The position numbers were made by a program, and so were the translations under genes. The notes beneath the pieces are model-generated. The model did not search any database. It was not told the origin of the DNA and saw only the letters and a program-made list of their open reading frames with translations. Positions 1-64,000 of a stretch of 64,000 nt of DNA are shown here, piece after piece (positions within the stretch are counted from its first letter, which is position 1; each line of letters begins with the position of its first letter). Source of the DNA: Candidatus Hermodarchaeota archaeon (lineage in GTDB: Archaea; Asgardarchaeota; Lokiarchaeia; Sigyniarchaeales; SOKP01); assembly GCA_048885535.1 (NCBI GenBank), contig JBHLLO010000002.1, positions 1 through 64,000 of the forward strand, in the 5' to 3' direction.

Positions 1-7
1 ACTTAGA

Positions 8-110
8 CGCTCAGGGTGGGATTCGAACCCACGGGTCCATCGGACACCGGTTTAGCAGACCGGCGCTTTAGGCACGTTATTTACGCTCTACCAGGCTAAG
101 CGACCTGAGC
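8..110 (-). tRNA. tRNA-Ser(GCT) with an 18-nt non-canonical D-loop intron (about 69..86)
   Basis: Reverse complement folds as acceptor GCTCAGG/CCTGAGC, anticodon arm CCGGT-CTGCTAA-ACCGG, long variable arm and T arm GTGGG-TTCGAAT-CCCAC. The D-loop insert forms a bulge-helix-bulge (GGTA/TGCC helix, GAG and TAA bulges). Confidence 0.93.
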
Positions 111-234
111 ATAGTTTTTATGAAAGCAAATTTATCTATATTTTGTATATAAAAATCCAAAATTTTAATATTTTTTTATTAAAATGGAATACACTCCATT
201 TTATGAAAATTAAAAGAATTTAAATCCAATGAAT

Positions 235-1407
235 TTAACCTTTTCGATAAGTTCGGATTCTATTTTCAGTGTACCACCAGAGAACACCAAAGGGAATACA
301 GTATTGCCAGTTAATTAACAAATGTAAAAAGCATACCCATGGAACAGAAGTATTAATTCCAAAAAGACTAGCACAATAATGGTCACCATATATAGAATAG
401 ACTATTGCGAAGTAAAGAATTTGCGTTAAAAGGATGTGATAGGTTGATTTTCCAAGAACAGCAAAAGCCTTTATGAATTTATTATTACTCCTTTTGGGAA
501 AGGATTTCATAGCTCGTAGAAATAGAAAAGCTGAGTAGGGAAATACTAATAAGTTATAATCCCCTTGGATTAATGGAAGTCCCAAAAATGTGAATCTGAA
601 GTTAAAAAATTGATATCCTATAAGATAAAGCAGGCTTAGAAAGAATAGAACCCAAATAAATCTGTTCTGTCTAGCTAAGACATCTGGATTTTTGGAAATC
701 CACATGCCTAATCCAATGGCAGAAAGCATAAATAATGGGCTTGTGGCAACCCAAAGATATGTATGCAAATAATCAAAATATGCTTCCCAAGTTGGAAATG
801 GAACTATGTGAGTTGGTAGATAAACGAAGAAGAAAAATATTAATCGAATTGCTATTTCAACTATAAAGCAGGCTATAAGAGTGATTATTCGCCATATTAA
901 CTTACCCGAAAACCCTTTGTATAAAAGAGGTAAGAGAATAATAGAAGTGAAAAGTACAGGTAAAAACCAGTTTCCAGGACCCCAAAAAGGCAATATCCCT
1001 ACAAAACGATGCCAATAGTCCCATTGAGGTTGATATTGAGATAGTGCATCAAAACCATTGATAAGTAATCCAATTAGGGTTGAGAAGAGAAACAAAATCA
1101 CAAATGGAAATATATAACGCCAGAATTTTCGCTTAAAATAGCTCCAAGAATAGAGCTCTTTTAATGTTTTTTGGCCTTTTTGTCTAAATGAATGCCCTGC
1201 ATTAAATCCTAAAATTACCAAAAATACAGGTATAGAAATTCGCTCCCATAAGGCAACCCCCATATAATCTTTATACATCCAAGGAATGGTGTGATCAAAG
1301 ATTACCAAAAAAATCATAATTGCTTTAACTATATCAACCTGAAGAAAATATTCTCGTTCTGAATCTTTAACTTCGATATCGCTATTTAATACGGATATTT
1401 CATTCAT
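235..1407 (-). CDS. Acyltransferase family 3 (OafA-like) multi-pass membrane protein
   Basis: N-terminal QVDIVKAIMIFLVIFDH, IPVFLVILGF, KRKFWRY and GNWFLPVL motifs; about 10 TM segments. Confidence 0.8.
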   Translation of the reverse strand: MNEISVLNSDIEVKDSEREYFLQVDIVKAIMIFLVIFDHTIPWMYKDYMGVALWERISIPVFLVILGFNAGHSFRQKGQKTLKELYSWSYFKRKFWRYIFPFVILFLFSTLIGLLINGFDALSQYQPQWDYWHRFVGILPFWGPGNWFLPVLFTSIILLPLLYKGFSGKLIWRIITLIACFIVEIAIRLIFFFFVYLPTHIVPFPTWEAYFDYLHTYLWVATSPLFMLSAIGLGMWISKNPDVLARQNRFIWVLFFLSLLYLIGYQFFNFRFTFLGLPLIQGDYNLLVFPYSAFLFLRAMKSFPKRSNNKFIKAFAVLGKSTYHILLTQILYFAIVYSIYGDHYCASLFGINTSVPWVCFLHLLINWQYCIPFGVLWWYTENRIRTYRKG

Positions 1408-1524
1408 AATTACTCCTTAATGAATAACAAAAGGGTATTTTAAAAATAAAAATTACAGAATCTAAAATTTGTAAACTTTTTAAATTTACTTAATTTCTTT
1501 TTTAAAGTCAATATCCAAAAAAGT

Positions 1525-2007
1525 CTACTCAGAGATTATCTCAAAAACCATTTTTTCGATGATTGGCTTTTTGGTATATCTCTTATCGTAATACCATCCT
1601 ACTAAATGAGCTTCTTGTTGCTTCTCTGGAACTGCTGGTATGATAATTATCATGACGCCATTAGATAAATATTTGAGTATCCGTTTGTCAATTACGTGAA
1701 GCTTGCTCTGTCCCGAGGGGTGGGAATGCCCTTGATAAACAATATCACATCCAAGCTCCTGCTTGAACTTTCGCATATTATAGATTTTTGATTTTTTATA
1801 ACGCATCCAACTTCTGGGTTTTACATGAGCTTTTGTCTTGCGTAAATCAGTATTTATTATAAACTTATTAACAATACCAAAATTTTCTTTTCTATCAGCG
1901 AATATCCAAAAATGTATGATGTAGGGATATTCTTCAGCTGCTTTTTGAGTAATCTCGTCAAAAATTCGTTGTGGTATGAGATATCGAAAATCTCTAGCTG
2001 CACTCAT
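1525..2007 (-). CDS. JAB/MPN (JAMM-like) domain protein, atypical catalytic motif
   Basis: GHSHPSGQSKLHVID (HxH-x10-D) followed by a hydrophobic strand VMIIII; size of a stand-alone JAB domain. Confidence 0.75.
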   Translation of the reverse strand: MSAARDFRYLIPQRIFDEITQKAAEEYPYIIHFWIFADRKENFGIVNKFIINTDLRKTKAHVKPRSWMRYKKSKIYNMRKFKQELGCDIVYQGHSHPSGQSKLHVIDKRILKYLSNGVMIIIIPAVPEKQQEAHLVGWYYDKRYTKKPIIEKMVFEIISE

Positions 2008-2184
2008 TTTTAGATCATCTCAATTATGGTAAAATATATTATAAAATTTATATTTTTCCCAAAATAACGCCTAAGCTCTTCATTGTTAAAGAGAAGAATA
2101 AAAAAAGATTTATTATATTAAATATAATCTATTTTAATACTAATAATCTATTTAAGTTAAAACAACATATATCATTTTTAATGC

Positions 2185-2285
2185 GCAGACGTAGCCTAGT
2201 TGGTAAGACGCCGGCCTTGAGTAGTATACCATTCAAGTAAGCCGGTGCGCGTGAGCGCTCGGGGGTTCGAGTCCCTCCGTCTGCG
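2185..2285 (+). tRNA. tRNA-Ser(TGA) with canonical 37/38 intron (2222..2239, 18 nt)
   Basis: Acceptor GCAGACG/CGTCTGC, anticodon stem CCGGC/GCCGG, loop CT-TGA-G|intron|A, BHB helix CTTG/CAAG, long variable arm, T loop TTCGAGT. Confidence 0.93.
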
Positions 2286-2316
2286 TTTAATCTACAATGG
2301 CTTTTTTATAAGGAGA

Positions 2317-2418
2317 GGGCTATTGGCGCAGTCAGGTAGCGCAACCGGCTCTTAAGTGGAAGAATCATCTTCCCCAGTAGAAACCGGCAGGTCGGGGGTT
2401 CGAATCCCCTATAGCCCG
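2317..2418 (+). tRNA. tRNA-Lys(CTT) with canonical 37/38 intron (2355..2382, 28 nt)
   Basis: Acceptor GGGCTAT/ATAGCCC, D stem GCGC/GCGC, anticodon CTT at 2351-2353, intron hairpin GGAAGA/TCTTCC, T loop TTCGAAT. Confidence 0.92.
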
Positions 2419-2464
2419 CTCAAAGATTTTTCTGATTAATAATAGTAGGAAATTCAATAATTTG

Positions 2465-3418
2465 TTATAAATATTTAAAAATTATTTCAAAATCAGAAAA
2501 ATCAAAAGGCTTTAGAATAATACCATCTGCCTTAATTTCACTCATGTGTTTTTCAACTTCAGTTCCAGGAATAGCTGTTAAAACAAACACAGGAATATTT
2601 TTTAATTTAGGATCGGATTTAATCATTTTGGATATCTCATAACCACTATAATCTGGTAAGATAATATCTAAAAGGATTAATCTTGGAATATTATTCCTTA
2701 ATTCTTCGATTCCTTTTGTGCCGCTGACCACACCATGGCAAGAATATCCTTTACTTTCAAAATAACTTGTAAGTAGTCTAATAGTGGCTAAATCATCTTC
2801 AATTAATAGAATGTCATATTGAGCTGATTCAATTTTTATATTATCAAGGATATTGATGATTCTATTCTCAAGAAGAAGAGATTGATCGAATATATTTTGA
2901 ATTGTAGTTAATATTTTCTCGTCTAATTGATCTTGATAATTTTCAAGTAATAATTGTGAAAAACCCTTTATCGTAGTTAAAGGCTCCTTTAATGCATGAG
3001 AAAGATTAGTAAGAGCTTCAGTATCGAGTTTATCGAATCCATTACCCAAAAGACTTGACTTTTTATGAATAAAATAATCAACGGCATCTCGAATAAGTTT
3101 TGAAATTGTATTGTAGGTTTCTTTATTTTCGTTTATAAAGTCTTGCCAATCATCTTTGGTTTCTTCAGATACATAAAGTGAAATTCTTTCTTTATCTCTA
3201 TCATAAATTTTTTCTCCTTTTAACCATCGTTTAAATGCTTCAGTAACATTTCCACGCCAGACAGCATATTTATCTGTCTCTTTCTTATATTGTTCCATTA
3301 GTTCTTTTACTTTTTGACTATCTAAATCAAGGTCTTCGATTTCTTCCTCTGTCATTAAGGGAATATCGTTCTTATCCTTTTCCTCTTGATTATTATCTTG
3401 AGCTTCTTGTTCCGTCAT
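2465..3418 (-). CDS. RHH-like + HisKA(DHp) + receiver-domain protein, paralog 1
   Basis: ERISLYVSEETK...TISKLIRDAV (RHH-like), LSHALKEPLTTIKG (H-box), ILLIEDD / LILLDIILPD / LTA / KPF (receiver). Confidence 0.8.
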   Translation of the reverse strand: MTEQEAQDNNQEEKDKNDIPLMTEEEIEDLDLDSQKVKELMEQYKKETDKYAVWRGNVTEAFKRWLKGEKIYDRDKERISLYVSEETKDDWQDFINENKETYNTISKLIRDAVDYFIHKKSSLLGNGFDKLDTEALTNLSHALKEPLTTIKGFSQLLLENYQDQLDEKILTTIQNIFDQSLLLENRIINILDNIKIESAQYDILLIEDDLATIRLLTSYFESKGYSCHGVVSGTKGIEELRNNIPRLILLDIILPDYSGYEISKMIKSDPKLKNIPVFVLTAIPGTEVEKHMSEIKADGIILKPFDFSDFEIIFKYL

Positions 3419-3600
3419 AGATCTCGTATGTATAATTTTATTATCTGTATGTAAAAAAGATCTAAAATCTAATATTGATTACCAGATAAGAATTAATTTT
3501 TGTAAAAATAAAAATTTTTTTTTATAAAATTATAAAATATTATACCATAATTTGTATGATTAGTTAATTTGGTACATATTAGTCAATAATTGCGATATAA

Positions 3601-4578
3601 TCAATCTTTTAAGATGTCAAAAACGACTCCAAAATCAGAAAAGTTAAAAGGTTTTAAAATGTATCCATCTGCTTTAGTTTCTTTTAAATGCTTTTCAACT
3701 TCAGAACCAGAAATAGCTGTCAAGAAAAAAGTAGGAATTTTTTTGAACTCTTTATCGGATTTTATTGTTTTACAAATATCATAACCACTTAAGTCGGGTA
3801 AAATTATATCTAGTAATATTAACTTCGGTTTTGCTCTACCCAATTCTTCTAATCCTTTTGAGCCACTAACTACACCCTTGCAGAGATACCCTTTACTATC
3901 AAAATAGCTTGTAATTAATCGAATTGTGGCTAAATCATCTTCTATTAATAGAATATCATACTCATGATTTTGAGTTTTGATATTATCGAGAAAATTAATT
4001 ATTCTATTTTCAAGAATATTGCTTTGTTCTAATATATTCTTAAGTTTTTCTTGTACATCTTCACTTATTTTTTCTTTATAATTTTCATTCTCGAATAAGA
4101 ATTGAGAATAACCCTTTATCGATGTAAGAGGTTCCTTTAATGCATGGGAAATATTTGAAATTGTTTTTTGATTTAATTTTGATAGTGGATTCCTTCCTTG
4201 TTTTGAATCTTCAATAAAAGTATTAACTCCTTGTCTAATAAGCTCTGAAAAAGTAGGAAATTCTTCTTTATTATTATTAATAAATTCTTGCCATTCATCT
4301 TTGGTTTTTTCTTCAACGTAAAGCGAAATCCGTTCTTTTTCGCGACTATATATTTTTTCTCCCCTTAACCATTTTTTAAAAGCTTCTGTAACATTACCAC
4401 GCCAAACTGCATGTCTCTCTGTTTGTTTCTCATATAATTCTATTAACCTTCTCCCAACTTGACTTTTTAAATCAAGATTTTCAATTTCCTCTTCAGTAAG
4501 CGACTTTCTTATATCATCTAGCTCACTATCTTCTTGATTCTGCTCCAATTCATTCATTTCTCTTTCTGAAGGAGACAA
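3601..4578 (-). CDS. RHH-like + HisKA(DHp) + receiver-domain protein, paralog 2 (start possibly ATC at 4626)
   Basis: Same architecture and long identical blocks as 2465..3418 (AVWRGNVTEAFK, SHALKEPLT, ILLIEDDLATIRL). Confidence 0.8.
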   Translation of the reverse strand: MSPSEREMNELEQNQEDSELDDIRKSLTEEEIENLDLKSQVGRRLIELYEKQTERHAVWRGNVTEAFKKWLRGEKIYSREKERISLYVEEKTKDEWQEFINNNKEEFPTFSELIRQGVNTFIEDSKQGRNPLSKLNQKTISNISHALKEPLTSIKGYSQFLFENENYKEKISEDVQEKLKNILEQSNILENRIINFLDNIKTQNHEYDILLIEDDLATIRLITSYFDSKGYLCKGVVSGSKGLEELGRAKPKLILLDIILPDLSGYDICKTIKSDKEFKKIPTFFLTAISGSEVEKHLKETKADGYILKPFNFSDFGVVFDILKD

Positions 4579-5174
4579 TTCCTTTTCTTTTTCCTTGTTA
4601 TTAGATTTAAGAGGCGCTTTAGTGATTTATGGATCACCAATATTTTTGGAAATTTCCAAATCTATTATATATTTTATAGCAAAAAATTAGTATTAGAAAT
4701 GCTATTTAACTTTTTGTGTTAAAAAATTTTTCCGTCAGATTCAATGATCATTTATTGGTATATGCCCAATTTAAAATTTTTTGACTTTAAAATCTTTTTT
4801 CTTAATGAATCATCATAAAATTCGTGTGAAAAAAAAGAAATAAGAGCTAATTTAAGGTTGGTGTTTTTTGGTAAAAAATTCTATTCCAATAGATATAATT
4901 CTACCTTAGAATAAATAAGAAAATGTCTGGATATTATATGTGTTTTTAAATTTGTCTGGGCTTTTTTGTTGTAAAAAAAATGAAAACAAAGATTTATTCA
5001 TGAATTTGTGCTTTTAACCCAAATATTTAAATACTTGAAAAAGCTAATTTGATCATAACAAAAAAAAAAGTGTGTGTAAAAAACTATACTTATTGTGTTC
5101 AAAAAATTCGCATGAAAAAAGCGACAAAAATATCTTTTATTAAAATTAAGGGATAAGGTTGAGGTTTTAAAAAA

Positions 5175-6065
5175 ATGGTTGTTGAAATGGATGAATTGTC
5201 TAATATTTGCCCTGAATGCGGAGGGGCAACAATTATTAGTCAAGAGAGAGGAGAAACGGTTTGTAAGCAATGTGGTTTAGTTGTAGGAGAGAGGGGTTTA
5301 GATATAAATCATAGTGGCATTCGAGCATATTCTAAACATGAAAAAGATAAGAAGGAAAGAACAGGATCGCCTATGTCAATTTTAATGCCTGATATTGGTT
5401 TAAGTACTGTAATCGACAGAACAAAAATTAAAAATCCAGATTTAAGAAGAGCTGCAAAATGGAACACACATTTATCTTGGGAAAAACGGAATATGCTTAT
5501 GGCCATTACAGAATTAAAGAGAATTGGTGGAAATTTAAATTTCCCCGAGAGAGTAAAAAAGTCAGCTGTCCGATTATATAAAGAAGTATTTAAAAGACAA
5601 TTGCTTAGGGGGCGCTCTATTAATGGAATGGTTGCTGCTTGTGCTTATTATGCTTGTAAGGATGAAAAGGTGCCAATTACACTTCAAGAGATATTGGATG
5701 AAGCTTCAATTAATGATAATATTGTAAAGAAATGTTATAAAATTTTAATAAGAGAATTAAATTTAAAGATTTCACATATAGATCCTGTGTCTCTAATACC
5801 GCGTTATTGTGCGGATCTAAATTTAGGAATCGACGTTGAAAAAGAAGCAGTTCAAGTATTGCAAAATTATATAAAGAAAAGATCAATATCAGGTAAGGAT
5901 CCAAAAGGTTTATGTGCGGGAGCCTTATATTTAATAGCAAAATTGAGAAATGTTAAAGTGAGTCAAAAAGATATTTCTCGAATAATAGGTGTCACAGAAG
6001 TGACTCTACGCTCTAGATATAAAGAATTGTTGAAGAATATTACTCTTAATTTTCAAGGGATTTAA
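5175..6065 (+). CDS. tfb: Transcription initiation factor IIB (TFB), divergent paralog
   Basis: CPECG...CKQCG zinc ribbon, LLRGRS, SGKDPKGLCAGALY, GVTEVTLRSRYKEL HTH. Confidence 0.92.
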   Translation: MVVEMDELSNICPECGGATIISQERGETVCKQCGLVVGERGLDINHSGIRAYSKHEKDKKERTGSPMSILMPDIGLSTVIDRTKIKNPDLRRAAKWNTHLSWEKRNMLMAITELKRIGGNLNFPERVKKSAVRLYKEVFKRQLLRGRSINGMVAACAYYACKDEKVPITLQEILDEASINDNIVKKCYKILIRELNLKISHIDPVSLIPRYCADLNLGIDVEKEAVQVLQNYIKKRSISGKDPKGLCAGALYLIAKLRNVKVSQKDISRIIGVTEVTLRSRYKELLKNITLNFQGI

Positions 6066-6197
6066 AACTTATTTTCTCCTCTATTTTTTTAACCGATAAA
6101 AAAAATCTTGATGATCATACAAAGATATTTTCATATAGAATGAATATTTAACTCTTATAAGAAGTATAATGAGGATTATCAAAAATTCAGCCATAAT

Positions 6198-7205
6198 TTG
6201 TATTTAGAGATGCGTCTTTGGATTTTTTTTTTGGTTTTTCCGGCATTTGTAATTGTTAATGTAGTAATGATTTTTATAGTTGTTAATGATTTCGATAATT
6301 TAATACTAGGAATTGTATTATCCATTATCTCTATTTTTGTTGGAATTGCAGTTTTTAGAACAGTGATCTATAGACCAGAAAGCTATTATAATAATGTCTC
6401 AAGAAGTACTGTAGACGCTCAAAAAGTGGAAATTAAGTTCGATGATGGTGTTAAATCAGCAGGAGTTTTTTATCGCTCAGTTTCAGAGACAATAATAACA
6501 CCTAATGGACGTCGATATACTAAACCACGCCCAACTATAATATTTTTTCATGGATTTTGGAGGAGAAAAGAGGCTAATGAATTAAATCTCATTACTTTAG
6601 CCCATATGGGATATGTTGCTGTTGCTTTTGATCAAAGAGGGCATGGAGAAGCAAGTGGAAATAGAGCAGAATGGTATAAGCTGTACACTGACGTGGACAA
6701 TATTCTCGATTTAGTCTGCTCTTTTGAAGATGTGAAGAAGGGTTCTTTATGTTGCATAGGGAAATCAATGGGAGGGACTTCTGTATTGACAAAATGTTAT
6801 CAAGATGAGCGTGTTGCAATGGTTATAGGGATTAGTGCTTTGCATTCTGCTGAAATTCTGGTTGGGGCAAAATTTCCGTTCCTTTCTTCTGGATGGTTCG
6901 TAAGACGCGTTATATCGAAGGTGGTAGATGAAAGAGCATTAAAATTATGTGCGCATTATTACTTGAAAAACGATCCAGAACTTAATAAAAACCGTGTTTT
7001 CCTTATCCATGGTGAACTGGATAATATTTTTCCACCTTCACTGACATTCGAATTAAACAAAATACAATCAGGAATTCCAGATGACCATGCAATCTTATTA
7101 CAAAATTGCGGTCATAGTATGAAAGGCCAGGAATCATTAATTTTTGGGATAATTCTTAAATGGATACTAGAAAATAAGTCTATGGACTTAAAGAATAACG
7201 TATAA
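6198..7205 (+). CDS. Membrane-anchored alpha/beta hydrolase
   Basis: Two N-terminal TM helices, FFHGF, FDQRGHGEAS, nucleophile elbow GKSMGG, HGELD, CGH. Confidence 0.85.
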   Translation: MYLEMRLWIFFLVFPAFVIVNVVMIFIVVNDFDNLILGIVLSIISIFVGIAVFRTVIYRPESYYNNVSRSTVDAQKVEIKFDDGVKSAGVFYRSVSETIITPNGRRYTKPRPTIIFFHGFWRRKEANELNLITLAHMGYVAVAFDQRGHGEASGNRAEWYKLYTDVDNILDLVCSFEDVKKGSLCCIGKSMGGTSVLTKCYQDERVAMVIGISALHSAEILVGAKFPFLSSGWFVRRVISKVVDERALKLCAHYYLKNDPELNKNRVFLIHGELDNIFPPSLTFELNKIQSGIPDDHAILLQNCGHSMKGQESLIFGIILKWILENKSMDLKNNV

Positions 7206-7441
7206 TTATACAGTTTTTTATTAAATTTATAAGTTTTCTGAGATAATATTTTCCAAAATAATCTATACTTAAAATTGTTAATCCTAAAACGAAAATTAAG
7301 TAGAAAATTGATTGATGGAATCTGTGAAATGAGTTAGTTCATTGGATTACTTTTATTACTCTGCTACCATTCTTATTGAAACTTGAGTTATCATGAAATA
7401 TATAATTTTTACTTTAACGTCAGATAATAATATAATAGATT

Positions 7442-8170
7442 TTATTTCCTATATCCTGTTCGTCGGGCTGCAATCAATCCAACTTTTCTTCCAGGTGGAG
7501 CATTCCGAGAAGTAGTCGTAGAAATGTGAGGATGTTTATGACGCCCCCCACCAAATGGATGATCGCTTGCGTTCATAGCGGATCCGCGAACCACAGGCCA
7601 TTTTGCTCCTTTAGACTTCAGGGAGTGAAACTTATTTCCAGCTTTGAGGAAAGGTTTGTCAGTCCTACCACCACCAGCCACAACTCCAACCGTGCAAAGA
7701 CAGCTTTCGTGGAACCATTTGGTTTTTTTTGATCGGAATAATAGCTGGACCTTATTTTTTGATTTGTTCTGTACAATGGCAGCAACCCCAGAAGCGCGTG
7801 CAAATTTACCGCCATCTTGAGGAGTTCCTTCAATATTAAATACAAGAGTCCCTATAGGAATTTTTTTTAGGGGAAGTATATTTCCCACAGCAACTTCTTG
7901 ACCATAACCTGTTTTTGACTGAATAAATTCTTCACCTTCATAAATTCCTTCTGGAGGTAACCAAAGTCTCTTTTCACCGTCATTAAATTGTACTTTTGCT
8001 ACAGGGGCGCCTCTTCCAGGTGAATGAATTAATTCAAGTACTTTAAATGTAAGTACTTTTTCCTTCTCCTTAAATGGACGATATTTAATATTTCCAATAT
8101 GACGATGACTTGGAGACCTTGCCCATAGATTTCCATGTCCTTTTCTTTGTACTAATATGCGTTTTCCCAT
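7442..8170 (-). CDS. rpl2: 50S ribosomal protein uL2
   Basis: MGKRILVQRKG, HSPGRGAP, DGGKFARASG, VRGSAMNASDHPFGGG, PPGRKVGLIAARRTG; start taken at ATG 8170 after GAGTGA. Confidence 0.96.
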   Translation of the reverse strand: MGKRILVQRKGHGNLWARSPSHRHIGNIKYRPFKEKEKVLTFKVLELIHSPGRGAPVAKVQFNDGEKRLWLPPEGIYEGEEFIQSKTGYGQEVAVGNILPLKKIPIGTLVFNIEGTPQDGGKFARASGVAAIVQNKSKNKVQLLFRSKKTKWFHESCLCTVGVVAGGGRTDKPFLKAGNKFHSLKSKGAKWPVVRGSAMNASDHPFGGGRHKHPHISTTTSRNAPPGRKVGLIAARRTGYRK

Positions 8171-8343
8171 TAAGTTCACTCAGATTATTAAATTACTTTT
8201 TTGTAATTAAGGAAAGTTTAAATTTTTTTTCTTTTTATGGATTATTTTAAAGATTTAAACTTAGTATTCAATATTTAGGACTTACAAAGAGCATTTAAGA
8301 TTCATAAGATAATTTAAAAAAAATAAATTAAATTATATTAAAC

Positions 8344-8844
8344 TCATTCTAATTTTGAACCACATGCACCGCAAAAGTTTTCTTCTCCTGTTATCGGTTC
8401 TCCACAATTTGGACAGAATTTCTTTTCCTCGCTTGGGCTGGGTTCTTCTTCTGGTTGAGCTTCAACAGACTCCACGGGTGAAGCTGCTGGCTCTTGAAGT
8501 GATGGAGCAGAAATTTCGTTATAAATAGAAGTCCAAATCTTTTGAGTAGGTAAATTTTTTCCGTGAGTCGAACACGCACATTTAATCAGAGTCCAAGGTC
8601 CCTTTACTTTCAAAAAATCGACTTTAGCTTCTTGACCGCATTTATAACAACGAAAGACAGAATCTTTTATATATGGTAAAAATAGATTCTTTTGCATTAA
8701 AGGGACATTAAAACTTCGTCCACCATGAATTGGACATCTTTGCTTAACAATCATTTTATTTCCGGCAACTTTTAAAACATAAATAGCCCCCATGGCTCCA
8801 CAACGAGGGCAGCTAAATATTTTGCTATAATCTTGCTGAGTCAT
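8344..8844 (-). CDS. Multi-zinc-ribbon protein
   Basis: Two internal repeats CxxCG...CxxHG, an acidic Pro-rich linker, and a C-terminal FCPNCG...FCGACG ribbon. Confidence 0.75.
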   Translation of the reverse strand: MTQQDYSKIFSCPRCGAMGAIYVLKVAGNKMIVKQRCPIHGGRSFNVPLMQKNLFLPYIKDSVFRCYKCGQEAKVDFLKVKGPWTLIKCACSTHGKNLPTQKIWTSIYNEISAPSLQEPAASPVESVEAQPEEEPSPSEEKKFCPNCGEPITGEENFCGACGSKLE

Positions 8845-8973
8845 TGAATTTTCTTCTCTATATTAATTTATTAAGAAAGAAAAGAAAAATCTAACTTAAA
8901 TTTTTTATTGTGCCAAAATTTTGAAGTTATGCAAATTAACATTAATGCACTTTTGAATTGAAAAAGAATTAAA

Positions 8974-10332
8974 TTAAAGTTTTTTATCTTTTAGTAATTG
9001 ATCGATATTATAGTTAAAGGCAATTGGTAATTCTCGGTCTATAAATTCTCCTGCAATATTTTTTAATAATAAGTTTCTTATCTCTTTTGGTTCATTTGTT
9101 TGTCCTAAAACCCATCCAAGCTTTATATATCCGGTTTCTGGAAGCAAATTTCGTCCAGGAATTACTCCTATGTTTAATAACTCTCGACCTGTCGAATAAA
9201 CATTCATTCCAGTAAAACCGTGTAGAGTCTGGACTGTCATTAAGACTATAATCCCCTCTTGAGTAGCTCTTTCAACAGATTTATACAAATTCTTACTCAC
9301 ATGACCTAATCCTGTACCTCCAATAACAATCCCTTTATAATCTTTATCAATATAGAAATCAATTAATTCACTTTCTAAACCAGGATATGAATGAATTAAG
9401 GCTACTTTCTTTTCAAAATTTGTAAGTGCTATAACCTCTTTCTTGTCTCTTTTGTTATAATTTTTCTTAAATATTGTTATTTTTCGATTTCTAACCATCC
9501 CTAATGGGATATCATCGATGGTTCTAAATGTATCTCTAACTGATGAATGCATTTTTCTTACAAGAGTTCCTCTATGGATCAACCCATAATCATGTGAAGA
9601 TGAGCCCAACATTGTGACAACTACCTCCGCTATATCAGATGAGGTAACAGTAGCCGCATTAATTAAGTTTAAAGCAGCGTCTGAAGATGGACGATCTGAG
9701 CTCCTTTGACTGCCTGTTAAAACAACTGGAATAGATAAGTTCTTTAGCATAAAAGATAATGCCGCACTTGTGAAACTCATAGTATCTGTTCCATGACCAA
9801 TTATAATTCCGTCTATACCTGAATTTGCTGCTTCTTTAATTTTTTCAGCTAATTTTTGCCAAGCTTCAGGTTTCATATTCTCAGATAATATTTCAAAAAC
9901 TGTTTCACACTCAAGATTACAAATTTCTGCTAACTCTGGAACAGAACTAAAGAGTTCACCTGGTGTAAATGAGGGTATTACAGCACCAGTTGTATAATCT
10001 AATCGTGAAGCAACTGTTCCACCAGTTCCTAACATCTTAATATTTGGTAGACTGTTATTTTTAGGAAACTTCTTTTCAGGGATTTTATAATGTGCTTCTT
10101 TTTTGCCAATTTTCTTTATTTCAATAATTTCATTAATGTTTATCCCAATATTATAATTGTTTTCAAGTTTAATTTCTATTAGATTAGGAGCCGAATGTTC
10201 ATATCGAGGTAAAATTATTCCTTCTAATTGAGTTTTCTTAGTTTTTAAATTAATAATATCCCAAATATTTATCTTATTTTTTATTAGAAATTCTTTAGCT
10301 TTTCCTTTATAACCTTTTAACTTTTTTTCCAT
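8974..10332 (-). CDS. gatD: Glutamyl-tRNA(Gln) amidotransferase subunit D
   Basis: GTGGTVASRLDY, HGTDTM, GSQRSSDRPSSD asparaginase-like motifs. Confidence 0.95.
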   Translation of the reverse strand: MEKKLKGYKGKAKEFLIKNKINIWDIINLKTKKTQLEGIILPRYEHSAPNLIEIKLENNYNIGININEIIEIKKIGKKEAHYKIPEKKFPKNNSLPNIKMLGTGGTVASRLDYTTGAVIPSFTPGELFSSVPELAEICNLECETVFEILSENMKPEAWQKLAEKIKEAANSGIDGIIIGHGTDTMSFTSAALSFMLKNLSIPVVLTGSQRSSDRPSSDAALNLINAATVTSSDIAEVVVTMLGSSSHDYGLIHRGTLVRKMHSSVRDTFRTIDDIPLGMVRNRKITIFKKNYNKRDKKEVIALTNFEKKVALIHSYPGLESELIDFYIDKDYKGIVIGGTGLGHVSKNLYKSVERATQEGIIVLMTVQTLHGFTGMNVYSTGRELLNIGVIPGRNLLPETGYIKLGWVLGQTNEPKEIRNLLLKNIAGEFIDRELPIAFNYNIDQLLKDKKL

Positions 10333-12252
10333 TTATTTCAACTCCTTTAACTTTTTCTGTATATGGTTTTTTAATTCTTTTGACACTATAGCTCCATCAA
10401 TTTTGCCTCTAACCTCTTTCATTATCTCTCCCATTAAAGGTCCGACTGCTCTCATTTCTTTTTCTTTTACAACTTGAATGTTTTTTTCTACAATTTTGAT
10501 TATAACCTTTTTTAATTCTTCAATTGAGATACTTTCAATATTTAACTTTTCTTTAATTTGGTTAATAGTTAAATTGGGGTTTTCTGTTTTGGTTTTCATA
10601 ATTTCCTCAATGGCTTCTTTCCCAATACTCTTTTGTTTTAACTCTTGAAAGATTTCAATATAATCCTTATCTAGTATTAAATCTATATCTTTCCCATCTC
10701 TCCTTAGCGCTGTAGTTGTTTCTAAGAGGGTTGTAAATAAGATAGTCGGATTATCAGGGTAAATCTTTATTAATTCTTCAAATAGTTCCAATTTATCATT
10801 AAAAATTAGTTCTTTTATCATACGTTCTTCAATATCATATTTTGCTGCATATTCTTTAATTGTTTTCCAAGGATATTCAGGTAAGTTTTTCTCAATTCGA
10901 CTTATTTCTTGGGAGGTATTAATTATTACCATAGAATCTGTATCAGGATATAGTCTTGCTCCACCATGAAGCTCTCTCAGAAACTCTGTTTTACCATCAT
11001 CCAAAGCTCTCCTTGTCTCAGGAGGTACTCCATTTAAGGCATTTTTTAAGCGATCAACTATTACGTTTAGTGCTTTGATTACTTTATCCTTACTTCCTAG
11101 CAGCAATACAAAGCAATCGTTTTCTTTAGAATTTAATAAATTCCTAAGTAATTTAATATCATGTTCTTCAATACCATAATTTTTAAGATTTTCATCAGAA
11201 TGAATGATGCCTCTTAATCCAGCGATTACATTCACCTTACTACTTACTTCTGTTCCAAATCTATAGTCTTTCATTAATTCTTTTCCAAAGATTCCCTTAA
11301 AATTCTTAAAATTAATCCCATATAACTTCTCTCCCGATTTCAATCCATTCTGAATAAATTTTGATTTTGTATTTTTCACTTTATCTGAGACTTCAATAAA
11401 ATCTTTAGTAATATCATTTGGAGTTACTTTCCTTCTAATTAATTCATTTTTAATTTCAATTAAGTTAAGTTGGCGAGAAATTTCATTATTAATTAATGGT
11501 GGTATCCAGCTTAACTTTTGAACTCCTTTAATTTCAATCCTTGTACCTGATTTAATACTAACATTGACATCTTGACGTATGGAACCTATAACTTTCTTAA
11601 CATTAGTTGACCAGAATAATAATCCGATACGTTCAGCACACTCTTTGCATTCATCAGGAGTGTTAATATCTGGTTTAGTAGTAACTTCAATTAAAGGAAT
11701 TCCTAAGCGATCCAAACGAAAAAAGTTAGTCTTATTTTCAGTTTTTATTTTTCTTGCGGCTTCTTCTTCCAAACTTAATATATCTACTGTAATCTTTTTT
11801 CCACTTTCTAATGTGATATAACCATCAGTTCCGAGAATCATGGTCCTCTGAAATCCACTAGGAACGCTTCCATCTAAGTAATTCTTCCGGCATACGTGCA
11901 TCTCTTCAATAATGTTAGCATTCAAGAGTAAAGCAATTTGTAAAGCAATCTTTCGGGCTTCTTCATTACAAGAGAAAGGAGGAGTATCATCCAATTCATA
12001 AGTGCAAATAACATCATTATACCCCTCATATATGATATCCATACCTTTTTCATACTCTGTGAGCATCGCTTTATCAAAGGTTCCCATTTCTCCCAATACA
12101 GGTCTCATGAATCGTTTAATTGTGAAGTCTGGCTCTCTTGTACCTTGCATTATAGTAGGACATCGACAGAATAGCTTAGTTTCAGTATCTAATTGCTGAT
12201 GAATTTCTAAACCACATTTTAATCCTAGCTTTTCATAATTGAATTGTTCCAT
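10333..12252 (-). CDS. gatE: Glutamyl-tRNA(Gln) amidotransferase subunit E
   Basis: GLKCGLEIHQQL, DGSVPSGFQRT, RLDRLGIPLIE, IRQDVNVSI, ARLYPDTD; abuts gatD. Confidence 0.95.
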   Translation of the reverse strand: MEQFNYEKLGLKCGLEIHQQLDTETKLFCRCPTIMQGTREPDFTIKRFMRPVLGEMGTFDKAMLTEYEKGMDIIYEGYNDVICTYELDDTPPFSCNEEARKIALQIALLLNANIIEEMHVCRKNYLDGSVPSGFQRTMILGTDGYITLESGKKITVDILSLEEEAARKIKTENKTNFFRLDRLGIPLIEVTTKPDINTPDECKECAERIGLLFWSTNVKKVIGSIRQDVNVSIKSGTRIEIKGVQKLSWIPPLINNEISRQLNLIEIKNELIRRKVTPNDITKDFIEVSDKVKNTKSKFIQNGLKSGEKLYGINFKNFKGIFGKELMKDYRFGTEVSSKVNVIAGLRGIIHSDENLKNYGIEEHDIKLLRNLLNSKENDCFVLLLGSKDKVIKALNVIVDRLKNALNGVPPETRRALDDGKTEFLRELHGGARLYPDTDSMVIINTSQEISRIEKNLPEYPWKTIKEYAAKYDIEERMIKELIFNDKLELFEELIKIYPDNPTILFTTLLETTTALRRDGKDIDLILDKDYIEIFQELKQKSIGKEAIEEIMKTKTENPNLTINQIKEKLNIESISIEELKKVIIKIVEKNIQVVKEKEMRAVGPLMGEIMKEVRGKIDGAIVSKELKNHIQKKLKELK

Positions 12253-12396
12253 TTTGAATCAATTTTTCTAATAGTAATTATTTTGAACATAAGGTAGTTA
12301 CTTAATTTTAATATAATGAAATGTTGATAAAATACCTAATTAAACCTATTATAATTATTAATTCTTCTTCTCCATAATTCACGGAATTTAGAAAAC

Positions 12397-13494
12397 CTAA
12401 GAGGTTGGGAATTCATGGAATTGCTCTAAATAATATTTAGTGTTTGATTGAGTCACTTTTGAGTATTTTGAGGCTAGATCTAAAAACATTTTTATTTCAT
12501 CTTTGTGTTGTTCTTCTGATAATCGAATTACAAATCTTAATTGATCTTCACTTTCTATATCAATCCAATGCAATCTTTCAAAAAGTTTCAAGAAGTCCAA
12601 TAAAAATCGATCTTTATTACCAAATTCTTTAATTTCACTGATTACTAATTCCACCCAATGACTTTTTACTTTTTCATTAATGAAATTGACCATAACTCCC
12701 CTATCTTCGGCCAATTTCATCCAGAAATAGATGTCTTCATCATTAATCACTTGTCTAAGGTTTATTAAAGTATTTACATTATCTTGTACTAATTTAATTC
12801 GCTCTTTTTTTGATATATCTTTTCGAAATATTAAATCCGTTGCAATAAGATTAAACCTACAATATAAATCTTTATTTGAATATGTTACATCTGTTATTTT
12901 AGCTCCTATTATTCCAAGTACAGCAGCATTTAATTTACAATTTTCCCAGAAAAGATTCTGATAAAACCCAACAAATTCAAAGATCCCTTTAGGATATCTT
13001 ATATTTCGACTAGTAATGAGTTCTAGCCTCATATCCTTCGTAATTTTATTTTCCAAGTAGAACTTTTTGAATATTTCAAATCTTGAAAGAATAGCATCGT
13101 AATCGTAAGGTTCTATCCCATCTAGATATAACCTTCTTACAGCGAAAAGAAATCTTGTTAATTGCTTGAAAGTAATTTCTGTATATCTATGTGTCCTAGC
13201 CAATTCCTCATGAAAAGGAATTACTGCTTTAAATGTCATATCATCGAAAAAATTTCTAGTATCACCATCAACAAACCTTTCAAAATCATCTAGAGATTTA
13301 CCCCTTTCGAGGATTTCCATACTTTTTTCCATTATATATGAATAAAAAGAAGATATGCTTCTGAATCTAGAATCATCGGGATTTTTTTTTCTCTCAACAT
13401 TAACATAACGTTCAATCCAATCTTTTAATGCTGGAGAAATTGAAATCGTCTGGTTTGCTGTTTTTTTATTTGACAAAAATTTTTTTGAAGTCAT
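12397..13494 (-). CDS. Hypothetical protein with N-terminal RHH-like segment, paralog A
   Basis: QTISISPALKDWIERYV...RFRSISSF; colinear similarity with 13501..14562. Confidence 0.6.
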   Translation of the reverse strand: MTSKKFLSNKKTANQTISISPALKDWIERYVNVERKKNPDDSRFRSISSFYSYIMEKSMEILERGKSLDDFERFVDGDTRNFFDDMTFKAVIPFHEELARTHRYTEITFKQLTRFLFAVRRLYLDGIEPYDYDAILSRFEIFKKFYLENKITKDMRLELITSRNIRYPKGIFEFVGFYQNLFWENCKLNAAVLGIIGAKITDVTYSNKDLYCRFNLIATDLIFRKDISKKERIKLVQDNVNTLINLRQVINDEDIYFWMKLAEDRGVMVNFINEKVKSHWVELVISEIKEFGNKDRFLLDFLKLFERLHWIDIESEDQLRFVIRLSEEQHKDEIKMFLDLASKYSKVTQSNTKYYLEQFHEFPTS

Positions 13495-13500
13495 AAAAAT

Positions 13501-14562
13501 CTACTTTTTTTGTTCTAGATAATAAATTTCATTAATTTTTGATATTTTTCCATAATTTGAGATGAGATTGATGAGAAAGTCTACTTCTTCTTTATTTCTT
13601 TCCTCAGATAATCTTAATCGAAAACTCCTTAGTTTTTTATCCTCAATATTAATCCAATGGAATGCTTCAAACAACCTTAATATATTTAATAAAAGTATCT
13701 CATTTTCGCCATATTTCTTTATCTCTTTCACTATTAAATTAATCCATCTTTCTCTTGTTTTTTCATTGTTAAAGGCGAGACTAATATCTTTGTCTATTGC
13801 CATTTTCATCCATAGATAATAATGGTTATCATTTAAGATATTACTATAATTAACAAGATAGGATAAGTTCTGTTCAACTAATTCCAAAGTTTTTTTTTTA
13901 TCAATACTTTGCTCAAAATATAAAGATGTGGGTTCTAATTCTAGTCTACAATAATTTTCATCTAATGAAAGAAACAAATTAACGATTTTAGCTCCAAAAA
14001 CAGCAGTAACAGCAGTTAATAGCTTGAAATTTTCAAAAGTGATATTTTTATATATGCCAGTCAATTCAAGTATTAATTTCTTAAGATTCTTTGTTTTATC
14101 ATCTACTATTATTTCAAATTTGAAATCTTTAGTTAGTCTATTTGAGAAAATGTAGTTACCCAGTCTCTCTATAAAGATTCCTAAAGTTTTTATGTCGTAG
14201 GGATTATAACCACTTTGATATGCTAATCGTTTTAATGAATACAAGAACCTGATGGTCATATTTATATCTAGCTTTGTATATCTATTCATTTCAAGTGAGG
14301 GTTCAAATATGGGTATAAATTGTCGAAAAGAAAATTGATCAAACAAGTCTACAATTTCACGATCTGCAAATTTTTCAAAATCATCTAAGGATTTTCCTTT
14401 TTCAAAGCATTTGAGAGATTTTTTCATAACAAAATCATAAAAAGCGGATGTACTTTTAAATCTCTTATCTTTAGGGAACTTTTTATGGTTTGAACTTATA
14501 TATTCGTCAATTCTCTTTTTTAGACTGTCAGAAATAGAAATTGTTTGTTTAAGTTTTGACAT
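13501..14562 (-). CDS. Hypothetical protein with N-terminal RHH-like segment, paralog B
   Basis: QTISISDSLKKRIDEYI...RFKSTSAF; shared GKSLDDFE, ENxKL, GAKI, YCR, WMKxA and HWIxIE blocks. Confidence 0.6.
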   Translation of the reverse strand: MSKLKQTISISDSLKKRIDEYISSNHKKFPKDKRFKSTSAFYDFVMKKSLKCFEKGKSLDDFEKFADREIVDLFDQFSFRQFIPIFEPSLEMNRYTKLDINMTIRFLYSLKRLAYQSGYNPYDIKTLGIFIERLGNYIFSNRLTKDFKFEIIVDDKTKNLKKLILELTGIYKNITFENFKLLTAVTAVFGAKIVNLFLSLDENYCRLELEPTSLYFEQSIDKKKTLELVEQNLSYLVNYSNILNDNHYYLWMKMAIDKDISLAFNNEKTRERWINLIVKEIKKYGENEILLLNILRLFEAFHWINIEDKKLRSFRLRLSEERNKEEVDFLINLISNYGKISKINEIYYLEQKK

Positions 14563-15008
14563 TACAATCAGTTTTTATCTAAGATATTTAAATTTATAGA
14601 AAAGAGTATTAATATTAAATTTATGTTTAAGATGTTAAGTTATTGCTTTATTTGAAAATACATTTCATTCGAAAATAAATGATCTATTTTAATTCATAAT
14701 TATTACTACTTATTATTTTAAAATTTTATATTTATTCGCCACACTGAGGATTTTCAAAATGAAGTTAATCATTTCTTCAAATTTGGTAGAACTGTATCTT
14801 TTAAATAAGGATCTTCCCTCTAATTTTAATTGATTGGATGAATTAAGCTACATTTTTAAAGTTCTTATCTAACATATTCATTTATATAGTAATATGAAAT
14901 AATAAGATATTGTACTTATTTTACCATTTTAAAGGGAGACTCCTGCCAAAAAGGCTAAAAGTAAGGTTTTAGGGAGAATCGGGCGAAAACCAAAAATCCT
15001 AAAAATTA

Positions 15009-16631
15009 TTAAACTAATCTTTTGGAAACGTATGGACCATCCTTTATATATCCTAAATCATAGAACCAACCTCTTGCCCCAATTCCACTAATAACGGCTA
15101 ATTTTTTAGCATCATATTGTTCACGAGATTCTCTTTCAGCATTCAACATTAACAATTTTCCAAATCCACGGTGTTGAATTTGAGTCTTTCTATTAGGTTT
15201 TAGATCTTTTGGAACTAATTCTCCAACAACCTTAACTTCTCTCACAATCATAGTTTTTCCATCATTTAATTCAGGTCTATGAGCGAAAATTGAAGGCTTT
15301 CTTAATCTTAGATATCCAACTAAATAACCCTCATCTTTATTCTCATAAGATAAGAATACTTCCTCTCCTTGAGAAGCCTCATAAGTAAATTTTGTTAATT
15401 TTATTTTATCATATGATTCTTCATTAATGAAAGCTTTATTTTTATTAATTCCAAACTCCCGACATCTTATACATGAGCATTTAATATCTAACCTTTTCAT
15501 TCTTCTTTTTATCAGTTGTCTTAAATTACTTTTTTTACATCCAGCTTCTATTAATTGGGCAGGTATATCCCTCATAATTCTTTGAATACGAACGTAGGGA
15601 GGGAGGGTTTTTTTAATATTGGCAATTAAATTAATCAAGTCATTATCTGAATAAGGTTTGTATTCTCCCTTTTTCCATAAATTGTATAACTCAGTTCCCT
15701 TGACAACTAAACAAGGATAAATCTTTAACATGTCAGGTCGAAAATTTTGACTGGAAAATAAAACATCAAATGCCTGAATGTCTTTTGGTATGTTGGAACC
15801 AGGCAAATTAGGCATCATATGAGCATTTACTTTCAAACCTGAATCTTTAGCAATCCTTATAGCTTCAACTGTATCTTTAGTTGTATGACCTCTATTAATT
15901 AAAGTATAAATTTCATCATAAACGGTCTGCACTCCTATTTCCACTCTTGTAGTGCCATAATTCAACATTTGATCGACATGGGCTTCCTTGCAAAAATCAG
16001 GTCTAGTCTCAATTGTTAAACCTATTAATCTTCTTTCAGATTTTTCAGCTAATTTTTTTATTTTATCAAAGGACTTAGTTTTCTTATTAATTATGCCCTC
16101 ATATGCTCCCTTGATGAAATTTTCTTGATAATTAATATCTGTGGATAAAAAAGTTCCTCCCATAACCACTAATTCGATTTTATCAACATTATGACCAATT
16201 GCTTCTAAATCTTTTATTCTGCTTCGGACTTGCTTAAATGCATCATAATTATTATTGATAGATCTCATAGCAGCAGGTTCCTGTCCGGTATATGACTGAG
16301 CAACTTTTTGCCCAGGTTGCGACTTTTGACCAGGACAATATATACAGAGCCCAGGACAAGGAAGAGGTTTTGTCATTATTGCAATAATGGATACTCCAGA
16401 TAAAGTTCTCGTTGTTCTTCTTTTTAGGAGTTGGTTTATGATCATCTTTTCTTCTTCAGTCGAGTACTCAAGAATAGTAGCATTTTTAACAACTCCCTTA
16501 TATTCAAATTTTTTTGCGAACTTACCTTTAATATTCGTTATTTTTTCTCTTGGAGTTTGTGGATATTTAAGAAGATAATCTATAGTTGCTCTTGCTACTT
16601 TCTTAACTTTTTCAGTCTCGTATCCTTCCAT
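15009..16631 (-). CDS. elp3: tRNA wobble uridine acetyltransferase Elp3 (radical SAM + KAT)
   Basis: CPGLCIYCPG, QSYTGQEPA, GGTF, ETRPD, QHRGFGK, VISGIGARGWFY. Confidence 0.95.
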   Translation of the reverse strand: MEGYETEKVKKVARATIDYLLKYPQTPREKITNIKGKFAKKFEYKGVVKNATILEYSTEEEKMIINQLLKRRTTRTLSGVSIIAIMTKPLPCPGLCIYCPGQKSQPGQKVAQSYTGQEPAAMRSINNNYDAFKQVRSRIKDLEAIGHNVDKIELVVMGGTFLSTDINYQENFIKGAYEGIINKKTKSFDKIKKLAEKSERRLIGLTIETRPDFCKEAHVDQMLNYGTTRVEIGVQTVYDEIYTLINRGHTTKDTVEAIRIAKDSGLKVNAHMMPNLPGSNIPKDIQAFDVLFSSQNFRPDMLKIYPCLVVKGTELYNLWKKGEYKPYSDNDLINLIANIKKTLPPYVRIQRIMRDIPAQLIEAGCKKSNLRQLIKRRMKRLDIKCSCIRCREFGINKNKAFINEESYDKIKLTKFTYEASQGEEVFLSYENKDEGYLVGYLRLRKPSIFAHRPELNDGKTMIVREVKVVGELVPKDLKPNRKTQIQHRGFGKLLMLNAERESREQYDAKKLAVISGIGARGWFYDLGYIKDGPYVSKRLV

Positions 16632-16671
16632 TAGAATCAGATGAGATACAATTTATAAGAAAATTCATAAT

Positions 16672-17526
16672 CTATTCTATACTTATTTTTTTTCCCGTAA
16701 AATCTCTTTTAAATTTACCAAAATCATTTATTTCTCTTAAAATTTTCGAGTCGAAGATTGGTCCATCTTTACAAACTAATAATCCCAATGGATCTATAAC
16801 GCATAGTCCACATAAACCACAACCACATCTCATAATTCGCTCTAAACTAGCCTCTAGTTCAATATCATAGTTTTCACATATTTGAAAGATTTCATATAAC
16901 ATCTTTTCAGGACCACAAGCATATACTTTGAGATTTGATGTATCAGATTTTAGTTGTTTATTAAGTAAGCTATTAAATGTATCAGAAGCCATTCCTTTTA
17001 ATCCGTAACTACCGTCATCTGTACAATAGAAAATTTCAGAATATTCATCATCTACTGTATTAAAATGATTGATAAATAATAGTTCTTCTCCAATCTTAGC
17101 ACCTTCAATTATAATACTTTTAAATTTCTTTCTTGAAAGTTCAGAAGCAAGATATTTTAGGGGAGCAATGCCGAAACCCCCTCCAATTAAGATTGATATT
17201 ACAGATTTTTTTTTTGGTAATTCAAAATAGTTTCCGAGAGGACCTCTTACACCTAAAAAATCTCCTACATTTAGATTATGAATAGCATTCGTGCATTCTC
17301 CTACATTTTTGACAGTTATAGTCCAATTTCCATTCTCATCACATCCAGATAATGACATTGGAACCTCATCAACTCCAGGAACCCATATCATTACAAATTG
17401 ACCTGCTTGAGGTTTAATATAATTATTATGCATAAATTCTTTAATGTTAAACTCTAAAGTCTTAACACCAATACAATTAGTTTTTATACTTTTTATTCTA
17501 ACTGTTTGAACTATGTTTTCAGTCAA
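16672..17526 (-). CDS. pyrK: Dihydroorotate dehydrogenase electron transfer subunit
   Basis: GQFVMIWVPG, RGPLGN, GGGFGIAP, ACGPEKM, MRCGCGLCGLC, VCKDGP. Confidence 0.93.
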   Translation of the reverse strand: MTENIVQTVRIKSIKTNCIGVKTLEFNIKEFMHNNYIKPQAGQFVMIWVPGVDEVPMSLSGCDENGNWTITVKNVGECTNAIHNLNVGDFLGVRGPLGNYFELPKKKSVISILIGGGFGIAPLKYLASELSRKKFKSIIIEGAKIGEELLFINHFNTVDDEYSEIFYCTDDGSYGLKGMASDTFNSLLNKQLKSDTSNLKVYACGPEKMLYEIFQICENYDIELEASLERIMRCGCGLCGLCVIDPLGLLVCKDGPIFDSKILREINDFGKFKRDFTGKKISIE

Positions 17527-18445
17527 AATCAGGCACCTCTTGATTTTTCGATTGATGAGCTAAACCAATTGTATCAGATATAGATTTAAAATTCTCTCGC
17601 TCTAAATACCTAATTAGATTTTGATTAATTTGAGATAAAAAGTTAAATCCTTGATAAAATGCGGTTCCAATTTGAATAGCAGATGCTCCGGCTAGAAAAA
17701 ATTCTATAACATCTTTCCAATTATATACTCCACCACAGCCAATAATCGGAATATTTAATATTTTATAAAGATCATAAACAGCCTTTATAGCAATAGGATG
17801 AATGGCTCTTCCTGACATCCCACCACTACCGTGTGAGAGAATAGGTCTTCTGACGTTAATATCAATAATCATGGAGCTTATAGTGTTAATTGCTACCACA
17901 GCATTAGCTCCTGCTTTTTCAGCCGCTTGTGCTATTTCACAAATATCAGTTACATTTGGATTTAATTTAACAAATAGTGGTATTCCAATATTTTGTTTTA
18001 ATTTTTTAATTAATGAATAGGTCAAATTCTTATCAATTCCAATACAGGATACTTCTGCATGTGGACAAGATATATTTAATTCTAATGCATCAGCTCCAGC
18101 CTCTTCGGCCTTTAAAGCAACTTGCAAGTATGATTCATCATTTTCTCCAAATATACTAACAATTAAAGGAAAATTGAGCGATTTAGCTTCTTTAATCTCA
18201 TTTATAAAGTTGTCAATACCTGGATTTGCCAAACCTACACTATTTAAAAAGGTCCCAGGGAAAATCTCAATAATTGATGGATTCTTATATCCTTTTCTAG
18301 CTCTAGGACCAACCGATTTAGTTGTTATTGCCCCAGCTCCTGCGTTAATTACTCTTTTCATGGTAGAACATGAAACTCCTAAAATTCCAGAAGCCAAGAT
18401 TATAGGAGTTTTTAATTTTAAACCAGAAATATTAACTTCAAGCAT
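17519..18445 (-). CDS. pyrD: Dihydroorotate dehydrogenase (class 1B) catalytic subunit
   Basis: NSVGLANPG, ELNISCPH, GGMSG, IIGCGG; overlaps pyrK by 8 nt. Confidence 0.93.
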   Translation of the reverse strand: MLEVNISGLKLKTPIILASGILGVSCSTMKRVINAGAGAITTKSVGPRARKGYKNPSIIEIFPGTFLNSVGLANPGIDNFINEIKEAKSLNFPLIVSIFGENDESYLQVALKAEEAGADALELNISCPHAEVSCIGIDKNLTYSLIKKLKQNIGIPLFVKLNPNVTDICEIAQAAEKAGANAVVAINTISSMIIDINVRRPILSHGSGGMSGRAIHPIAIKAVYDLYKILNIPIIGCGGVYNWKDVIEFFLAGASAIQIGTAFYQGFNFLSQINQNLIRYLERENFKSISDTIGLAHQSKNQEVPDFD

Positions 18446-18515
18446 TACTATTATAACTTAAGGAAATATTATTATTATTATTTAAGAAAATTTACAGCAA
18501 TTAGTTATCTCAAAA

Positions 18516-19709
18516 ATGAAATGTTTCATAATAGATACATTTATTGGAATATTTGCAGTTGATGAGACTGGAAATATCTTAAATTATATATTTATTGATA
18601 ATAAAAACCAAATAATTGAATTTTATCAATTGTTAGACAATATGACTATTTCTAATGAGTTCAAAAAATTTTTGACTGAATTAGAAAACTCCGGATTTAA
18701 TTACTTTATTTTTGATAATTTAGAATTGGAAAGTATAACTTCTCAAAATTTAAGTTTTCAAACTACACTTGACACTGATGCTCTCGAGTTCAGGGATTTT
18801 CGTTTTAATTTAAGTAAAAGTTTAGCTAAAGTTGGCATCAATATTTCTGAAATGGAGGTTCTTAATAAGGTTAAAGCTATTGAAGAGGAATTAATCAAAA
18901 AAAAAGTTAGTATATTAGGAGCTCAAAATGATATTATTATAATAAAAGCTATTGATTCTATAGATACAATTAAAAAATCAATTAGTTTATATTCAAGTCG
19001 GCTAAGAGAATGGTATGGATTACATTTCCCTGAATTAACTGATAAATTGATCGAAGATAATATAACTATAGCTCAATTAGTTCACAAATTAGGAGATCGA
19101 GATAATTTTACCTTTGAAAAAATAAGAAATGATTTTGAATTTAAGGATGATCATATCAAAATGCTAGAGAATTTAGCTTCAAAGTCAATGGGGGCTACTA
19201 TAAAATTAGATATCATTCAAAATTTTGCTGAACAAATAATAACACTTGATCATTTTAGAGAACAATTAGAGGAATATTTAGAAAATTTAATGAAATTAAC
19301 TGCTCCTAATCTGAATGCATTGGTTGGGAGTTTAGTTGGAGCTAAACTAATAGCAAAAGCAGGGAGTTTAAAAAAATTAGCTTTTATGCCAGCATCTAGA
19401 ATCCAAATTTTGGGAGCAGAAAAAGCTTTATATCGATTTTTAAAAACTGGTGAAAATCGACCCAAACACGGTTTAATCTATCAGTGGAATTTGATTAGAG
19501 GGAGTAAACCACACCAAAGGGGTAAAATATCACGTCTAATTGCTGGAAAAATTGGTATTGCCTGTAAAGTTGATTATTTTGGTGGAATGTTTATAGGAGA
19601 AGAGTTGGCAAAAGAAATCGAAGAGAAAGTGAAAGAAATCGAAAGAAAATATCCTAAAGTACCAAAAAGTAAGATCAAAACAAAACATGGTAAAAAAAGG
19701 AAAAGGTAA
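18516..19709 (+). CDS. nop5: Box C/D RNP protein Nop5 (Nop56/58)
   Basis: RLREWYGLHFPEL, APNL, PASRIQILGAEKAL, PKHGLI, RGKISR; basic tail. Confidence 0.94.
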   Translation: MKCFIIDTFIGIFAVDETGNILNYIFIDNKNQIIEFYQLLDNMTISNEFKKFLTELENSGFNYFIFDNLELESITSQNLSFQTTLDTDALEFRDFRFNLSKSLAKVGINISEMEVLNKVKAIEEELIKKKVSILGAQNDIIIIKAIDSIDTIKKSISLYSSRLREWYGLHFPELTDKLIEDNITIAQLVHKLGDRDNFTFEKIRNDFEFKDDHIKMLENLASKSMGATIKLDIIQNFAEQIITLDHFREQLEEYLENLMKLTAPNLNALVGSLVGAKLIAKAGSLKKLAFMPASRIQILGAEKALYRFLKTGENRPKHGLIYQWNLIRGSKPHQRGKISRLIAGKIGIACKVDYFGGMFIGEELAKEIEEKVKEIERKYPKVPKSKIKTKHGKKRKR

Positions 19710-19729
19710 ACTTTTAAAGGTTATGTAAT

Positions 19730-20422
19730 TTGAGCAATATTGAAATTCGGTCTCATCCTAGATTTTATAATGTATATATTTCTGGAAAACCTAATAATTT
19801 GAAATTATATACTAGAAATCTAGTACCTGGTGTAAGGGTCTATGGAGAAAAGTTAATCACCTTTAAAAGTATTGAATATAGAGAATGGGATCCTTTTAGA
19901 AGTAAGTTAGCAGCTTTATTGCTGGAAAATCCAAAAATTAACCTTTTTTCACATGATTTAAAATGTTTATATTTAGGGGCATCTTCAGGAACAACAATAT
20001 CTCACCTATCAGATATTTTATTTCAAGGTGTTATCTTTGGGGTGGAAGTAGCACCCAGAAGTATAAGGCAACTTATTCAAAATATTTCAGATAGAAAAAA
20101 TATAATTCCAATTCTAGGAGATGCCAATTTTCCAGAAAAGTATGCAAAATCCATTTTTTCGAAGGTGGATTTAATATACCAAGATGTAGCTCAACCAAAT
20201 CAAGCTGAAATAGCAATTTCGAACTGCAAATATTATTTGAAGAGGGGAGGATATTTAGTAATAACTATAAAATCCCAATCGATTAACAGTATAAGAAGGT
20301 CAGAAAAAGTATATGAAAAAGAGAAATCGATTCTCAGAAATGCAGGTTATGAAATAATAGAAAATCTAAATATTCATAAATATGCAGCAAATCACATTGT
20401 TCTGATTATAAAAGAGATTTAG
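19730..20422 (+). CDS. flpA: Fibrillarin-like rRNA/tRNA 2'-O-methyltransferase
   Basis: EYREWDPFRSKLAA, LYLGASSGTTISH, QDVAQPNQ. Confidence 0.95.
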   Translation: MSNIEIRSHPRFYNVYISGKPNNLKLYTRNLVPGVRVYGEKLITFKSIEYREWDPFRSKLAALLLENPKINLFSHDLKCLYLGASSGTTISHLSDILFQGVIFGVEVAPRSIRQLIQNISDRKNIIPILGDANFPEKYAKSIFSKVDLIYQDVAQPNQAEIAISNCKYYLKRGGYLVITIKSQSINSIRRSEKVYEKEKSILRNAGYEIIENLNIHKYAANHIVLIIKEI

Positions 20423-21134
20423 TATAATCTGTAAGTTTTTTGTTATAGATTGTTTCGTTTAATATTTTTTTTGTAGTATTCCAAGTTTTTCGTGCAAATG
20501 ATGGTGGCTTTTTATTTTTAGTTATCCAATCTCTCAAAAAATTAATAGTTTTCATATCAGAAGGGTATCCAGAACCAAAATCTCCATATTTCTCTCTTAA
20601 GGTTTCAATCAAATTATCCCTGATATCTTTAGCAATAATAGAACTAGCAGACACAATGGGATAGGTATCGTCTGCTTTATGTTTAGAAATAATTTTCTTG
20701 GGTTTGTAATCTAATAGGGTTTTTATAGACATTCCAAATCTTTTTTCATTTACATCAGCGGCATCTATTATTATTATATTTGGTTTTAAATCATTGATTA
20801 TTTCAGTAAACTTTAATAATTCAAGTCTGTTCATAGTTAAATTACTTTTTATTCTATCATCAATCTCTTTAGCACTGATAATGATAACTTTAATAGAATG
20901 ACATTTTCCTTTTATAGTTTTTGCTAGTTCAGTTCTCTTCGATAGGGTGAGCTTTTTAGAATCTTTAACTCCAATTTCACGAAGAAAATCTAAACCATCA
21001 GATGGAAAACAAATACCGCATATCACCATAGGACCCAAGACTGGTCCTCTCCCAGCTTCATCAATTCCACAAATTAAATCGACATTATAGTCACAATTCT
21101 TGGATAAGTTCAATGAATTCCTCTTCATCATCAA
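20406..21134 (-). CDS. rnhB: Ribonuclease HII (true start probably slightly downstream)
   Basis: GIDEAGRGPVLGPM, DSKKL, HKADD, SAASS-like IIAK, GSGYPSD; PIP-like C-terminus KKLTDY. Confidence 0.94.
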   Translation of the reverse strand: MMMKRNSLNLSKNCDYNVDLICGIDEAGRGPVLGPMVICGICFPSDGLDFLREIGVKDSKKLTLSKRTELAKTIKGKCHSIKVIIISAKEIDDRIKSNLTMNRLELLKFTEIINDLKPNIIIIDAADVNEKRFGMSIKTLLDYKPKKIISKHKADDTYPIVSASSIIAKDIRDNLIETLREKYGDFGSGYPSDMKTINFLRDWITKNKKPPSFARKTWNTTKKILNETIYNKKLTDYTKSLL

Positions 21135-22095
21135 TTTCTTCTAATTCTTTTACTTTAACAATAGGGATTTTCTCCTTTATTAGAGTCTCAGTTATTTTAA
21201 TATTATTATCAATGATAAAGAGAGCATTCTTATGAAATAATTTTGTAAATGTTCTTAAACATTTGATCATAGACTCATTAATCCTTTTTTGATCTTCAGT
21301 TATTCCAGAAAATATTGGATAAAAATTGGATTTTTGAATATTTTTAGAAATTTGTGAGTATATAGATAATTGGAAAGGGACAGGTCCTTTTTTATACCAG
21401 TATGTACAAATCCCAATATCACTAATTATTTCTTGAATATGAGATTCAAATGGTGACAAGTCATTTTCTTCTAAATTTTCCTTTTGATCTAAATCAAATT
21501 TTATTGGCCAATCAAGGATATTTATTCTTTTAAAGATCTCATTACTTTCTAAGATATCAGAGATTTTTTCAGCAATTTTTTCAGAAGGACGTAAAGTCTC
21601 ATTTTCATAAGAATATACTGTCCTCTTTGCTATTCCTAACTTCTCAGATAAAGCCTTCCTACTTATTAACTGTTGTTCTCTAATTTCTTTCATTAAACAT
21701 CCATTGAGAAAAATAATCCCTCCACCGCGTTTTGCTACTATGTAGGGATACCTATTTCTACTTAAAACATTTTCTAATGTATTCAAAGATATAATTGGTA
21801 ATCCTTCTCTAATATAAATAGTATTATCTTCTAATTTTTGATATCGATTTCTAATACCAATTAATAAAGGTTTGGACTTCAATAATAATGAGAGAGATTT
21901 GATGTCGTTAATAATATCTGGACTTATATTATCAATATTTGAAATTAACTTCACGCTAAAAATTGAATCTTCTTTTTTCACCAAAATATCAAAACAGAAC
22001 TTACTTTTCCTATTAGAGTACTCATCTAAGGATAAAGTCTCAAAATCAGCATTTTTTAATATTTCATTGATCTTATTCAGTACTGTTTCAGTCAT
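21091..22095 (-). CDS. Archaeal HTH-type transcriptional regulator (COG1395-like)
   Basis: FCFDIL, LEDNTIYIREG, central XRE HTH SRKALSEKLGIAKRTVYSYE. Confidence 0.8.
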   Translation of the reverse strand: MTETVLNKINEILKNADFETLSLDEYSNRKSKFCFDILVKKEDSIFSVKLISNIDNISPDIINDIKSLSLLLKSKPLLIGIRNRYQKLEDNTIYIREGLPIISLNTLENVLSRNRYPYIVAKRGGGIIFLNGCLMKEIREQQLISRKALSEKLGIAKRTVYSYENETLRPSEKIAEKISDILESNEIFKRINILDWPIKFDLDQKENLEENDLSPFESHIQEIISDIGICTYWYKKGPVPFQLSIYSQISKNIQKSNFYPIFSGITEDQKRINESMIKCLRTFTKLFHKNALFIIDNNIKITETLIKEKIPIVKVKELEEIDDEEEFIELIQEL

Positions 22096-22221
22096 TAACT
22101 CCCATTATTAAAAAAATTAGTAGCACTAAAAATCTTTATTATTATTTTGATTATATATTGCAAATTAAATAATTTAATTCTAAAACAATATCTTTTTTTA
22201 AGATATTTTTCTGCAAAATTT

Positions 22222-22788
22222 TTATTTAGTTATAAGTTTAAGAAAATCTGAATCAGTTATTATTCCGATATATTTATCGTTTTTTTTTACTAGGATAGCA
22301 GGATAATTAACAAGTAAATTTGAAATATCTTTTGCGTTCCAATTAACTTCAACTTCAGGAAAAGGTAATTCTTTTATAAGAAAGATGTCCATGTTTATAA
22401 GTTCTGGGTTATCAGTAATCTCTTTTTGAATCTTTTTAGAAGTTATACTACCAAGATTTTGTCCATTCTCTATTATGGGGAGTTGAGAAATACCATTTTC
22501 GTACATTAGTTCTATAGCCTCTTTAATTGAAGATTTTGGTTTTATTGATATTATATTCTTTGTCATAATATCTTTAGCAATCATTTCTGCTTGTGATTTT
22601 CTCATAGTTTCATTTTCTAAAAATTCATAAATTATTTTAAATTTCGAATAGGGAGGATCCATACTCCCATTTTCAATTCTTGAAATAGTTGATTGTGGTA
22701 TACCTAATCTTTCTCCCAATTCTTTCTGACTAAAATTTAAACTCTTCCTTAAGTACTTAATTTTTGTATAATCTGGTAAAATTGTCGT
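22222..22788 (-). CDS. XRE-HTH + CBS-pair regulator (COG3620-like); N-terminus extended to a probable ACG/ATT start
   Basis: Frame upstream of TTG 22719 reads (T)TILPDYTKIKYLRKSLNFSQKELGERLGIPQSTISRIENG, completing the HTH; CBS motifs ISQLPI and GIITDSD. Confidence 0.8.
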   Translation of the reverse strand, partial: TTILPDYTKIKYLRKSLNFSQKELGERLGIPQSTISRIENGSMDPPYSKFKIIYEFLENETMRKSQAEMIAKDIMTKNIISIKPKSSIKEAIELMYENGISQLPIIENGQNLGSITSKKIQKEITDNPELINMDIFLIKELPFPEVEVNWNAKDISNLLVNYPAILVKKNDKYIGIITDSDFLKLITK

Positions 22789-22830
22789 CTACCTTATACG
22801 TAAAGTTTTTTTACTATAATTTTAAAGCAT

Positions 22831-22855
22831 AAAAAATGCATATAAAGCATTTTTT
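22831..22855. promoter_or_regulatory. Inverted repeat AAAAAATGC-N7-GCATTTTTT enclosing TATAAA, between divergent HTH-CBS and mat genes
   Basis: Perfect 9-bp arms; TAAAGCAT also repeated directly at 22823 and 22843. Confidence 0.4.
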
Positions 22856-22938
22856 TTTCAATAATTATTTTAATTAATTATTAATTTAAATCTATACTAA
22901 AATAATTGTTTATATAAATTAGAATTTGGCTATGTAAA

Positions 22939-24186
22939 ATGTTGAAAGTAAATCAACTTGACCTTAAATTTGGTGTAGAGCATTCCGATTTTCCAGAAAT
23001 TTGTGAAAGGAAAGGAGTTGGTCATCCAGATAGTGTATGTGATGCAGTTGCAGATGCTTGTTCAAGAGCATTATGTTTGTATTACTTAGATACGTTTGGA
23101 CGTGTTTATCATCACAATGTCGATAAAGCAGCATTAGTTGGTGGAGTAGCTAAACCAGAATTTAATGGAGGTCAAATAATTCAACCACAATACTTTTTAA
23201 TTGTGGGGAGAGCGATAAATCAAATCCTTAGAGAGTGCGGTCCAAATCAGAATAAATTAGAATATATACCAGTCGCTCCAATTTGTCTTGATACGTCACG
23301 TCAGGTTATGGGGAAAATTTTTAGAAATCTCCATTTGGATCAGCATATACAATTTGATTATGCTGTTAGACCGGGTTCAGTAGATCTTACAGGAGTATTT
23401 GATGAATCTCATCATTCTGAAGATGTACCTCTCGCAAATGATACAAGTTTTGGGGTGGGTTATGCTCCTTATTCAGATGCGGAAAAAATAACCCTAGAAG
23501 CAGAAAAATTAATTAATTCAAATAAGTTTAAAGATGAATGCAAAGCATCCGGAGAAGATGTAAAAGTTATGACAGAGAGAGTGGGGAACAAGGTTGGTAT
23601 TACAATAGCTGCTGCTATGATAAGTAAATATGTAAAGGATGTTGGTGAATACATTAGTTATACTAATCAAATTAAGGATACAGTGCTAGACCTTGCTGTT
23701 AAAGTCATTCCAGAGAGAGAAGTCTCTTGTCAAATAAATGTTGCTGATATAATAGAAAAAAATTTGATCTATCTTACAATAACAGGGACATCGGCCGAAG
23801 CAGGGGATGATGGGGAAGTGGGAAGAGGTAATCGTTCAAATGGATTGATCACTCCATGTAGACCTATGAGTTTGGAAGCCGTTTGTGGAAAGAACCCAAT
23901 AAATCATGTTGGAAAGATATATAATATCGCAGCAACAAATATTGCTCGAGAAATTTACAATAGAGGTGAGGGAGATATAATTGAATGTCATGTTAAGCTT
24001 TTATCACAAATAGGAAGGCCAATAACCGATCCATGGGTAAATTCCATAACATTAATTCCTGCAAGTAATGTTAGTTTCTCAAGTGTTGAAAATATAGCAG
24101 TCGAAGTTTCTGAAGAATTTTTATCAAAAGAATCTATGATTGAATTAAGAAAGCGATTAATTGCTGGCGAAGAACAAGTATTTTAA
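22939..24186 (+). CDS. mat: Archaeal-type S-adenosylmethionine synthetase
   Basis: [52 protein letters not shown]. Confidence 0.94.
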
Positions 24187-24285
24187 AACTTAATTCCTAG
24201 TTAAATACCATTATTTATTTATTCTTTTTGTTTTTATTATTTACATTGATATTGATGATTAAATTCAAAAATTTGTGATTGTCAT

Positions 24286-24549
24286 TTGAGTTTAGAAAAA
24301 TGGTTAAAACCTGAAGAGAAAGAAAAAAAAAGTAAAGATGGAAAAACGAAAAAACAAAATCAGATTGACAAAAATAATAGAGGAGAATTAACTTCTCAGG
24401 TGCATTCCTCAACATTATTAAATGTAATGAGATTTAAACTTGAATGTACTAAAAGTTCATGCAAATATCAAAAAATCATTATTAAGAAAAATTTAATAGA
24501 AAAAGATAAAACTTGTCCTAGATGCAAGAGTAAGATGAAAGTTAAATAA
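24286..24549 (+). CDS. Small zinc-ribbon protein
   Basis: N-terminal SLEKWL, CTKSSC...CPRC. Confidence 0.6.
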   Translation: MSLEKWLKPEEKEKKSKDGKTKKQNQIDKNNRGELTSQVHSSTLLNVMRFKLECTKSSCKYQKIIIKKNLIEKDKTCPRCKSKMKVK

Positions 24550-24556
24550 CATTTCG

Positions 24557-24784
24557 CTAGTTTCTTTCTTTTATTAGTTCAAGAGTTTCAATATCAAACT
24601 GTGCTTCACAGTTGGGGCATCTATCTTTTTTTTTTAAATATTTTAATAATAAATAGACAAAAAAGCCTAGACCACAAGTAAGAATTACCATAAAAAATAG
24701 AACTTCATGATACATATGGTTAAAATTTTTCCTTCTTAACTGCACTTCCCGTTCACAAATAGGGCAATATACTCTTTTACCCGT
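24557..24784 (-). CDS. LITAF-like zinc-ribbon membrane protein (probable ACG start)
   Basis: Extended frame (M)GKRVYCPICEREV...hydrophobic stretch...DRCPNCEA gives CxxC-hydrophobic-CxxC; the ORF-track start at 24745 omits the first CxxC. Confidence 0.65.
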   Translation of the reverse strand, partial: TGKRVYCPICEREVQLRRKNFNHMYHEVLFFMVILTCGLGFFVYLLLKYLKKKDRCPNCEAQFDIETLELIKERN

Positions 24785-24930
24785 TTAAGTTCACTTCTTT
24801 AGGCTATTTTATATTTATAAATAAATTAAATGATTACTTATTAATTTAATTTTTGAAAATAAAGGTTTTTCCTTCCCTAAAATTATTAAAAAATCAGTTA
24901 ATATTTAATATAAAATTATAAATTAAAATC

Positions 24931-25056
24931 TTAATTTTCTTTTTTCTTTTTTGATAAGTCACTTAATATATTCCAAGTGCTCTTTACTCCCAAGTTATCT
25001 AATTTCTTTCTTTCTTCTTCTAGATCTTCTTGATCATTATTTTTTTCTTCACTCAT
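24931..25056 (-). CDS. 41-aa microprotein not in ORF track
   Basis: ATG at 25056 gives MSEEKNNDQEDLEEERKKLDNLGVKSTWNILSDLSKKKKEN*; composition typical of this genome's proteins. Confidence 0.5.
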   Translation of the reverse strand: MSEEKNNDQEDLEEERKKLDNLGVKSTWNILSDLSKKKKEN

Positions 25057-25232
25057 GGTTTCAGTCTTTTAAGTATTTATTATTATTTATTAAAGAACCG
25101 AACGCGAGATCTTTTTCAAATAAATAGATATCAAAACCTTGATTTAAATTTAGGCTAAATATTATTAATATAAAATTTTATATCAATAGTAAATTCTTAA
25201 GTTTTAATTTAAATTTTAAAGGTAATCTAGTC

Positions 25233-26195
25233 ATGCCCATTTGTTATCATTGTGGAAGAGAAACTGAAGATATATATCATTGCAGTAGATGTCAACAAAG
25301 TTATTGCAAACTGCATAAAACACCACTTGATCATGAATGTGATATTGTGTTGGCAAGCATAAAATCTTATCAGACTCCTTCAGCTACTATTTCAGTAACT
25401 CCAACCTCTCAAGATCTTATATCTCCAGATTCTCCAATTAGAGGGACTACAGATGGAACTTATACTTGGTATCGCCAAGAAAAATCCATACCTGATAATG
25501 CTTTTGATCCTGATTCAGGTATTGAATTTAAGGGAATATTACTGGCACATAAGTCAGAACTATTACATTTTATAATTGGAACTAGCCTCATATTTGTTAT
25601 CGGATTTATTTCATTTTTCGATCTCATTTATAGTAATTATGTATGGGCTTTATTTATGCTAGCTACTTTCTATATGACTACCTTCCTTTTTCATGAATTA
25701 GGGCATCGTCAGGTAGCAATACATTTCGGACTTCAAACTAAATTTAGATTACTTACCTTTGGAATGCTATTGACTGGTTTTAGTATTATAATAGGATTAT
25801 ATGGTTTATTTACGTCATCACCAGGATTACCTATGCTTGCTTTACCTGGTGCTGTGGTGGTTTTAGGTTTAGATAAAATTAGTAGAAAAACAGGATTATG
25901 TAAAGCAGCTGGTCCTTTTATTAATTTAGTTTATGGCTCAATTCTACTTCTCATATCTTTTCTCATTCCAAAAACGTTATATCCTCTTAATAGTTTTATC
26001 GGTTATGCTGCGTATTTCAATTTTATGCTTGGAGCTTTCAATATGTTACCGTTTGGTATATTAGATGGTCAGAATATTTGGAAATGGAATAAGAAGATTT
26101 ATATCTTCCTTATGCTACCATTACTTTTACTCTTAATAATCACTCTTTGGAGTATTTTTGCACCATTTGATATTAATCCATATATTCCACATTAA
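25233..26195 (+). CDS. AN1 zinc finger + M50 (site-2) intramembrane metalloprotease
   Basis: CYHC...CSRC...YCKLH..PLDHEC; HELGH, AAGPFIN, FNMLPFGILDG. Confidence 0.85.
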   Translation: MPICYHCGRETEDIYHCSRCQQSYCKLHKTPLDHECDIVLASIKSYQTPSATISVTPTSQDLISPDSPIRGTTDGTYTWYRQEKSIPDNAFDPDSGIEFKGILLAHKSELLHFIIGTSLIFVIGFISFFDLIYSNYVWALFMLATFYMTTFLFHELGHRQVAIHFGLQTKFRLLTFGMLLTGFSIIIGLYGLFTSSPGLPMLALPGAVVVLGLDKISRKTGLCKAAGPFINLVYGSILLLISFLIPKTLYPLNSFIGYAAYFNFMLGAFNMLPFGILDGQNIWKWNKKIYIFLMLPLLLLLIITLWSIFAPFDINPYIPH

Positions 26196-26296
26196 TCAAA
26201 AGGAAATATTAAAAAATTATCAAAAGAATTATGAAGTAAAAAAATTTTAAGTTTATTAATAGATTTTTTTTTTAAAATTTATTAGAGTGAATTGAG

Positions 26297-27244
26297 TTGG
26301 CATTCTGTGAATTCTGTGGAGAAAAAATAGGATATTTACCATTTAAATGTAAATATTGTGGAGGAACATTCTGCAAGAAACATAGATTACCTGAAAACCA
26401 TCAATGCTCTTTTGAATTAAAGCATGTACCGCTTGTCCCTGCGGATGTTAAAGAGATTCCTGTTTATGATAAGAGAGAATCTAAAGTAGCCATTCAAGAA
26501 GAGGCTATAAAAGCACCAAAAGCATTAAAAAAATATTTAAAACGCCAAGAAAGAGAAGCAAAATTAATTAAAAAACGAGCTCAGCCTTCTGTTTGGGGAA
26601 GATCTCGCATTAAAGGAACAAAAATATTAGTAGGTTTGATTTTAGGATTTTCGATTCTTGGATTTATTCTTCAATCTTATGGGCTTGGTAGGTACATTTT
26701 TTTTGACATATATATTTTGATCAATAATTATTTATTCCATACTATTCTCACATCTCTTTTTATAGGTCAAGTTTTTGATCCTTTTGGATTTTTCTTCTTT
26801 ATAATAATGATATTCTTCTTATTTTTTATCTCTCGAAGTATTGAGTTAAATTATGGGACTTCATTTTTAATAAAACTTTTTTTGCTTAGTGCTATAGGTT
26901 CTATGTTAATTTATATATTACTCAGACTCTTACTGATCACTATTTATCCCTTAGATGGATATTTCTTTAATTTATTCTATGTAGGTTTTGCTTGGGGAGG
27001 AATCTTAGGTTTATTAGCGTCTATGATTTTTCCAAATGCAAATAGGGAGATTACTGCCTTTTTTTACTTTTTACCAATTAGAATGAAAGGGAGGACATTT
27101 CTATTTATAATAGTATTAATCCGTTTGCTGCCAGTGTTACTTTTTGTATATTTTGATCCTGGGATTGTGTTGTATTATATACCGGATTTAGGAGGAGTAT
27201 TATTTGCATATATTATTTTCAAATATGATTGGGGTTTAACTTAA
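26297..27244 (+). CDS. AN1 zinc finger + rhomboid/Derlin-like membrane domain (probably non-catalytic)
   Basis: CEFC...PFKCKYCGGTFCKKHRLPENHQC; six TM segments, LTSLF, SIELNYG, PIRMK; GFAWGG and PDLGG at the catalytic GxSG and AHLGG positions. Confidence 0.75.
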   Translation: MAFCEFCGEKIGYLPFKCKYCGGTFCKKHRLPENHQCSFELKHVPLVPADVKEIPVYDKRESKVAIQEEAIKAPKALKKYLKRQEREAKLIKKRAQPSVWGRSRIKGTKILVGLILGFSILGFILQSYGLGRYIFFDIYILINNYLFHTILTSLFIGQVFDPFGFFFFIIMIFFLFFISRSIELNYGTSFLIKLFLLSAIGSMLIYILLRLLLITIYPLDGYFFNLFYVGFAWGGILGLLASMIFPNANREITAFFYFLPIRMKGRTFLFIIVLIRLLPVLLFVYFDPGIVLYYIPDLGGVLFAYIIFKYDWGLT

Positions 27245-27323
27245 GCGACGATCAAATAAAAACAAATATCAATGAATTTTAATTTTATTTTTTAAACTAC
27301 AATTGTTTGTTAAATTATATCTC

Positions 27324-27983
27324 ATGACAAAAGGAGAAATTTCGAAAATCATTGAATTAAATGAAGATTTAATAAAAAATAATGAACAATTAGCACTCCA
27401 TAACTCAGAAAATTTTAAAAAGTATAATATCCATACTTTTGACATTGTTGGAGCAATTGGTGCAGGTAAAACTGCTCTTATTGAAACACTAGTTAAAGAA
27501 CTTTCTCAGAAGATGCGAATTCTAGTGATTAATGGAGATGTCACTACTCGCGTTGATGCAGATCGTATTAAAAGACACGGTATAAAAACAATTCAAATTA
27601 ACACAGGGAGAGAATGTGCTTTGAATTCCTATCACATCTCTCAAGTAATTAAAAATCATGACATAAGTAATTATGATGTAATTTTCATTGAAAATGTTGG
27701 GAATCTCATTTGTCCGTCTGATTTTATATTAGGAGCTGAAAAACGAGTTTGTATAGTATCTATTACTGAGGGTGAGTGGGTAATAGAAAAACATCCAATG
27801 CTTTTCAAGATGTCTGATTTAGCTGTAATTAACAAAATCGATTTGTTGGATGTAATGGACGTTAATATTAATAAAATGATAAACGACGCAAGGGAAATTA
27901 ACCCTCACATTAAGCTTATAAAATCCAGTGCAATTACAGGAGAAGGTATCCCAGAATTGATAGAAACTTTATTTAGAAAGTAG
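27324..27983 (+). CDS. hypB: Hydrogenase nickel-incorporation GTPase HypB
   Basis: GAIGAGKT, INTGREC, ENVGNLICPSDF, INKID, SAITGEG; ATG 27324 preferred over TTG 27303. Confidence 0.88.
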   Translation: MTKGEISKIIELNEDLIKNNEQLALHNSENFKKYNIHTFDIVGAIGAGKTALIETLVKELSQKMRILVINGDVTTRVDADRIKRHGIKTIQINTGRECALNSYHISQVIKNHDISNYDVIFIENVGNLICPSDFILGAEKRVCIVSITEGEWVIEKHPMLFKMSDLAVINKIDLLDVMDVNINKMINDAREINPHIKLIKSSAITGEGIPELIETLFRK

Positions 27984-28051
27984 CTAAATTTTAAATTAAG
28001 AATAAATGTAAAACAATATTAATAATAATAAAAATAAAATACTGAATTACG

Positions 28052-28480
28052 ATGTCCTTAAGACAGTATAATACAGAGTTGCAATCATTAATAGATAAAA
28101 TTGTAAAAGTGTATTTAGATAAAGATAAATTCTTTGTAGGTTTATTGAAAGGTGTTAGTGAGGATTCTAATTTAATTCTAGAAAATGCAAAGAATGAAAA
28201 AAATAAAGATTTTCCCAAGGTTTTAATAAGAAGTACTTATTATTTTTATGTTACAGTTGAAGAAGAACCTTTTCCTATGCAAGCTTTAGCGGATCGTATT
28301 GCTACTATCTTTTCAAAAGGTCACGTAAATTACATTACAGATCAAAATATAATTTCTATTTTAAATGGTAAAATTATAGTCGATGAAAATGGTGTTCGAG
28401 GCACAGGTCCATCTGCAGAACGAGTGAAAAAAATATATGAGCAATTCAAATTAGATATTGAAAATCCTTCAGAGGAATAA
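28052..28480 (+). CDS. Sm-like archaeal protein with C-terminal extension (SmAP3 type)
   Basis: Sm1 motif VKVYL...FVGLLKG...NLILENA, Sm2 VLIRS, plus an approximately 70-aa C-terminal domain ending GPSAERVKKIY. Confidence 0.8.
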   Translation: MSLRQYNTELQSLIDKIVKVYLDKDKFFVGLLKGVSEDSNLILENAKNEKNKDFPKVLIRSTYYFYVTVEEEPFPMQALADRIATIFSKGHVNYITDQNIISILNGKIIVDENGVRGTGPSAERVKKIYEQFKLDIENPSEE

Positions 28481-28503
28481 TTTTTTTTAAAATTACAAGT
28501 TAA

Positions 28504-28983
28504 TTAATTTATAAAAAGATCTAAGAGATTCTTTAAATTTAAGTTTTGAATTACATTTTTCATTAATGCTTTCCCCAAAGGAGTTACAATCAATGAGCCT
28601 GAATCTTCTATTTTTCTTAAATAATCATTGTTAATTAAAAAAGCTATATCAGATTCCCACACTTCAGAAAATACCTCTTTAAGATCTTCAATCTTTAAAT
28701 TATCATCAACTTCTTTGCTCATAGCGATAATTAAAGCCAATGTTCCATATTGCGATGCTGAGATAGTGTCATCTTTTCCTTCGGATGTCAAAATGTAAAA
28801 TGTTTCGTTAAGAAATTTTGATTTAATAAACTCAAATCCAACATTTTTTAGATTATGATAGACATCACTCATTATTTTATCAAAATCGTAATTTTTACAC
28901 AAGTTTTTTAGATCATCTTCCCTAATCATTTTTTGGGGTTGTGTTAAAATCATTCTTGTAATTAACTTAACTGTATCTTCCAT
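28504..28983 (-). CDS. Tandem winged-helix protein, MAGE/Nse3 (KITE)-like
   Basis: FDKIMSDVYHNLKNVGFEF...FYIL (WH-A), GTLALIIAM...LINNDYL...IVTPLGKAL (WH-B). Confidence 0.55.
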   Translation of the reverse strand: MEDTVKLITRMILTQPQKMIREDDLKNLCKNYDFDKIMSDVYHNLKNVGFEFIKSKFLNETFYILTSEGKDDTISASQYGTLALIIAMSKEVDDNLKIEDLKEVFSEVWESDIAFLINNDYLRKIEDSGSLIVTPLGKALMKNVIQNLNLKNLLDLFIN

Positions 28984-28992
28984 AATAATATT

Positions 28993-30621
28993 TCAACTTT
29001 CTTTAATTTCGAATGTCTTTATGTTTTTAATTTCTTTTTTAATTTCGATATTTGAAATTATTAAAACCAAATTATATTTTTTTAGATTATCATTATTTTT
29101 GAATACTGGTAAAATTTTCCTGATTGCTCTTAAGATAGAGCCACCTTTATTATAGTCATTTGGAATAAATAAATTTGAAAAGATAATATAATCCTTTTCT
29201 AAAATAAGACAGAAAGATAAGTATAAACTTACAATAAAAAATACCTTTTCTGGAGTTGTAAGCTCGCTAAAAGTAATTTTATCCTTATCCTTTCTTTTAA
29301 AGAAAGTACTTACAAATAAATTACTGTTCTTATTATTAATCAAAATTTGAAATTGAATAAATAAATTAATTTTTAATAAGAAAAAATTTAATAACCTCTG
29401 AAGTTCGTCTAGGTTCACCTCAAATTTTCTGTAATTCTTTAAGCTTTCTATGAAAATTTCCATCTTTTCATCAATTCTTAAATTTTTTATTTTTTTAGAG
29501 ACTTCACTTGAGAAAAGCTCCAATTTTTTCTTTATGATTGATAAATCTTGTTCTTTCTTAATATCAATTAATTCTTCTGATTGAATCATTTCGTTTAATT
29601 CTTTATCAACTTTTTTAATGTCTTCATCGATTTGATTTAATGTCCTCAATAAGTTCACATTTGGTATTTCAGCTTCAATTAAATTCCCTTCTTCTGATTT
29701 TATTTTTTGTTTCAATTCAGATTGGATTTCATTAGCTTTTTTCTCATCCCTCTTTATAATACTTAAGAGTTTTTCATAATCATCTTTATAAATTTCGTAC
29801 TTTGGAAATAGCTCATTTAGTTTTTCAATTAGTTCTCCTTTTTTAGATTTTGCTTGTTTAATATTGTATGAGATTTCTTTTGCTTTTAATTGTAACATAC
29901 GAATTTTTTCCGAATTTCGAATAGACGTATTAATTCCTAAACTTTTCAAAACTTCATCTTTACCACTCTCAGAACCATTTTGAGTATGACGTGTAATTTG
30001 ATTAATTTGGGCGAAACACATCTTCAATTGAGAATTCAAATTTTCAATTTCTAATTCATAATTATTAATATCTTTCTTAATTAGGTTAATTTGATTTTTC
30101 TGTTGGAAATAGTCTTCCTCTAAGTACGCAGCTTTTTTCTTATTTTGTTCTAAGGAGTTATTAACTTTCTCTAATAAATCTGATATAGCTAAAAAATCAC
30201 TTGAATCTTTATATTTTTTGGCTATGTCGAATTCAGTTTTTAATGCTTCCTTCCTCACTTTTAATTCTTTTAATTCTACTATAAAAAGTAATGATTCCAA
30301 AATATCAATAAATTCGGATAGAAGTTTCAGATTCATTTTTAAAGTTTTACTTTGGTCATTTAAAATATTTATAAGCCTTGGAACTTTGTCTAAATCTTTA
30401 AATTTTTTGCTTTCTTGATAGAAAATTTTAAAAAATTTATTAAATGGAATAGAATCTAAATTCTTGCATAAATTTTCGAAGTTTTTAATTCGATATTGCT
30501 CTATTGAATCTATTCTTAATCTACCTTTAATTAAACTAAATTTGTCTCTTATATTTATTTGTTCAGAACCTATAGTAATAATAAAATTATCTCTCTGAAT
30601 TTTGAAATCACTTTTAATAAT
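28993..30621 (-). CDS. Long coiled-coil protein with degenerate SMC/Rad50-like C-terminal head (frame extends about 95 codons upstream of ATG 30336)
   Basis: Stop-free frame from 30627; about 300 aa of heptad-rich sequence; C-terminal FSELTTPEK, YIIFSN and LVLIISN lie where the ABC signature, Walker B and H-loop strands would be. Confidence 0.55.
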   Translation of the reverse strand: MIKSDFKIQRDNFIITIGSEQINIRDKFSLIKGRLRIDSIEQYRIKNFENLCKNLDSIPFNKFFKIFYQESKKFKDLDKVPRLINILNDQSKTLKMNLKLLSEFIDILESLLFIVELKELKVRKEALKTEFDIAKKYKDSSDFLAISDLLEKVNNSLEQNKKKAAYLEEDYFQQKNQINLIKKDINNYELEIENLNSQLKMCFAQINQITRHTQNGSESGKDEVLKSLGINTSIRNSEKIRMLQLKAKEISYNIKQAKSKKGELIEKLNELFPKYEIYKDDYEKLLSIIKRDEKKANEIQSELKQKIKSEEGNLIEAEIPNVNLLRTLNQIDEDIKKVDKELNEMIQSEELIDIKKEQDLSIIKKKLELFSSEVSKKIKNLRIDEKMEIFIESLKNYRKFEVNLDELQRLLNFFLLKINLFIQFQILINNKNSNLFVSTFFKRKDKDKITFSELTTPEKVFFIVSLYLSFCLILEKDYIIFSNLFIPNDYNKGGSILRAIRKILPVFKNNDNLKKYNLVLIISNIEIKKEIKNIKTFEIKES

Positions 30622-30623
30622 TT

Positions 30624-31661
30624 CTAACTATTTTCAAAATGCTTTTTATACTTTTTATATTCTTTCTCTTTTTTGCTTTTTCTTTCACGAATTAAATCTA
30701 AAGGATCTTTATTTTCATCCTCTTCTTTATATTTCTTATCATTGAAAGAATTTTCAAATTGAGATTTAAATTTCTCAATTTTTTTCGAAATATCTTCGGG
30801 TATTTCAATTTTTTTTTTGCTCTTTTGCTTAATGGAAACTTCATCTAACTTTTCTCTTTTTTTTCTACGTCTTAATCTTTCGAATTCCCCATTAGATAAA
30901 ACAAGGTAATTTTCATAAGCCTCTTGCTGTTCTTGTTGCTTTTTCTTTAATTTATCAATCTCTTCTTTTTCTATGCTTTTCTGGATTAGATCACTTTTCA
31001 TTCTTAAATCTTCAGCGGAAAGACTATTTTCCATTTCATGAATAAATTGAAAGAATGTTAAGTTTGGATCTTCCAAAAACTTTTGTTTATATTGTTCTAT
31101 TAACTGTTTGTCAGTATTTGGGGGAATTTGGTTTAAATTTTTATTAAGTTTTTTATTAATTAAGATTTTGTAAAATTTCGAGGCTTTTTTTATAGTTCTC
31201 AAAAAGATTGAATACTGATTTAATGATTCGGTTATATCTATCCATTCATTTAGCCCTACAGAAGGAATAAATGATATTTTCCCAATAATTTTGGATACGC
31301 TTTTAGTTTCTATTAGATTTACTCCGATTTTTTTTGTAATATTTTCATCGAGTTTTACGACCATTAGTTTTTGTTTAACACTTTCTTTATATTTCTTTAT
31401 TAAACTATCCTTGTAAAATTGGTGTAGATTTAAGTTTTCTTTTAAAGCCTTATTTAACTGTTCGTTTATGTTTTTTATGATTTCTAGTAATTCTTCATAC
31501 TGATTAATAATGTTATCTTTAATAAACACTTCTGTGAGAGTGGTTTTTTTTTCCATCACTTTTCTTTTAATTTCATTTAATCTATTAAGATTAATTTGAA
31601 GATCTTCAATGGGAGAGCTAAATTCCTTAATTTTTTCAAGATTAAATAATGATGGTTTCAT
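30624..31661 (-). CDS. Hypothetical coiled-coil, highly charged protein
   Basis: Long ORF inside the operon; K/E-rich C-terminal half. Confidence 0.7.
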   Translation of the reverse strand: MKPSLFNLEKIKEFSSPIEDLQINLNRLNEIKRKVMEKKTTLTEVFIKDNIINQYEELLEIIKNINEQLNKALKENLNLHQFYKDSLIKKYKESVKQKLMVVKLDENITKKIGVNLIETKSVSKIIGKISFIPSVGLNEWIDITESLNQYSIFLRTIKKASKFYKILINKKLNKNLNQIPPNTDKQLIEQYKQKFLEDPNLTFFQFIHEMENSLSAEDLRMKSDLIQKSIEKEEIDKLKKKQQEQQEAYENYLVLSNGEFERLRRRKKREKLDEVSIKQKSKKKIEIPEDISKKIEKFKSQFENSFNDKKYKEEDENKDPLDLIRERKSKKEKEYKKYKKHFENS

Positions 31662-31707
31662 GTTTTTTAGGAAATAAGATTCATTAATTACCTTTCTCTA
31701 TAGAAGA

Positions 31708-32817
31708 TTAGATTTCCGGAGGACCTTCAATTTTCATTGATTTATTTCCAGATCTATTTGTTTTTTCAGAAATTTGTTTAATATTACTTAAAATATCTTG
31801 ACGTTCAACATGAATTGCCGTACCTCCAACCAATTTTAAAGCTTGATAAAACATATCATAAGTTAGAATCTCTTTATTTATAGCCTTTAACAGGGCAACT
31901 TTAGTACCTCGTTCAATATCAGAACCTGAATATCCATGAGTTAATTTCAAGATACCATTTATTTTACTCTTTTTTTTTATTTCATCCCAGAGGGTATTAC
32001 TTTCAAATTCAGAGATTTTTTCTCCAATTTTACGCTTTAAATCTTTTTCTATGTTCTGTAATTCATCATATTCTTTATCTAAGTTCACATATATGGATTC
32101 ATCAACTCCTATTTTGGCATTTTTTATCTTTTGTAAAAATGAATCAATTATTTGCTTTCGCAAATGAAAGTCAGGAAAATCAAATTTGAGATGAAATGTG
32201 AATCTCCTCCAAATAGCGGAATCTAATTGATTTTGATGATTAGTTGCTCCAAATATAGCAAGTGGAACACCTTCGTAGTTAATTCTATCAATGACCTGTA
32301 AAAATGATATTACAGCTCTTTTTATTTCTCCTACTTCATGGATATTTGATCTTTCAGATCCAATGGCATCAATTTCGTCGAAAAATAAAATAAAAGCAGA
32401 CCTTTCTCGAGCAATTTCAGCAGCTAAATCTACAACGCGTCTTATTTGTTTAATTGTGTCTCCTAAGAGAGGAGAGACTAACCTGTCAGTTTCTACTACA
32501 CATATTGGTATGTCGAATTTTTTTGCAAATCCTCTTGTTAATGATGTTTTACCAGTACCTGGAGGTCCGTATAAAAGGACGGTTAAACTTGGATTTAATT
32601 TAGTTGCTTTTAGTTGTTCAGTAAATTCATCGTATTTTTTTAAAGCGTTGAAAAAGTCATTTAATATTTCTTTTTTTAGTTCATTACCTAAAATATCTTC
32701 AACATTTTCTTTGATATCATAAGGAAAATATACTGCACCATATTTACCTATTCTATCTTTAATAACATCATCTGTGTATGTAATCTTTTTCTCGGCTTCA
32801 TTTTTTTTATTACTAAT
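31708..32817 (-). CDS. AAA+ ATPase (about 369 aa; probable ATT start; ORF track shows only the last 151 aa)
   Basis: Uninterrupted frame containing LLYGPPGTGKT (Walker A), LFFDEIDAIG (Walker B), GATNH, LDSAIWRRF (second region of homology, Arg finger) and lid GYSGSDIE. Confidence 0.9.
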   Translation of the reverse strand: MSNKKNEAEKKITYTDDVIKDRIGKYGAVYFPYDIKENVEDILGNELKKEILNDFFNALKKYDEFTEQLKATKLNPSLTVLLYGPPGTGKTSLTRGFAKKFDIPICVVETDRLVSPLLGDTIKQIRRVVDLAAEIARERSAFILFFDEIDAIGSERSNIHEVGEIKRAVISFLQVIDRINYEGVPLAIFGATNHQNQLDSAIWRRFTFHLKFDFPDFHLRKQIIDSFLQKIKNAKIGVDESIYVNLDKEYDELQNIEKDLKRKIGEKISEFESNTLWDEIKKKSKINGILKLTHGYSGSDIERGTKVALLKAINKEILTYDMFYQALKLVGGTAIHVERQDILSNIKQISEKTNRSGNKSMKIEGPPEI

Positions 32818-32843
32818 AAAATCTCATCTCTTTTTTTTGTAAT

Positions 32844-34160
32844 TTAATTATTTTTTCTTTCTTTTTCAAATTTTTCACAATATTCTGCAATCTCAGATAT
32901 AAGGTTTTTCAGATTATCTATTTCAGCGCCCATAAAATTAAAAATTTCCTTTCTATATTGGGGTGAATCTCTGATTTTCATTTTATCTAATCCTAGATAA
33001 TTTGGAAAACAAATTAATTTCATTAAATAAGGAAGGACCTTCTCATTTGTTTGTAAATCTTTAAATATAGGATAAAAAATATTTTCATCAGACAGTTTCC
33101 ATTTTAAAATCCCCATATAAATTAGGAAAGCAAAATTCATTGAGATCCAATTAATTAATTCTTTTGATAAAAAACCACGCCTTTGGGAAGCAAAAGCCAA
33201 GTAATAGAGAAATAATGTCTCATTACTAAACTGTGGATATAATCGTAAAATTCCATCTGATTGTTTATTTTCACGTAAAAAATTATTATCAATTAATATA
33301 TTTACAAGATCTTCATTAGGGGCCAAAAAAAGATTATCTATTAAACGCAAGCCTATTCGTTCAACGATACTTTGTATTGCTTCTTCTTCAGCACTTGCAA
33401 TCGAATCAATATAAGGTAGAAAAACGTCAACTTTTAATATCATTGGAAGCTCATAATTATCTTTTTCTGGATATGCCCCAAAATTCGGATCGAGATTAAA
33501 AAGTGAAGTTATATTATTTAAAATTTGAGATACCTTAGGTGATAAGGAGGGGATTTCAAAAACATCTGTATTTTCTAATTTCTCTCTATAATAGGTGTGT
33601 GATTGTATAATATGGCGTTGACAATCAAAAAAATTTTGAGAAAATCTTAATAACTTTTCATAAATGAATTTTAAATTTGCTCCTCTTGGAAATAATCTTT
33701 CTTCGATAAATTTTACTAAATTGAATAAATATGTAATTTCTAGATTTCTTTCATCTGGATTTGTGATGTGCCTTAAAATATTTAAAGCATCTATGGATTC
33801 ATAAAGAAAATCTACAATGTAATCTTTAATATCAATTATAGGTATTTCATTTCTATATTTCATAATAAAATCCTTAATAATTTCATAAACATTTGTTCTA
33901 TACATTGCTGAGAATTCTGATAATGCTCTTACCTTCCGAATATTTCTTTTTTCTTCCTCTTGGCGAATTTTATCTAAAATTTCAGTATCTAGTAAAAGGT
34001 CTGCATCTAAATCGATAATAATTCTCCGAGTCTCTCTAAGGATTGGTCTCATATGACTAATAAAAGTCAAATACCTTGGAAGTAAATCTGTCCATTTTTC
34101 TCTTTTTCTTCCTGGTTTTACTGTTCTCGTTGATTTCTTTTTATAACTTATTCCAATCAC
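32844..34160 (-). CDS. Hypothetical protein (438 aa, mostly helical)
   Basis: Long ORF with GTG start in a tightly spaced operon; basic N-terminus. Confidence 0.75.
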   Translation of the reverse strand: MIGISYKKKSTRTVKPGRKREKWTDLLPRYLTFISHMRPILRETRRIIIDLDADLLLDTEILDKIRQEEEKRNIRKVRALSEFSAMYRTNVYEIIKDFIMKYRNEIPIIDIKDYIVDFLYESIDALNILRHITNPDERNLEITYLFNLVKFIEERLFPRGANLKFIYEKLLRFSQNFFDCQRHIIQSHTYYREKLENTDVFEIPSLSPKVSQILNNITSLFNLDPNFGAYPEKDNYELPMILKVDVFLPYIDSIASAEEEAIQSIVERIGLRLIDNLFLAPNEDLVNILIDNNFLRENKQSDGILRLYPQFSNETLFLYYLAFASQRRGFLSKELINWISMNFAFLIYMGILKWKLSDENIFYPIFKDLQTNEKVLPYLMKLICFPNYLGLDKMKIRDSPQYRKEIFNFMGAEIDNLKNLISEIAEYCEKFEKERKNN

Positions 34161-34168
34161 CTAGATTA

Positions 34169-35308
34169 TCATTCTTCTTTATATCCTACTAATATTTCAG
34201 TTAAAATATTTCCTATACTAATGAATATAGGTATTTCTACTCTAACTAATTGTCCAAGGATCCATTTATTAACATCTTTGATTAAAAATCGTATTTGATT
34301 TATTATTTTTTTATTCACTTCAGAATCTATTATTTTCGACATCCATAAGCCACCCCCTAACCTATATGCAACTATTTTAATAAGAGGAGCGAATAAGAAT
34401 TCCAATACCTGCTTCATCATCCATGACTTTGGAATTATACTCATATTCGACTCATCAAAATTTGGATCATTTAAGATAGGGCTTGTTTCATCAACTGTAA
34501 TCTTTGGTAAAAAACTTAATAGCAATATTAAAGCAAATATCGCAGAGATCCCATTAATAGTATAAGTTCCTCCAATCTTTTCTATATCATCCCGATTAAT
34601 TGCTATATTAGCTAAGAACATACAAATAAACACGTTTCTATCGAATTCTTCAGAAACATAAGCATAACCTAATTCTTCATCGATTGATAAATATTTCTCC
34701 TCTAGAATTTTAATTATATCATCAGGAAAAGTGTAAAAAGTATATATTCTTTTTTGACTAGATCTGATATCTTTTTCTACAATAAGTTCTTTTGATATTA
34801 AACCAAACATATCTATAAGTTCTTCAAGTTGCTTTTTCACATAATGTTTAGGTTTATTAGGATTTCCAAACATAGCATAGAATTGATGATCTACAATATG
34901 AAAGTCATTTCTCTTACTAAATGCTTCAACCATTCTATCTATTATTGGTCCTTGAGTTCCAGTTGCTATTGCCTTTGCTTTAGAAGTTACAAATCCATTT
35001 AACAATTCGTTAATAATGAAGTCTTGTTCATGAGTTCTTGACTTTAAAATTTTTTTAAAAGCTTCTGAAAAATTCTTTGTATTTGGAAAAAAAGTATTTT
35101 GAATCTTATCATTAATAGATTTTATAAATATCTCTCCATTATTTTTAGGAAAAATAAGTTTCATATCATTCAATCGTTGTATTAAAGCTACTTTAGCACC
35201 TGGAATGTTCTCAATATCTCTATTTTCAAGGCGCTCTATTGCATTTTCTAAACTCTTCTCAAAATCTAAAAGCAATTCTTTCCAATTTGGGTCTTGAACT
35301 TCAGACAT
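34169..35308 (-). CDS. Hypothetical protein, possible central winged helix
   Basis: HYVKKQLEELIDMFGLISKE...KRIYTFYTF resembles a wHTH recognition helix and wing. Confidence 0.65.
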   Translation of the reverse strand: MSEVQDPNWKELLLDFEKSLENAIERLENRDIENIPGAKVALIQRLNDMKLIFPKNNGEIFIKSINDKIQNTFFPNTKNFSEAFKKILKSRTHEQDFIINELLNGFVTSKAKAIATGTQGPIIDRMVEAFSKRNDFHIVDHQFYAMFGNPNKPKHYVKKQLEELIDMFGLISKELIVEKDIRSSQKRIYTFYTFPDDIIKILEEKYLSIDEELGYAYVSEEFDRNVFICMFLANIAINRDDIEKIGGTYTINGISAIFALILLLSFLPKITVDETSPILNDPNFDESNMSIIPKSWMMKQVLEFLFAPLIKIVAYRLGGGLWMSKIIDSEVNKKIINQIRFLIKDVNKWILGQLVRVEIPIFISIGNILTEILVGYKEE

Positions 35309-35329
35309 TTTTTAAATTATTTTTTAAAT

Positions 35330-36289
35330 TTAATCAATATTCCAATTCATTTCTATAGATACTTTATTTAGAGCATTTATTAGAGGTTTTATTAACTTTT
35401 TATCAAAAATGTTAGGGGAAGCCATACCTTTCTGAGTTTTCCAACCCATTTGAACACCCTCACCCATTTCTCTTTTACCAAATTTAATGAAATTAGTTAG
35501 ATCTCGAACCCACCAATAAAATCTTAACCACTTTTTGTTTGGATTATCTTTGGAATAGATAATTGCGAGAGCTTTCCATTCTCCAACTAGCCACTTTACT
35601 GTAATACCACTTATAGGCATGTAATAATTAATTGGAAAGTTACTATGAAAACTTAGGTTTAGATCTGACGGTGGTATACTAAAAATCGGTTGATTATATC
35701 CCTCTAATATCACAATTTCAGAGCAATTTTGACAAATATAATGTGATTTATTTTTCTCCATCTTATTCTGGCAATTCGGACATGTTCGATTCTCAATAAT
35801 TCGGGCTTTAATTATATCTAAATTTCTTTCTTTTTCTAATTCCTCCTTAGTTTTTTGTTTAGATTTACCATATTTTCCCCTCCAGTTCCAATTTTCATCG
35901 AAAGCATCATCGATCTTTTTTAAAGCAATGATAATATTTCTAAGGACTTCTCTATTATAAATTTTAATTAATCCAGCATGTTGATAATTTTTCCACCATG
36001 ACAATCTTATATATCTTTCTTTATATGAACTTTCACAAATTAAAACCGCCATAACGTAATTAGAAGTTTTGGAAACAACTATTCCCTTTTCACAAACTTC
36101 GAAATCTTTATTCAAACTAAGATTTTTATGAAAATATTCACCATCTTGAAACTCACCCTCCGCAATCACTTTTTTTTGTTCTTCTTCAACTTTTTCATCG
36201 GAATGCTTTAATATTTTTCTGCATTGAGGACATTGAAATATTCCAGCAACTAAAGGTTCCATATTAATATTACATGAAGGGCATTTCAA
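35330..36289 (-). CDS. Protein with two (zinc ribbon + PC4/YdbC-like) repeats
   Basis: CPSC..CPQC and CPNC..CQNC ribbons, each followed by GI..MAVL..YIRLSWW or GI..LAII..WLRFYWW and a closing helix (IIIALKKI / LINALNKV). Confidence 0.6.
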   Translation of the reverse strand: MKCPSCNINMEPLVAGIFQCPQCRKILKHSDEKVEEEQKKVIAEGEFQDGEYFHKNLSLNKDFEVCEKGIVVSKTSNYVMAVLICESSYKERYIRLSWWKNYQHAGLIKIYNREVLRNIIIALKKIDDAFDENWNWRGKYGKSKQKTKEELEKERNLDIIKARIIENRTCPNCQNKMEKNKSHYICQNCSEIVILEGYNQPIFSIPPSDLNLSFHSNFPINYYMPISGITVKWLVGEWKALAIIYSKDNPNKKWLRFYWWVRDLTNFIKFGKREMGEGVQMGWKTQKGMASPNIFDKKLIKPLINALNKVSIEMNWNID

Positions 36290-36291
36290 AA

Positions 36292-37392
36292 TTAATCATC
36301 ACTCCCTATAATGATAGCTCTCTCATAATCTAGATTTAAAAGTTTAATATCTTTTTGGGATAGTTTAGAAATTTCATTATTAATTTCAACCAATTTTTCT
36401 CGAAGAGATAATAAAGATTCTTGAATTTCGTCAACAATATTTTCCTCATTATATGAGACTTTTTCAATGAAGTTTAGATAACTATGTTTCCTACCCTTAC
36501 CAGTGTAAATTCTTTTGATATCTACTAGATTTTTCTCAATATCATTTAATTTAAAACTAAAATTTAGCAACTCAAGTAAAGTCGATTTCCATTGTAAAAA
36601 TAATTCGTTTTCTGAATCTATTTTTTCAAAATTAAATTTTTCTGGGAGTGTAATTTTATGATCTTTGAGATAGTTAAAGATTTCCATGCTTTCTTCTATT
36701 GCTTTATATATTTTAGTCAAAACGGTTTTACTATTTAATATGGGTTCGAAAATGCTTATAAGTTTAGTGGTTTTATCTTGAATTTCTTTAAATCTTTTGA
36801 AAAACCCCTCTATTGTCATTTCTATTTTTACAGCGTGATACACATTACCAAATTGATCTAAAATATAATATAAATCATCAGATAAAGCATAATCATGATC
36901 TCCGATTTCATATATTAAAGAATGGATAACATTGGTAGATTCGCATCTTACACTCTTTAATTTAGTAAGAGCTAAATTGAAATTTCTTCTTAATATCGAT
37001 TTGAATTTTTTATTTAACATTAGAAAGAGAGTATCATCTGGCACAGATATTGCATTTTTTTCAACTGTAATTGTTTCTTCCCCTAATTTTATAATGAAAT
37101 CATCTTCCTTTCTATCAAATTCTCTTAAGGTTCGAATATTTTTGAATAATCCTAAGTCAATTGCAATCTCAATAAATTCGTTTGACCAAAATTTTGTAAT
37201 ATTACTTTTATAAATGTCATCTAATATTAGTACCCTCTCATACGATTCTATACGACTTTTTTCTTTCAAATCTTTAAATAAATCATTCCTGATAACATAA
37301 AGAAACAATATGATATATCTCGTATCCAGATCGTCAAGGATTTTTTCAATTAAATTCCTATCGTGCTCTAATGATAAATCTCTATGTTCCAT
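36292..37392 (-). CDS. Hypothetical protein, wHTH-like N-half plus helical/coiled-coil C-half
   Basis: First gene of the minus-strand operon; NFNLALTKL...LIYEIGDHDYALS, then heptad-rich helices. Confidence 0.65.
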   Translation of the reverse strand: MEHRDLSLEHDRNLIEKILDDLDTRYIILFLYVIRNDLFKDLKEKSRIESYERVLILDDIYKSNITKFWSNEFIEIAIDLGLFKNIRTLREFDRKEDDFIIKLGEETITVEKNAISVPDDTLFLMLNKKFKSILRRNFNLALTKLKSVRCESTNVIHSLIYEIGDHDYALSDDLYYILDQFGNVYHAVKIEMTIEGFFKRFKEIQDKTTKLISIFEPILNSKTVLTKIYKAIEESMEIFNYLKDHKITLPEKFNFEKIDSENELFLQWKSTLLELLNFSFKLNDIEKNLVDIKRIYTGKGRKHSYLNFIEKVSYNEENIVDEIQESLLSLREKLVEINNEISKLSQKDIKLLNLDYERAIIIGSDD

Positions 37393-37584
37393 GCCTAAAA
37401 TCCACTAATTATGTTAAAATTATTATAATTCTTTCAGTTAAAAAGAGTAATTAACAGAATTAAACATTCCTAAAAAATCTTACGATTTCCTCTAAATTTA
37501 AATCAAAAAGAAAAAATTTTTTAGATTTGATTCCTAATTTCATAATAAAGTAGATTAAGAAAAATTCAATCATAATGATTTCAT

Positions 37585-38166
37585 ATGGGAAGAAGAAAAA
37601 GAAAACAACAGACATATAAAAGAGTTAAGAAAGTACCAAAAATATTTACTTGTCCTTCATGTGGAGAGAAGTCTGTAAAAGTTGAGGGGCTTAGAAAAGG
37701 CATAATTGCAACAGTTAAGTGTGGCTATTGTGGTTTAACAAAAGACGTATTAGTTAATTCAATATCAGAACCTGTTGACGCTTTTGGTGATTTTATTGAT
37801 GTTTATTACGCTGATCAAGAAATGCAACGACTAGAGAGACGAGTTGAAAAGTTAAAAGAAGAAAATGCATGGGGTGAATTAGCTCTATGCTATTCAATTT
37901 TATCTGATCTTTGTAAAGTAAAGGCTGCGGAATTATTAGAAGATGAGGAGAACACGGATTTAGATGAAGTTAATAATTGGAAGCTAAGATCAGAAGAGTA
38001 TAAGAAAAAAGAAAAAGATGCTCTTCATCAACTAGATCTCCTTGAAATGGAAAAAGGTATAAAAACTGATGAAGAATCGCTATTTTCTGAACATGATGAG
38101 AGTAGTATAAAAAAGGAGAAAAAAATTGATGATATCTTTGATGATCCTGGGTTTTTAGAGTTCTAA
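37585..38166 (+). CDS. elf1: Transcription elongation factor Elf1 with C-terminal extension
   Basis: MGRRKRK, PKIFTCPSC, CGYCG, EPVDAFGDFID. Confidence 0.85.
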   Translation: MGRRKRKQQTYKRVKKVPKIFTCPSCGEKSVKVEGLRKGIIATVKCGYCGLTKDVLVNSISEPVDAFGDFIDVYYADQEMQRLERRVEKLKEENAWGELALCYSILSDLCKVKAAELLEDEENTDLDEVNNWKLRSEEYKKKEKDALHQLDLLEMEKGIKTDEESLFSEHDESSIKKEKKIDDIFDDPGFLEF

Positions 38167-38174
38167 AATATAGA

Positions 38175-39881
38175 CTATTCTTTTAAGATTTTAGATTTGA
38201 TATTCTGGGGGATATATTTCCATATTGGTAGTTTTAAAATAAAATCATAAAACTTTTTCCGATTTAATTTATTTTTTAAAATAAAGTAACCCCAATTATA
38301 AAAAGCCAATCTATTGAAAAGGTGCATTAAATTTATACCAAATGGGTTATATTTTGAAGTTAAAAAGCTTGCAATGTAAGCACCTAACCTTTTTGTATGT
38401 GGAATGGATTCTGGATAAATCGATTCGGACAGTGGTCTATTAAATATTTCATAAATTGAAAATATTGGAATAAGTGCATCTAAAATTTTACTAACTTTGA
38501 GATCATAATTTTGACTATTAATAGAGTACATAGAGAGTTGATTTAGCTCTTTTATCGCAAAGTTAAAATAGCGTTCTTTGAAATTTAACCACATTTTTGC
38601 CATTAAATCCTTTATTTCAACTATTTCATTAAGGATCTCTTCTTCTTCAAAATCAAAGCCATATTTTTTTTCATAATATTTTAGACATAATAAAAAAATC
38701 GAATCTATTGATTCATAGTTTAATTCTTCATCATTTTTCTTGCCTTGAATTAAATACTTCATTTCTTCATTTGTTAAAGGATGTAATGTATGAGTATATA
38801 GTGGAGTTGTCCATAATAGTTTCAAAATTTTTTCCATAACGTAGATATATAGGTTAAATTTCTCAATCTCAAAAAGTTTTTTAGAAGATTCAAGTATAGC
38901 CCATTTAAATCTTTTTGATCTATTGAAAAATAATTTTAGCTTATTATATCGGCTTAATCTACTTTTTAGATTTCTTTTTTCATTTTTATAGACTATAATT
39001 TTTTCAATTAAAATTTTTTTAAATGATATGAGTTTCTTAATATATGCATAAAAATCTATGTTATAGTTCTCATTCACTTTATCATGAGGAATTAAAGGAA
39101 TATTTAATATTTTTTTAGGCGGAGTTAATTCAATACTCATAGAGTGATCTCCAATTGAATAGGAAAAGTAAATTTCTTGAAGAACTTCATCTAATGATCT
39201 AAAAGTCCCAAGATTTTTTGGATCTTTAGTAAAATATCCATGTAAAAGAGTATCTATGCCTTTATAGACGTTGTTATTATATTCTGAGATAATTATTGAC
39301 TCAAATTCCCCAGGGTGATGTCTTTTAATATTATATCTTTTGGATACTAAAAAGATTGCCTGGTTTGCTCTGTGGCATACAGTGTGACTCCATTTTAAAA
39401 TTGGTTCCAAAATTTTTCCATAAGTCAATATATATCCATAGAATTCAGGACCAAAATATATTGGAAAACCAAATCCACGAGATGTTGCAAATGTAAATTG
39501 AAAGAGGTGTCTTACTTTCTCCCCTTTTAATAATCCTGGGAATTTATAATGTAATACAAGCTTAGGATATAATGCATCACAACCTAGATTCATCCAAGCT
39601 TCGAATAAAATGAAACTATCAGGAAATTCCGACGAATCTCTATTGTAAATTAAATCACTCGTTAATGTATCTAAAGCCGATGGAAGTAAATAAAGCTTAT
39701 CTCCTTTATAATTGATAGTTTCACGTATAAAAGGTTTTATTTGATTCTTTATTTGAGCTTTTTTATAATAATAGCGATTCATTACTCTTATTAATGAAGG
39801 AATCTCTAAAATCTGCCTTTTGAGATCATGGGAAACTTTTATAGTAGAATAGCCTTGAATTTCATGTTTAGATTGCTCCAA
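38175..39881 (-). CDS. Hypothetical protein (568 aa)
   Basis: Long ORF, no motif recognised. Confidence 0.65.
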   Translation of the reverse strand: MEQSKHEIQGYSTIKVSHDLKRQILEIPSLIRVMNRYYYKKAQIKNQIKPFIRETINYKGDKLYLLPSALDTLTSDLIYNRDSSEFPDSFILFEAWMNLGCDALYPKLVLHYKFPGLLKGEKVRHLFQFTFATSRGFGFPIYFGPEFYGYILTYGKILEPILKWSHTVCHRANQAIFLVSKRYNIKRHHPGEFESIIISEYNNNVYKGIDTLLHGYFTKDPKNLGTFRSLDEVLQEIYFSYSIGDHSMSIELTPPKKILNIPLIPHDKVNENYNIDFYAYIKKLISFKKILIEKIIVYKNEKRNLKSRLSRYNKLKLFFNRSKRFKWAILESSKKLFEIEKFNLYIYVMEKILKLLWTTPLYTHTLHPLTNEEMKYLIQGKKNDEELNYESIDSIFLLCLKYYEKKYGFDFEEEEILNEIVEIKDLMAKMWLNFKERYFNFAIKELNQLSMYSINSQNYDLKVSKILDALIPIFSIYEIFNRPLSESIYPESIPHTKRLGAYIASFLTSKYNPFGINLMHLFNRLAFYNWGYFILKNKLNRKKFYDFILKLPIWKYIPQNIKSKILKE

Positions 39882-40020
39882 TTAACTCAGCTGTTAACTA
39901 GTCTTATAGTTTACTAATAATATTAAATGCTTATTTAATTATAATCTTAATTAAAATTCGAAATAAGAGATAAGAGTTAATTGTTCCTAAATGTTAAAAG
40001 ATTTTTAAGTGAAAATAAAA

Positions 40021-40485
40021 TTAACTTGGTGTTTTTCGTTTATTAAAAAGTTGTTTAAGTTCACTCATTATAGCTCCTCTCAAAGTTATTGGACTAGCAG
40101 GTCGAGCGGATCCTGGACCTCCAGGTGGACCTCCAGGGGGCGGTGGTGGACCTCCAGGGGGTGGACGAGGACTTCCTGCAGGTGTACCACTGGGTGGACC
40201 TCCAGGGGGTGGAGGAGCACTATTTGGAGCTTTTGGTGCGGATACTATAGGCGCTACGGTACCTCCAGTTGACTTATAAATAGCTATTTCGTTACTCAAT
40301 GTATTAACTTTAGTTTCTAATGTTGATAATTTTTGATGAATAGATGATAATGATTGATCTACTAAATCAGGAATTCTAAGAATCATAGACATCATTCTTT
40401 CGACAATATCTCCGAAAGCATTTAACTTTTCTTCGAGAGGAGCCTTTCTAGTTTCTTGCATGAAATTTGCGAATTCTTCTGCCAT
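40021..40485 (-). CDS. Coiled-coil + polyproline protein with a C-terminal amphipathic basic helix
   Basis: Heptads LSSIHQKLSTLETKVNTLSNEI; PPPPGG, PPPPPGG tracts; LRGAIMSELKQLFNKRK. Confidence 0.75.
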   Translation of the reverse strand: MAEEFANFMQETRKAPLEEKLNAFGDIVERMMSMILRIPDLVDQSLSSIHQKLSTLETKVNTLSNEIAIYKSTGGTVAPIVSAPKAPNSAPPPPGGPPSGTPAGSPRPPPGGPPPPPGGPPGGPGSARPASPITLRGAIMSELKQLFNKRKTPS

Positions 40486-40627
40486 TTTTTTATCTCAATT
40501 TTTATAATTAAAGAATTATACAATAATTTTTCTAATAATTATATATCTGAATTATTTAATAAATTTAAGTCCGTGTGTATTAAAACTATTTTGAGTAAAA
40601 TTATAAAAAATATTAAAAAAAAAGAAG

Positions 40628-41260
40628 TTAACTTGATTTTGATACAGAATCTTTTATAACCATCCACAATTCATCTAATTCATTTCTCACTTCTAAAAAT
40701 TGATGAATTTTTTTCAATAATACATCTCTAGCTATATCAAAGTCTCTTTGATAATCATTGAATTCTGCATCTAAAATTTTAAGTTTTTCCCCTTCAATTA
40801 GTTTATTTTTCATTTTTTCAACATTTAGAGCCTTTTTAATGACTGCATTTCTTTTATTGGCTACTTCATTTAACGCATCTGCAAATTCTATTTTTTTCTC
40901 AATAAAATATTCTTTCTTCAAAGCAAGGTTTTTAATTGCATCTATGTATTTATTATTCACTGCTATATATCCATCATTTTTACGAATGATATCTAAATAT
41001 AAATTTATCTCTTCTTCTTGAATATTTGATTTTTTCTCTCTTACTAAAGTTTGCATTTGTTTAATTACGTCTCTAAAAGTCCGATTTAACATTTCTCTTC
41101 CTAAATTTGCTTTAGTAAGATTTTCTGCATATTTTTTTTGAGCATTGATAAGATCATATTGAGCTTTTGCCAGTTTTCTTATTTGATTGACTAACTCTTT
41201 CTCTGTTCCTGCTAATTCAAGCTCATCCTCATGCGTAATAATAGGGCTCATTTTTATCAA
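40628..41260 (-). CDS. All-helical coiled-coil protein, BAR-like
   Basis: About 210 aa, no Pro after residue 6, three long predicted helices. Confidence 0.6.
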   Translation of the reverse strand: MIKMSPIITHEDELELAGTEKELVNQIRKLAKAQYDLINAQKKYAENLTKANLGREMLNRTFRDVIKQMQTLVREKKSNIQEEEINLYLDIIRKNDGYIAVNNKYIDAIKNLALKKEYFIEKKIEFADALNEVANKRNAVIKKALNVEKMKNKLIEGEKLKILDAEFNDYQRDFDIARDVLLKKIHQFLEVRNELDELWMVIKDSVSKSS

Positions 41261-41350
41261 TTTTTATTAAAGATTAATTATATTAATTTTTAGTATGTTT
41301 TTTATGCCAATACTTAGTTATATATTTTAGTTTTTTAAATTTATTCATAA

Positions 41351-42385
41351 TTATAACGGAAATAACGCTGTTAAGATATTGTCTCTATAGTTTGCCTTTA
41401 TAACTTTAGCCTTGATTTTTTTGTTTAAAATTTCATCAGAATAAAGGAAAGGTTTTTTTAATAAGACCTTTATACCAAAATTTCTACTAATTTTTCCAAT
41501 ACACTCATAATTCCAACGCCCTATTGATACTATCTCCAATTCTATTATATCATGTTTTTTTAAATTAATGTTTGAAACAGGAAGGCGTTTATGAATCCCA
41601 AAATCTAAAGGTCCGAGTTTTAATTTGATATTGTATTTTTTTTCTAACTCAGTTAAATGTTTATAGAAATAAGTCCATGATTTTGGACGAATTTTTTTTA
41701 ACTTTCTTCCTGTTTTATATATTAAGTATTTCTGAATGCCAATTTGGACCTTTTCTTTAGAGTATCCTTCATTCCTTAATTGAATGACAAATTTAATTAT
41801 ATCCTCAATATCTTTATCATTTTGGTTTGGAAACCATACAGGTGCAATTAATACATTAATATTGGAGTCTAACAAGTAATAGATGTTCTGGATAAGAGCC
41901 TCAAGATTGTATTGCCTACAATCGCATAAATAATTTGCTTTGCTTTCATTTAGTGTATTTAAACTAATATTTATACGTGTAAGATTTAAGAGATTCAACT
42001 TTTTAATAATTTGTTTTGATAGTAGCAACCCATTACTTTGCATTGAGATAATTTTTACTCCCTCAATTTCCCAAAGTTGGCTTAGTAACCTATACAATTC
42101 GGAGTATAAAAGGATTTCACCATAGGGAGCAATATGAATTTCTATATTAAAATTTCCTTTAATAGTGACAGCTTTTCTTACTTCTTTAGCCAAATAATTG
42201 GAATTTACTATAAAATTAGTATTATAATCACCTGCATTTACAAAACAATATTTACATTTCAAGTTACATAAAGTTAAAGGTTTTATTTCAATTACATTAG
42301 TACTACGATCTATTAAACCAATAAAATCAACCCCCATTAGGGGTATTTCTGATTTTTCATCAATATATATTGTATTAGTAGTCAT
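41351..42385 (-). CDS. Radical SAM protein (archaeal COG2100-like)
   Basis: IPLMGVDFIGLIDRSTNVIEIKP, CNLKCKYC, SMQSNG, GIQKY. Confidence 0.85.
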   Translation of the reverse strand: MTTNTIYIDEKSEIPLMGVDFIGLIDRSTNVIEIKPLTLCNLKCKYCFVNAGDYNTNFIVNSNYLAKEVRKAVTIKGNFNIEIHIAPYGEILLYSELYRLLSQLWEIEGVKIISMQSNGLLLSKQIIKKLNLLNLTRINISLNTLNESKANYLCDCRQYNLEALIQNIYYLLDSNINVLIAPVWFPNQNDKDIEDIIKFVIQLRNEGYSKEKVQIGIQKYLIYKTGRKLKKIRPKSWTYFYKHLTELEKKYNIKLKLGPLDFGIHKRLPVSNINLKKHDIIELEIVSIGRWNYECIGKISRNFGIKVLLKKPFLYSDEILNKKIKAKVIKANYRDNILTALFPL

Positions 42386-42416
42386 ATGAGTTTTAGGTTA
42401 ATACTTTTTCATTTCT

Positions 42417-43490
42417 CTAAGGTTTATACCTCAAAATAGCTACTATATCACCTAAAGCAATAATTTGTTGACCAGTAGGTTGTTCACTACTCAAAATGTA
42501 ATATTTCCCATCAGATTTTTCTATATCAGTTAAAATCTCTTCAATTTCAAGTTTTTTCTCTTTTGAGATACCACGTATTAAAATATCTGTAATAAATAAT
42601 TCTTCTATCACTCCACTTTTGGATAAATTAGAGATCTCTTTCACTCCAATAGCAATTAAGTCTGGATCAGTTGCTAAAATTGCAAAAATTTTCTCTATCT
42701 TATCTGTTTCTTGAAAAATTTTTACCTTTTCTTTTAAATTCTTTAATTGGGGAGATTTTAAGGTTTCAAATATTGCACTCTCAGTACCTGAGCTTGCATG
42801 AATAATATTAATTTTAGATAGATAATCCGGTTGTTTCTTGTCTTTAAGGTATTTTAGAAATTTGTCTTTAATATTTCCAGGACCACACAAGATAATTAGA
42901 TTTATATTTATGTTTTTGACGTTTTCATCCAATACTTTATTAATATCACCAAAAAATTCTTCATATGCTTTATTTCGATGGATTTGTTCATATCTTTTTC
43001 CGGGAATTGTTTTTTTAATAGTGGCTATTCTTGTATGACTAAAGTTAGTGATAAGTGCAGCATTTGCTAATCCGCTTTCAATTGCAATTATAAGTAGTAC
43101 AAAATTAACATCAAATTTTGAAAATTCCGTTAATCTTTTTATCTCACTCCTTAACCACATCTCCTTTATAATACTTAATTCGTTACCCACTTCGATATTA
43201 AATGTATGATAAGTTCCGAAACTCACAAAATCTTCAGGACCTTCACTAATTGTACCTTTAACTCTTAATCTATTTGAAAATTCATGGAATGAAACAGATT
43301 CTACCTTTAATTTTATCCACATTTTTTTTCGTTCTCCTTTTGTACCTTCCCTTAATACTACTCTTCTAGAAGTTCGCGTAGAAACATAATCATTCTTAGA
43401 AATAACATTATAAAGTGTCCATAAATCATTTAATGTTTCAATTTTAACAATGACTTCTTGATTTTTATTATCTATTTCAAGAATCTTCAA
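42417..43490 (-). CDS. pelA: Pelota/Dom34 ribosome rescue factor
   Basis: ETLNDLWTLYNVI, FSNRLRVKG, GTYHTF, IPGKR, GPGNIK, IVAILRY. Confidence 0.92.
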   Translation of the reverse strand: MKILEIDNKNQEVIVKIETLNDLWTLYNVISKNDYVSTRTSRRVVLREGTKGERKKMWIKLKVESVSFHEFSNRLRVKGTISEGPEDFVSFGTYHTFNIEVGNELSIIKEMWLRSEIKRLTEFSKFDVNFVLLIIAIESGLANAALITNFSHTRIATIKKTIPGKRYEQIHRNKAYEEFFGDINKVLDENVKNININLIILCGPGNIKDKFLKYLKDKKQPDYLSKINIIHASSGTESAIFETLKSPQLKNLKEKVKIFQETDKIEKIFAILATDPDLIAIGVKEISNLSKSGVIEELFITDILIRGISKEKKLEIEEILTDIEKSDGKYYILSSEQPTGQQIIALGDIVAILRYKP

Positions 43491-43622
43491 ATATCAAATC
43501 AACTTTCTTAAACTGGTTATTCCTAATTTAGTTAAAGAATAGATATTAGAAAAGCTTACTTTTTTAGAAGGTATAAACAGTAAATAAATAAAAAAAGGAA
43601 AATGAAACAAAAATACAAAGAT

Positions 43623-43775
43623 TTATTCTTTTTCTCCTAAGGCTTCCCTAATTTTTTCAAGTTCTTCCATTCTTTTCTTCTTTTCTTCTTCCCTTTTTCT
43701 CAGTTCTTCCACACTAACCTTTTGGAGAGTGACTCCCTTCTTAATCTCATCTTGTAACTCTTTATCAATTGGCAT
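43623..43775 (-). CDS. 50-aa microprotein with WH2-like motif (not in ORF track)
   Basis: ATG at 43775 with AAGGAG upstream gives MPIDKELQDEIKKGVTLQKVSVEELRKREEEKKKRMEELEKIREALGEKE*. Confidence 0.7.
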   Translation of the reverse strand: MPIDKELQDEIKKGVTLQKVSVEELRKREEEKKKRMEELEKIREALGEKE

Positions 43776-43899
43776 TATACCACAACTCCTTTACAATCAA
43801 TAATTCTTGAGAAGAAATTATAATCTTAATTTACAGATATTATAACAATTTTTATTTATAAGTTTAAGTTTATAGAAAAACATTAAAACTAAAAGAAAA

Positions 43900-44352
43900 T
43901 TAAAGAGTTATTTCCATTAAATAAGCACTTTCTCGATTACTATAATAATTTTCAATTTCTTGAACTATTTGGAAATTAAATTTTTGATAAAGTCTTATTG
44001 CAATCCAATTTTTTTTATTAACAGTTAATATAATTTTCTTTATTTCTTGATATGCTTTGATTAGTTCTAATGCTGCTTGAAATAAGTATGAACCATAACC
44101 CTTATTTTGATAGGTTTTTTTTATTAAAAAGTTTATTATATTAACTCTATCTCTTCCGTCTCGAATAGCAATTATATAACCAATGATATTAGAGCTGTTT
44201 TTGCTCAATAGCTTTAAAAATAAAGAATTTCGTAAAATCAATTTTGTCATAGTTTGTTTTGAAAATGAATCTTGTTTGAATATCTGGTACTCCATTTTCA
44301 TAATTTCCTTTAAATCATCTAAAACGACTCTCTTTATCTCCAAATTATTCAA
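43900..44352 (-). CDS. GNAT N-acetyltransferase (RimI/Ard1-like)
   Basis: YQNKGYGSYL motif A, NWIAIRLYQKFNF, YYSNRESAYLM. Confidence 0.85.
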   Translation of the reverse strand: MNNLEIKRVVLDDLKEIMKMEYQIFKQDSFSKQTMTKLILRNSLFLKLLSKNSSNIIGYIIAIRDGRDRVNIINFLIKKTYQNKGYGSYLFQAALELIKAYQEIKKIILTVNKKNWIAIRLYQKFNFQIVQEIENYYSNRESAYLMEITL

Positions 44353-45484
44353 TCTCTTCTTTAAATTCTTTTATTGGAGTCTTTTCAGTTATTTGCATGT
44401 ACTTTTCATCTCTAAACGGGGTAATTTCTACAATAAATCCTTGTAATTTATACTGATCTAATAATTCTATGAATCTCTCTTCTAAAGCAAATGCTACTGG
44501 TATTTTCATCTTTTGTTTATCATAAAAGACATATTTCTGAGGTATTCTTATTTTATTCAATAACAATTCATTAAGTTTAAATAAAGATTGCTCACTTCCT
44601 TCAATCTGAGCAAATAATAGTAATCCATCATTATTAATAGATTCAAATGGTTTTTTGATTGATTTTGCGCGACGTAAATATCGTTCTTTTAGTTGCCAAT
44701 AATCTTTTGCGCTTATAGAACAAAAATGGATTTTCATAGAAACTTCAGGGTAAATTTTTTTTAGTAATTTAAGAGCCGTCTTTTTGCTGTTCTCTACAGC
44801 TGCAATTGAATTTTTTTTTAGTCTGAAACCTTTTTCTCTTAAATATTGACTATTGGTAAATGAAAATTCAAATTCGTTTAAATTTATAAATTGGACCCCT
44901 ATTTTATCTAGAAATAATATTAATTCTTGGAGTTGCTCCATGTATTCTTTAGTTGGAATTACTGGTACCTCAACTCCAACAGTCATTCCTTTTTTTAATG
45001 CTAATGAGATTACTTTCCATCTATCTTTAGGAGGATTAAATCTTATTTCATTTAGCCCTGCTTCAGCTAATTGATTAGCTAGTTCTTCACTGAAGTTCAA
45101 CCCATTTGTATATAAATGTATATGAAACCTCTTCCCTTTTTTTCTCTTAACATATTTTATAATATCTATTGTTTTTTGAAAATTGGTATCAGAGAGGGGT
45201 TCCCCACCCGTAATACTCATTCCTTTTGCTTTGGTTTTATTAATTTCGTGAATTATTTCTTCGTGGGAATTAATTTTAATTTCGTTTGCGAAGCTAAAAT
45301 CTTTTCCTTTTCTTTCAAAAGAAATTGGGCAGTACCAATAACAATGTTTGGGATTTTGGCATATTCCGTTTAGGAACAAGACAGTTTTCTCTCCGTTTAG
45401 GCATAACTGGCATCCTTTTGGAATCCCTCTACCTTTAATATAGTATGTTAGTGCTTTTGATTGTATTATTCTTACATTTTTCAT
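44345..45484 (-). CDS. Radical SAM protein (archaeal COG2108-like)
   Basis: PKGCQLCLNGEKTVLF, CQNPKHCYWYCP, SITGGEP, HIHLYT, EIRFNP, NLNEFE. Confidence 0.85.
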   Translation of the reverse strand: MKNVRIIQSKALTYYIKGRGIPKGCQLCLNGEKTVLFLNGICQNPKHCYWYCPISFERKGKDFSFANEIKINSHEEIIHEINKTKAKGMSITGGEPLSDTNFQKTIDIIKYVKRKKGKRFHIHLYTNGLNFSEELANQLAEAGLNEIRFNPPKDRWKVISLALKKGMTVGVEVPVIPTKEYMEQLQELILFLDKIGVQFINLNEFEFSFTNSQYLREKGFRLKKNSIAAVENSKKTALKLLKKIYPEVSMKIHFCSISAKDYWQLKERYLRRAKSIKKPFESINNDGLLLFAQIEGSEQSLFKLNELLLNKIRIPQKYVFYDKQKMKIPVAFALEERFIELLDQYKLQGFIVEITPFRDEKYMQITEKTPIKEFKEEIE

Positions 45485-46188
45485 TTTTTATAGAGCTTTT
45501 TTCTTACTATAGATTTTTTATTTGAAAGTTTCTTCAATACTTCTTCTGTGCTTTCTTGAATATCAATTACTTTCTTTAAAAATACTCCTGTTCTTCCGTA
45601 TTTTTCTCTTTTCAATAAAACTTTTACTCTTTCTTTTACGGTATTCAAACTTATTTTTAATTCTTTTGCTACTAAATGTTCATTTCCAATAATAGAGTAC
45701 TCATCATGCCCTTTATAATTAGGTTTAATCATTACTAATCGTTTATCAACTCCAGGTACTCTGAGGTGAGCCTTTAATTGATTAAGACTTACTTTTCCTC
45801 CAAAGTCATAGAATTCTATCGAATTCATATCCAGTTTAGAAAGGGGAACTGTTATACTTTCCATTTCATTCAAATATATGTATAATTTTAGAGAATCATT
45901 TGGAGTTGCCATAATTATTTCTCGAAAATAATTATTAAATCCATTTTTATTAAGGATATATTCAATCTGATAGGATGAGGTTGATTGAAGAAAAATTATA
46001 TCTAAATCGCTCTCTTCATGAACATCCCCACGCGCAATACTTCCGTAGATGTATGGATTAAATCCTGCTTTTACAAAAATATTTAATAGTTCTATTGCTC
46101 TCTTTCTTTTTAATTTAATAAGTTCCCATTGATTTTTGGAGTATGTATGCGATTGATAATGCTCTCTTAATATTTTTTCCCTTTTCAT
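45481..46188 (-). CDS. Nucleotidyltransferase-domain protein (archaeal COG2413-like)
   Basis: YGSIARGDVHEESDLD, EFYDFGG, RVPGVDKRL, GRTGVFL. Confidence 0.85.
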   Translation of the reverse strand: MKREKILREHYQSHTYSKNQWELIKLKRKRAIELLNIFVKAGFNPYIYGSIARGDVHEESDLDIIFLQSTSSYQIEYILNKNGFNNYFREIIMATPNDSLKLYIYLNEMESITVPLSKLDMNSIEFYDFGGKVSLNQLKAHLRVPGVDKRLVMIKPNYKGHDEYSIIGNEHLVAKELKISLNTVKERVKVLLKREKYGRTGVFLKKVIDIQESTEEVLKKLSNKKSIVRKKLYKK

Positions 46189-46212
46189 AGATTTAGCTTC
46201 TTATAATAGAAT

Positions 46213-47022
46213 TTATTTATTTTCTATGACGTTAATTATAGATCTGAAGAGTATAGTCTCATAATACTTGAATGTATTAGATGCTTTTTTAAAAAGGTAA
46301 AATCCACTTGCAATTTCTCCAAATGATTTAAAATCATGAATAAATTGTTTTAAAGAAATTTTTTTTAGAAATCGATTAATCTTTCCGCTAAAAATTACAA
46401 ATAATCTGGATCTTAAATCTTTTGATTTAAAGATATTGATTAAAAGCGTTTTATTTAGCTTATTTAGTTTAGGATTGATTAAGATTAATTTATCATTATT
46501 CATATCGTTAATAAATGCTTTATACATCAGATTTGTAGGAATAAAATTTACCAAAAAATAGTTTTTATTTATTTTAATTTTGTTTCGAGAAAAAAAAAGA
46601 AATAAGGATTGGATTAACTTCATAATTTCTTTTTGACTTTCTATCTTCTCATTTTCTTTTCTTGGCTTTTTAAGAACTTTGCAGTTCAATATAATTACGT
46701 CCACACCATAAGTGCTTATAGCTTCGGCTAGTGCATTAACTAATTTTCTGTTTTTTGAAGTTTTAATAATTATCATTAATTTTTTATTATTTTTTTCAAT
46801 ACTGTCTTTTATTAATTCAAATTTTTTAATTGAAATATTTTTATACTCAGCCTTAATGGCAGATCCTTCAAAAATTATTCTGGACAATCTTTCATTAGAT
46901 AATGAAGTTCTCCATCTATTCAAATATTTAAAAATTCTAACACTCAGTAATAAAAGAAGTAAAAAAGAAATTATTATAGCATCTACTAATATCCAATCTA
47001 CGCGAAATATATCAAAAGCCAT
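46213..47022 (-). CDS. Membrane-anchored hypothetical protein, possibly a degenerate alpha/beta-hydrolase fold
   Basis: Single N-terminal TM helix; LAEAISTYGVDVI and KLILINP resemble hydrolase strands, but no GxSxG. Confidence 0.55.
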   Translation of the reverse strand: MAFDIFRVDWILVDAIIISFLLLLLLSVRIFKYLNRWRTSLSNERLSRIIFEGSAIKAEYKNISIKKFELIKDSIEKNNKKLMIIIKTSKNRKLVNALAEAISTYGVDVIILNCKVLKKPRKENEKIESQKEIMKLIQSLFLFFSRNKIKINKNYFLVNFIPTNLMYKAFINDMNNDKLILINPKLNKLNKTLLINIFKSKDLRSRLFVIFSGKINRFLKKISLKQFIHDFKSFGEIASGFYLFKKASNTFKYYETILFRSIINVIENK

Positions 47023-47045
47023 AAATATTCATTAAAGAATTTAAA

Positions 47046-47360
47046 CTATTTTATATTTTCATCTATCCAATTCAAATATTTTTCAGATCCTTTTTCAATT
47101 TCCACTCCTATGCATTCTGGTGTGTCATAGCTATGAATTTCATTAATTTTTTCAATTAATTGTTTTGAATTTCTTTCAGTCGTCTTAATCAAAAGTAAGT
47201 GTTCATTAGCGTCTTCAATTCTTCCTTTCCATCTATATATAGAAAGAATATTTTGAATTATATTTACACAAGCTGCATATTTACTTTCTACCAAATGTTT
47301 TGCGATTTTTTTTCCTTCTTCAAGATTAGGAACAGTAACAAAAAAGATATAATAACGCAT
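47046..47360 (-). CDS. cutA: Divalent-cation tolerance protein CutA
   Basis: AACVNI, SIYRWKG, IKT, HSYDTPE, YLNWI. Confidence 0.93.
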   Translation of the reverse strand: MRYYIFFVTVPNLEEGKKIAKHLVESKYAACVNIIQNILSIYRWKGRIEDANEHLLLIKTTERNSKQLIEKINEIHSYDTPECIGVEIEKGSEKYLNWIDENIK

Positions 47361-47488
47361 TTTAATTAATTACTTTAATTCCATTTATCTATTACTATTA
47401 TACTGATATACAAATCTTTTAAGATTTATTAAATCTTAATGTACTAAAAATTAGTGTAAAATATTAAACTAAATTTAAAATAAAATTA

Positions 47489-47782
47489 ATGAATAGCAAT
47501 TATGAAGACTGGTGGTACAATAAAATCTTTAGAGGGTATGCTAAAGCACGAAAAAATAGGTATGAAACATTATGGTTATGTAAAATGCTTAAAAAGCTTA
47601 TGTTTCTATTAAATACAACTCAAGATACTACATTGGTAAAAAATAGTTTAATTATATTACTCAACCTTTTTGAAGATTTTCCTTTAGATAGATTTGAAAA
47701 GAAGGGTAGAGATACAAAATATTTATCTCAAAAAGAGAAAAATGAACTTAAAAAACTCTTAAAAGATGCTTTGATAACTTAA
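47489..47782 (+). CDS. Hypothetical protein
   Basis: 97-aa ORF with ATG start in an otherwise AT-rich gap. Confidence 0.5.
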   Translation: MNSNYEDWWYNKIFRGYAKARKNRYETLWLCKMLKKLMFLLNTTQDTTLVKNSLIILLNLFEDFPLDRFEKKGRDTKYLSQKEKNELKKLLKDALIT

Positions 47783-47979
47783 CTCAAAATAAAGGTTAGG
47801 ATAACAGGATTATCTTGGATAGAAATTGAATGTATAATTGTATCAGAAATTATAAATAATAGTATTTCTATTATAAATAAAAATAGGAATTTAATATCTA
47901 AAATTATTAATCAATTAAATTACACATTAATAATTAATGCTACATATCTATACAGAATGAACGATTAGGGTGGGATAAA

Positions 47980-48705
47980 ATAATCCATAATGTTTACTTG
48001 ATTGACCAATTTACGGGAATTTGTTTAATTCATAGGAAGTATGGAACTATCGAATTTAATCAGGATTTAGTTTCGGGATTTTTAACAGCCCTTAAAGATT
48101 TTAGTGTCGAGTTTTCAAAAGGTTCTGGGGAATTAAAAGTTATTGACATGCAAATCTTTTATCTACTCTTAGTTTTTAAAGAGGGCGTATTATGTACTGC
48201 TGCGGCTGATAAAAATGATGACGCTAAAATTACTCATAAAGCATTGAGTGATATTATTGATAAATTTATTACTGTACATGGTGAAACAATTAAAAACTGG
48301 GGAGGAGATGTACGTCTTTTTAGAGAATTTGAACCAATAATAGATGAGGTTCTAGAAAGTGGAAGGATAGCAGAAATCCAAATGAAGATACCCATTCTAA
48401 AGATTTATGAAAAGGATTTCCTGAAATCTCGTAAACAAATTACAAAAAAAGGACTGATTATTACCGAAGAAGATTTACGTCAATCTCAGAATCAAAAGCC
48501 TGAGTGGACTTCGAAGAGATTACCAACTCAAGTGATAACCCAGGGTTTTTTAGATGAGGAAATGTATAAAATAGCACATTTAGCAGATGGTTTCCACACA
48601 ATTTCCGATATTGCTGAGGAAAGTGGAAAACCTGAAAGTGAGATTCAAGTAATGATAGATGATTTAGACGATTTAGGTCTGTTAAAATTTATTGAAATAA
48701 AATAA
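47980..48705 (+). CDS. Longin-like domain + C-terminal wHTH protein (probable ATA start)
   Basis: (M)IHNVYLIDQFTGICL...DLVSGFLTALKDFSVE longin-type pattern; C-terminal DGFHTISDIAEE...LDDLGLL. Confidence 0.72.
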   Translation: MIHNVYLIDQFTGICLIHRKYGTIEFNQDLVSGFLTALKDFSVEFSKGSGELKVIDMQIFYLLLVFKEGVLCTAAADKNDDAKITHKALSDIIDKFITVHGETIKNWGGDVRLFREFEPIIDEVLESGRIAEIQMKIPILKIYEKDFLKSRKQITKKGLIITEEDLRQSQNQKPEWTSKRLPTQVITQGFLDEEMYKIAHLADGFHTISDIAEESGKPESEIQVMIDDLDDLGLLKFIEIK

Positions 48706-48881
48706 AGTAGATCTTAGAAAATTTTTGAATTCTACTCAAAATGATTATCATTGTAATGAAGATTGCTTCTTTTTCTAATATTCGCATTAATTCTCATTGG
48801 TTTAAGAATAATAATTGAAATTAAATTGTTATTAAAATAAATGAAAATATTTATGAAAATTCTTGTACTAATTAATGTATT

Positions 48882-50354
48882 ATGAATGTCAATAAAATTG
48901 ATGACAATATATACGAGATAGCACCAACAACGTTAATGGCACGAGTAGAAGGGAGAATTGAGAAATTTCAGATGTATGTACCAGTACATATTTATGCTAA
49001 TGAATACATTCTCGAGAAAATCAAACTAGATAAAACTCTTGATCAAATTGCGAACGTAGCTTGTTTAAAAGGGGTTGAAAAACATGTAATCGCACTTTCA
49101 GACGCTCATCAAGGATATGGATTTTGCATTGGAGGTGTCGCAGGGACAGATGCTGAAATTGGTATGATATCCCCTGGAGGTGTTGGATATGATATTAATT
49201 GTGGAGTTAGATTATTGAGAACAAACTTAATGCTTTACGAGATAAATAATACTCTACCTAGTTTATTAAATACAATTTTTAAAAATATACCTTCGGGTTT
49301 GGGTTCAAAGGGGAAATTAAATATTAACTTTTCAGATCTAGATAATGTATTAAATACAGGAATGAATTGGACGTTAGAGAATAACTATGCTATTGAAGAA
49401 GATCTCAAACATTGTGAAGAGAATGGTTGTTTGAAAGATGCGGATGCCAGTCTAGTTTCTCAAAAAGCTAAAGAAAGAGGTTTTAAGCAACTTGGATCCC
49501 TCGGAAGTGGTAATCACTTTCTTGAGATTCAGAAGGTTGATGAGATATATAATGAATCAATTGCAAAAAAGTTAGGAATATATGAAATTAATCAAATAAC
49601 AATTATGGTTCATACAGGATCTAGGGCTCTTGGGCATCAAGTGTGTACAGATTCTTTGCGGAACGTAGAACGTGCTATGAAAAAATACAAGGTTAGAGTT
49701 CCAGATCGGGAATTAGCTTGTGTTCCTGCAAATACTCCTGAAGCTCAGAATTACCTTAGCCAAATGGCTTGTGCAGCCAATTTTGGATTTGCTAATCGTC
49801 AATTGATAACTCATTGGTTAAGAGAGTCTTTCCAACGACATTTTAATAAAAGTTTTAATGATTTAGATTTGCATTTGATATATGGAGTTTGCCATAATAT
49901 TCTAAAAGTTGAGGAACATGAAATAAATGGGAAAAAGGTGAAATTAAATGTACATCGTAAAGGCGCTACTAGAGCATTTCCACCGGGACATCCAGTACTT
50001 CCTCAAGAATACAAAGAGATTGGACAACCGGTATTAATTCCCGGTACAATGGGGAGCGCATCATATCTATGTGTTGGAAAGCCCAAATCGATGGAACTTT
50101 CATTTGGATCTACAGCTCATGGATCAGGAAGGGTTATGTCGAGATCTAAAGCAATAGCAAAATATAGGGGCTCGAATGTTAGAGAAGATCTAAGTAATAG
50201 AGGGATTTTAGTTAAAGCCGCATCAATGAAAGTCATTGCTGAAGAAGCTCCTGGAGCTTATAAAGATATTGATCAAGTTGTTCAAGTAAGCCATGATTTA
50301 GAAATTGTAGAAAAAGTTGTTAGATTAGTTCCTATAGGCGTTGTTAAGGGTTAA
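48882..50354 (+). CDS. rtcB: tRNA-splicing ligase RtcB
   Basis: DAHQGYGF, PGGVGYDINCG, LGSGNHFLE, HTGSR, HRKGATRA, HGSGR, EEAPGAYK. Confidence 0.96.
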   Translation: MNVNKIDDNIYEIAPTTLMARVEGRIEKFQMYVPVHIYANEYILEKIKLDKTLDQIANVACLKGVEKHVIALSDAHQGYGFCIGGVAGTDAEIGMISPGGVGYDINCGVRLLRTNLMLYEINNTLPSLLNTIFKNIPSGLGSKGKLNINFSDLDNVLNTGMNWTLENNYAIEEDLKHCEENGCLKDADASLVSQKAKERGFKQLGSLGSGNHFLEIQKVDEIYNESIAKKLGIYEINQITIMVHTGSRALGHQVCTDSLRNVERAMKKYKVRVPDRELACVPANTPEAQNYLSQMACAANFGFANRQLITHWLRESFQRHFNKSFNDLDLHLIYGVCHNILKVEEHEINGKKVKLNVHRKGATRAFPPGHPVLPQEYKEIGQPVLIPGTMGSASYLCVGKPKSMELSFGSTAHGSGRVMSRSKAIAKYRGSNVREDLSNRGILVKAASMKVIAEEAPGAYKDIDQVVQVSHDLEIVEKVVRLVPIGVVKG

Positions 50355-50369
50355 TTCACATTATAGGTT

Positions 50370-50807
50370 TTAGACATCAAAAATTATTTCTATTTCTATT
50401 TTACTTCTTTTTTTTTTAATAGTCATAAATGAATAAGTCACAGCCTTCACCTCTGTACCAATTTCATGTTTATCTCGATCAAATTTCTCACCACTCATAA
50501 TTGCTTTTAAAAAATATTCATCGTTCTTAGTTTTGTTTAAATTTACAATAATATCGCTAAAAATTAGGCCTTCAACATCAAAAAAGTAAAGAAACTCGGA
50601 GAGAAAGTCGAATAATAAAGCATAAGTATCTTCTGATGTTATTTCGATACTTCTTTTCACAAGTGGTGAAATTCTTTTCAAATCTGGAGTCATAATAGTC
50701 ATCAGACTTAAAGCTGTTTGTATAAATGCGTCCTCTAAAGTTCTACCCCAACTCCTTACTTTTATATCTGCTGTATGTTCTTCAAATTCAAATCCTGCTT
50801 CTTTCAT
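50370..50807 (-). CDS. Archease
   Basis: EHTAD, EVKAVTY, FDV C-terminus; convergent with rtcB. Confidence 0.93.
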   Translation of the reverse strand: MKEAGFEFEEHTADIKVRSWGRTLEDAFIQTALSLMTIMTPDLKRISPLVKRSIEITSEDTYALLFDFLSEFLYFFDVEGLIFSDIIVNLNKTKNDEYFLKAIMSGEKFDRDKHEIGTEVKAVTYSFMTIKKKRSKIEIEIIFDV

Positions 50808-50826
50808 TATTAAGTCAAAAACATAA

Positions 50827-51402
50827 TTGGAATTTATTAAGTTGTTGTCTAAATTTGATTTTTTTAGGACTTTAAATCTCTTCTTAAAAAGATTCTTATG
50901 TATGCTTTATACGATCTTAGATGATTTAATTTTTTATCAGTCTTTGAAATTTATTAGAAAATATACTAATTTCGAACTTAAACTATTCGATTATTTTTAT
51001 AATAAAACAAATATTTATCCTAAAAACATTGTTGTCATCAATCAGATCGTATTTTTTTTCGTTGATAATGAAGATTATTTTGAAGCAAAGTTGTATTTGA
51101 GTTCTCTTAGATTTAAATTATGCAGAAAGGTAGCTTTAATTCGCGCAGAAAACACTCTAATTAATTTAATACATAGCTTTTTTCCTGATATATATATACA
51201 TGATATAAGAGTAGAATATAACATTTATTCGCGTAAGCGAGAGATATCTGTTAACTTTCTGACCTTCAAGGAGAGGGGGATCGCAATAGGTAAGAATGGA
51301 GATTATATAAAAGCAATTAACGAATTACTTGAAAAATATATTGAGTTCCAAAAGTTTGGAAAACCAGTAAAAATATCTTGCAAAGTTACAAAATTAGACT
51401 AG
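50827..51402 (+). CDS. NusA-like KH-domain protein (divergent; start uncertain)
   Basis: RGIAIGKNGDYIKAINELL KH motif; first KH motif degenerate. Confidence 0.6.
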   Translation: MEFIKLLSKFDFFRTLNLFLKRFLCMLYTILDDLIFYQSLKFIRKYTNFELKLFDYFYNKTNIYPKNIVVINQIVFFFVDNEDYFEAKLYLSSLRFKLCRKVALIRAENTLINLIHSFFPDIYIHDIRVEYNIYSRKREISVNFLTFKERGIAIGKNGDYIKAINELLEKYIEFQKFGKPVKISCKVTKLD

Positions 51403-51406
51403 GAAT

Positions 51407-52180
51407 TTACCAGGGGACATCTTTTAGACCAGTAATATAAGCAACTGTATTAGCAATAATGCTTACTGAAGGTGTCAAAATTAATAAGAAAATGATAATA
51501 AATATATCTGGGGCAAGATATAGTCCTGGAATTATTAAAGCGGGAATAGCTGCAAAGAGAATCGCAAAAGAGACAAAATCAAGTTGATCAATTATCCAAA
51601 AGGGTGCTCCACTCTGAATATTCAATCTTCTTTTGAAGAAGGAGCCAATTAGATCTCCAAAAGCAGCACCGTAAGAACATAATATAATTCTTAATAATAT
51701 TATTGGTAAACCTGAGGGGAATGACCCACCAATGAAATAAAATTGATAATAAATTAAATCAGTATAGAGTTTATATATTCCATGTGTCATTCCAGAAAGA
51801 GGGATCACCTCAATAGCAGGCCATAGTGCTAAAAACAAAAGATAGATCCCGAAGGATATTGGAATCCCTAAATAAAGAGGTCCAAAAATGAAACCTCGCC
51901 AGGTCTTATGCTCTCCAAATAATCTCCGCCCATCTTTACAGAATTTTCCACGATCTATTGGTTTACCTCCTCCAACAATTACCATTCCAGCATTTGAAAT
52001 ATACCCAGGTGTTATAAATAATAAACTAAAAATAAGAAGTGCAATCCAATCTGTCCATGCAAATATTAGAGAAATAAATAAAAAATTCATTATAAGCAAA
52101 AGTGTGAAACTAATCGCTAATATTTTAGCAATTTTTGTATTTCTCTTCTTGAAAGAATAAGTAATATCATTTTGAGACAT
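51407..52180 (-). CDS. carS: CDP-archaeol synthase
   Basis: PGYISN, PIDRG, DGRRLFGEHKTWRG, GDLIGSFFKRR, DQLDF, GLKDVPW. Confidence 0.92.
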   Translation of the reverse strand: MSQNDITYSFKKRNTKIAKILAISFTLLLIMNFLFISLIFAWTDWIALLIFSLLFITPGYISNAGMVIVGGGKPIDRGKFCKDGRRLFGEHKTWRGFIFGPLYLGIPISFGIYLLFLALWPAIEVIPLSGMTHGIYKLYTDLIYYQFYFIGGSFPSGLPIILLRIILCSYGAAFGDLIGSFFKRRLNIQSGAPFWIIDQLDFVSFAILFAAIPALIIPGLYLAPDIFIIIFLLILTPSVSIIANTVAYITGLKDVPW

Positions 52181-52442
52181 TTTTCCTTAGTGATCTGTAA
52201 GAGAACTTAGATGAAATAATTATTTATTAAAATTAAATATTGGTAAAAATAAAGAAATATAATAAATCATTAATATATTGTTCTATAAATAATAATCTTT
52301 TAAAAGTGAAACTGTGATATTAAAAAATACAGAAAAGATAAGTCAGAATATATTAACGATTTAACAGCTCTCGATTAATTTGTCGGTTAACAAATAGTTT
52401 TTAAATACTTGTTAATAATAAATATAGCGTAGGTGTTATTGT

Positions 52443-53765
52443 TTGTTGACGGATTCAAAAGATAATGACAATTACTCTTTTAATATCGATAGATTTTACA
52501 AGAATTATTTGAAAGGACCTAAAATTTTTAAGATGCGTGAAGCTTTAGAGCCCTCATATATTCCTGATGAATTACCTCATCGAGATAATGAGATTAAAAA
52601 AATTGCGGGGATTACTGCATGTGCACTAAATGGAGATGTACCACCTAATTTTTTATGCTATGGAATGACGGGTACTGGAAAAACGGCAACAATCAGATAT
52701 ATCAGTCAAAAACTGGCTCAACATTGTGAAGGATCCCCTCCCTGGTGGATTTATATAAATTGCAATATAATATCTACACCATATCGTATTTTAGCTCATA
52801 TTTATAACACTATAGTAGGAAAAGAAAAAATACCCCCAACTGGATTACCAAAAGACATTATCTTCAAAAAACTACTCGGGATACTAGATTTAAAAATAAA
52901 AAATAGTGTATGTTTCCTTGTTTTAGATGAGATTGATGTTCTTATTGAGCGTAGAGGGGGGAATGAAATTTTATATGACTTAACAAGGCTAAATGAAAAT
53001 TTAGATTCATGTAGAACCTGTTCAATAGGTATTTCCAATAAGTTAAGATTTATGGATCATTTGGATTCGAGAGTTACTTCAGCATTATCGGGGCAAGAAC
53101 CTATAGTGTTTCACCCATATAATGCTAATGAATTAGCAGATATACTCAAACAACGTTCGGATATTGCTTTTAATGAGAACGTTTTGGGCGAAGGCGTTAT
53201 AAAATTATGTGCTGGTTTAGCTGCAAAAGAGCATGGTGATGCAAGAAAGGCTCTTCAATTACTAAGGAAAGCTGGAGAGATAGCTGAGAGAAAGCAACAT
53301 AAAGAAATCTCAGAAATAGACGTTATTAAAGCTCAAAAAGATCTTGAAAAAGATCATATAGTAGAATATATATTATCTATGCCCCTCCAAGCGCAATTAA
53401 CGTTAACAGCCATTTATATTTTGAAAAAATTTGGAAAAGATCATATTATTACTTCTGGTGATATATATGAAACCCACTCAGAATTAACTAAAATGTTACC
53501 TGGTGTAAAACAACTAACACACAGGAGAATTAGTGATTATATTAATGAATTATCGTTAGCAGGGATAATAAATGCTAGTACAAAATCTATGGGGCATTAT
53601 GGTAGGACAAAATTGATTGAAATTGATATCGAAAAAGATATACTTGAACGAGCTTTATCCCAAATAAAAAAATTTAAAGTGACTGGTATTTTAAACTATA
53701 AACCAATAACTTTGCAAAGTGATAAGGTTAAGATTAAGAACAATGTATTCAGAAAATTAATTTAA
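52443..53765 (+). CDS. cdc6: Cdc6/Orc1 replication initiator
   Basis: YIPDELPHRD, GMTGTGKT, YINC, VLDEID, HGDARKAL, C-terminal wHTH with GRT wing. Confidence 0.94.
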   Translation: MLTDSKDNDNYSFNIDRFYKNYLKGPKIFKMREALEPSYIPDELPHRDNEIKKIAGITACALNGDVPPNFLCYGMTGTGKTATIRYISQKLAQHCEGSPPWWIYINCNIISTPYRILAHIYNTIVGKEKIPPTGLPKDIIFKKLLGILDLKIKNSVCFLVLDEIDVLIERRGGNEILYDLTRLNENLDSCRTCSIGISNKLRFMDHLDSRVTSALSGQEPIVFHPYNANELADILKQRSDIAFNENVLGEGVIKLCAGLAAKEHGDARKALQLLRKAGEIAERKQHKEISEIDVIKAQKDLEKDHIVEYILSMPLQAQLTLTAIYILKKFGKDHIITSGDIYETHSELTKMLPGVKQLTHRRISDYINELSLAGIINASTKSMGHYGRTKLIEIDIEKDILERALSQIKKFKVTGILNYKPITLQSDKVKIKNNVFRKLI

Positions 53766-54440
53766 AAATTCTATTTCTTCAATCTCATCAGCTATTCGTT
53801 TAAGGAAGGAAGCTGTCAAATTTTCATCTTTTTCCTTTAACAAGAGGAATAATCTAACAAGATGCTTGCAAAACTTTTTTTCCACTGATTTTCTTGTCTG
53901 GAAATCATGACAATTATGCTTCAATTTTTTTTTATTTAAATCTATTTTAAGTATATAAGCTTCCTCTTTAGACCCTTTCACAGTTGCATCTATTAAACCT
54001 TTATCTAAGTTAATTATTCGAAAACTAAATGCTGATTCAGAAATACTGACTGCTCGATTTATTGTCGATTTATCTGAAAATCCTTTTAAAATAATATTAA
54101 ATTCATTTTTACTGTTTTTTTGGAATTGATTACTAAGTTTAATTTGTATTTTATAAGAAGCCATTTTTGCTAGAATGTCTAACTTTCTCTCATTTTGCCA
54201 ATTTAATAGAGCTAAATTTAGCTTCTTAGACAATTTAAGGTTTTTATTTTCGTCTTGTATGATAAACTGGTTTTTGATGGCGTTACTAATAAACCTTTCT
54301 GCCTCATTGGGAGAATAAAGGAACAATTCAAAAGATAATTTATATAGCAGGTCATTGAATGAAATGTATGGGAAATTTAGGATTTTCCATATATATAATA
54401 CCATTTCTGAGACTTTTTGTCTAGGAATTGGAAAAGACAT
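53757..54440 (-). CDS. wHTH-like + SWIM zinc-finger protein
   Basis: VKGS...YILKID...HNCHDF...FCKHL SWIM-type motif. Confidence 0.7.
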   Translation of the reverse strand: MSFPIPRQKVSEMVLYIWKILNFPYISFNDLLYKLSFELFLYSPNEAERFISNAIKNQFIIQDENKNLKLSKKLNLALLNWQNERKLDILAKMASYKIQIKLSNQFQKNSKNEFNIILKGFSDKSTINRAVSISESAFSFRIINLDKGLIDATVKGSKEEAYILKIDLNKKKLKHNCHDFQTRKSVEKKFCKHLVRLFLLLKEKDENLTASFLKRIADEIEEIEFLN

Positions 54441-54473
54441 GAGAAGTAGATTTGATTTATTTAATATATTTAA

Positions 54474-56249
54474 TTAATAATTGCTTTTTAAGTCTAGTTC
54501 AAATGCTTTTAAATCATCTAGTTGAATAATTGGTACTATTCCTGGTGTTGGATTTATTCCAAAACTCTTCATAAAATCTGTTTGGGCTTGAAAGCATCCA
54601 GAATTGACTAATGTTATGTTATTATACTTTCCACTTCCATTTATATGAATATGTCCCGTGTGAAAAATGTCAGGAATATTATCTATCACAAGCCAATCTG
54701 TTTCTAAAGGAGCTATTTGTGTTTTTTCTCCGTAGACGGGAGCTAGGTGCCTGCAGATAAGAAGTTCTTTCATAGCATCAATAGGCTTATTAATATCTAA
54801 TTCGTGTATCAATAAATTTAAATCGTGAATGCTTTCCCCATGATAAATGAGAGTATCAACATTGTGAGTCTTAATTAAAGAAGGATTGCCTAGGCATGAT
54901 ACATTTAGATTCAGTAAGTCTAAACTATACTTCTTGGAAACTGCGGGTCTAGGAATTGCGTTTCTCACGGGTTCATGATTACCTGATACATAAAAAATTT
55001 TTATATATTCAGGAATTTGGTGTACAAATTCTAATGCTTTTTTATATTGATCATAAATATCTGAAATAATTAAATCTTTTTGTTGGTTAGGGTAAACACC
55101 AATTCCATCTACCAAATCACCATTTATTATAAGATACTTTACTCTTCCAGCAATTTCTCTTAATTTTTTATTACCTATTTCTCCATTCAAAAATTTGATG
55201 AATCTTTTGAATAAAGGTTCTTCAAACTCTTTACTACCAATATGCGTATCCGAAATTAAAGCGATAGAAATAGGTTCGAATGACTTATTTGGTTGATAAT
55301 CTCTAGGGAGTTCTGCTTTTGAAATATAATTAGCGAAAATAATTCCATTATTAAATTTATCACCCTTATTGTAAAATCCCTTTACGTAGATCATTTGATC
55401 ATAGATAGTTCTTTTAATTGTTTTAATAGAATCTTGATCCTCTAAATCTTTTCTAACAAGTACGTTGATTATTCCCGTTAGATCTTCTAAAGCAAATAAA
55501 TAATTTCCATTTTTAGTCTGACGGATATCTTTAACTAATCCTATCAGTGATATTTCATTTTCTTTTGGAAACCTATCAAGATTTCTTATTTTAACTGTTG
55601 AACGAATATCAAATCGCTTCTTCATAAGAGATTCCAGCTTTTCGAATTTGTTTAAAGTTAATCTGTAAAAATCAGAATATTCTCCATCTGTATATAACTT
55701 TCCTGTTGGATCCTTTAGAATTTCATATTCGGCTTCATAATTCTTAGCAATGGGAGAAAAGTGAGTAGTTGATTTAGTCGCTCCACTCTGTCTAAACTTT
55801 TGTTCTATAGAGTTTAATAAATCTTTATCAGAATTCGATGCCTTTCCTATTTGTGAATTTATATTATTCGATTCTGGTTCTATTATATTATCTAACTCTT
55901 GAGTTTCACTTTCAATTTCAATATTTAAGGATTGATTTAACAGGTCCCCTTCTAAAGCTTTCTTCTTAATTACTCTTTTTAACACTTTTTGTATTTTTTC
56001 ATTCGAAATTTGGAGTAAAATATTTTCTGTTAGGTGACTTTTAAAATTTGGAATAAAGCTTAACTCTTTTATTATTAAACTTAAACTTTTTTGAGGATTC
56101 TTCAAATTTAAAATGTATTCCAAACTTTCAGGTGTAATATTAATCCCTGAATTGACTAGCTTATTAATTATTATCCGTTTTAGTTCTATTAAATCCCTCT
56201 CCAATGATATCTCTTCCCCTTTGCAATTATAATACTTATATTGAAACAA
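54474..56249 (-). CDS. polB: DNA polymerase D small subunit DP1
   Basis: OB fold LEDLTG; SDTHIGS, GDLVDGIGVYPNQ, GNHE, RHLAP, HTGHIH, NSGCFQAQT. Confidence 0.94.
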   Translation of the reverse strand: MFQYKYYNCKGEEISLERDLIELKRIIINKLVNSGINITPESLEYILNLKNPQKSLSLIIKELSFIPNFKSHLTENILLQISNEKIQKVLKRVIKKKALEGDLLNQSLNIEIESETQELDNIIEPESNNINSQIGKASNSDKDLLNSIEQKFRQSGATKSTTHFSPIAKNYEAEYEILKDPTGKLYTDGEYSDFYRLTLNKFEKLESLMKKRFDIRSTVKIRNLDRFPKENEISLIGLVKDIRQTKNGNYLFALEDLTGIINVLVRKDLEDQDSIKTIKRTIYDQMIYVKGFYNKGDKFNNGIIFANYISKAELPRDYQPNKSFEPISIALISDTHIGSKEFEEPLFKRFIKFLNGEIGNKKLREIAGRVKYLIINGDLVDGIGVYPNQQKDLIISDIYDQYKKALEFVHQIPEYIKIFYVSGNHEPVRNAIPRPAVSKKYSLDLLNLNVSCLGNPSLIKTHNVDTLIYHGESIHDLNLLIHELDINKPIDAMKELLICRHLAPVYGEKTQIAPLETDWLVIDNIPDIFHTGHIHINGSGKYNNITLVNSGCFQAQTDFMKSFGINPTPGIVPIIQLDDLKAFELDLKSNY

Positions 56250-56473
56250 AATTTAATGGTTTGTTATTAAACTAAAAACAAATTATTCTTTTTTATAAAT
56301 TGGGAGGGTTCAAAATATCAATATCATAGTATTAAAGGGTTTATTAAAAATTCTTTAACTCTATCAATTAAAATAGAGGGCGTCAATTAGCCTATTAATA
56401 AATTAATTTATTTAGTTTATTGTTATTAAGAAGATAAATTTTTTTGTATTATTTTTTTTAAAGCTGATTAACT

Positions 56474-59400
56474 ATGGTTGAAATGTCTAATGAAATGGAA
56501 AATTATTTTTCAGAGATTCAAAATCAAGTAGATGATTGTTATAACATAGCAGAAAAAGCTCGTAAAAAAGGTTTAGATCCTGAGATGTTTGTGGAGTGTC
56601 CACAAGCAAGAGATTTAGCTGGAAGAGTAGAAAAACTTGTAGGCCCAGAAGGAGTTGCTAAACTTATAAGAGAACTTAAAAATAAGGGAAAAAGCGATGA
56701 TGAAATAGTATTTCAAGTAGTTAAAGATATATTAGATCAAAGAGTTGGCAATATAAATTCATTAGAGGAGAGGGTGGAAAGAGCGATTAGAGTCGGTCTA
56801 GCTATAAAAACTATGGGGGTTGTGAGTGCTCCTTTGGAAGGAATTTCAAAAATACTCGTTCGAAATGATAAGCAAGGAAATAGATACCTCTCACTTTATT
56901 TTGCGGGACCAATAAGGGCCGCTGGAGGAACAACGGCAGCATTATGTGTTTTAATTGCTGATTATGTTAGAGAAAAGACAAATATACCTAAATATGAGGC
57001 CACAGAAGCAGAAATTGGAAGATATGTAGAAGAAGTAAAGCTATATGACCGGAGGGTTCATTTACAATATCCATCCTCTAACGATGAAATTAGATTTGCA
57101 GTGAAGAATCTACCTGTTGAAATAAATGGGGATTCAACTGAAGATGAAGAAGTATCAGCATTTCGAAATTTACCACGGATTGATACAAACAAAATTCGTG
57201 GAGGTGCTTGTTTAGTTTTAAATGATGGAATTCTTTTAAAAGCACCAAAACTATTAAAAATAGCAAGTGCAATGAATTTAGAAGGTTGGAATTGGTTAGA
57301 TGATTTGAAAAAAATCGCTAGTAAAGGAGAAAGCAAAAATAAAGTAAAAGAAAAAGAATTTGCAGGAAAAGACAAAAACAAAATACCCCCAAACTCAAAA
57401 TTTGTTGCTGATATTATTGCTGGAAGACCTGTATTTAGCCACCCATCAAATGTTGGGGGCCACAGAATAAGATATGGAAGATGTAGAAACACTGGTTTAG
57501 CTGCAGCAGGTATCCATCCTGCTACAATGGGAATTTTAGATAACTTTATCTCAATTGGCACACAACTAAGGACTGAAAGACCGGGGAAAAGTGCTAGCAT
57601 TTGTCCTGTTAGTTCTATTGAACCCCCAATCGTCAAATTAAAGAATGGAAGTGTAGTTAAAGTAAAAAATTATAATTTAGCAGTCAAATACTTTCCAGAA
57701 GTTGAAGAGATATTATTTCTTGGTGACATTCTTTTTAGTTTTGGAGAATTCGCCGAAAATAATCATGTGTTAATACCTTCCGGTTATGTTGAAGAATGGT
57801 GGGCTTTAGATTTAGAAAAAGTAGTTAAAGACATCCAGAGTATAGATCAAAAAATAAAGGACTATATACGTAATCCATTTAGATTCAAACCTACTCCAGA
57901 GGATGCCATTAAGTTATCACTAAAGTATAATATCCCTTTACATCCATCTTATACTGATTTTTGGGGAAATGTTTCAGTTGATGATTTAATTTTATTAAGA
58001 AATGCCTTCTTGTTAAATTTTTCAAAAAATAATGATAAATTGATTATAGATAATGATAAGGAAGTTAAAGAAGTTTTAGAAAAAGCTTTTATTCCACATA
58101 AAGTAAAGGAAAATAAAATAACCTTTAAGAAATCTAAAAGTTATGTATATAAAATATTGTTTAATCTTAAAGAAAAGCAAAGCAACGTAGTAAATAAGGA
58201 AGAAGATGTGTTTACTTACTTTTATAGATTATCTACTATAAGAGTGAAGAATAAAGCTCCTTATTACATGGGAACTAGAATGGGACGACCTGAAAAATCT
58301 GAGCGAAAAAGCATGAAAGGGATACACACTTTGTTTCCTCTAAGCGATAAAGTAGGAAATTCGAGATCAGTTGAGAAAGCGATGGATTTACATAAAGTAA
58401 AAATAGATGTATGTAGAAGATTATGTCCTAATTGCAATAACGTAAGTATCTTTAATTTATGTCCTAATTGTAAAACTCATACTGATTTAAAATCAATCTG
58501 TTTAAAATGTAAGAGTTTATATCCAGCATCAGATCCTCAAGAAAAGGAAGTATGCCCAAAATGCAAGGAAATGTTGAAATCTTCAAGTGATGCTTTATTT
58601 GATATTAAATCATATATAGATATGGTATTAGATTCTCTTCAGATATCTTTTCCAAAAAAGCTAAAGGGTATTTTTGGTTTAACCAACACTTTCAAAGTAC
58701 CAGAACCAATAGAGAAAGGTATTTTAAGAGCTAAAAATGATGTTTTGGTTTATAAAACTGCTGAGATAAGATACGATGCTACTGATATACCTTTAACCCA
58801 TTTTAAAGCTGAAGAAGTGGGCGTCTCCATTGAAAAGTTAAAAGATTTAGGATATACCTTAGATTTCAAGGGCGAGCCATTAAATAGAGAAGATCAGATT
58901 ATTGAACTGAAAGTGCAAGATGTAATTATCTCTGATGATTGTGCTAATTATTTAGTTAAGGTTTCAACTTTTTTAGATGATGAATTAGAGTATTTTTATA
59001 AAATGAATAGATACTATAATATTTCCGACAAGAAAGATTTAATTGGACATTTGATAGTAGGATTAGCGCCTCACACCAGTGCTGGAATTATCGGTCGTAT
59101 TATCGGTTTTTCTCCTGTAAGGGGTATTTATGCTCATCCCTATTGGCATGCGGCAAAGAGGAGGAATTGCGATGGGGATGAGGATGGAATCATGCTACTT
59201 TTAGATCCCCTTTTAAATTTTTCAAGATATTATTTACCTAGTAAAATTGGAGGAAGAATGGATGCTACACTAGTTATTGGAACATTACTTGATCCAAATG
59301 AAATAGATGTCGAAGCACATAATATAGATACACTATTCAATTATCCTTTGGAGTTTTATGAAGCAACAGAGATATATAAATCCCCTTCAGAAATAGAACA

Positions 59401-59926
59401 TCTAATGAATCTTGTAAAAAGCCGATTAGGCTCTCCAGAACAATATGAAAATATTGGGTTTAATATTCCTACAGATAATATTAACGATGGTCCGACTGTA
59501 ACAGCATATAAAACCTATGAATCCATGGATAGCAAAATAGACGGTCAATTACATTTGGCTAAAATCATTAAGGCCGTAAATGCAAAAAAAGTTGCTGAAA
59601 AAATATTGATGACACACTTCAACCCAGATATTTTAGGTAATTTGAGAAAATTTTCTGTGCAAGAATTTAGATGTGTGAAATGTAATGAAAAGTTCAGAAG
59701 ACCTCCCATTTCAAATTCAGGAAATTGTACTAAATGTGGGAATAGAGTTATATTAACAGTCAATAAAGGTGGAATTGAAAAATATATCCCCCGGGCAATT
59801 AAATTATGCAAAAATTTCAAACTAGATAAATATACTGTTCAGAGAATGGAATTGATCCAAGAGTACGTTGAAAGTCTAACTAATAATCCGAGAATCAAAC
59901 AGCAAAAACTTTCTGATTTTTTCTAA
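56474..59926 (+). CDS. polC: DNA polymerase D large subunit DP2
   Basis: FAGPIRAAGGT, RIRYGRCRNTG, RMGRPEK, catalytic RRNCDGDED, C-terminal zinc finger and PIP box QQKLSDFF; no intein seen. Confidence 0.97.
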   Translation: MVEMSNEMENYFSEIQNQVDDCYNIAEKARKKGLDPEMFVECPQARDLAGRVEKLVGPEGVAKLIRELKNKGKSDDEIVFQVVKDILDQRVGNINSLEERVERAIRVGLAIKTMGVVSAPLEGISKILVRNDKQGNRYLSLYFAGPIRAAGGTTAALCVLIADYVREKTNIPKYEATEAEIGRYVEEVKLYDRRVHLQYPSSNDEIRFAVKNLPVEINGDSTEDEEVSAFRNLPRIDTNKIRGGACLVLNDGILLKAPKLLKIASAMNLEGWNWLDDLKKIASKGESKNKVKEKEFAGKDKNKIPPNSKFVADIIAGRPVFSHPSNVGGHRIRYGRCRNTGLAAAGIHPATMGILDNFISIGTQLRTERPGKSASICPVSSIEPPIVKLKNGSVVKVKNYNLAVKYFPEVEEILFLGDILFSFGEFAENNHVLIPSGYVEEWWALDLEKVVKDIQSIDQKIKDYIRNPFRFKPTPEDAIKLSLKYNIPLHPSYTDFWGNVSVDDLILLRNAFLLNFSKNNDKLIIDNDKEVKEVLEKAFIPHKVKENKITFKKSKSYVYKILFNLKEKQSNVVNKEEDVFTYFYRLSTIRVKNKAPYYMGTRMGRPEKSERKSMKGIHTLFPLSDKVGNSRSVEKAMDLHKVKIDVCRRLCPNCNNVSIFNLCPNCKTHTDLKSICLKCKSLYPASDPQEKEVCPKCKEMLKSSSDALFDIKSYIDMVLDSLQISFPKKLKGIFGLTNTFKVPEPIEKGILRAKNDVLVYKTAEIRYDATDIPLTHFKAEEVGVSIEKLKDLGYTLDFKGEPLNREDQIIELKVQDVIISDDCANYLVKVSTFLDDELEYFYKMNRYYNISDKKDLIGHLIVGLAPHTSAGIIGRIIGFSPVRGIYAHPYWHAAKRRNCDGDEDGIMLLLDPLLNFSRYYLPSKIGGRMDATLVIGTLLDPNEIDVEAHNIDTLFNYPLEFYEATEIYKSPSEIEHLMNLVKSRLGSPEQYENIGFNIPTDNINDGPTVTAYKTYESMDSKIDGQLHLAKIIKAVNAKKVAEKILMTHFNPDILGNLRKFSVQEFRCVKCNEKFRRPPISNSGNCTKCGNRVILTVNKGGIEKYIPRAIKLCKNFKLDKYTVQRMELIQEYVESLTNNPRIKQQKLSDFF

Positions 59927-61116
59927 ATCGATTCATCTATAGTTTTTACAGCATCAAAACATATTTCTAAACATCCACTCAGATTTTTCAAATAAATTCT
60001 TTTTGGAGTGTCTTTAGAGGAATGAATATATTTAGAATCTTTTGCTGAATGAAAGCAAGCTACTTGTAGGTTTGTTTTTGTCTTTTTAGCAAATTTCTTA
60101 AAAGATATATGGTCTGTTCCTGGTCTAATTGATCGATCATAGTTTACAACAGGAATCTTATTTCTAATTGCAGAAGCCTTTAATATTTCATTTAAATTTT
60201 TATTGGTGTCTTTTTTAAAAATTCCAGTCCTATTAAGAAGACCTATATAAGATCCAACCATATCGATAATTATACTAAAAGAGTTATCAAGATCGTAAGT
60301 TTGTTTAAACTCCTCCCTGTGTTTTTTTAAAAATCTATTTGCTCCAACTAATCCCCATTCTTCAGCTCCACTCCAAAGAAATATTACATCAAAATTTTTA
60401 ATAGGATTCCTTTTTAAGATTTTCATTAACTCAATTAAGATTGAAACCCCAGATGCATTATCAATAGAACCTTTGGATTTCTTATTATCATAAATTAATA
60501 GAAAAATTAATAAAATTATCCCAAATTCAATTCCAGTGGTAATAAATATAAATGGTTCAAGAGCAAATCTATGTTCATATAAAGAAAATACATCAGATAT
60601 GACTAATATAGAAGTAAATATCATAATCGTAAAGTATGGAATAATTATCATTCTAAAGATAAAGAATAAGACATTTTGCAACCTGTAAGGGGCAGTTGCC
60701 GAAAATGAGTCATAATGTGCACAGAAAAAAATAACTGGTCTTTTTTCTTTTTGGTTTTCAGCTGGAATTATAGTATAAATATTTCTAGATTCTTCCTTTT
60801 GAATTAAGGAATATTCACGAAGTTTGGGGAAGAGATATTTTATTGCAAAAAAGATAATTAAAATTAATACAGTTTCATACCTTAATATAAAATAAATTAT
60901 GAAAATCACATAAAATAGTCTCATTAAAGCTCTTTTAGGTCCTGTCCAGTCAAAAAATTCAATTACAGGTTTTAGATTTTCTTTATTTATAGTATTTTCA
61001 AGATAAACAAGAGCTTTTGTCTCTCCACTAGTGGTAGCCGTACGAGGGAAAGACAGTTCATATATATGATCAAGTAGGGCAATCTCCTCATATAATTTAC
61101 TTTCCAAAATAGTCAT
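59923..61116 (-). CDS. Membrane M28-family peptidase
   Basis: CAHYDS, GSIDNASG, GAEEWGLVG, IDMVG, TDH, IHSSKDT with TM inserts. Confidence 0.85.
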   Translation of the reverse strand: MTILESKLYEEIALLDHIYELSFPRTATTSGETKALVYLENTINKENLKPVIEFFDWTGPKRALMRLFYVIFIIYFILRYETVLILIIFFAIKYLFPKLREYSLIQKEESRNIYTIIPAENQKEKRPVIFFCAHYDSFSATAPYRLQNVLFFIFRMIIIPYFTIMIFTSILVISDVFSLYEHRFALEPFIFITTGIEFGIILLIFLLIYDNKKSKGSIDNASGVSILIELMKILKRNPIKNFDVIFLWSGAEEWGLVGANRFLKKHREEFKQTYDLDNSFSIIIDMVGSYIGLLNRTGIFKKDTNKNLNEILKASAIRNKIPVVNYDRSIRPGTDHISFKKFAKKTKTNLQVACFHSAKDSKYIHSSKDTPKRIYLKNLSGCLEICFDAVKTIDESI

Positions 61117-61215
61117 ATCATAATCTGATTATTTTGGGAAACTTATGTAGGTTATGGTTTTTAATAATAAATAAAATCTATTTTCTAGAAAAAAATGTCT
61201 ATAATTTTAAAAAAA

Positions 61216-61300
61216 TGCAGGGAGAGGGATTTGAACCCTCGAACTCCTATGAGACTAGAGCCTCGGTCTAGCACCGTTGACCAGGCTTGGCTACCCCTGC
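61216..61300 (-). tRNA. tRNA-Leu(GAG), with C at position 33
   Basis: Acceptor GCAGGGG/TCCCTGC plus discriminator A, anticodon arm CTAGA-CCGAGGC-TCTAG, long variable arm, T loop TTCAAAT. Confidence 0.88.
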
Positions 61301-61510
61301 CAAGATTGAATTTTGAAATCAGTCTAATAGGATAAATTAATACTAATTATCATTATAAATTAATGAAATAAAGTTTTGGAGATTTTAAAAATTTATTTTA
61401 TCTTTTTCTTTTTGTTTCAAAAAGATTTTTATTAGAACATAGTTAACTAGTTATATAATTTATAAGATTCTTATTTCAATATCCTCAAATTGCAAAAAGA
61501 GTTGTAGATA

Positions 61511-62524
61511 TTGTCAGTTGACACAAAAAAATTGAAAGCTTTGTTGCAATGGTATTCACAAAGTATCGGGGACGATTTAGTTGCAGCTCTTGTGGTAAAT
61601 AGACAGGGATTGGTTATTGATGCTCTCTCAAAATCATCAGAAAAAACTCTAGATGAAGAGATTTTGGGAGGAGTTAGTGCATTGGTTGAGCCGGTATTAA
61701 CAAGAATCACCGAAGAGTTTAGTTCTGGCTCTTTTGGAACAGGTACTTTTGATACTGAGGATTATAGGTTGATTTTTTGTGAAGCTGGACCAGAAGCAGT
61801 GTTTGTAACAATTTTAGATGCTATTGCTGGTGTAGATCCAATATTTCCTTATGCTTATTTAACCGCAGAAAAAATTGCTAGGATTTTTGACGGGAGATCT
61901 GTAAGCCCTGTAATTCCAAAATTGATAACAAAAGAAGATTCTAAAAATATCCAAAGAAAAGTAGATAAACTTCAAAAAGTTAAAGCAAAGTCTGGTGAAT
62001 ATGCTTTCAAGTTAATTTTGGGAGGAGATGGTAACGTTGGAAAAACTAGTATGGTACACAGATTTGTTGAGAATACTTTTGCTCAGGATTATAAATCTAC
62101 TATTGGAACTTCAATTATGAAAAAAGAATGCAACTTTGAAGGACTTAAGAGCTCTGTACGATTTATCATTTGGGATTTAGCTGGACAAGCTCAATTCAAA
62201 AGAGTTCGGTTATCTTATTTAGCTAATGCCGAAGCAGGAATTTTAGTCTTTGATGTGACAAATATAACATCTTATGAAAATCTTGTAAATTGGTTTAACG
62301 AGATAAATAGAGCCTCACCAGACATTTCATTAATTCTAGTTGGTAATAAAATTGATTTAAAAAATAAAAGAGAAGTTTCAACTGAGGACGGTGAAGAAAT
62401 TGCTAAGAAACTTAATTTATCTTATATTGAAACTTCAGCAAAAACGGGAGAAAATATTAATGACGCTTTTAGGACACTAGCTCTACAAATGATAAAAAAA
62501 TATTTAACAACTGAAGATATGTAA
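61511..62524 (+). CDS. Roadblock/LC7 domain fused to Rab-like small GTPase
   Basis: AALVVNRQGLVI roadblock pattern; G1 GDGNVGKT, G2 STIG, G3 WDLAGQ, G4 NKID, G5 TSAK. Confidence 0.9.
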   Translation: MSVDTKKLKALLQWYSQSIGDDLVAALVVNRQGLVIDALSKSSEKTLDEEILGGVSALVEPVLTRITEEFSSGSFGTGTFDTEDYRLIFCEAGPEAVFVTILDAIAGVDPIFPYAYLTAEKIARIFDGRSVSPVIPKLITKEDSKNIQRKVDKLQKVKAKSGEYAFKLILGGDGNVGKTSMVHRFVENTFAQDYKSTIGTSIMKKECNFEGLKSSVRFIIWDLAGQAQFKRVRLSYLANAEAGILVFDVTNITSYENLVNWFNEINRASPDISLILVGNKIDLKNKREVSTEDGEEIAKKLNLSYIETSAKTGENINDAFRTLALQMIKKYLTTEDM

Positions 62525-62528
62525 TTAA

Positions 62529-62629
62529 AGCCTCTGGGGGGATTTGAACCCCCGACCTATTCATCCTTATGGATTATCTCCAATTCGACTGATTACGAAT
62601 CAGTTGCTCTACCACTAAGCCACAGAGGC
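62529..62629 (-). tRNA. tRNA-Thr(CGT) with about 29-nt insert (probable non-canonical intron) at the anticodon-stem/variable-loop junction
   Basis: Acceptor GCCTCTG/CAGAGGC, D arm GCTT/GAGC, anticodon arm ACTGA-TTCGTAA-TCAGT, insert at about 62559..62587, then AGGTC-GGGGG-TTCAAAT-CCCCC; removing the insert leaves 72 nt. Confidence 0.85.
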
Positions 62630-62680
62630 CAAAAATTTGACTAATTAAATATAAATTTAAGAAATAATAAAATTTTTCTG

Positions 62681-63688
62681 ATGAATGATAAAAAATTTAT
62701 GGGATCTATAGGAGAATCAAAAATCATTGAACGAATAGGAGAGTTAATTTTAAAGACAACTGGTAAGAAACTACTCTTTGATGATAGCTTCTTTTTTGCT
62801 TGTAAAAAGAAACATTGTCTAGTTTCGAATTCTGATATGTTCGTATCCACAACTGATGCTCCAAAACAGATGAATTTTTATCAAATGGGACGTAAGTCTG
62901 TTCTAATGAATATTAGTGATTTAATGACTAAAGGCGTACAACCTAAGGCAATCATCATCTCACTAGGCATCCCAAAAGATTTGAGTATCAGTGACTTCGA
63001 TCAATTAATGAACGGTATTATTACATACTGTAAAAAGTGGAATGTCGAATATATTGGTGGGGATATTAATGAAACAAAAGAATTAATCATAAGCCCTACT
63101 ATTTTTGGTTTTAAAAATCCTTCAAATATATTATTTAGAGAAGGAATAGAAACAGGGGATGTTCTAATAATTAATAACAAATTTGGTTTAACAGGAGTAG
63201 GATTTGATATACTTTTAAGAAAAGGTGGTACATTAGAGGATTACCCACAATATGAGAGGGCAATATTAAGTGTTTTAGAACCAAATGATCCTGGGAATGA
63301 AGGATGCATTTTAGCCAACAATAGTTTAGCCACTTCAAGTATAGATTCATCAGATGGTTTAGCAAGATCCTTGAGAGAATTAATGCTATCTAATCCTCAG
63401 TTTGGATTTGAAATTACATATAGTGATGATTTAGTTGATAAGGAGGCAGTAAATTACTGTATAAACTACAATATTCCATTAGAACAAGTAATATTTGAGG
63501 GGGGAGAGGAGTTTATTCAAATTTTTACAATTAACGCAAATAAATATGAAAAAGCTCAAAAAAAGGTTAAAATGGCAGGTGGGCAGTTAATAAAAGTAGG
63601 AAATGTCATCTCTATAGGAAAAATATTTTTTAAAAAGAATAATACCAAGATAGAATTAAAAAGACAGGGTTTCGAGCATTTTGTATAA
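62681..63688 (+). CDS. thiL: Thiamine-monophosphate kinase
   Basis: IGESKII, NISDL, IGGDINE, IDSSDGL, GGEEF, GFEHF. Confidence 0.9.
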   Translation: MNDKKFMGSIGESKIIERIGELILKTTGKKLLFDDSFFFACKKKHCLVSNSDMFVSTTDAPKQMNFYQMGRKSVLMNISDLMTKGVQPKAIIISLGIPKDLSISDFDQLMNGIITYCKKWNVEYIGGDINETKELIISPTIFGFKNPSNILFREGIETGDVLIINNKFGLTGVGFDILLRKGGTLEDYPQYERAILSVLEPNDPGNEGCILANNSLATSSIDSSDGLARSLRELMLSNPQFGFEITYSDDLVDKEAVNYCINYNIPLEQVIFEGGEEFIQIFTINANKYEKAQKKVKMAGGQLIKVGNVISIGKIFFKKNNTKIELKRQGFEHFV

Positions 63689-63807
63689 TTTTAAAAAAGA
63701 TTTTTCTTTCGAAAAAATACACAGAAAAAATTTTATACTATTATAGATTTGTAAAATTGTAATTATAGTTAAAACATAATAATTTATCTTTAACAAAATT
63801 ACTGGTA

Positions 63808-63881
63808 GGGCTATTAGCGCAGACAGGTAGCGCAGCAGGCTTTTAACCTGAAGGTCGGGGGTTCGAATCCCCCATAGCCCG
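63808..63881 (+). tRNA. tRNA-Lys(TTT), intronless
   Basis: GGGCTAT/ATAGCCC acceptor, loop CT-TTT-AA, T loop TTCGAAT. Confidence 0.95.
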
Positions 63882-64000
63882 TATTATTTAATATATATAA
63901 AAAATCATTAATAATCATACTTTTTTTTATTTCTTTTTTACTTAAAATCAATAAAAATAAAATTTTACTCTACTCTAATTTAATTATCGAAAATAGATTT

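Follow-up and report, generated by a model that had tools for sequence, protein, structure and literature searches.

Eight co-directional genes (A to H), spanning positions 28504-37392 of the window (the whole 64,000-nucleotide stretch of DNA analysed here), form one conserved unit of Loki-type Asgard archaea, and two of them, G and H, are descendants of the SMC and the kite encoded by ~1000-aa SMC-[~260 aa]-kite operons which are widespread in other Asgard families. Within this unit the SMC-like protein G has kept its shape and lost its ATP motifs, and a separate gene, E, encodes what its sequence identifies as an intact classical AAA+ ATPase. Taking these observations together, we lean somewhat towards the view that the cluster encodes a vertically inherited, SMC5/6-derived putative DNA-handling complex with an AAA+ remodeller. 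The operon appears to be a branch of the SMC5/6 machinery, as yet undescribed, in archaea closely related to eukaryotes; our literature search returned no paper on it.

A conserved eight-gene unit

The eight ORFs share the minus strand and are tightly packed, with intergenic gaps (from A to H) of 2, 21, 8, 16, 46, about -4 and 9 nt. The genes are as follows:

Gene A, 36292-37392, minus strand: orphan protein of 366 aa, first in the cluster (ORF call)
Gene B, 35330-36289, minus strand: 319 aa, a duplicated unit of a Zn ribbon and a W/Y/R-rich domain of about 110 aa
Gene C, 34169-35308, minus strand: orphan protein of 379 aa, paralogue of D by profile comparison, with one strongly hydrophobic stretch
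Gene D, 32844-34160, minus strand: orphan protein of 438 aa, paralogue of C by the same comparison, the most conserved member
Gene E, 31708-32827, minus strand: classical-clade AAA+ ATPase (PF00004), 371 codons stop-to-stop (about 370 aa)
Gene F, 30624-31661, minus strand: fast-evolving protein of 345 aa with a K/R/E-rich basic tail
Gene G, 28993-30627, minus strand: shortened, hinge-less SMC-like protein with degenerate ATP motifs, 544 codons stop-to-stop, start codon uncertain
Gene H, 28504-28983, minus strand: tandem winged-helix, kite-like protein of 159 aa

In E, a run of four T (32818-32821; three T in relatives) sits just after the ATG (32827-32825), and because of this extra T the long E ORF is out of frame with that ATG in this assembly. 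For G, the first ATG, GTG or TTG appears only at codon 98 or later, yet the N-terminus is conserved; a canonical start is absent from 6 of 28 orthologues (here and in five others), and of the 28 genus loci, 27 have an uninterrupted frame from end to end and one has an internal stop. G+C content across the cluster (0.247-0.286) compares with 0.235-0.339 over the window, and the flanks are housekeeping genes: Lsm, a CobW-type GTPase and Elf1.

Within the genus, the order A-H is intact at 25 of 28 loci; of the remainder, two run into contig ends and one (G030) carries an insertion of ~11 kb between E and F. Outside the genus, all eight genes are in order at 11 of 16 loci, including two closed sister-family genomes (the 16 are counted from 18 fetched, with the genus' own G030 left out and two G140 fragments merged), so that the same arrangement is found in other genera and in two families of the order. 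It also persists where the flanking genes differ (L071, L072, L087). The cluster can nevertheless be split, as seen from the insertion in G030 and another between B and C (G191), and in G201 genes C, B and A are missing beside D. Gene D is present in 117 of 134 genomes of its own family and 13 of 14 of the sister family; across 400 Asgard genomes it occurs in 132, nearly all within these two families, and a search of 1.84 billion cluster representatives returns 33 relatives at E<=1e-3. For the usual form of the operon, the tree of E follows taxonomy.

Median dN/dS is 0.08-0.29 over all eight genes (A 0.18, C 0.08, F 0.28, G 0.29), with constraint on F and G about three times weaker than on C, D and H. 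Identity of F and G reaches only 29-43% inside one genus, and the genus-wide identity of C, D and E is 71-89%, similar to that of the flanking Lsm and Elf1; genus-level ranges for single genes are 57-76% (A), 75-88% (C) and 29-68% (F). The initial annotation had described eight co-directional genes forming a resident system and had proposed gene order across Asgard genomes as a check. The ORFs, the range of dN/dS and an order kept in the genus and beyond it bear out the first part, and the near-universal presence of D together with the taxonomic agreement of the E tree speaks for a resident, vertically inherited system.

Ancestry of the SMC-like protein and the kite

The AlphaFold2 (AF2) model of G (pLDDT 83.6) consists of N-terminal strands (15-35), helices (62-420) and a C-terminal alpha/beta region (422-541), that is, a long antiparallel coiled coil between two half-heads, which is the architecture of SMC/Rad50 proteins. 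Foldseek returns 47 matches at E<=1e-3 and, among the matches listed, all belong to the SMC/Rad50 family (Rad50 at E 6.1e-9, along with Smc5/6, LmuB, JetC and SMC heads). In VIA, G aligns over 298 residues to the Smc5/6 head region (Z 13.0, rmsd 10.5), with coiled-coil-only rows close behind at Z 11-12. Profile comparison connects G directly to the ~1000-aa Asgard SMC family (hhalign 94.6%, E 6.8e-8, 280 columns; hmmsearch E 2.3e-9 among 321 ORFs); the single SMC sequence of genome G044, compared with the G profile, gave no similarity (3.8%).

Each of the ATP motifs is degenerate. No GK[ST] remains at Walker A (GxxGxGKS/T) in 28 orthologues, where the consensus reads FTLIxGKFKxxx, and the motif is degenerate in sister-family G as well. 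The signature SGGE[KR] aligns to LTTPEK, of which T457, T458, P459 and E460 are invariant. Where relatives have the Walker B sequence AIDEF, G has IIFSN and no DE, a site we placed by eye because hhalign gapped that region. The same protein contains 22 invariant columns, head residues included, with L32, G35, S484 and N485 among them. At the tip of the arm, the model has no hinge or zinc-hook; a short loop and a small helix (214-237) connect the arm helices. We conclude that the head-coiled coil-head shape survives in G and that the hinge, roughly half of the arm and all the ATP motifs have gone.

H is modelled (pLDDT 88.4) as a tandem winged helix. Its three Foldseek matches at E<=1e-3 are all Nse1 or MAGE-G1, followed by ScpB, JetB and MukE, with ESCRT-II weaker (1e-2). 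A wide VIA search gives Nse1 at Z 9.9 (152 residues aligned), MAGE-G1 at 9.4 and Nse3 at 9.1, with JetB (7.9) and ScpB (7.7) also matching over the whole length; single-domain MarR-type rows reach Z 8-9 over residues 70-159 only, and the whole-length matches are thus exclusively kites (Nse1, Nse3/MAGE, JetB, ScpB). Pfam matches among the orthologues are weak (MksE in 1 of 27, RQC in 7 of 27). By profile, H is homologous to the third, kite-position gene of the Asgard SMC operons (hhalign 90.4%, E 1.4e-6, 106 columns).

SMC5/6, MukBEF/MksBEF and Wadjet are built from SMC, kleisin and KITE subunits. Like Smc-ScpAB, MukBEF/MksBEF and Wadjet JetABC(D), the cluster places an SMC-shaped protein beside a tandem winged-helix kite, and both Wadjet and bacterial Smc supply matches to the two proteins (JetB and ScpB to H over its whole length, JetC and SMC heads to G). 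Unlike these bacterial systems, it has no ATPase in G, and the cluster yielded no nuclease of the JetD or MksG type. Assignment to Wadjet or Lamassu was tried with PADLOC and rejected: G matches only JetC at E 0.09, B matches only LmuB at E 0.006 over 70 residues, and no effector model is hit.

TACK and Asgard archaea carry 'SMC5/6-related' SMC-kleisin-kite operons, as described in passages of two sources (Yoshinaga and Inagaki, 2021, PMC8665677; bioRxiv 10.1101/2024.01.07.573240). The homology of G to the ~1000-aa family, a candidate for the published clade, and of H to its kite-position gene likens the cluster to such operons, the best structural matches of H are two members of the Nse1-Nse3-Nse4 set of Smc5/6 (Nse1 and Nse3/MAGE), and the cluster of one relative includes an Nse4_C-like gene. 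In contrast to SMC5/6-type systems, G is half-length, with neither hinge nor Walker A, signature or Walker B; no kleisin is recognised, F being without detectable similarity to the kleisin-position genes; and five extra conserved genes are present, including the AAA+ ATPase and a paralogous pair. The order also differs, F-G-H here as against SMC-[~260 aa]-kite in the Asgard operons.

The AAA+ ATPase and its neighbours

E matches PF00004 at E 2.4e-25 (89.9 bits against a cut-off of 21.2), and its best PDB sequence matches are p97/Cdc48/VAT (E 3e-34). The translation contains GPPGTGKT, FFDEID, GATN and WRRF, in which we take GPPGTGKT, FFDEID, GATN and RRF to be Walker A, Walker B, sensor 1 and the arginine fingers. 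E thus resembles the unfoldases of the Cdc48/p97/VAT and Vps4 types, its nearest solved sequences; unlike them, it has a single AAA domain preceded by about 75 aa outside known families, without MIT or double-psi-barrel domain, and its genomic partners are different. The best named family is IetA/IteA (PADLOC 2e-60, NCBIfam 7.6e-54). IetA/IteA is the AAA+ ATPase of IetAS, a two-gene anti-phage system, and like E it is a single-domain classical AAA+ protein. E could not be assigned as IetA of IetAS, scoring 183.3 bits against an NCBIfam equivalog cut-off of 510, and PADLOC finds no IetS among the other seven proteins; the cluster differs from IetAS in lacking an IetS-type protease and in partnering E with an SMC-like protein, a kite and orphans.

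The remaining proteins are less easily named. B carries two CxxC...CxxC sets of invariant cysteines (C3, C6, C20, C23 and C170, C173, C186, C189), repeated SWW and LRFYWW motifs and a net basic composition (K+R 50 vs D+E 38); Zn-ribbon Pfam families match 19 of 20 orthologues, and the PDB chains found with its profile are all Zn ribbons. Profile alignment identifies C and D as paralogues (hhalign 98.3%, E 1.1e-14, 236 columns), and neither has a Pfam or PDB sequence relative; hydropathy marks a strongly hydrophobic stretch in C at about 245-274. Nse5 and Nse6 share a common alpha-solenoid and probably one ancestor, according to sections of a preprint (10.1101/2024.01.07.573240), and C and D are candidates for such a paralogous alpha-solenoid pair on SMC arms or heads by virtue of their paralogy only. 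F, considered as a candidate kleisin, has a conserved front and middle followed by a low-complexity basic tail (K+R 75 vs D+E 58 over the protein) and no Pfam match in 27 orthologues, and its profile resembles neither the middle gene of the Asgard SMC operons (hhalign 0.15%) nor the Nse4_C-bearing gene of G044 (0.2%). A has no Pfam family above cut-off, and the Pfam search of all eight proteins found no nuclease or protease family.

An E-like AAA+ gene also occurs next to SMC genes whose ATPase is intact. At 5 of 30 loci of the ~1000-aa SMC operon it lies directly upstream of an SMC in which Walker A, signature and Walker B are all intact; the other 25 have no E-like neighbour within flanks of only 1.5 kb. 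In two of these genomes (G044 and G054), divergent A-like, C, D and E genes, and in one of them a B fragment too, precede a 1057/1071-aa SMC (GKNGSGKS, SSGQ, IDEF), and the genes that follow include one with an Nse4_C match (E 1.4e-3). This divergent form replaces the usual operon at the same place in G044, where a 74-aa remnant of H adjoins Lsm, and is an extra locus in 1 of 41 own-genus genomes. The extra locus of genome G008 has E and SMC with C and D undetectable. The E-to-SMC adjacency recurs in both operon forms and in a different family (f17). The ~1000-aa SMC family itself is found in only 1/134 and 2/14 genomes of the two families with the usual operon, and in 26/31, 11/12 and 18/19 genomes elsewhere.

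Four of the fold labels of the initial annotation hold up: an SMC-head-like coiled coil with dead ATPase motifs in G (model, Foldseek, hhalign and motif loss), a kite arrangement of two winged helices in H, two Zn ribbons in B and an intact AAA+ ATPase in E. Of its further suggestion, that the AAA+ protein may replace or remodel the inactive SMC ATPase, the stand-in part is weakened: rare relatives have A-E, or E alone, beside an ATPase-intact SMC, so that pairing with an AAA+ protein goes beyond mere compensation for a dead SMC.

Proposed complex and competing readings

In the reading that we favour, all eight proteins would act in one predicted DNA-associated complex. G, probably as a dimer, and H would form a passive clamp or bridge of SMC5/6 type, the basic proteins B and F would contact nucleic acid, and an AAA+ hexamer of E would supply the sole ATP-driven step (assembly, opening or removal of the clamp by pulling on a subunit), for which C-D may act as adaptor or loader. 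Its role would be housekeeping-like, in chromosome organisation, repair or segregation, as opposed to that of a mobile defence island.

A DNA-surveillance or defence system, in which the SMC-like part senses foreign DNA (cf. Smc5/6, Wadjet, Lamassu) and the IetA-like AAA+ with the orphans makes up the effector arm, is an unlikely reading that nonetheless has several observations on its side. The IetA/IteA models give E 203 and 183 bits, far above the roughly 90 bits from generic AAA models, the fast divergence of F and G would also fit an arms race, and the divergent form swaps in at G044 or appears as an extra locus, its E grouping apart from its taxonomic kin (with weak support and long branches). 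However, the usual operon is nearly universal, single-copy and fixed in place among housekeeping genes over two families, its C, D and E are as conserved as Lsm and Elf1, and E falls well under the IteA cut-off (183 vs 510 bits). None of the eight proteins is hit by an effector model, be it IetS, JetD, LmuA or another, and Pfam gives no nuclease or protease family among them; a search through passages of a survey of Asgard defence (PMC13700489) met none of the words Iet, Wadjet, Lamassu and SMC in its main text.

A stronger version of the favoured complex would be an SMC clamp driven in trans, where the ring-forming SMC has given up its ATPase, E opens, loads or strips the ring and the C-D pair recruits E in the role of Nse5/Nse6; we regard this as doubtful. 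If it held, the AAA+ partnership would be ancestral, since A-E would also serve the ATPase-intact SMC in rare relatives, and the operon would expose an ancestral level of control over SMC5/6, as yet undescribed, in the archaeal lineage closest to eukaryotes.

It is quite improbable that the cluster is two unrelated neighbouring modules, A-E being an AAA+ module that acts on a substrate of its own and F-H a degenerate SMC-kite remnant. The insertion between E and F in G030, the 25 of 30 SMC operons that have no E-like neighbour within their 1.5 kb flanks and the extra locus of G008, with E and SMC and no detectable C or D, speak for such a division, whereas the recurrence of the E-to-SMC adjacency in both forms and in f17, the A-H order kept despite changed flanks and gaps of 2-46 nt argue for a single unit. 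That F and G are functionless decaying remnants, with only A-E (perhaps H) mattering, is very improbable: every ATP motif is gone from G, constraint is weakest on F and G and a canonical start of G is absent from 6 of 28 orthologues, but its frame stays open, its dN/dS is well under 1, its invariant columns include head residues and its model is confident. Apart from the cluster, a different contig of the genome encodes a canonical SMC together with ScpB.

Layout, order and selection of the eight genes

Here we consider eight co-directional minus-strand genes, labelled A (first) to H (last), at 28504-37392 of the window. G encodes an SMC-like protein, H a kite-like protein and E an AAA+ ATPase; C and D are paralogues, B carries Zn ribbons, and A and F are orphans. 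Handles such as G008 denote compared genomes and those such as L013 fetched loci.

Genes of the cluster
A: 36292-37392, minus strand, ORF of 366 aa
B: 35330-36289, minus strand, ORF of 319 aa
C: 34169-35308, minus strand, ORF of 379 aa
D: 32844-34160, minus strand, ORF of 438 aa
E: 31708-32827, minus strand, ORF of 371 codons stop-to-stop
F: 30624-31661, minus strand, ORF of 345 aa
G: 28993-30627, minus strand, ORF of 544 codons stop-to-stop
H: 28504-28983, minus strand, ORF of 159 aa

From A to H the intergenic gaps are 2, 21, 8, 16, 46, about -4 and 9 nt. The neighbours are housekeeping genes, with Lsm and a CobW-type GTPase flanking one end and Elf1 the opposite end, and the G+C of the cluster is 0.247-0.286 against 0.235-0.339 across the window. 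Among the eight proteins only E scores above the Pfam cut-off (PF00004, E 2.4e-25), and a Pfam search across all orthologues of H, B, F, D and C returns nothing above cut-off besides Zn ribbons. Past Elf1 (window 38175-41260) lie three more orphan genes of 568, 154 and 210 aa, again with no Pfam family, whose synteny is kept across the genus at 48-88% identity.

That these genes belong together, as the initial annotation held, is borne out by their order: all eight occur in the same order in 25 of the 28 loci fetched from the genus, two others being cut by contig ends and one (G030) carrying an insertion. In this last genome (L019:1-9400, L084) about 11 kb separate E from F, with ORFs of 780, 510, 485, 390 and 354 aa and others, and A and E are also longer, at 512 and 426 codons. 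Outside the genus we fetched 18 loci and counted 16, leaving out the genus' own G030 and two short fragments from genome G140. The eight genes stand in order in 11 of these 16, among them two closed genomes of the sister family, a locus whose A is truncated at the end of its contig and one with an additional ORF between B and C. In two further loci the front genes (A-E in one case, B-E in the second) are present together with H, and divergent ORFs that match in size occupy the places of F and G. A further one (genome G201, L082) has D-H only, with C, B and A not found within 9 kb of D, and another (G044) holds a different form of the cluster. In genome G191 (L081:6194-7609) B and C are separated by an ORF of 472 aa.

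The D profile finds its gene in 132 of 400 Asgard genomes: 117/134 of the window's own family, 13/14 of the sister family, 1/2 of a third family (f17) and none elsewhere. The first two are the Loki-type families that carry the usual operon. At E<=1e-3, only 33 relatives of D appear among 1.84 billion cluster representatives; near-identical copies are annotated as "hypothetical" throughout, from MAGs that their sources assign to Promethearchaeota or Lokiarchaeota.

Identity to the window protein within the genus is 71-89% for C, D and E, 57-83% for A and B, 50-85% for H, 29-68% for F and 30-57% for G, with the flanking Lsm at 76-96%. Median dN/dS is 0.18 (A), 0.14 (B), 0.08 (C), 0.09 (D), 0.12 (E), 0.28 (F), 0.29 (G) and 0.09 (H), over 23-24 close pairs per gene that are kin and not independent. 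On these sequence comparisons, all eight are protein genes under selection, with the loosest constraint on F and G. Used as a query, G finds a match in 33 of the genus' 36 other genomes and in none of 24 genomes of other families; judged by its sequence, it is a fast-evolving protein.

The SMC-like product G and the kite-like product H

In the AF2 model of G (pLDDT 83.6, from a 28-row alignment), strands at the N-terminus are followed by a pair of long antiparallel helices, joined at their tip by no more than a short loop (214-237), and then by an alpha/beta part at the C-terminus. Foldseek against the PDB gives 47 matches at E<=1e-3, and among the matches listed all are SMC/Rad50-family chains, in the order Rad50 (6.1e-9), then Smc5/6, LmuB, JetC, cohesin, condensin and SMC heads. 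In a VIA search G aligns to an Smc5/6 head (Z 13.0, rmsd 10.5, 298 aligned), where Z alone is weak evidence because plain coiled coils follow closely at Z 11-12. The G profile returns only coiled-coil noise from PDB sequences, and it matches a family of ~1000-aa Asgard SMC proteins (94.6%, E 6.8e-8, 280 columns), in which the LTTPEK of G aligns onto SGGE[KR].

We find that the motifs for ATP have gone from all 28 orthologues of G: GKFK... stands in the place of Walker A, LTTPEK in that of the ABC signature, and IIFSN, with S484 and N485 invariant, in that of Walker B. The motifs are degenerate in the sister family's G as well. With the model, the Foldseek matches and the profile match taken together, the initial description of G as a degenerate SMC-like protein stands, as does that of H as a KITE-like one.

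For H the model is a tandem winged helix (pLDDT 88.4), with three Foldseek matches at E<=1e-3, namely Nse1 and MAGE-G1, followed by ScpB, JetB and MukE. A VIA search, which is independent of Foldseek, also ranks Nse1 (Z 9.9, 152 aligned), MAGE-G1 (9.4) and Nse3 (9.1) at the top; MarR-type proteins reach similar Z there with a single domain covered. The H profile finds no match among PDB sequences, and it matches the third gene of Asgard SMC operons (90.4%, E 1.4e-6). ESM Atlas feature matches to WHD_DprA (0.83) and MAGE (0.78) both fall under the lead threshold. An ESCRT-II (Vps25-like) identity for H can be set aside, since such proteins appear in Foldseek only at 1e-2 to 2.6e-2, behind the kites, and are not among the 50 matches listed by VIA. 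One H orthologue (genome G050, L072:13907-14647) ends in a tail made up of many TTKKK repeats.

Our reading is that G and H are descended from the SMC and the kite of an Asgard SMC-kleisin-kite operon, and from the kite side the evidence points to a module of SMC5/6 type. In the two Loki families, this G-H module has lost its motor and hinge, has remained under selection and is still joined to A-E. As for a kleisin, profile comparison of F with the genes in kleisin position shows no similarity, and a complex prediction of F with G and H scores 0.65, against 0.58 when G is swapped for an unrelated protein, a difference that speaks neither for nor against binding. On another contig, the genome of the window also encodes a canonical SMC with ScpB.

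The AAA+ ATPase E beside an intact SMC

SMC complexes are thought to be driven by their own ATPase cycle. The nearest solved sequences to E are p97/Cdc48/VAT (E 3e-34), and its translation retains both Walker motifs, A and B, as well as sensor 1 and the arginines of RRF. The initial annotation had suggested that this AAA+ might replace or remodel the inactive SMC ATPase. The idea of a replacement is weakened by the finding that A-E also occur with a live SMC, that is, an ATPase-intact protein of ~1000 aa (genomes G044 and G054).

In G044, a closed sister-family genome, the cluster lies at the same place, beside Lsm and an AN1 gene, in the order A-like (399 aa), C (430), D (561), E (331), a 1057-aa SMC, and products of 323, 322 and 191 aa. 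This SMC has the motifs GKNGSGKS, SSGQ and IDEF, the 322-aa product gives an Nse4_C match (E 1.4e-3), and a 74-aa remnant of H adjoins Lsm. G054 has the order B, A-like, C, D, E, SMC (1071 aa) and 325 aa. E is also directly upstream of a live SMC in G139 and G140, from another family (with a D-like gene in G140), and in G008, a genus genome where E and the live SMC form an extra locus, which brings the count to 5 of 30 loci, each viewed with no more than 1.5 kb of flank. Because A-E accompany a live SMC too, we read the AAA+ as partnering this SMC lineage and not as having come late to replace its ATPase.

At the extra locus of G008 (L121:5070-12592) the E-like AAA+ is accompanied by a live SMC of 1018 aa, and downstream lie four ORFs of 289, 295, 198 and 381 aa, the 289-aa one with wHTH/Csa3-like matches; neither C nor D was detected at this locus. 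In G140 (L086:2753-5041), a C/D-like gene is immediately preceded by ORFs of 608 aa and 151 aa.

The ~1000-aa SMC family is common in other Asgard families (26/31, 11/12 and 18/19 among them), where the operon runs SMC, ~260 aa, ~205 aa without E; it hardly occurs in the two families that carry the usual operon (1/134 and 2/14). In a tree of E the usual form agrees with taxonomy, and all but one of the five E proteins from beside a live SMC stand apart from their kin, on long branches with weak support. PADLOC assigns the live-SMC clusters generic ABC/SMC matches only (LmuB at about 61-64 bits, mad3, AriA, JetC).

Of the remaining products, B is a basic protein built as a duplicated unit of Zn ribbon and aromatic-rich domain, and its profile finds only Zn ribbons among PDB sequences. 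Profile comparison makes C and D paralogues (98.3%, E 1.1e-14), with no relatives in Pfam or among PDB sequences. C has one strongly hydrophobic stretch at residues about 245-274 (window 34490-34580; Kyte-Doolittle 19-residue mean 2.24), for which a membrane helix and a helix buried in the core are both candidates; at the matching position of D the stretch is milder. F is conserved in its front and middle and then ends in a basic K/R/E-rich tail.

Possible roles, and the starts of E, G and D

In the mechanism that we propose, G2-H would act as a passive clamp or bridge, the basic B and F would sit on nucleic acid, and the AAA+ E would assemble, open or remove the G2-H clamp, with C-D perhaps serving as its adaptor. 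A defence system is the other role to weigh. F and G evolve fast, one form of the cluster has been swapped for another in situ, and E resembles the anti-phage IetA/IteA, its best named family (183 bits against a cut-off of 510; no IetS partner was found in the A-H cluster). Yet inheritance is near-universal, single-copy and fixed in place, and the cluster is without any effector family; we regard defence as unlikely. A "Prometheus" defence system is common to two cultured Loki strains, according to bioRxiv 10.64898/2026.02.13.705702; the name does not apply to this operon, Prometheus being a single, unrelated DNA2-like protein (PMC13700489).

If the reading of a clamp handled by an AAA+ is true, a conserved and selected SMC5/6-type complex that has no motor, and whose genes invariably come together with one for a separate AAA+, would provide a natural experiment on what the bare SMC scaffold does and would bear on how SMC-type rings can be handled externally. 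The Asgard order that carries the operon includes the archaea nearest to eukaryotes, where the origins of Smc5/6, its kites and its Nse5/6 loader are at issue, and the live-SMC and dead-SMC forms found at one locus can be compared directly. Supplements aside, the accessible parts of the literature on Asgard/Lokiarchaeia SMC, kleisin, kite and degenerate-Walker proteins yielded no description of the operon, nor did those of 10.1101/2024.01.07.573240, PMC8665677, 10.64898/2026.02.13.705702 and PMC13700489.

Starts are anomalous in E and G of the window and in one orthologue of D. The ATG of E (32827-32825) is followed by AGA and four T (run 32818-32821) where relatives have three, which puts the long ORF of E out of frame with the ATG; the ATG frame ends after four codons and the long ORF begins directly behind a TGA. 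Contigs from three sequencing runs equal the window here, and a fourth-run contig has one T fewer at 32818, restoring the frame of E, and one A fewer at 32831; the four runs are not independent, as all come from one study that is possibly the window's own source. Polymorphism between strains, slippage or the use of an ATT start may lie behind the anomaly. In G, no ATG, GTG or TTG occurs ahead of codon 98 (window 30336-30630), its first 97 residues being conserved nonetheless, and a canonical start is missing in 6 of its 28 orthologues. Non-canonical starts or translational coupling may be at work. The TAG stop of F overlaps an in-frame TAG of G (TAGTTAG), and one D orthologue (L013:6882-8198) has ATA at the position of the others' ATG.

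Follow-up and report, generated by a model that had tools for sequence, protein, structure and literature searches.

Actin control in Asgard archaea is thought to depend mainly on profilins and gelsolins (PMC13716822), and the literature that we searched did not describe a free-standing Asgard factor for nucleation, elongation or tethering. Several eukaryotic actin regulators combine short actin-binding helices with proline-rich segments. In the WH2 domain, an extended motif of the LKKV type lies a few residues past the helix (PMC6770570), and the FAB of VASP has itself been proposed to be WH2-like (PMC3034019). Here, we analyzed a window of 64,000 nucleotides, meaning the whole stretch of DNA under study, from a Candidatus Hermodarchaeota archaeon genome. 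A gene of 154 codons plus a stop codon (40021-40023) occupies 40021..40485 of the minus strand, and its stop-free translation is the same as that quoted in an earlier, sequence-only reading. That reading likened the product to a minimal Ena-VASP- or WASP-type actin regulator and proposed it as a candidate Asgard actin nucleation or elongation factor. The layout it described is present, with a coil, a Pro/Gly stretch and a helix in one protein, but membership in the WH2, Ena/VASP or WASP family was not borne out by Pfam.

The family to which the protein belongs is widespread. One copy of the gene is found in the 3.09-Mb genome, 197 relatives of the protein were recovered at an E value of ≤0.01, 119 loci in genomes code for a relative, and family matches occur in 235 of 400 genomes of the Asgard phylum. 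We conclude from these comparisons that the gene is real and more than chance and that the family is, by sequence matching, Asgard-wide. Pfam has no family of its own for the protein, the search of PDB sequences gave none, matches in the ESM Atlas were only the protein's own unnamed clusters, and the literature searched holds no description of the family. Pfam matches of 36 members were likewise confined to weak, generic coiled-coil families. A plain search for longer relatives returned only 2 matches because polyproline words crowded the relatives out, and thus the fused forms described below came from a profile search instead. Genomes of four families gave no family match (f13, 0/31; f15, 0/12; f16, 0/22; f18, 0/12). 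Lokiactin, gelsolin and profilins are reported from virtually all Asgard genomes (PMC13716822), and given that near universality, the gap in the four families counts against a reading based on actin.

The N terminus of the protein is helical and likely oligomeric. Residues 1 to 72 (40270..40485, minus strand) comprise a short helix at 2-14 and a long helix at 17-72 in the AlphaFold2 model, with a pLDDT of 90-95 over residues 21-70, and alignment A1 shows A2, E4, F5, F8, K14, P16, E19, K20, F24, G25, E29, M32, L36 and D40 to be invariant. The predicted coiled-coil stretch spans residues 42-70 (40276..40362, minus strand) and contains four heptads: in the alignment of 36 sequences, positions 42, 46, 49, 53, 56, 60, 63, 67 and 70 are L, I, V, M or F in at least 80% of cases, and the conserved hydrophobic positions are spaced 4,3,4,3,4,3,4,3. 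Thus, the N-terminal heptad coiled coil noted in the sequence-only reading agrees with both conservation and the model. A long heptad helix cannot be buried by a monomer, and therefore, if the model is right, the helix needs a partner, which may be a second copy of itself or a different helical protein.

The middle of the protein, residues 73-131 (40093..40269, minus strand), is a Pro/Gly-rich linker that composition (39% Pro and 22% Gly) and AlphaFold2 (pLDDT below 50) both predict to be disordered. It contains Pro runs of 4, 3 and 5, and the GC content climbs to 0.63 against about 0.25 in the flanks, as expected from the earlier description of a GC-rich linker with Gly-interrupted polyproline. 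Such a segment is rare in this genome: only 18 of the 9260 open reading frames of at least 40 amino acids encode four or more consecutive Pro residues, and this one alone has two long Pro/Gly tracts. Within the family, the linker is a common feature, with a median length of 52 residues (range, 39-68) and a Pro fraction of 0.38 in 120 cluster representatives, among which a Pro run of at least 3 is found in 119 and a run of at least 5 is found in 100. Polyproline runs are missing, however, from some distant orthologs outside the Lokiarchaeales-like order (G388 and G128). A failure of Loki profilins to bind polyproline has also been reported (PMC8410842).

The end of the protein is its most constrained part. 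The docking-helix motif covers residues 132-151 (P..LRGAIMSELKQLFNKRK; 40033..40092, minus strand), and AlphaFold2 predicts a helix at 135-151 with a pLDDT of 70-81. P132, L135, R136, G137, A138, I139, E142, L143, K144, L146 and F147 are invariant in alignment A1, the core S/T-L-R-G-A-I-M-G/S-E-L-K-x-L-F is present in all 54 distinct tails listed from 80 loci, and the E, L, K and L residues are invariant over seven deep lineages in alignment A3. When the codons of the helix were compared with those of the 80 orthologous loci (1600 codon pairs), 611 differences were synonymous and 347 were nonsynonymous, a ratio of 0.57, in contrast to 1.30 for the N-terminal part and 1.23 for the linker, all of these being raw counts uncorrected for the number of sites. 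The terminal helix reported earlier is therefore predicted and near-invariant, and the comparison of helix and linker among Asgard orthologs, which the sequence-only reading singled out as informative, comes out in favor of the helix. By these differences, no other part of the gene is as strongly constrained as the end helix. Moreover, polar residues of the helix are as conserved as hydrophobic ones, including the invariant R136, E142 and K144, and the helix appears to behave like a protein-docking motif.

How closely the end helix resembles WH2 depends on the feature compared. Like the WH2 domain (PF02205), it is short and amphipathic, lies in disordered Pro-rich sequence and has R followed by hydrophobic residues at +3/+4 and +7 and a basic residue at +8, and as in WH2 proteins, tandem copies are possible. 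R136, I139, M140, L143 and K144 preserve this spacing in alignments A1 and A3. Unlike WH2, the helix extends by a further turn (L-F) up to a K-R-K end, without an extended element of the LKKV type: after L143-K144 it continues as Q-L-F-N-K-R-K, and no sequence of A3 contains L-basic-basic-V/T. The Pfam WH2 model did not match the protein at an E value of ≤0.1, and it matched 0 of 36 members at ≤1 among the 25 families listed, although HMMER filters cope poorly with short motifs. When a profile built from the final 30 residues was run against 177,635 PDB sequences, it gave only 2 matches at an E value of ≤10, both weak, one of which was cordon-bleu (4jhd_C; E value of 7.7, not significant), through the segments vSLHSALM and NSVNARQALMD, which we take to be WH2 helices. 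The earlier comparison of the helix with WH2 holds for its spacing and fails for the extended element and for Pfam.

The likeness to Ena/VASP is one of arrangement. The protein, like Ena/VASP, joins an oligomerizing coil, Gly-interrupted polyproline and a basic helix that, by eye, resembles the published FAB (PMC10340426). By eye, 12 of 20 positions are identical between the human VASP FAB (from the same paper) and the tail of the distant ortholog in G388, GKGGLMGELKSLLAARRKKI, but the likeness concerns a short basic amphipathic pattern. PMC3034019 describes an avidity layout of the kind that would suit filament tethering or elongation. In contrast to Ena/VASP, however, the protein lacks an EVH1 domain, its N terminus being the helix, and it lacks a GAB and carries one helix only; its coil is N-terminal and left-handed heptad-like, whereas VASP_tetra is C-terminal. 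Neither EVH1, WH1 nor VASP_tetra was matched by Pfam in the protein or in 36 members. The likeness to Ena/VASP is at most a convergence of layout, and on sequence comparison we place the protein outside the WH2, Ena/VASP and WASP families.

We tentatively propose that the protein is a candidate actin-docking adaptor of three parts, in which a pairing helix and a disordered Pro/Gly arm of 40-70 residues precede a near-invariant amphipathic end helix with a basic end. The surface on which the end helix docks would be conserved, with the hydrophobic cleft at the barbed face of Lokiactin as the likeliest candidate, bound in the manner of the first helix of WH2 or the WH2-like F-actin-binding site of VASP. 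Pairing of the N-terminal helices would present at least two actin-docking helices on flexible arms, and in Lokiarchaeales, the polyproline runs could additionally hold profilin-actin. The protein could then tether, bundle or feed actin filaments wherever the N-terminal helix is anchored, and the anchor may be the BAR-like protein encoded next door. The likely partners are encoded in the same genome, with genes for two Lokiactins, one of them at C8:65702-66844, and for two profilin-like proteins. Should the helix prove to bind actin, then the cleft-binding helix of WH2 proteins and VASP would already have existed in a pre-eukaryotic form, and small GTPases and a BAR-like protein would have been tied to actin before eukaryotes. 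The family is small, common in genomes and easily expressed, and its motif is sharply defined and mutable.

The neighboring gene lies directly upstream at 40628..41260 on the same minus strand and encodes a 210-amino-acid protein of three helices. AlphaFold2 models the monomer with a mean pLDDT of 89.5 and helices at 10-74, 82-152 and 157-205. The best structural match by VIA is arfaptin (Z of 13.1; root mean square deviation of 4.7 Å over 186 aligned residues), though among long helical bundles a Z near 13 may reflect a common arrangement only. BAR-type proteins fill 8 of the best 14 VIA matches and 9 of the first 10 Foldseek matches (best E value of 5e-3, arfaptin), the MIM IMD (Z of 10.5) and the IRSp53 I-BAR (Z of 9.4) are among the structural matches, and all named matches in the Atlas search are BAR-type families. 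Sequence profiles of BAR, FAM92 and Arfaptin gave no match, and FCH appeared in 2 of 21 members at an E value of 7e-4, below the cutoff. We conclude that the neighbor probably has a BAR-like, arfaptin-like fold, as modeled. A PspA/ESCRT-III identity was rejected, as there was no profile match and Vipp1 (Z of 9.2) ranked below the BAR matches, and matches to Talin IBS2B/VBS2 were below the cutoff and explained by the helical bundle.

The two genes are adjacent, in the same order and on the same strand, at 77 of 77 loci with upstream DNA in one family. Outside that family, only a few relatives show the adjacency. The ortholog and the gene of the neighbor's family are about 200 to 390 kb apart in three closed f3 genomes, and neither G128 nor G388 yielded a member of the neighbor's family. 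We therefore do not take a conserved operon as proof of partnership.

The end helix is not restricted to this family. The pattern R-x-x-hydrophobic-hydrophobic-x-E-L-K-x-hydrophobic-hydrophobic, followed by basic residues, occurs in 8 Arf/Rag-like GTPases, where it is C-terminal, in one Ras-like protein and two LRR proteins, where it is internal, in one HEAT protein and in proteins of no known family. It is N-terminal in one protein, and a 306-amino-acid protein has three copies. Among 23 copies listed from other architectures and counted by eye, E is present in all 23, exact E-L-K is present in 19, and at least 22 have R at the sixth position ahead of E. We conclude from this pattern of occurrence that the end helix is portable, a short docking motif that several architectures share and that can occur up to three times in a protein.

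The Arf/Gtr1-RagA-like GTPases of Asgard archaea, of about 400 to 465 amino acids, resemble the protein beyond the motif. Their tails have three parts in the same order, namely, a G-x-x-V-E-x-x-M core with heptads, a Pro-rich linker, and an E-L-K-x-L-F helix with a basic tail. The profile of the family matched P0159 (positions 17-150), P0206 (16-150), P0231 (15-150) and also P0198, and a paralogous GTPase tail of the genome itself (C29:4427-5653) aligned at both ends with an E value of 2e-5. Unlike those GTPases, the protein has neither a G domain nor an HhH-like N-terminal region, and unlike their tails, it has a stricter end helix and a linker richer in polyproline. We conclude from the alignments that the protein is best described as a free-standing form of the Arf/Gtr1-RagA-like GTPase tail. 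Such a tail would suit a membrane anchor, or docking of another kind, about as well as an actin-docking role. One tail-bearing GTPase carries the source name "ADP-ribosylation factor-like protein." A match of the GTPase-tail fragment P0234 to CCDC53, a WASH subunit (E value of 5e-4, below the cutoff), was set aside as a coiled-coil/Pro-rich artifact, and CCDC53 was absent among the families listed for 36 members.

Whether the motif could act as a membrane anchor bears directly on these GTPases. The end helix would then lie in the membrane plane, the Pro/Gly arm would provide the spacing that the hypervariable region gives in Ras, Rho and Rab proteins, and the N-terminal helix would hold a partner such as the BAR-like neighbor. 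The same tag would serve as the anchor of those Arf/Rag-like, Ras-like and LRR proteins that have no lipid anchor. Amphipathic and basic at its end, the helix has a hydrophobic moment of 0.38-0.49, a hydrophobicity of about 0.4-0.5 and a net charge of +1 to +3, and its moment and hydrophobicity fall within the range used for membrane helices in PMC11914678, but 21% of 5000 shuffles of the 18-mer reach the native moment. The C-terminal position after a flexible linker in the 8 Arf/Rag-like GTPases and the BAR-like nature of the neighbor would fit such an anchor, as would a PAP2 membrane enzyme that adjoins several of the tail-carrying GTPases, and small GTPases and LRR proteins make up 11 of 22 motif carriers, as might be expected of an address tag for a membrane or scaffold. 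Near identity of the helix over 80 loci and several architectures, with R, E and K invariant, would nonetheless be unusual for a reader of lipid only, a Glu that never varies would not be expected at the border of the hydrophobic face, and the motif is also internal or, in one protein, N-terminal. We consider membrane anchoring possible though doubtful, and a close rival of actin docking; if the helix does bind membrane, it would explain the recruitment to membranes of those Asgard Ras- and Arf-type GTPases that carry no lipid anchor.

Alternatively, the end helix may be a dock for the small-GTPase system. It would bind a hub such as a Roadblock/LC7-V4R regulator or the Arf/Rag-like G domain, in cis as a tail and in trans when free, and the free protein would be a scaffold or competitor in GTPase signaling rather than act on actin. 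The module is chiefly a GTPase tail, including the paralogous tail in the same genome. Genes for V4R-Roadblock/LC7 proteins lie close to the ortholog in G128 and, in two f6 genomes, to small paralogs, and a Ras-like GTPase is encoded two genes from the Odin-like ortholog. Moreover, the neighbor's best match, arfaptin, has a BAR domain with Arf, Arl and Rac GTPases as ligands. No adjacent partner gene recurs across lineages, however, and no evidence singles out a particular hub. The free-standing form is also more conserved than the tails, and the motif is found on LRR, HEAT and unknown-family proteins, neither of which favors a GTPase dock. We hold this alternative to be doubtful as well, although it too is a close rival of the actin reading.

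A more elaborate form of the actin-docking proposal would make the two adjacent genes a split counterpart of known proteins. MIM/ABBA and IRSp53 have an I-BAR domain, a Pro/Ser-rich region and a C-terminal WH2 or WH2-like element, the same parts that would be assembled if the neighbor and the 154-amino-acid protein cooperate. Here, in contrast, the parts are split over two genes, and the neighbor's best match is arfaptin, not an I-BAR domain. The end helix would be an Asgard-wide actin-docking motif and an ancestral "helix-only" relative of WH2 and the VASP FAB, the gene and its neighbor would be a split I-BAR/WH2 (MIM) counterpart, Lokiactin filaments under the membrane of the cell protrusions would be tethered or fed by paired proline arms on a curvature-sensing crescent, and the motif would connect Arf/Rag-like, Ras-like and LRR proteins with actin. 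We regard this whole scheme as unlikely. An ESCRT-type MIM or other known short motif that binds the MIT domain of Vps4, which the sequence-only reading named as a refuting case, is highly improbable, its one favorable point being that the helix, as in ESCRT-III tails, is short, basic and C-terminal and follows a Pro-rich linker, set against the lack of any Snf7/ESCRT-III or other family match in the protein by Pfam, the absence of ESCRT genes among the neighbors examined, and a conserved R...E-L-K...L-F pattern that presumably departs from the MIM1 consensus.

How often the proposed adaptor and its relatives are found near actin genes is a separate matter. An actin-related neighbor was found at 1 of 20 loci of motif proteins, and 0 of 45 neighbors of distant orthologs were actin-related. 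BAR-domain proteins were detected in a Lokiactin coimmunoprecipitation, but not significantly (PMC13716822). An ARF GTPase from a Lokiactin coimmunoprecipitation was considered and rejected as support: the f3 genomes are without a strong motif-bearing Arf-like protein, since the motif profile found the ortholog in three closed genomes while further matches were only weak or unrelated, and the best Arf-like matches have other tails. The ARF GTPase pulled down with Lokiactin therefore lends no support. Two further leads to actin, both indirect, involve gelsolin. Among metagenomic relatives, fusions of a Rab-like GTPase and gelsolin contain a segment with 61% identity to the N-terminal helix. One such fusion, P0272, matches Ras (2e-38) and a Gelsolin repeat (3e-8), and another, P0157, matches the Lokiarchaeota 2DGel structure 7whg (9e-11). 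These fusions carry the N-terminal helix but not the end helix. Gelsolin fusion was rejected as a general feature, as there was no single-open-reading-frame case in 81 reference genomes of the order, and the fusions are rare mosaics. In genome G143, a two-domain gelsolin gene (PF00626, 2e-19) is followed on its own strand, after 135 bp, by the start of a 697-amino-acid Pro-rich protein that bears the motif.

The protein encoded at 40021-40485 (-) is built of three parts. Translation of the open reading frame gave 154 residues, identical to the protein given in the sequence-only reading, and the N-terminal heptad coiled coil, GC-rich polyproline linker and terminal helix which that reading described were all recovered. 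An AlphaFold2 model built on a 36-sequence alignment placed helices at residues 2-14 and 17-72 (pLDDT 90-95 over residues 21-70), disorder at residues 73-134 (pLDDT <50) and an end helix at residues 135-151 (pLDDT 70-81). Hydrophobic positions from 42 to 70 are conserved at a 4,3,4,3,4,3,4,3 spacing, which amounts to four heptads. Because a 56-residue helix is unstable alone, the long N-terminal helix, as modelled, must have a pairing partner, either a second copy of itself or a different helical protein. The middle of the gene has a GC content of 0.63 against about 0.25 around it, the sole GC-rich stretch for kilobases, and the linker encoded there is 39% Pro and 22% Gly, its Pro runs being 4, 3 and 5 residues long. 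Eighteen of the genome's 9260 ORFs (40 aa or longer) contain four or more consecutive Pro, and the window protein alone among them has two long Pro/Gly tracts. Together, the pairing helix, the flexible arm and the conserved docking helix make up an architecture that provides both avidity and reach.

The gene is single-copy in its genome, and its relatives are found in much of the phylum. A word-indexed search returned 197 relatives at E<=0.01, every one 126-191 aa long and, where named, a hypothetical protein of Promethearchaeota, Loki- or Thorarchaeota. A relative is encoded at 119 loci in a scan of species-representative genomes, and a profile search of the phylum's genomes matched in 235 of 400, including 122/134 in the window's own family and 14/14 in a sister family, with no match in f13 (0/31), f15 (0/12), f16 (0/22) or f18 (0/12). 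Distant orthologs (Thor-like, Odin-like and other labels) retain the three-part build. Invariant residues in the 36-sequence alignment are grouped in two regions, one comprising the first 40 residues and the other running from P132 to F147 in the end helix. Moreover, S/T-L-R-G-A-I-M-G/S-E-L-K-x-L-F was present in 54 of the 54 distinct tails printed from 80 loci, the E, L, K and L are unchanged over seven deep lineages, and the non-synonymous/synonymous ratio (raw codon counts against 80 orthologs) was 0.57 in the end helix, against 1.23 in the linker and 1.30 in the N-terminal part. Thus, the first of the refuting conditions set in the sequence-only reading, a C-terminal helix that is not conserved, clearly fails. 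The linker varies from 39 to 68 residues among 120 cluster representatives, 119 of which have a Pro run of at least 3 and 100 a run of at least 5. Since the linkers of two distant orthologs (genomes G388 and G128) lack such runs and that of the Odin-like ortholog has two short ones, polyproline is a feature of the Lokiarchaeales-like order, and a flexible spacer rich in Pro, Ala, Gly and Ser is what the whole family has in common.

Searches of Pfam, of PDB sequences and of named Atlas clusters gave no match to the window protein, whose closest link to known proteins is to GTPases. Searching 1.84 billion representatives with a HMMER profile returned 199 matches at E<=0.001, some of which are longer proteins that carry the window-protein module as a C-terminal tail. 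Four database entries (P0159, P0206, P0231 and P0198; 399-464 aa) consist of an HhH-like start, an Arf/Gtr1-RagA-type GTPase domain (E 1e-19 to 1e-24), a helix, a Pro-rich linker and the end helix. The window's own genome encodes a 408-aa Arf/Gtr1-RagA-like GTPase (contig C29:4427-5653 (-), locus L161; Arf 1.6e-22); its N-terminal region is HhH-like, and its tail resembles the window protein and ends in a similar E-L-K-Q-L-F helix. Tail-bearing GTPase paralogs are numerous in G128, a class-level relative. Because the same module ends these GTPases, we conclude that the window protein is the free-standing form of a GTPase tail. We note that the C29 GTPase adjoins a 238-aa gene, counterparts of which beside orthologous GTPases elsewhere are of the PAP2 family.

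The end helix also travels by itself. A 30-residue profile of it matched in 95 of the 101 genomes of the class, and 20 fetched loci with non-orthologous matches held 22 motif-bearing proteins: eight Arf/Rag-like GTPases (one split into two ORFs), a Ras-like GTPase and two LRR proteins with the motif internal, a HEAT-repeat protein, four proteins of unknown family and six small paralogs. One 306-aa protein of unknown family from G128 (L173:1168-2088 (-), the same as L194:4868-5788 (-)) has three copies, at its N-terminus, middle and C-terminus; its cysteine pairs suggest a zinc ribbon, and it has no Pfam family. The E is present in all 23 printed copies and exact E-L-K in 19, and an R stands six residues before the E in at least 22 of the 23, counted by eye. 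The helix might anchor proteins that have no lipid tags to membranes, as its hydrophobic moment is 0.38-0.49 and its amphipathicity lies within published membrane-helix screening limits (PMC11914678). Conserved polar residues flank a narrow hydrophobic stripe, however, and any position in the chain is used; both traits point to a short protein-docking motif rather than a generic lipid-binding helix, and a membrane anchor is rather unlikely. A doubtful alternative, to which we give about the same weight, is docking to a different hub within the small-GTPase system, for example a Roadblock/V4R regulator or the GTPase itself. That the helix is an ESCRT MIM, the other motif raised in the sequence-only reading, is highly improbable.

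The docking helix resembles actin-binding helices in part. Like a WH2 helix, it spaces an R, two hydrophobics, a third hydrophobic and a basic residue. An unbiased search of all PDB sequences with the end-helix profile gave just two matches at E<=10, one of which aligned two helices of cordon-bleu (4jhd_C), presumably its WH2 helices, at a nonsignificant E of 7.7. Compared by eye, the tail of the G388 ortholog shares 12 of 20 residues with the F-actin-binding site of human VASP printed in PMC10340426, a site proposed to be WH2-like (PMC3034019). WH2 is defined by an LKKV-type element (PMC6770570), which the window protein does not have, and its coil, compared with that of Ena/VASP, stands at the opposite end. 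Moreover, none of 36 family members matched Pfam WH2 at E<=1, and neither they nor the window protein matched EVH1, WH1 or VASP_tetra. We therefore reject membership in the WH2 or Ena/VASP families. The observations of the sequence-only reading (the ORF and its three-part layout) are confirmed, and its interpretation as an actin regulator is supported in part.

Further links to actin lie in gene content, fusions and neighborhoods. The window's genome carries two Lokiactins, two actin-related proteins and two profilin-like genes. A segment 61% identical to the N-terminal helix lies within metagenomic proteins (P0272, P0270, P0157, P0273 and P0182) that join, in this order, a Rab-like GTPase, a gelsolin repeat, the helix segment, a second gelsolin-like domain and a zinc ribbon. 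Of these, P0272 matched Ras at 2e-38 and Gelsolin at 3e-8, and P0157 matched the Lokiarchaeota 2DGel 7whg at 9e-11. The fusions are real but rare mosaics, because at least six distinct sequences recur from three sources yet none was found as a single ORF in the 81 reference genomes searched from the order, in which different genes match the different pieces; the pieces are 61-86% identical to separate genes of the window's genus. The sole actin-related neighbor across the 20 motif loci is a two-domain gelsolin gene in genome G143 (L193:6112-7176 (+); PF00626, 2e-19); 135 bp after it, on the same strand, begins a Pro-rich orphan of 697 aa that carries the motif internally (L193:7311-9404 (+)). 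No actin-related gene was found among the neighbors of the distant orthologs. Elsewhere in the window's genome (contig C27), a 282-aa single-domain gelsolin (L200:940-1788 (-)) adjoins a 129-aa ORF that looks Roadblock-like by eye (L200:407-796 (-)).

Directly upstream of the window protein's gene lies a 210-aa gene (40628-41260 (-)), found there on the same strand, 92-337 bp off, in every one of the 77 loci with upstream sequence. The block containing both genes is wholly syntenic in the window's family; the two are roughly 200-390 kb apart in three closed genomes of a sister family, and the neighbor is downstream in one genome and two genes away in another family. No Pfam family was found for it. 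Its N-terminus is invariant (P-I-I-T-H-E-D-E-L-E-L-A in most alignment rows), and its predicted fold is three long helices (pLDDT 89.5). The best structural matches were BAR domains, with arfaptin at Z 13.1 and rmsd 4.7 Å over 186 aligned residues, and since such Z values in long helical bundles may mean just a common arrangement, we call the modelled protein BAR-like rather than a BAR domain. BAR-type proteins took 8 of the top 14 rows by VIA and 9 of the first 10 by Foldseek (best E only 5e-3), and all named Atlas matches were BAR-type families (scores 0.82-0.87, a lead only). The rest of the block encodes an Elf1-like factor, a radical SAM enzyme, Pelota and a 568-aa orphan, none of which hints at a shared function; the orphan (38175-39881 (-)), directly downstream of the window protein's gene, has no Pfam match and occurs in 56 of the 80 syntenic loci.

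We tentatively favor a reading in which the docking helix would occupy the barbed-face cleft of Lokiactin, such that the paired protein would tether, bundle or feed filaments; the evidence fits the membrane anchor and the dock in the small-GTPase system about equally well. Profilin-actin may be held by the polyproline in Lokiarchaeales, with the N-terminal helix perhaps anchored on itself or on the BAR-like neighbor. No description of the protein, the tail module or the motif was found in searches of the Asgard literature on WH2 and actin, polyproline and profilin, Arf-family amphipathic helices and BAR domains, or in passages of PMC9433394, PMC8410842, PMC12962969, PMC11914678, bioRxiv 10.1101/2024.02.28.582541 and PMC13716822. 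We conclude that this is an undescribed, Asgard-wide family of putative adaptors whose docking motif is sharply defined. Either outcome for the docking helix, actin or membrane, would answer an open question, and a Lokiactin coimmunoprecipitation reported in PMC13716822, the supplement of which lists protein identities, may bear directly on the window protein.

Some further genes were noted. V4R and Roadblock/LC7 genes adjoin small paralogs or orthologs of the family (L188 and L190, in G127 and G126; L119, in G128), and ParA/MinD-like ATPases adjoin other paralogs (L189 and L191) and are found near a 351-aa motif protein (L183). Finally, a 50-codon ORF at 43623-43775 (-) gave no Pfam WH2 match at E<=0.1; its start resembles a canonical WH2 motif, and 50 of the 80 syntenic loci contain homologous sequence.

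Follow-up and report, generated by a model that had tools for sequence, protein, structure and literature searches.

Eukaryotic WH2 motifs comprise an N-terminal amphipathic helix, a short linker and an L-[KR]-[KR]-[VT]-type element, the consensus of the actin-binding element being LKK[TV]. In Asgard archaea, the actin regulators described are mainly profilins and gelsolins, as far as the sections of the reports drawn on here extend (PMC9433394; PMC13716822; bioRxiv 10.1101/2025.11.30.690169). The main texts on co-immunoprecipitation with Lokiactin in L. ossiferum name Lokiactin itself, profilin(s), five gelsolin-homology proteins, an ARF GTPase and BAR proteins (PMC13716822; bioRxiv 10.1101/2025.11.30.690169). 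Within the literature found, and in the sections of it used, the only WH2-like elements reported in Asgard archaea are LKKT-type four-residue L-x-x-V elements in the linkers of two-domain gelsolins, where they lie on actin (PMC9433394; bioRxiv 10.1101/2025.11.30.690169). Further afield, the C-terminal peptide of arcadin-2 from Crenarchaeota binds the hydrophobic groove of crenactin that WH2 and thymosin use, and in Leishmania profilin a WH2-like helix and the profilin core bind the same actin monomer, according to the parts cited of PMC5173319 and PMC10907219, respectively. A stand-alone archaeal protein of WH2 or thymosin type is not reported in the abstracts and article text searched.

Here we describe a small gene in a 64,000-nucleotide stretch of DNA (hereafter the window) filed under Candidatus Hermodarchaeota archaeon. 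Judged by its sequence, we give about an even chance to the reading that it is a free-standing copy of an order-specific linear module of about 45 residues that would bind Asgard actin monomers much as WH2 motifs or β-thymosins do. The gelsolin elements, as described in the sections cited above, lie within a folded protein and are not preceded by an amphipathic helix as an independent module, whereas the present family is free-standing or modular and has a helix of its own.

The gene is ATG-initiated and its 50 codons encode MPIDKELQDEIKKGVTLQKVSVEELRKREEEKKKRMEELEKIREALGEKE (Table 1). Position, length, upstream AAGGAG and protein sequence agree with what the initial annotation had given, the sequence exactly. 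Purine boxes of the GGAG, GGTG or GAGG type occupy the equivalent upstream position in most orthologues, and the start is unambiguous because only five sense codons separate an in-frame upstream stop from the ATG. The 124-nt AT-rich spacer on the 5′ side and the T7 run on the 3′ side suggest that the gene forms its own transcription unit. Oligo-T stretches serve as transcription terminators in archaea; the TATA-like strings are weak promoter evidence, since such strings are common in a genome of 30% G+C.

Table 1 Features of the microprotein locus (positions counted from the first nucleotide of the window)
Feature	Position	Strand	Basis
Microprotein CDS including stop codon, 50 aa	43623..43775	-	ORF listing, intact orthologous frames and dN/dS
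Shine-Dalgarno-like AAGGAG, 10 nt 5′ of the ATG (43775-43773)	43786..43791	-	Read directly
WH2/β-thymosin-like half, residues I3-V20: predicted amphipathic helix I3/L7/I11, G14 break, L17-Q-K19-V20	43716..43769	-	29-orthologue alignment A1 and PDB profile alignment
Long charged helix, residues E23-L46: EEKKKRxEELxK core, hydrophobic stripe M36/L39/I42/L46	43638..43709	-	Alignment A1; equivalent segment helical in AF2 models of fusion and repeat proteins
T-rich stretch with T7 run (43596-43590), ~27 nt 3′ of the stop: putative oligo-T terminator before Pelota	43580..43600	-	Read directly; function by analogy with archaeal oligo-T termination
TATA-like AT-rich strings TATAAATAAA and TTATAATAT within the 124 nt between the GNAT gene and the ORF: possible promoter of the microprotein gene	43837..43860	-	Read directly
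Pelota/eRF1-family gene, downstream neighbour	42417..43490	-	Pfam eRF1_1/2/3
Radical SAM gene	41351-42385	same as microprotein	Pfam
GNAT acetyltransferase gene	43900-44352	same as microprotein	Pfam
Second radical SAM gene	44345-45484	same as microprotein	Pfam
Nucleotidyltransferase gene	45481-46188	same as microprotein	Pfam

The 50-codon frame is a real, conserved small gene under purifying selection. In a tblastn-type search of 41 related genomes, an intact frame of 49–53 residues was found in all 24 same-genus genomes (61–94% identity; one cut by a contig end), and frames of 51–58 residues were present in three sister families. The median Nei–Gojobori dN/dS among 22 genus orthologues (41 aligned codons) is 0.12, calculated over those 125 of the 231 pairs in which dS had not reached saturation, and the variable columns at codon positions 1, 2 and 3 number 21, 13 and 39 of 41. 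A public protein collection holds 202 homologues of 27–88 residues at E ≤ 0.01, all of them unnamed or called ‘hypothetical protein’ and without a Pfam domain. An open frame this short might arise by chance in an AT-rich genome, or mark a non-coding element, but the intact orthologous frames and the dN/dS effectively refute that explanation, to which the excess of third-position over second-position variation and the number of homologues are likewise opposed; we regard its probability as close to nil.

The initial annotation had called the gene unannotated, which is correct only with respect to the ORF track that it used, with its cut-off of 60 residues. Its further expectation, that standard gene callers would miss the frame, was mistaken, because the exact window protein is already on record in NCBI-sourced collections, together with orthologues that NCBI labels ‘hypothetical protein’. 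The submitter labels on these records are inconsistent: near-identical orthologues (70–90%) from one GTDB genus are filed at NCBI under Heimdall-, Hermod-, Hod-, Thor- and Lokiarchaeota/Promethearchaeota (among the names of P0002, P0018, P0023, P0070 and others), and are not reliable as taxonomy.

Nearly all searched genomes from a single order of Loki-type Asgard archaea carry the family, and no other genome in the search set was found to have it. A profile of 29 orthologues (alignment A1), run against 301 genomes across the Asgard phylum, matched 63 of 68 genomes of the window’s family (f1) and all 7 of a sister family (f2), and neither of the 2 genomes from other families of the same class. 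The 41-genome search places the microprotein in two further families of the order, f3 (1 of 1 genome) and f4 (4 of 4). Outside f1 and f2, the profile gave 2 marginal matches in 225 genomes (2 of the 223 further ones), which are probably noise since both have E values of about 1e-3, lie within long frames and cover the profile only in part. The module was not found in other actin-bearing Asgard lineages within this 301-genome survey. This restricted distribution favours either an origin within the lineage or divergence so great that relatives are no longer recognizable, and with the family confined to a single archaeal order, common descent with eukaryotic β-thymosins is not established.

In the window protein, the N-terminal half displays the pattern L7-x3-I11-x2-G14-x2-L17-x-K19-V20 and with it the WH2-type layout of amphipathic helix, short linker and L-[KR]-[KR]-[VT]-type element. 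Across A1, from which the RHH proteins L038 and L039 were left out as multi-domain, K19, E31 and R35 are invariant, and L17, V20, K32–34, E38, L39 and K41 are conserved in at least 90% of sequences. This half reads E-L-x-x-E-I-K-K-G-V-x-L-Q-K-V in the window’s genus and E-L-K-K-A-I-E-A-G-A-S-L-K-K-V in family f4, the first basic position of the L-K-K-V-type element being Q in the window’s genus and K in f4 and genus g2. Genera g2 and g9 have a linker that is three residues longer and have lost the glycine (E-I-E-A-M-N-K-E-K-L-K-K-V); G-x-x-L is kept in f1 and f4. Eukaryotic WH2 and β-thymosin motifs differ from each other in linker length in the same way. The layout is that of WH2 or, in its long-linker form, of β-thymosin.

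Half of the conserved residues (E31, K32–34, R35, E38, L39 and K41) sit outside the WH2 motif, in the charged helix; this EEKKKRxEEL helix, which is part of neither eukaryotic motif, is at least as conserved as the WH2-like half. By itself, the WH2-like motif is not beyond chance genome-wide: when the 3.09 Mb genome is translated in six frames, the regular expression L...I..G..L.K[VT] has 3 matches, where 20 residue shuffles gave 0.5 on average and at most 4; for a looser version the figures are 2 matches and a shuffle mean of 3.25. It is conservation (24 of 24 frames, dN/dS 0.12) that lifts the motif above chance. The close fit to the WH2 consensus claimed at the outset therefore needs dividing: residues L7, I11, G14, L17, K19 and V20 are present, and L17, K19 and V20 are conserved, but the motif lies within chance and the conserved charged helix is foreign to WH2.

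Formal searches gave little. A Pfam scan of the window ORF returned no match to WH2, thymosin or RPEL at E ≤ 10, and a search of the whole genome with the WH2 profile (PF02205) returned 0 matches at the same threshold. WH2 was matched by 2 of the 29 orthologues (f4/g4), at 13.1 and 14.4 bits against a gathering cut-off of 23.1, so the Pfam test suggested in the initial annotation came out negative. None of the 29 members matched thymosin (PF01290) at E ≤ 10. RPEL motifs have the signature R-P-x-x-x-E-L, and K-P-D-x-x-[ED]-L is frequent in copies of the module embedded in larger proteins, 40% of the 144 having the P; the window protein has K-V-S-V-E-E-L; RPEL (PF02755) was matched in none of the Pfam scans at E ≤ 10. 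The sub-threshold matches that did appear (DUF7067, SUIM_assoc, DUF3006, H-NS_N and others) were rejected as far below their cut-offs and due to the composition of the charged helix; DUF3006, found in 17 of the 29 orthologues and hence commoner than WH2, is meaningless.

The best match of the A1 profile among 177,635 PDB sequences is the N-WASP tandem-WH2 construct 3m3n chain W (E 7.3e-4), with profile positions 7–24 aligned to every repeat. This score adds up three repeats that individually reach 5.8–8.8 bits, and in a control an f4 orthologue alone scored E 3.7e-4 against AI-designed TIM barrels, likewise by repeat summing; the similarity to the N-WASP array is at noise level. A phmmer search with a thymosin-like orthologue found no thymosin chain at E ≤ 10, although a chain of an actin–thymosin β4 fusion is in the library. 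A protein language-model tool, whose calibration treats scores below 0.9 as leads only, placed the window protein nearest to a first named cluster that is 52% PF01290 thymosin (0.85, 159 of 256 features; a lead only) and a long-linker orthologue nearest to a chordate-dominated ‘thymosin beta-4 family’ cluster that is 85% PF01290 (0.87, 185 of 256; again a lead only). As the formal tests are negative or at noise level, sequence statistics alone do not establish membership of the WH2 or thymosin families.

Compared with eukaryotic WH2 motifs (PF02205; the N-WASP repeats), the module shares a short amphipathic helix, a Gly three residues before the Leu, and L-x-K-V, and like them it occurs alone, in tandem arrays and on signalling domains. 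Unlike them, it falls below the Pfam threshold, often has Q or E where an L-K-K-V-type element has its first basic residue, and is always accompanied by the conserved 25-residue charged helix. The free peptide resembles β-thymosins (PF01290) in its length of about 50 residues, in its succession of helix, linker, L-K-K-[VT]-type element and second helix, and in the longer linker of the g2 and g9 orthologues. It differs from them in matching no thymosin in Pfam (29 members) or the PDB, and in a C-terminal helix that is much longer and more conserved.

The module is not confined to the free gene. A search of 1.84 billion representative proteins with the A1 profile retrieved 75 proteins at E ≤ 1e-3. 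In one family, of about 250–390 residues, one to four modules are flanked by an N-terminal and a C-terminal domain, and a dedicated search recovered 52 homologues at E ≤ 1e-3. The AF2 model of one member has a mean pLDDT of 68.8, with about 80 in the N-terminal domain, and Foldseek aligned it best with the Odin profilin 5zza_P (E 1.5e-9, target-normalised TM 0.88, 25% identity), followed by 5zzb, 5yed and 5yee; Odin profilin and Loki profilins 1 and 2 came ahead of all other folds, the profilin matches spanning E values of 1.5e-9 to 1.1e-7. Pfam Profilin (PF00235) matched two fusion proteins at 19–22 bits, and 2 of the 52 homologues have a precomputed match. In the genome of the window, the profilin orthologue has a gene of its own (202 residues, contig C22), which matches the fusion-family profile at E 2.9e-52 and Pfam Profilin at 24.4–25.2 bits (cut-off 25). 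The fusion partner is thus a genuine Asgard profilin by fold and by family-model match. The module part of the fusion-family profile in turn detects the window ORF (E 1.5e-5), and genomes that carry the fusion also retain the free small gene.

In the fusion model, the module consists of a helix (residues 145–161, pLDDT 43–47), a loop (162–169) and a second helix (170–193, pLDDT 62–65). Profilin and a WH2-like helix on a single polypeptide are also found in the trypanosomatid protein, as described in the part of that report cited here (PMC10907219), and here the arrangement occurs in the fusion family of about 250 residues. The two differ in that the module lies C-terminal to profilin, after a low-confidence linker of about 25 residues, and is not internal; that an extra C-terminal domain follows; and that the present arrangement is known from sequence and models. 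The last 55 residues of the fusion proteins (columns ~265–322 of alignment A3) are themselves well conserved, with an invariant D-x-I-Y-D-D-F-x-x-L-x-x-K and no Pfam match, and are modelled at pLDDT of about 70–84 as a non-helical segment (~202–218) followed by a helix (219–237).

Tandem proteins of 437–497 residues contain about ten 45-residue copies of the module and a non-repeat middle segment. In those of 480–497 residues, the family profile detects 8–9 copies, with a best overall E of 2.5e-27. Examples are L041–L046, from f2 genomes G038, G032, G040, G035, G036 and G025, and P0121 and P0160; among the genomes searched, the ten-copy protein occurs only in f2, and the genes beside it are non-cytoskeletal. 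β-Thymosin repeat proteins also consist of multiple repeats, a parallel to the roughly ten-fold array that is drawn from general knowledge. The AF2 model of a tandem protein, built on an input alignment of only seven sequences, has a pTM of 0.19 and shows 36-residue helices separated by low-confidence G..L.K[I/V]D loops of 8–10 residues. Such non-compact models would fit independent linear motifs that fold on a partner, and poor prediction looks alike. Weakly matching frames of 440–460 residues from the window’s own genus proved to be ordinary coiled-coil proteins and were set aside.

Further fusions place the module beside a Ras-family GTPase and an RHH domain (Ras 99–111 bits, RHH_1 24 bits, above cut-off), beside LRRs, in some cases with RHH or a zinc ribbon, beside RHH in proteins of 120–135 residues, and at the end of one coiled-coil protein. 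The Ras–module–RHH proteins have 317–357 residues and lie at L092:3779-4729 (-), L093:3668-4726 (-) and L094:3368-4438 (+). Over 144 embedded copies in 78 proteins, a set dominated by profilin-fusion homologues, 89% retain the Leu of L-x-K, 92% have [P/I/V] at the position that follows and 96% have the Arg equivalent to R35. A 762-residue eukaryote-like protein, P0168, combines FHA, PP1-binding and two SAP domains with the WH2-like half, repeated seven times in tandem (E 5.8e-8); it matches the N-terminal half of A1 only and Pfam WH2 below threshold (18.1 bits), and it indicates that this half of the motif can occur in nuclear-type proteins too.

The recurrence of the module next to RHH (CopG-type) domains, in the Ras fusions and in the short RHH proteins, raises the question of whether its K/R-rich helix might touch DNA or RNA as an accessory to nucleic-acid binding or transcriptional regulation. 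We consider this highly improbable, because the helix has as much acidic as basic character (EEEKKKRMEELEK), DNA-binding domains are absent from the profilin, LRR and tandem-array contexts, and no nucleic-acid-binding family was matched in the curated-model scans of the family.

The chromosomal context of the free gene is non-cytoskeletal as well: Pelota, GNAT and radical-SAM genes in the window, and ZPR1-like or MoxR/WD40 genes elsewhere. The row of radical SAM, Pelota, microprotein, GNAT, radical SAM and nucleotidyltransferase genes is collinear in nearly all genus loci examined (L002–L024), the GNAT gene being absent from it in L007 and L022. ZPR1 is a chaperone of eEF1A in eukaryotes, and Pelota is present throughout the archaea. 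Since Pelota lies directly downstream and in the same orientation in every genus locus examined, as it does in genera g5, g10 and g3, and a ZPR1-like gene adjoins the microprotein gene in g2 and g9, the protein might be an accessory factor of translation or ribosome rescue that acts with Pelota or aEF1α. This is very unlikely in our view: the family is confined to one order when Pelota is archaea-wide, the synteny is broken in f4, g2 and g9, the microprotein stop and the Pelota start lie 132 nt apart with the T7 run in between, and no translation protein is found among the fusion partners. Links to Pelota and translation, like those to DNA binding, are thus minor rivals of an actin-binding function.

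The main rival is that the module is a general helix-loop-helix unit of interaction or oligomerization for a non-actin partner, for instance a lineage-specific signalling or membrane-remodelling protein, its likeness to WH2 being coincidental. It draws on the charged EEKKKRxEEL helix, where conservation is strongest, outside the WH2-like part; on the diversity of the fusion partners, from Ras-like GTPase, LRR and RHH to coiled coil and profilin; and on the failure of every curated actin-motif model, with PDB similarity at noise level and a motif expression within chance. Yet a genuine profilin is the partner in at least 52 proteins, β-thymosin is the nearest named language-model family of two diverged members (at lead level), L17, K19 and V20 are conserved as strongly as the helix, and no result points to an alternative partner. 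The unexplained conserved charged helix and the failure of all curated models keep this explanation alive, and we hold it to be unlikely.

Actin-monomer binding in the WH2 or β-thymosin manner, which we favour, is suggested by the conserved motif layout, by the natural fusion to profilin and by the WH2-like reuse of the module alone, in tandem and on signalling proteins. The stand-alone thymosin- or WH2-type protein that the initial annotation had proposed survives to this extent: the gene is genuine, WH2-like positions are among the residues conserved throughout the order, profilin fusions exist and the language-model leads point to thymosin, but Pfam fails and the charged helix is not of WH2 type. 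We infer the actin contact, its site and its effect on polymerization from these comparisons only. In the proposed arrangement, G14 would terminate the N-terminal helix and L17-x-K19-V20 would run along the actin surface like an LKK[TV] element. The 25-residue charged helix, with its stripe of M36, L39, I42 and L46, may then reach towards the pointed face or add another contact, in the way that β-thymosins use their C-terminal helix. The expected effect would be to buffer actin monomers or hand them over, beside profilin and the gelsolins. Arcadin-2 provides a precedent as a short helical archaeal peptide that regulates an actin homologue, as presented in the part of the study cited (PMC5173319); it differs in coming from another phylum, in having crenactin as its partner and in being part of a larger protein, with no sequence relationship apparent.

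A broader reading, tentative and on balance rather improbable, is that one Loki-type order possesses an unrecognized family of G-actin-binding linear modules, acquired by descent or by convergence and deployed as a free buffering peptide, as an add-on to profilin, as a ten-fold array and in proteins wired to Ras, LRR and RHH domains. If so, the ten-fold array could nucleate or measure filaments, and the connections to Ras-like GTPase, LRR and RHH domains would couple the sensing of actin state to signalling and transcription. The archaeal repertoire of actin regulators would then be much richer than the known profilins and gelsolins; a free-standing WH2- or thymosin-type peptide, with its fusions, would form a third class alongside them, and short linear actin-binding motifs would either not be a eukaryotic invention or have evolved twice. 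A synthetic peptide of 50 residues is a cheap reagent that can be tried directly on Lokiactin.

Candidate partners are present in the genome of the window, which encodes two actins of 381 residues (85% mutual identity) and two more distant actin-family genes. The first actin is 99–100% identical within the genus and about 90% identical across the order, and scores about 530–540 bits against eukaryotic actins. The second actin gene (L048:1471-2613) is followed after 55 nt by a gene for a 400-residue protein (L048:2668-3867), the two together covering ~5422-7803 of contig C58. In this protein, the N-terminal ~150 residues match the profilin-type domain of the fusion proteins (E 1.3e-33) and the middle is a TrmB-type winged helix (E 4e-11). 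In 26 related genomes, all five full-length homologues of this protein are encoded directly downstream of an actin paralogue, and it may be an actin-linked transcription factor.
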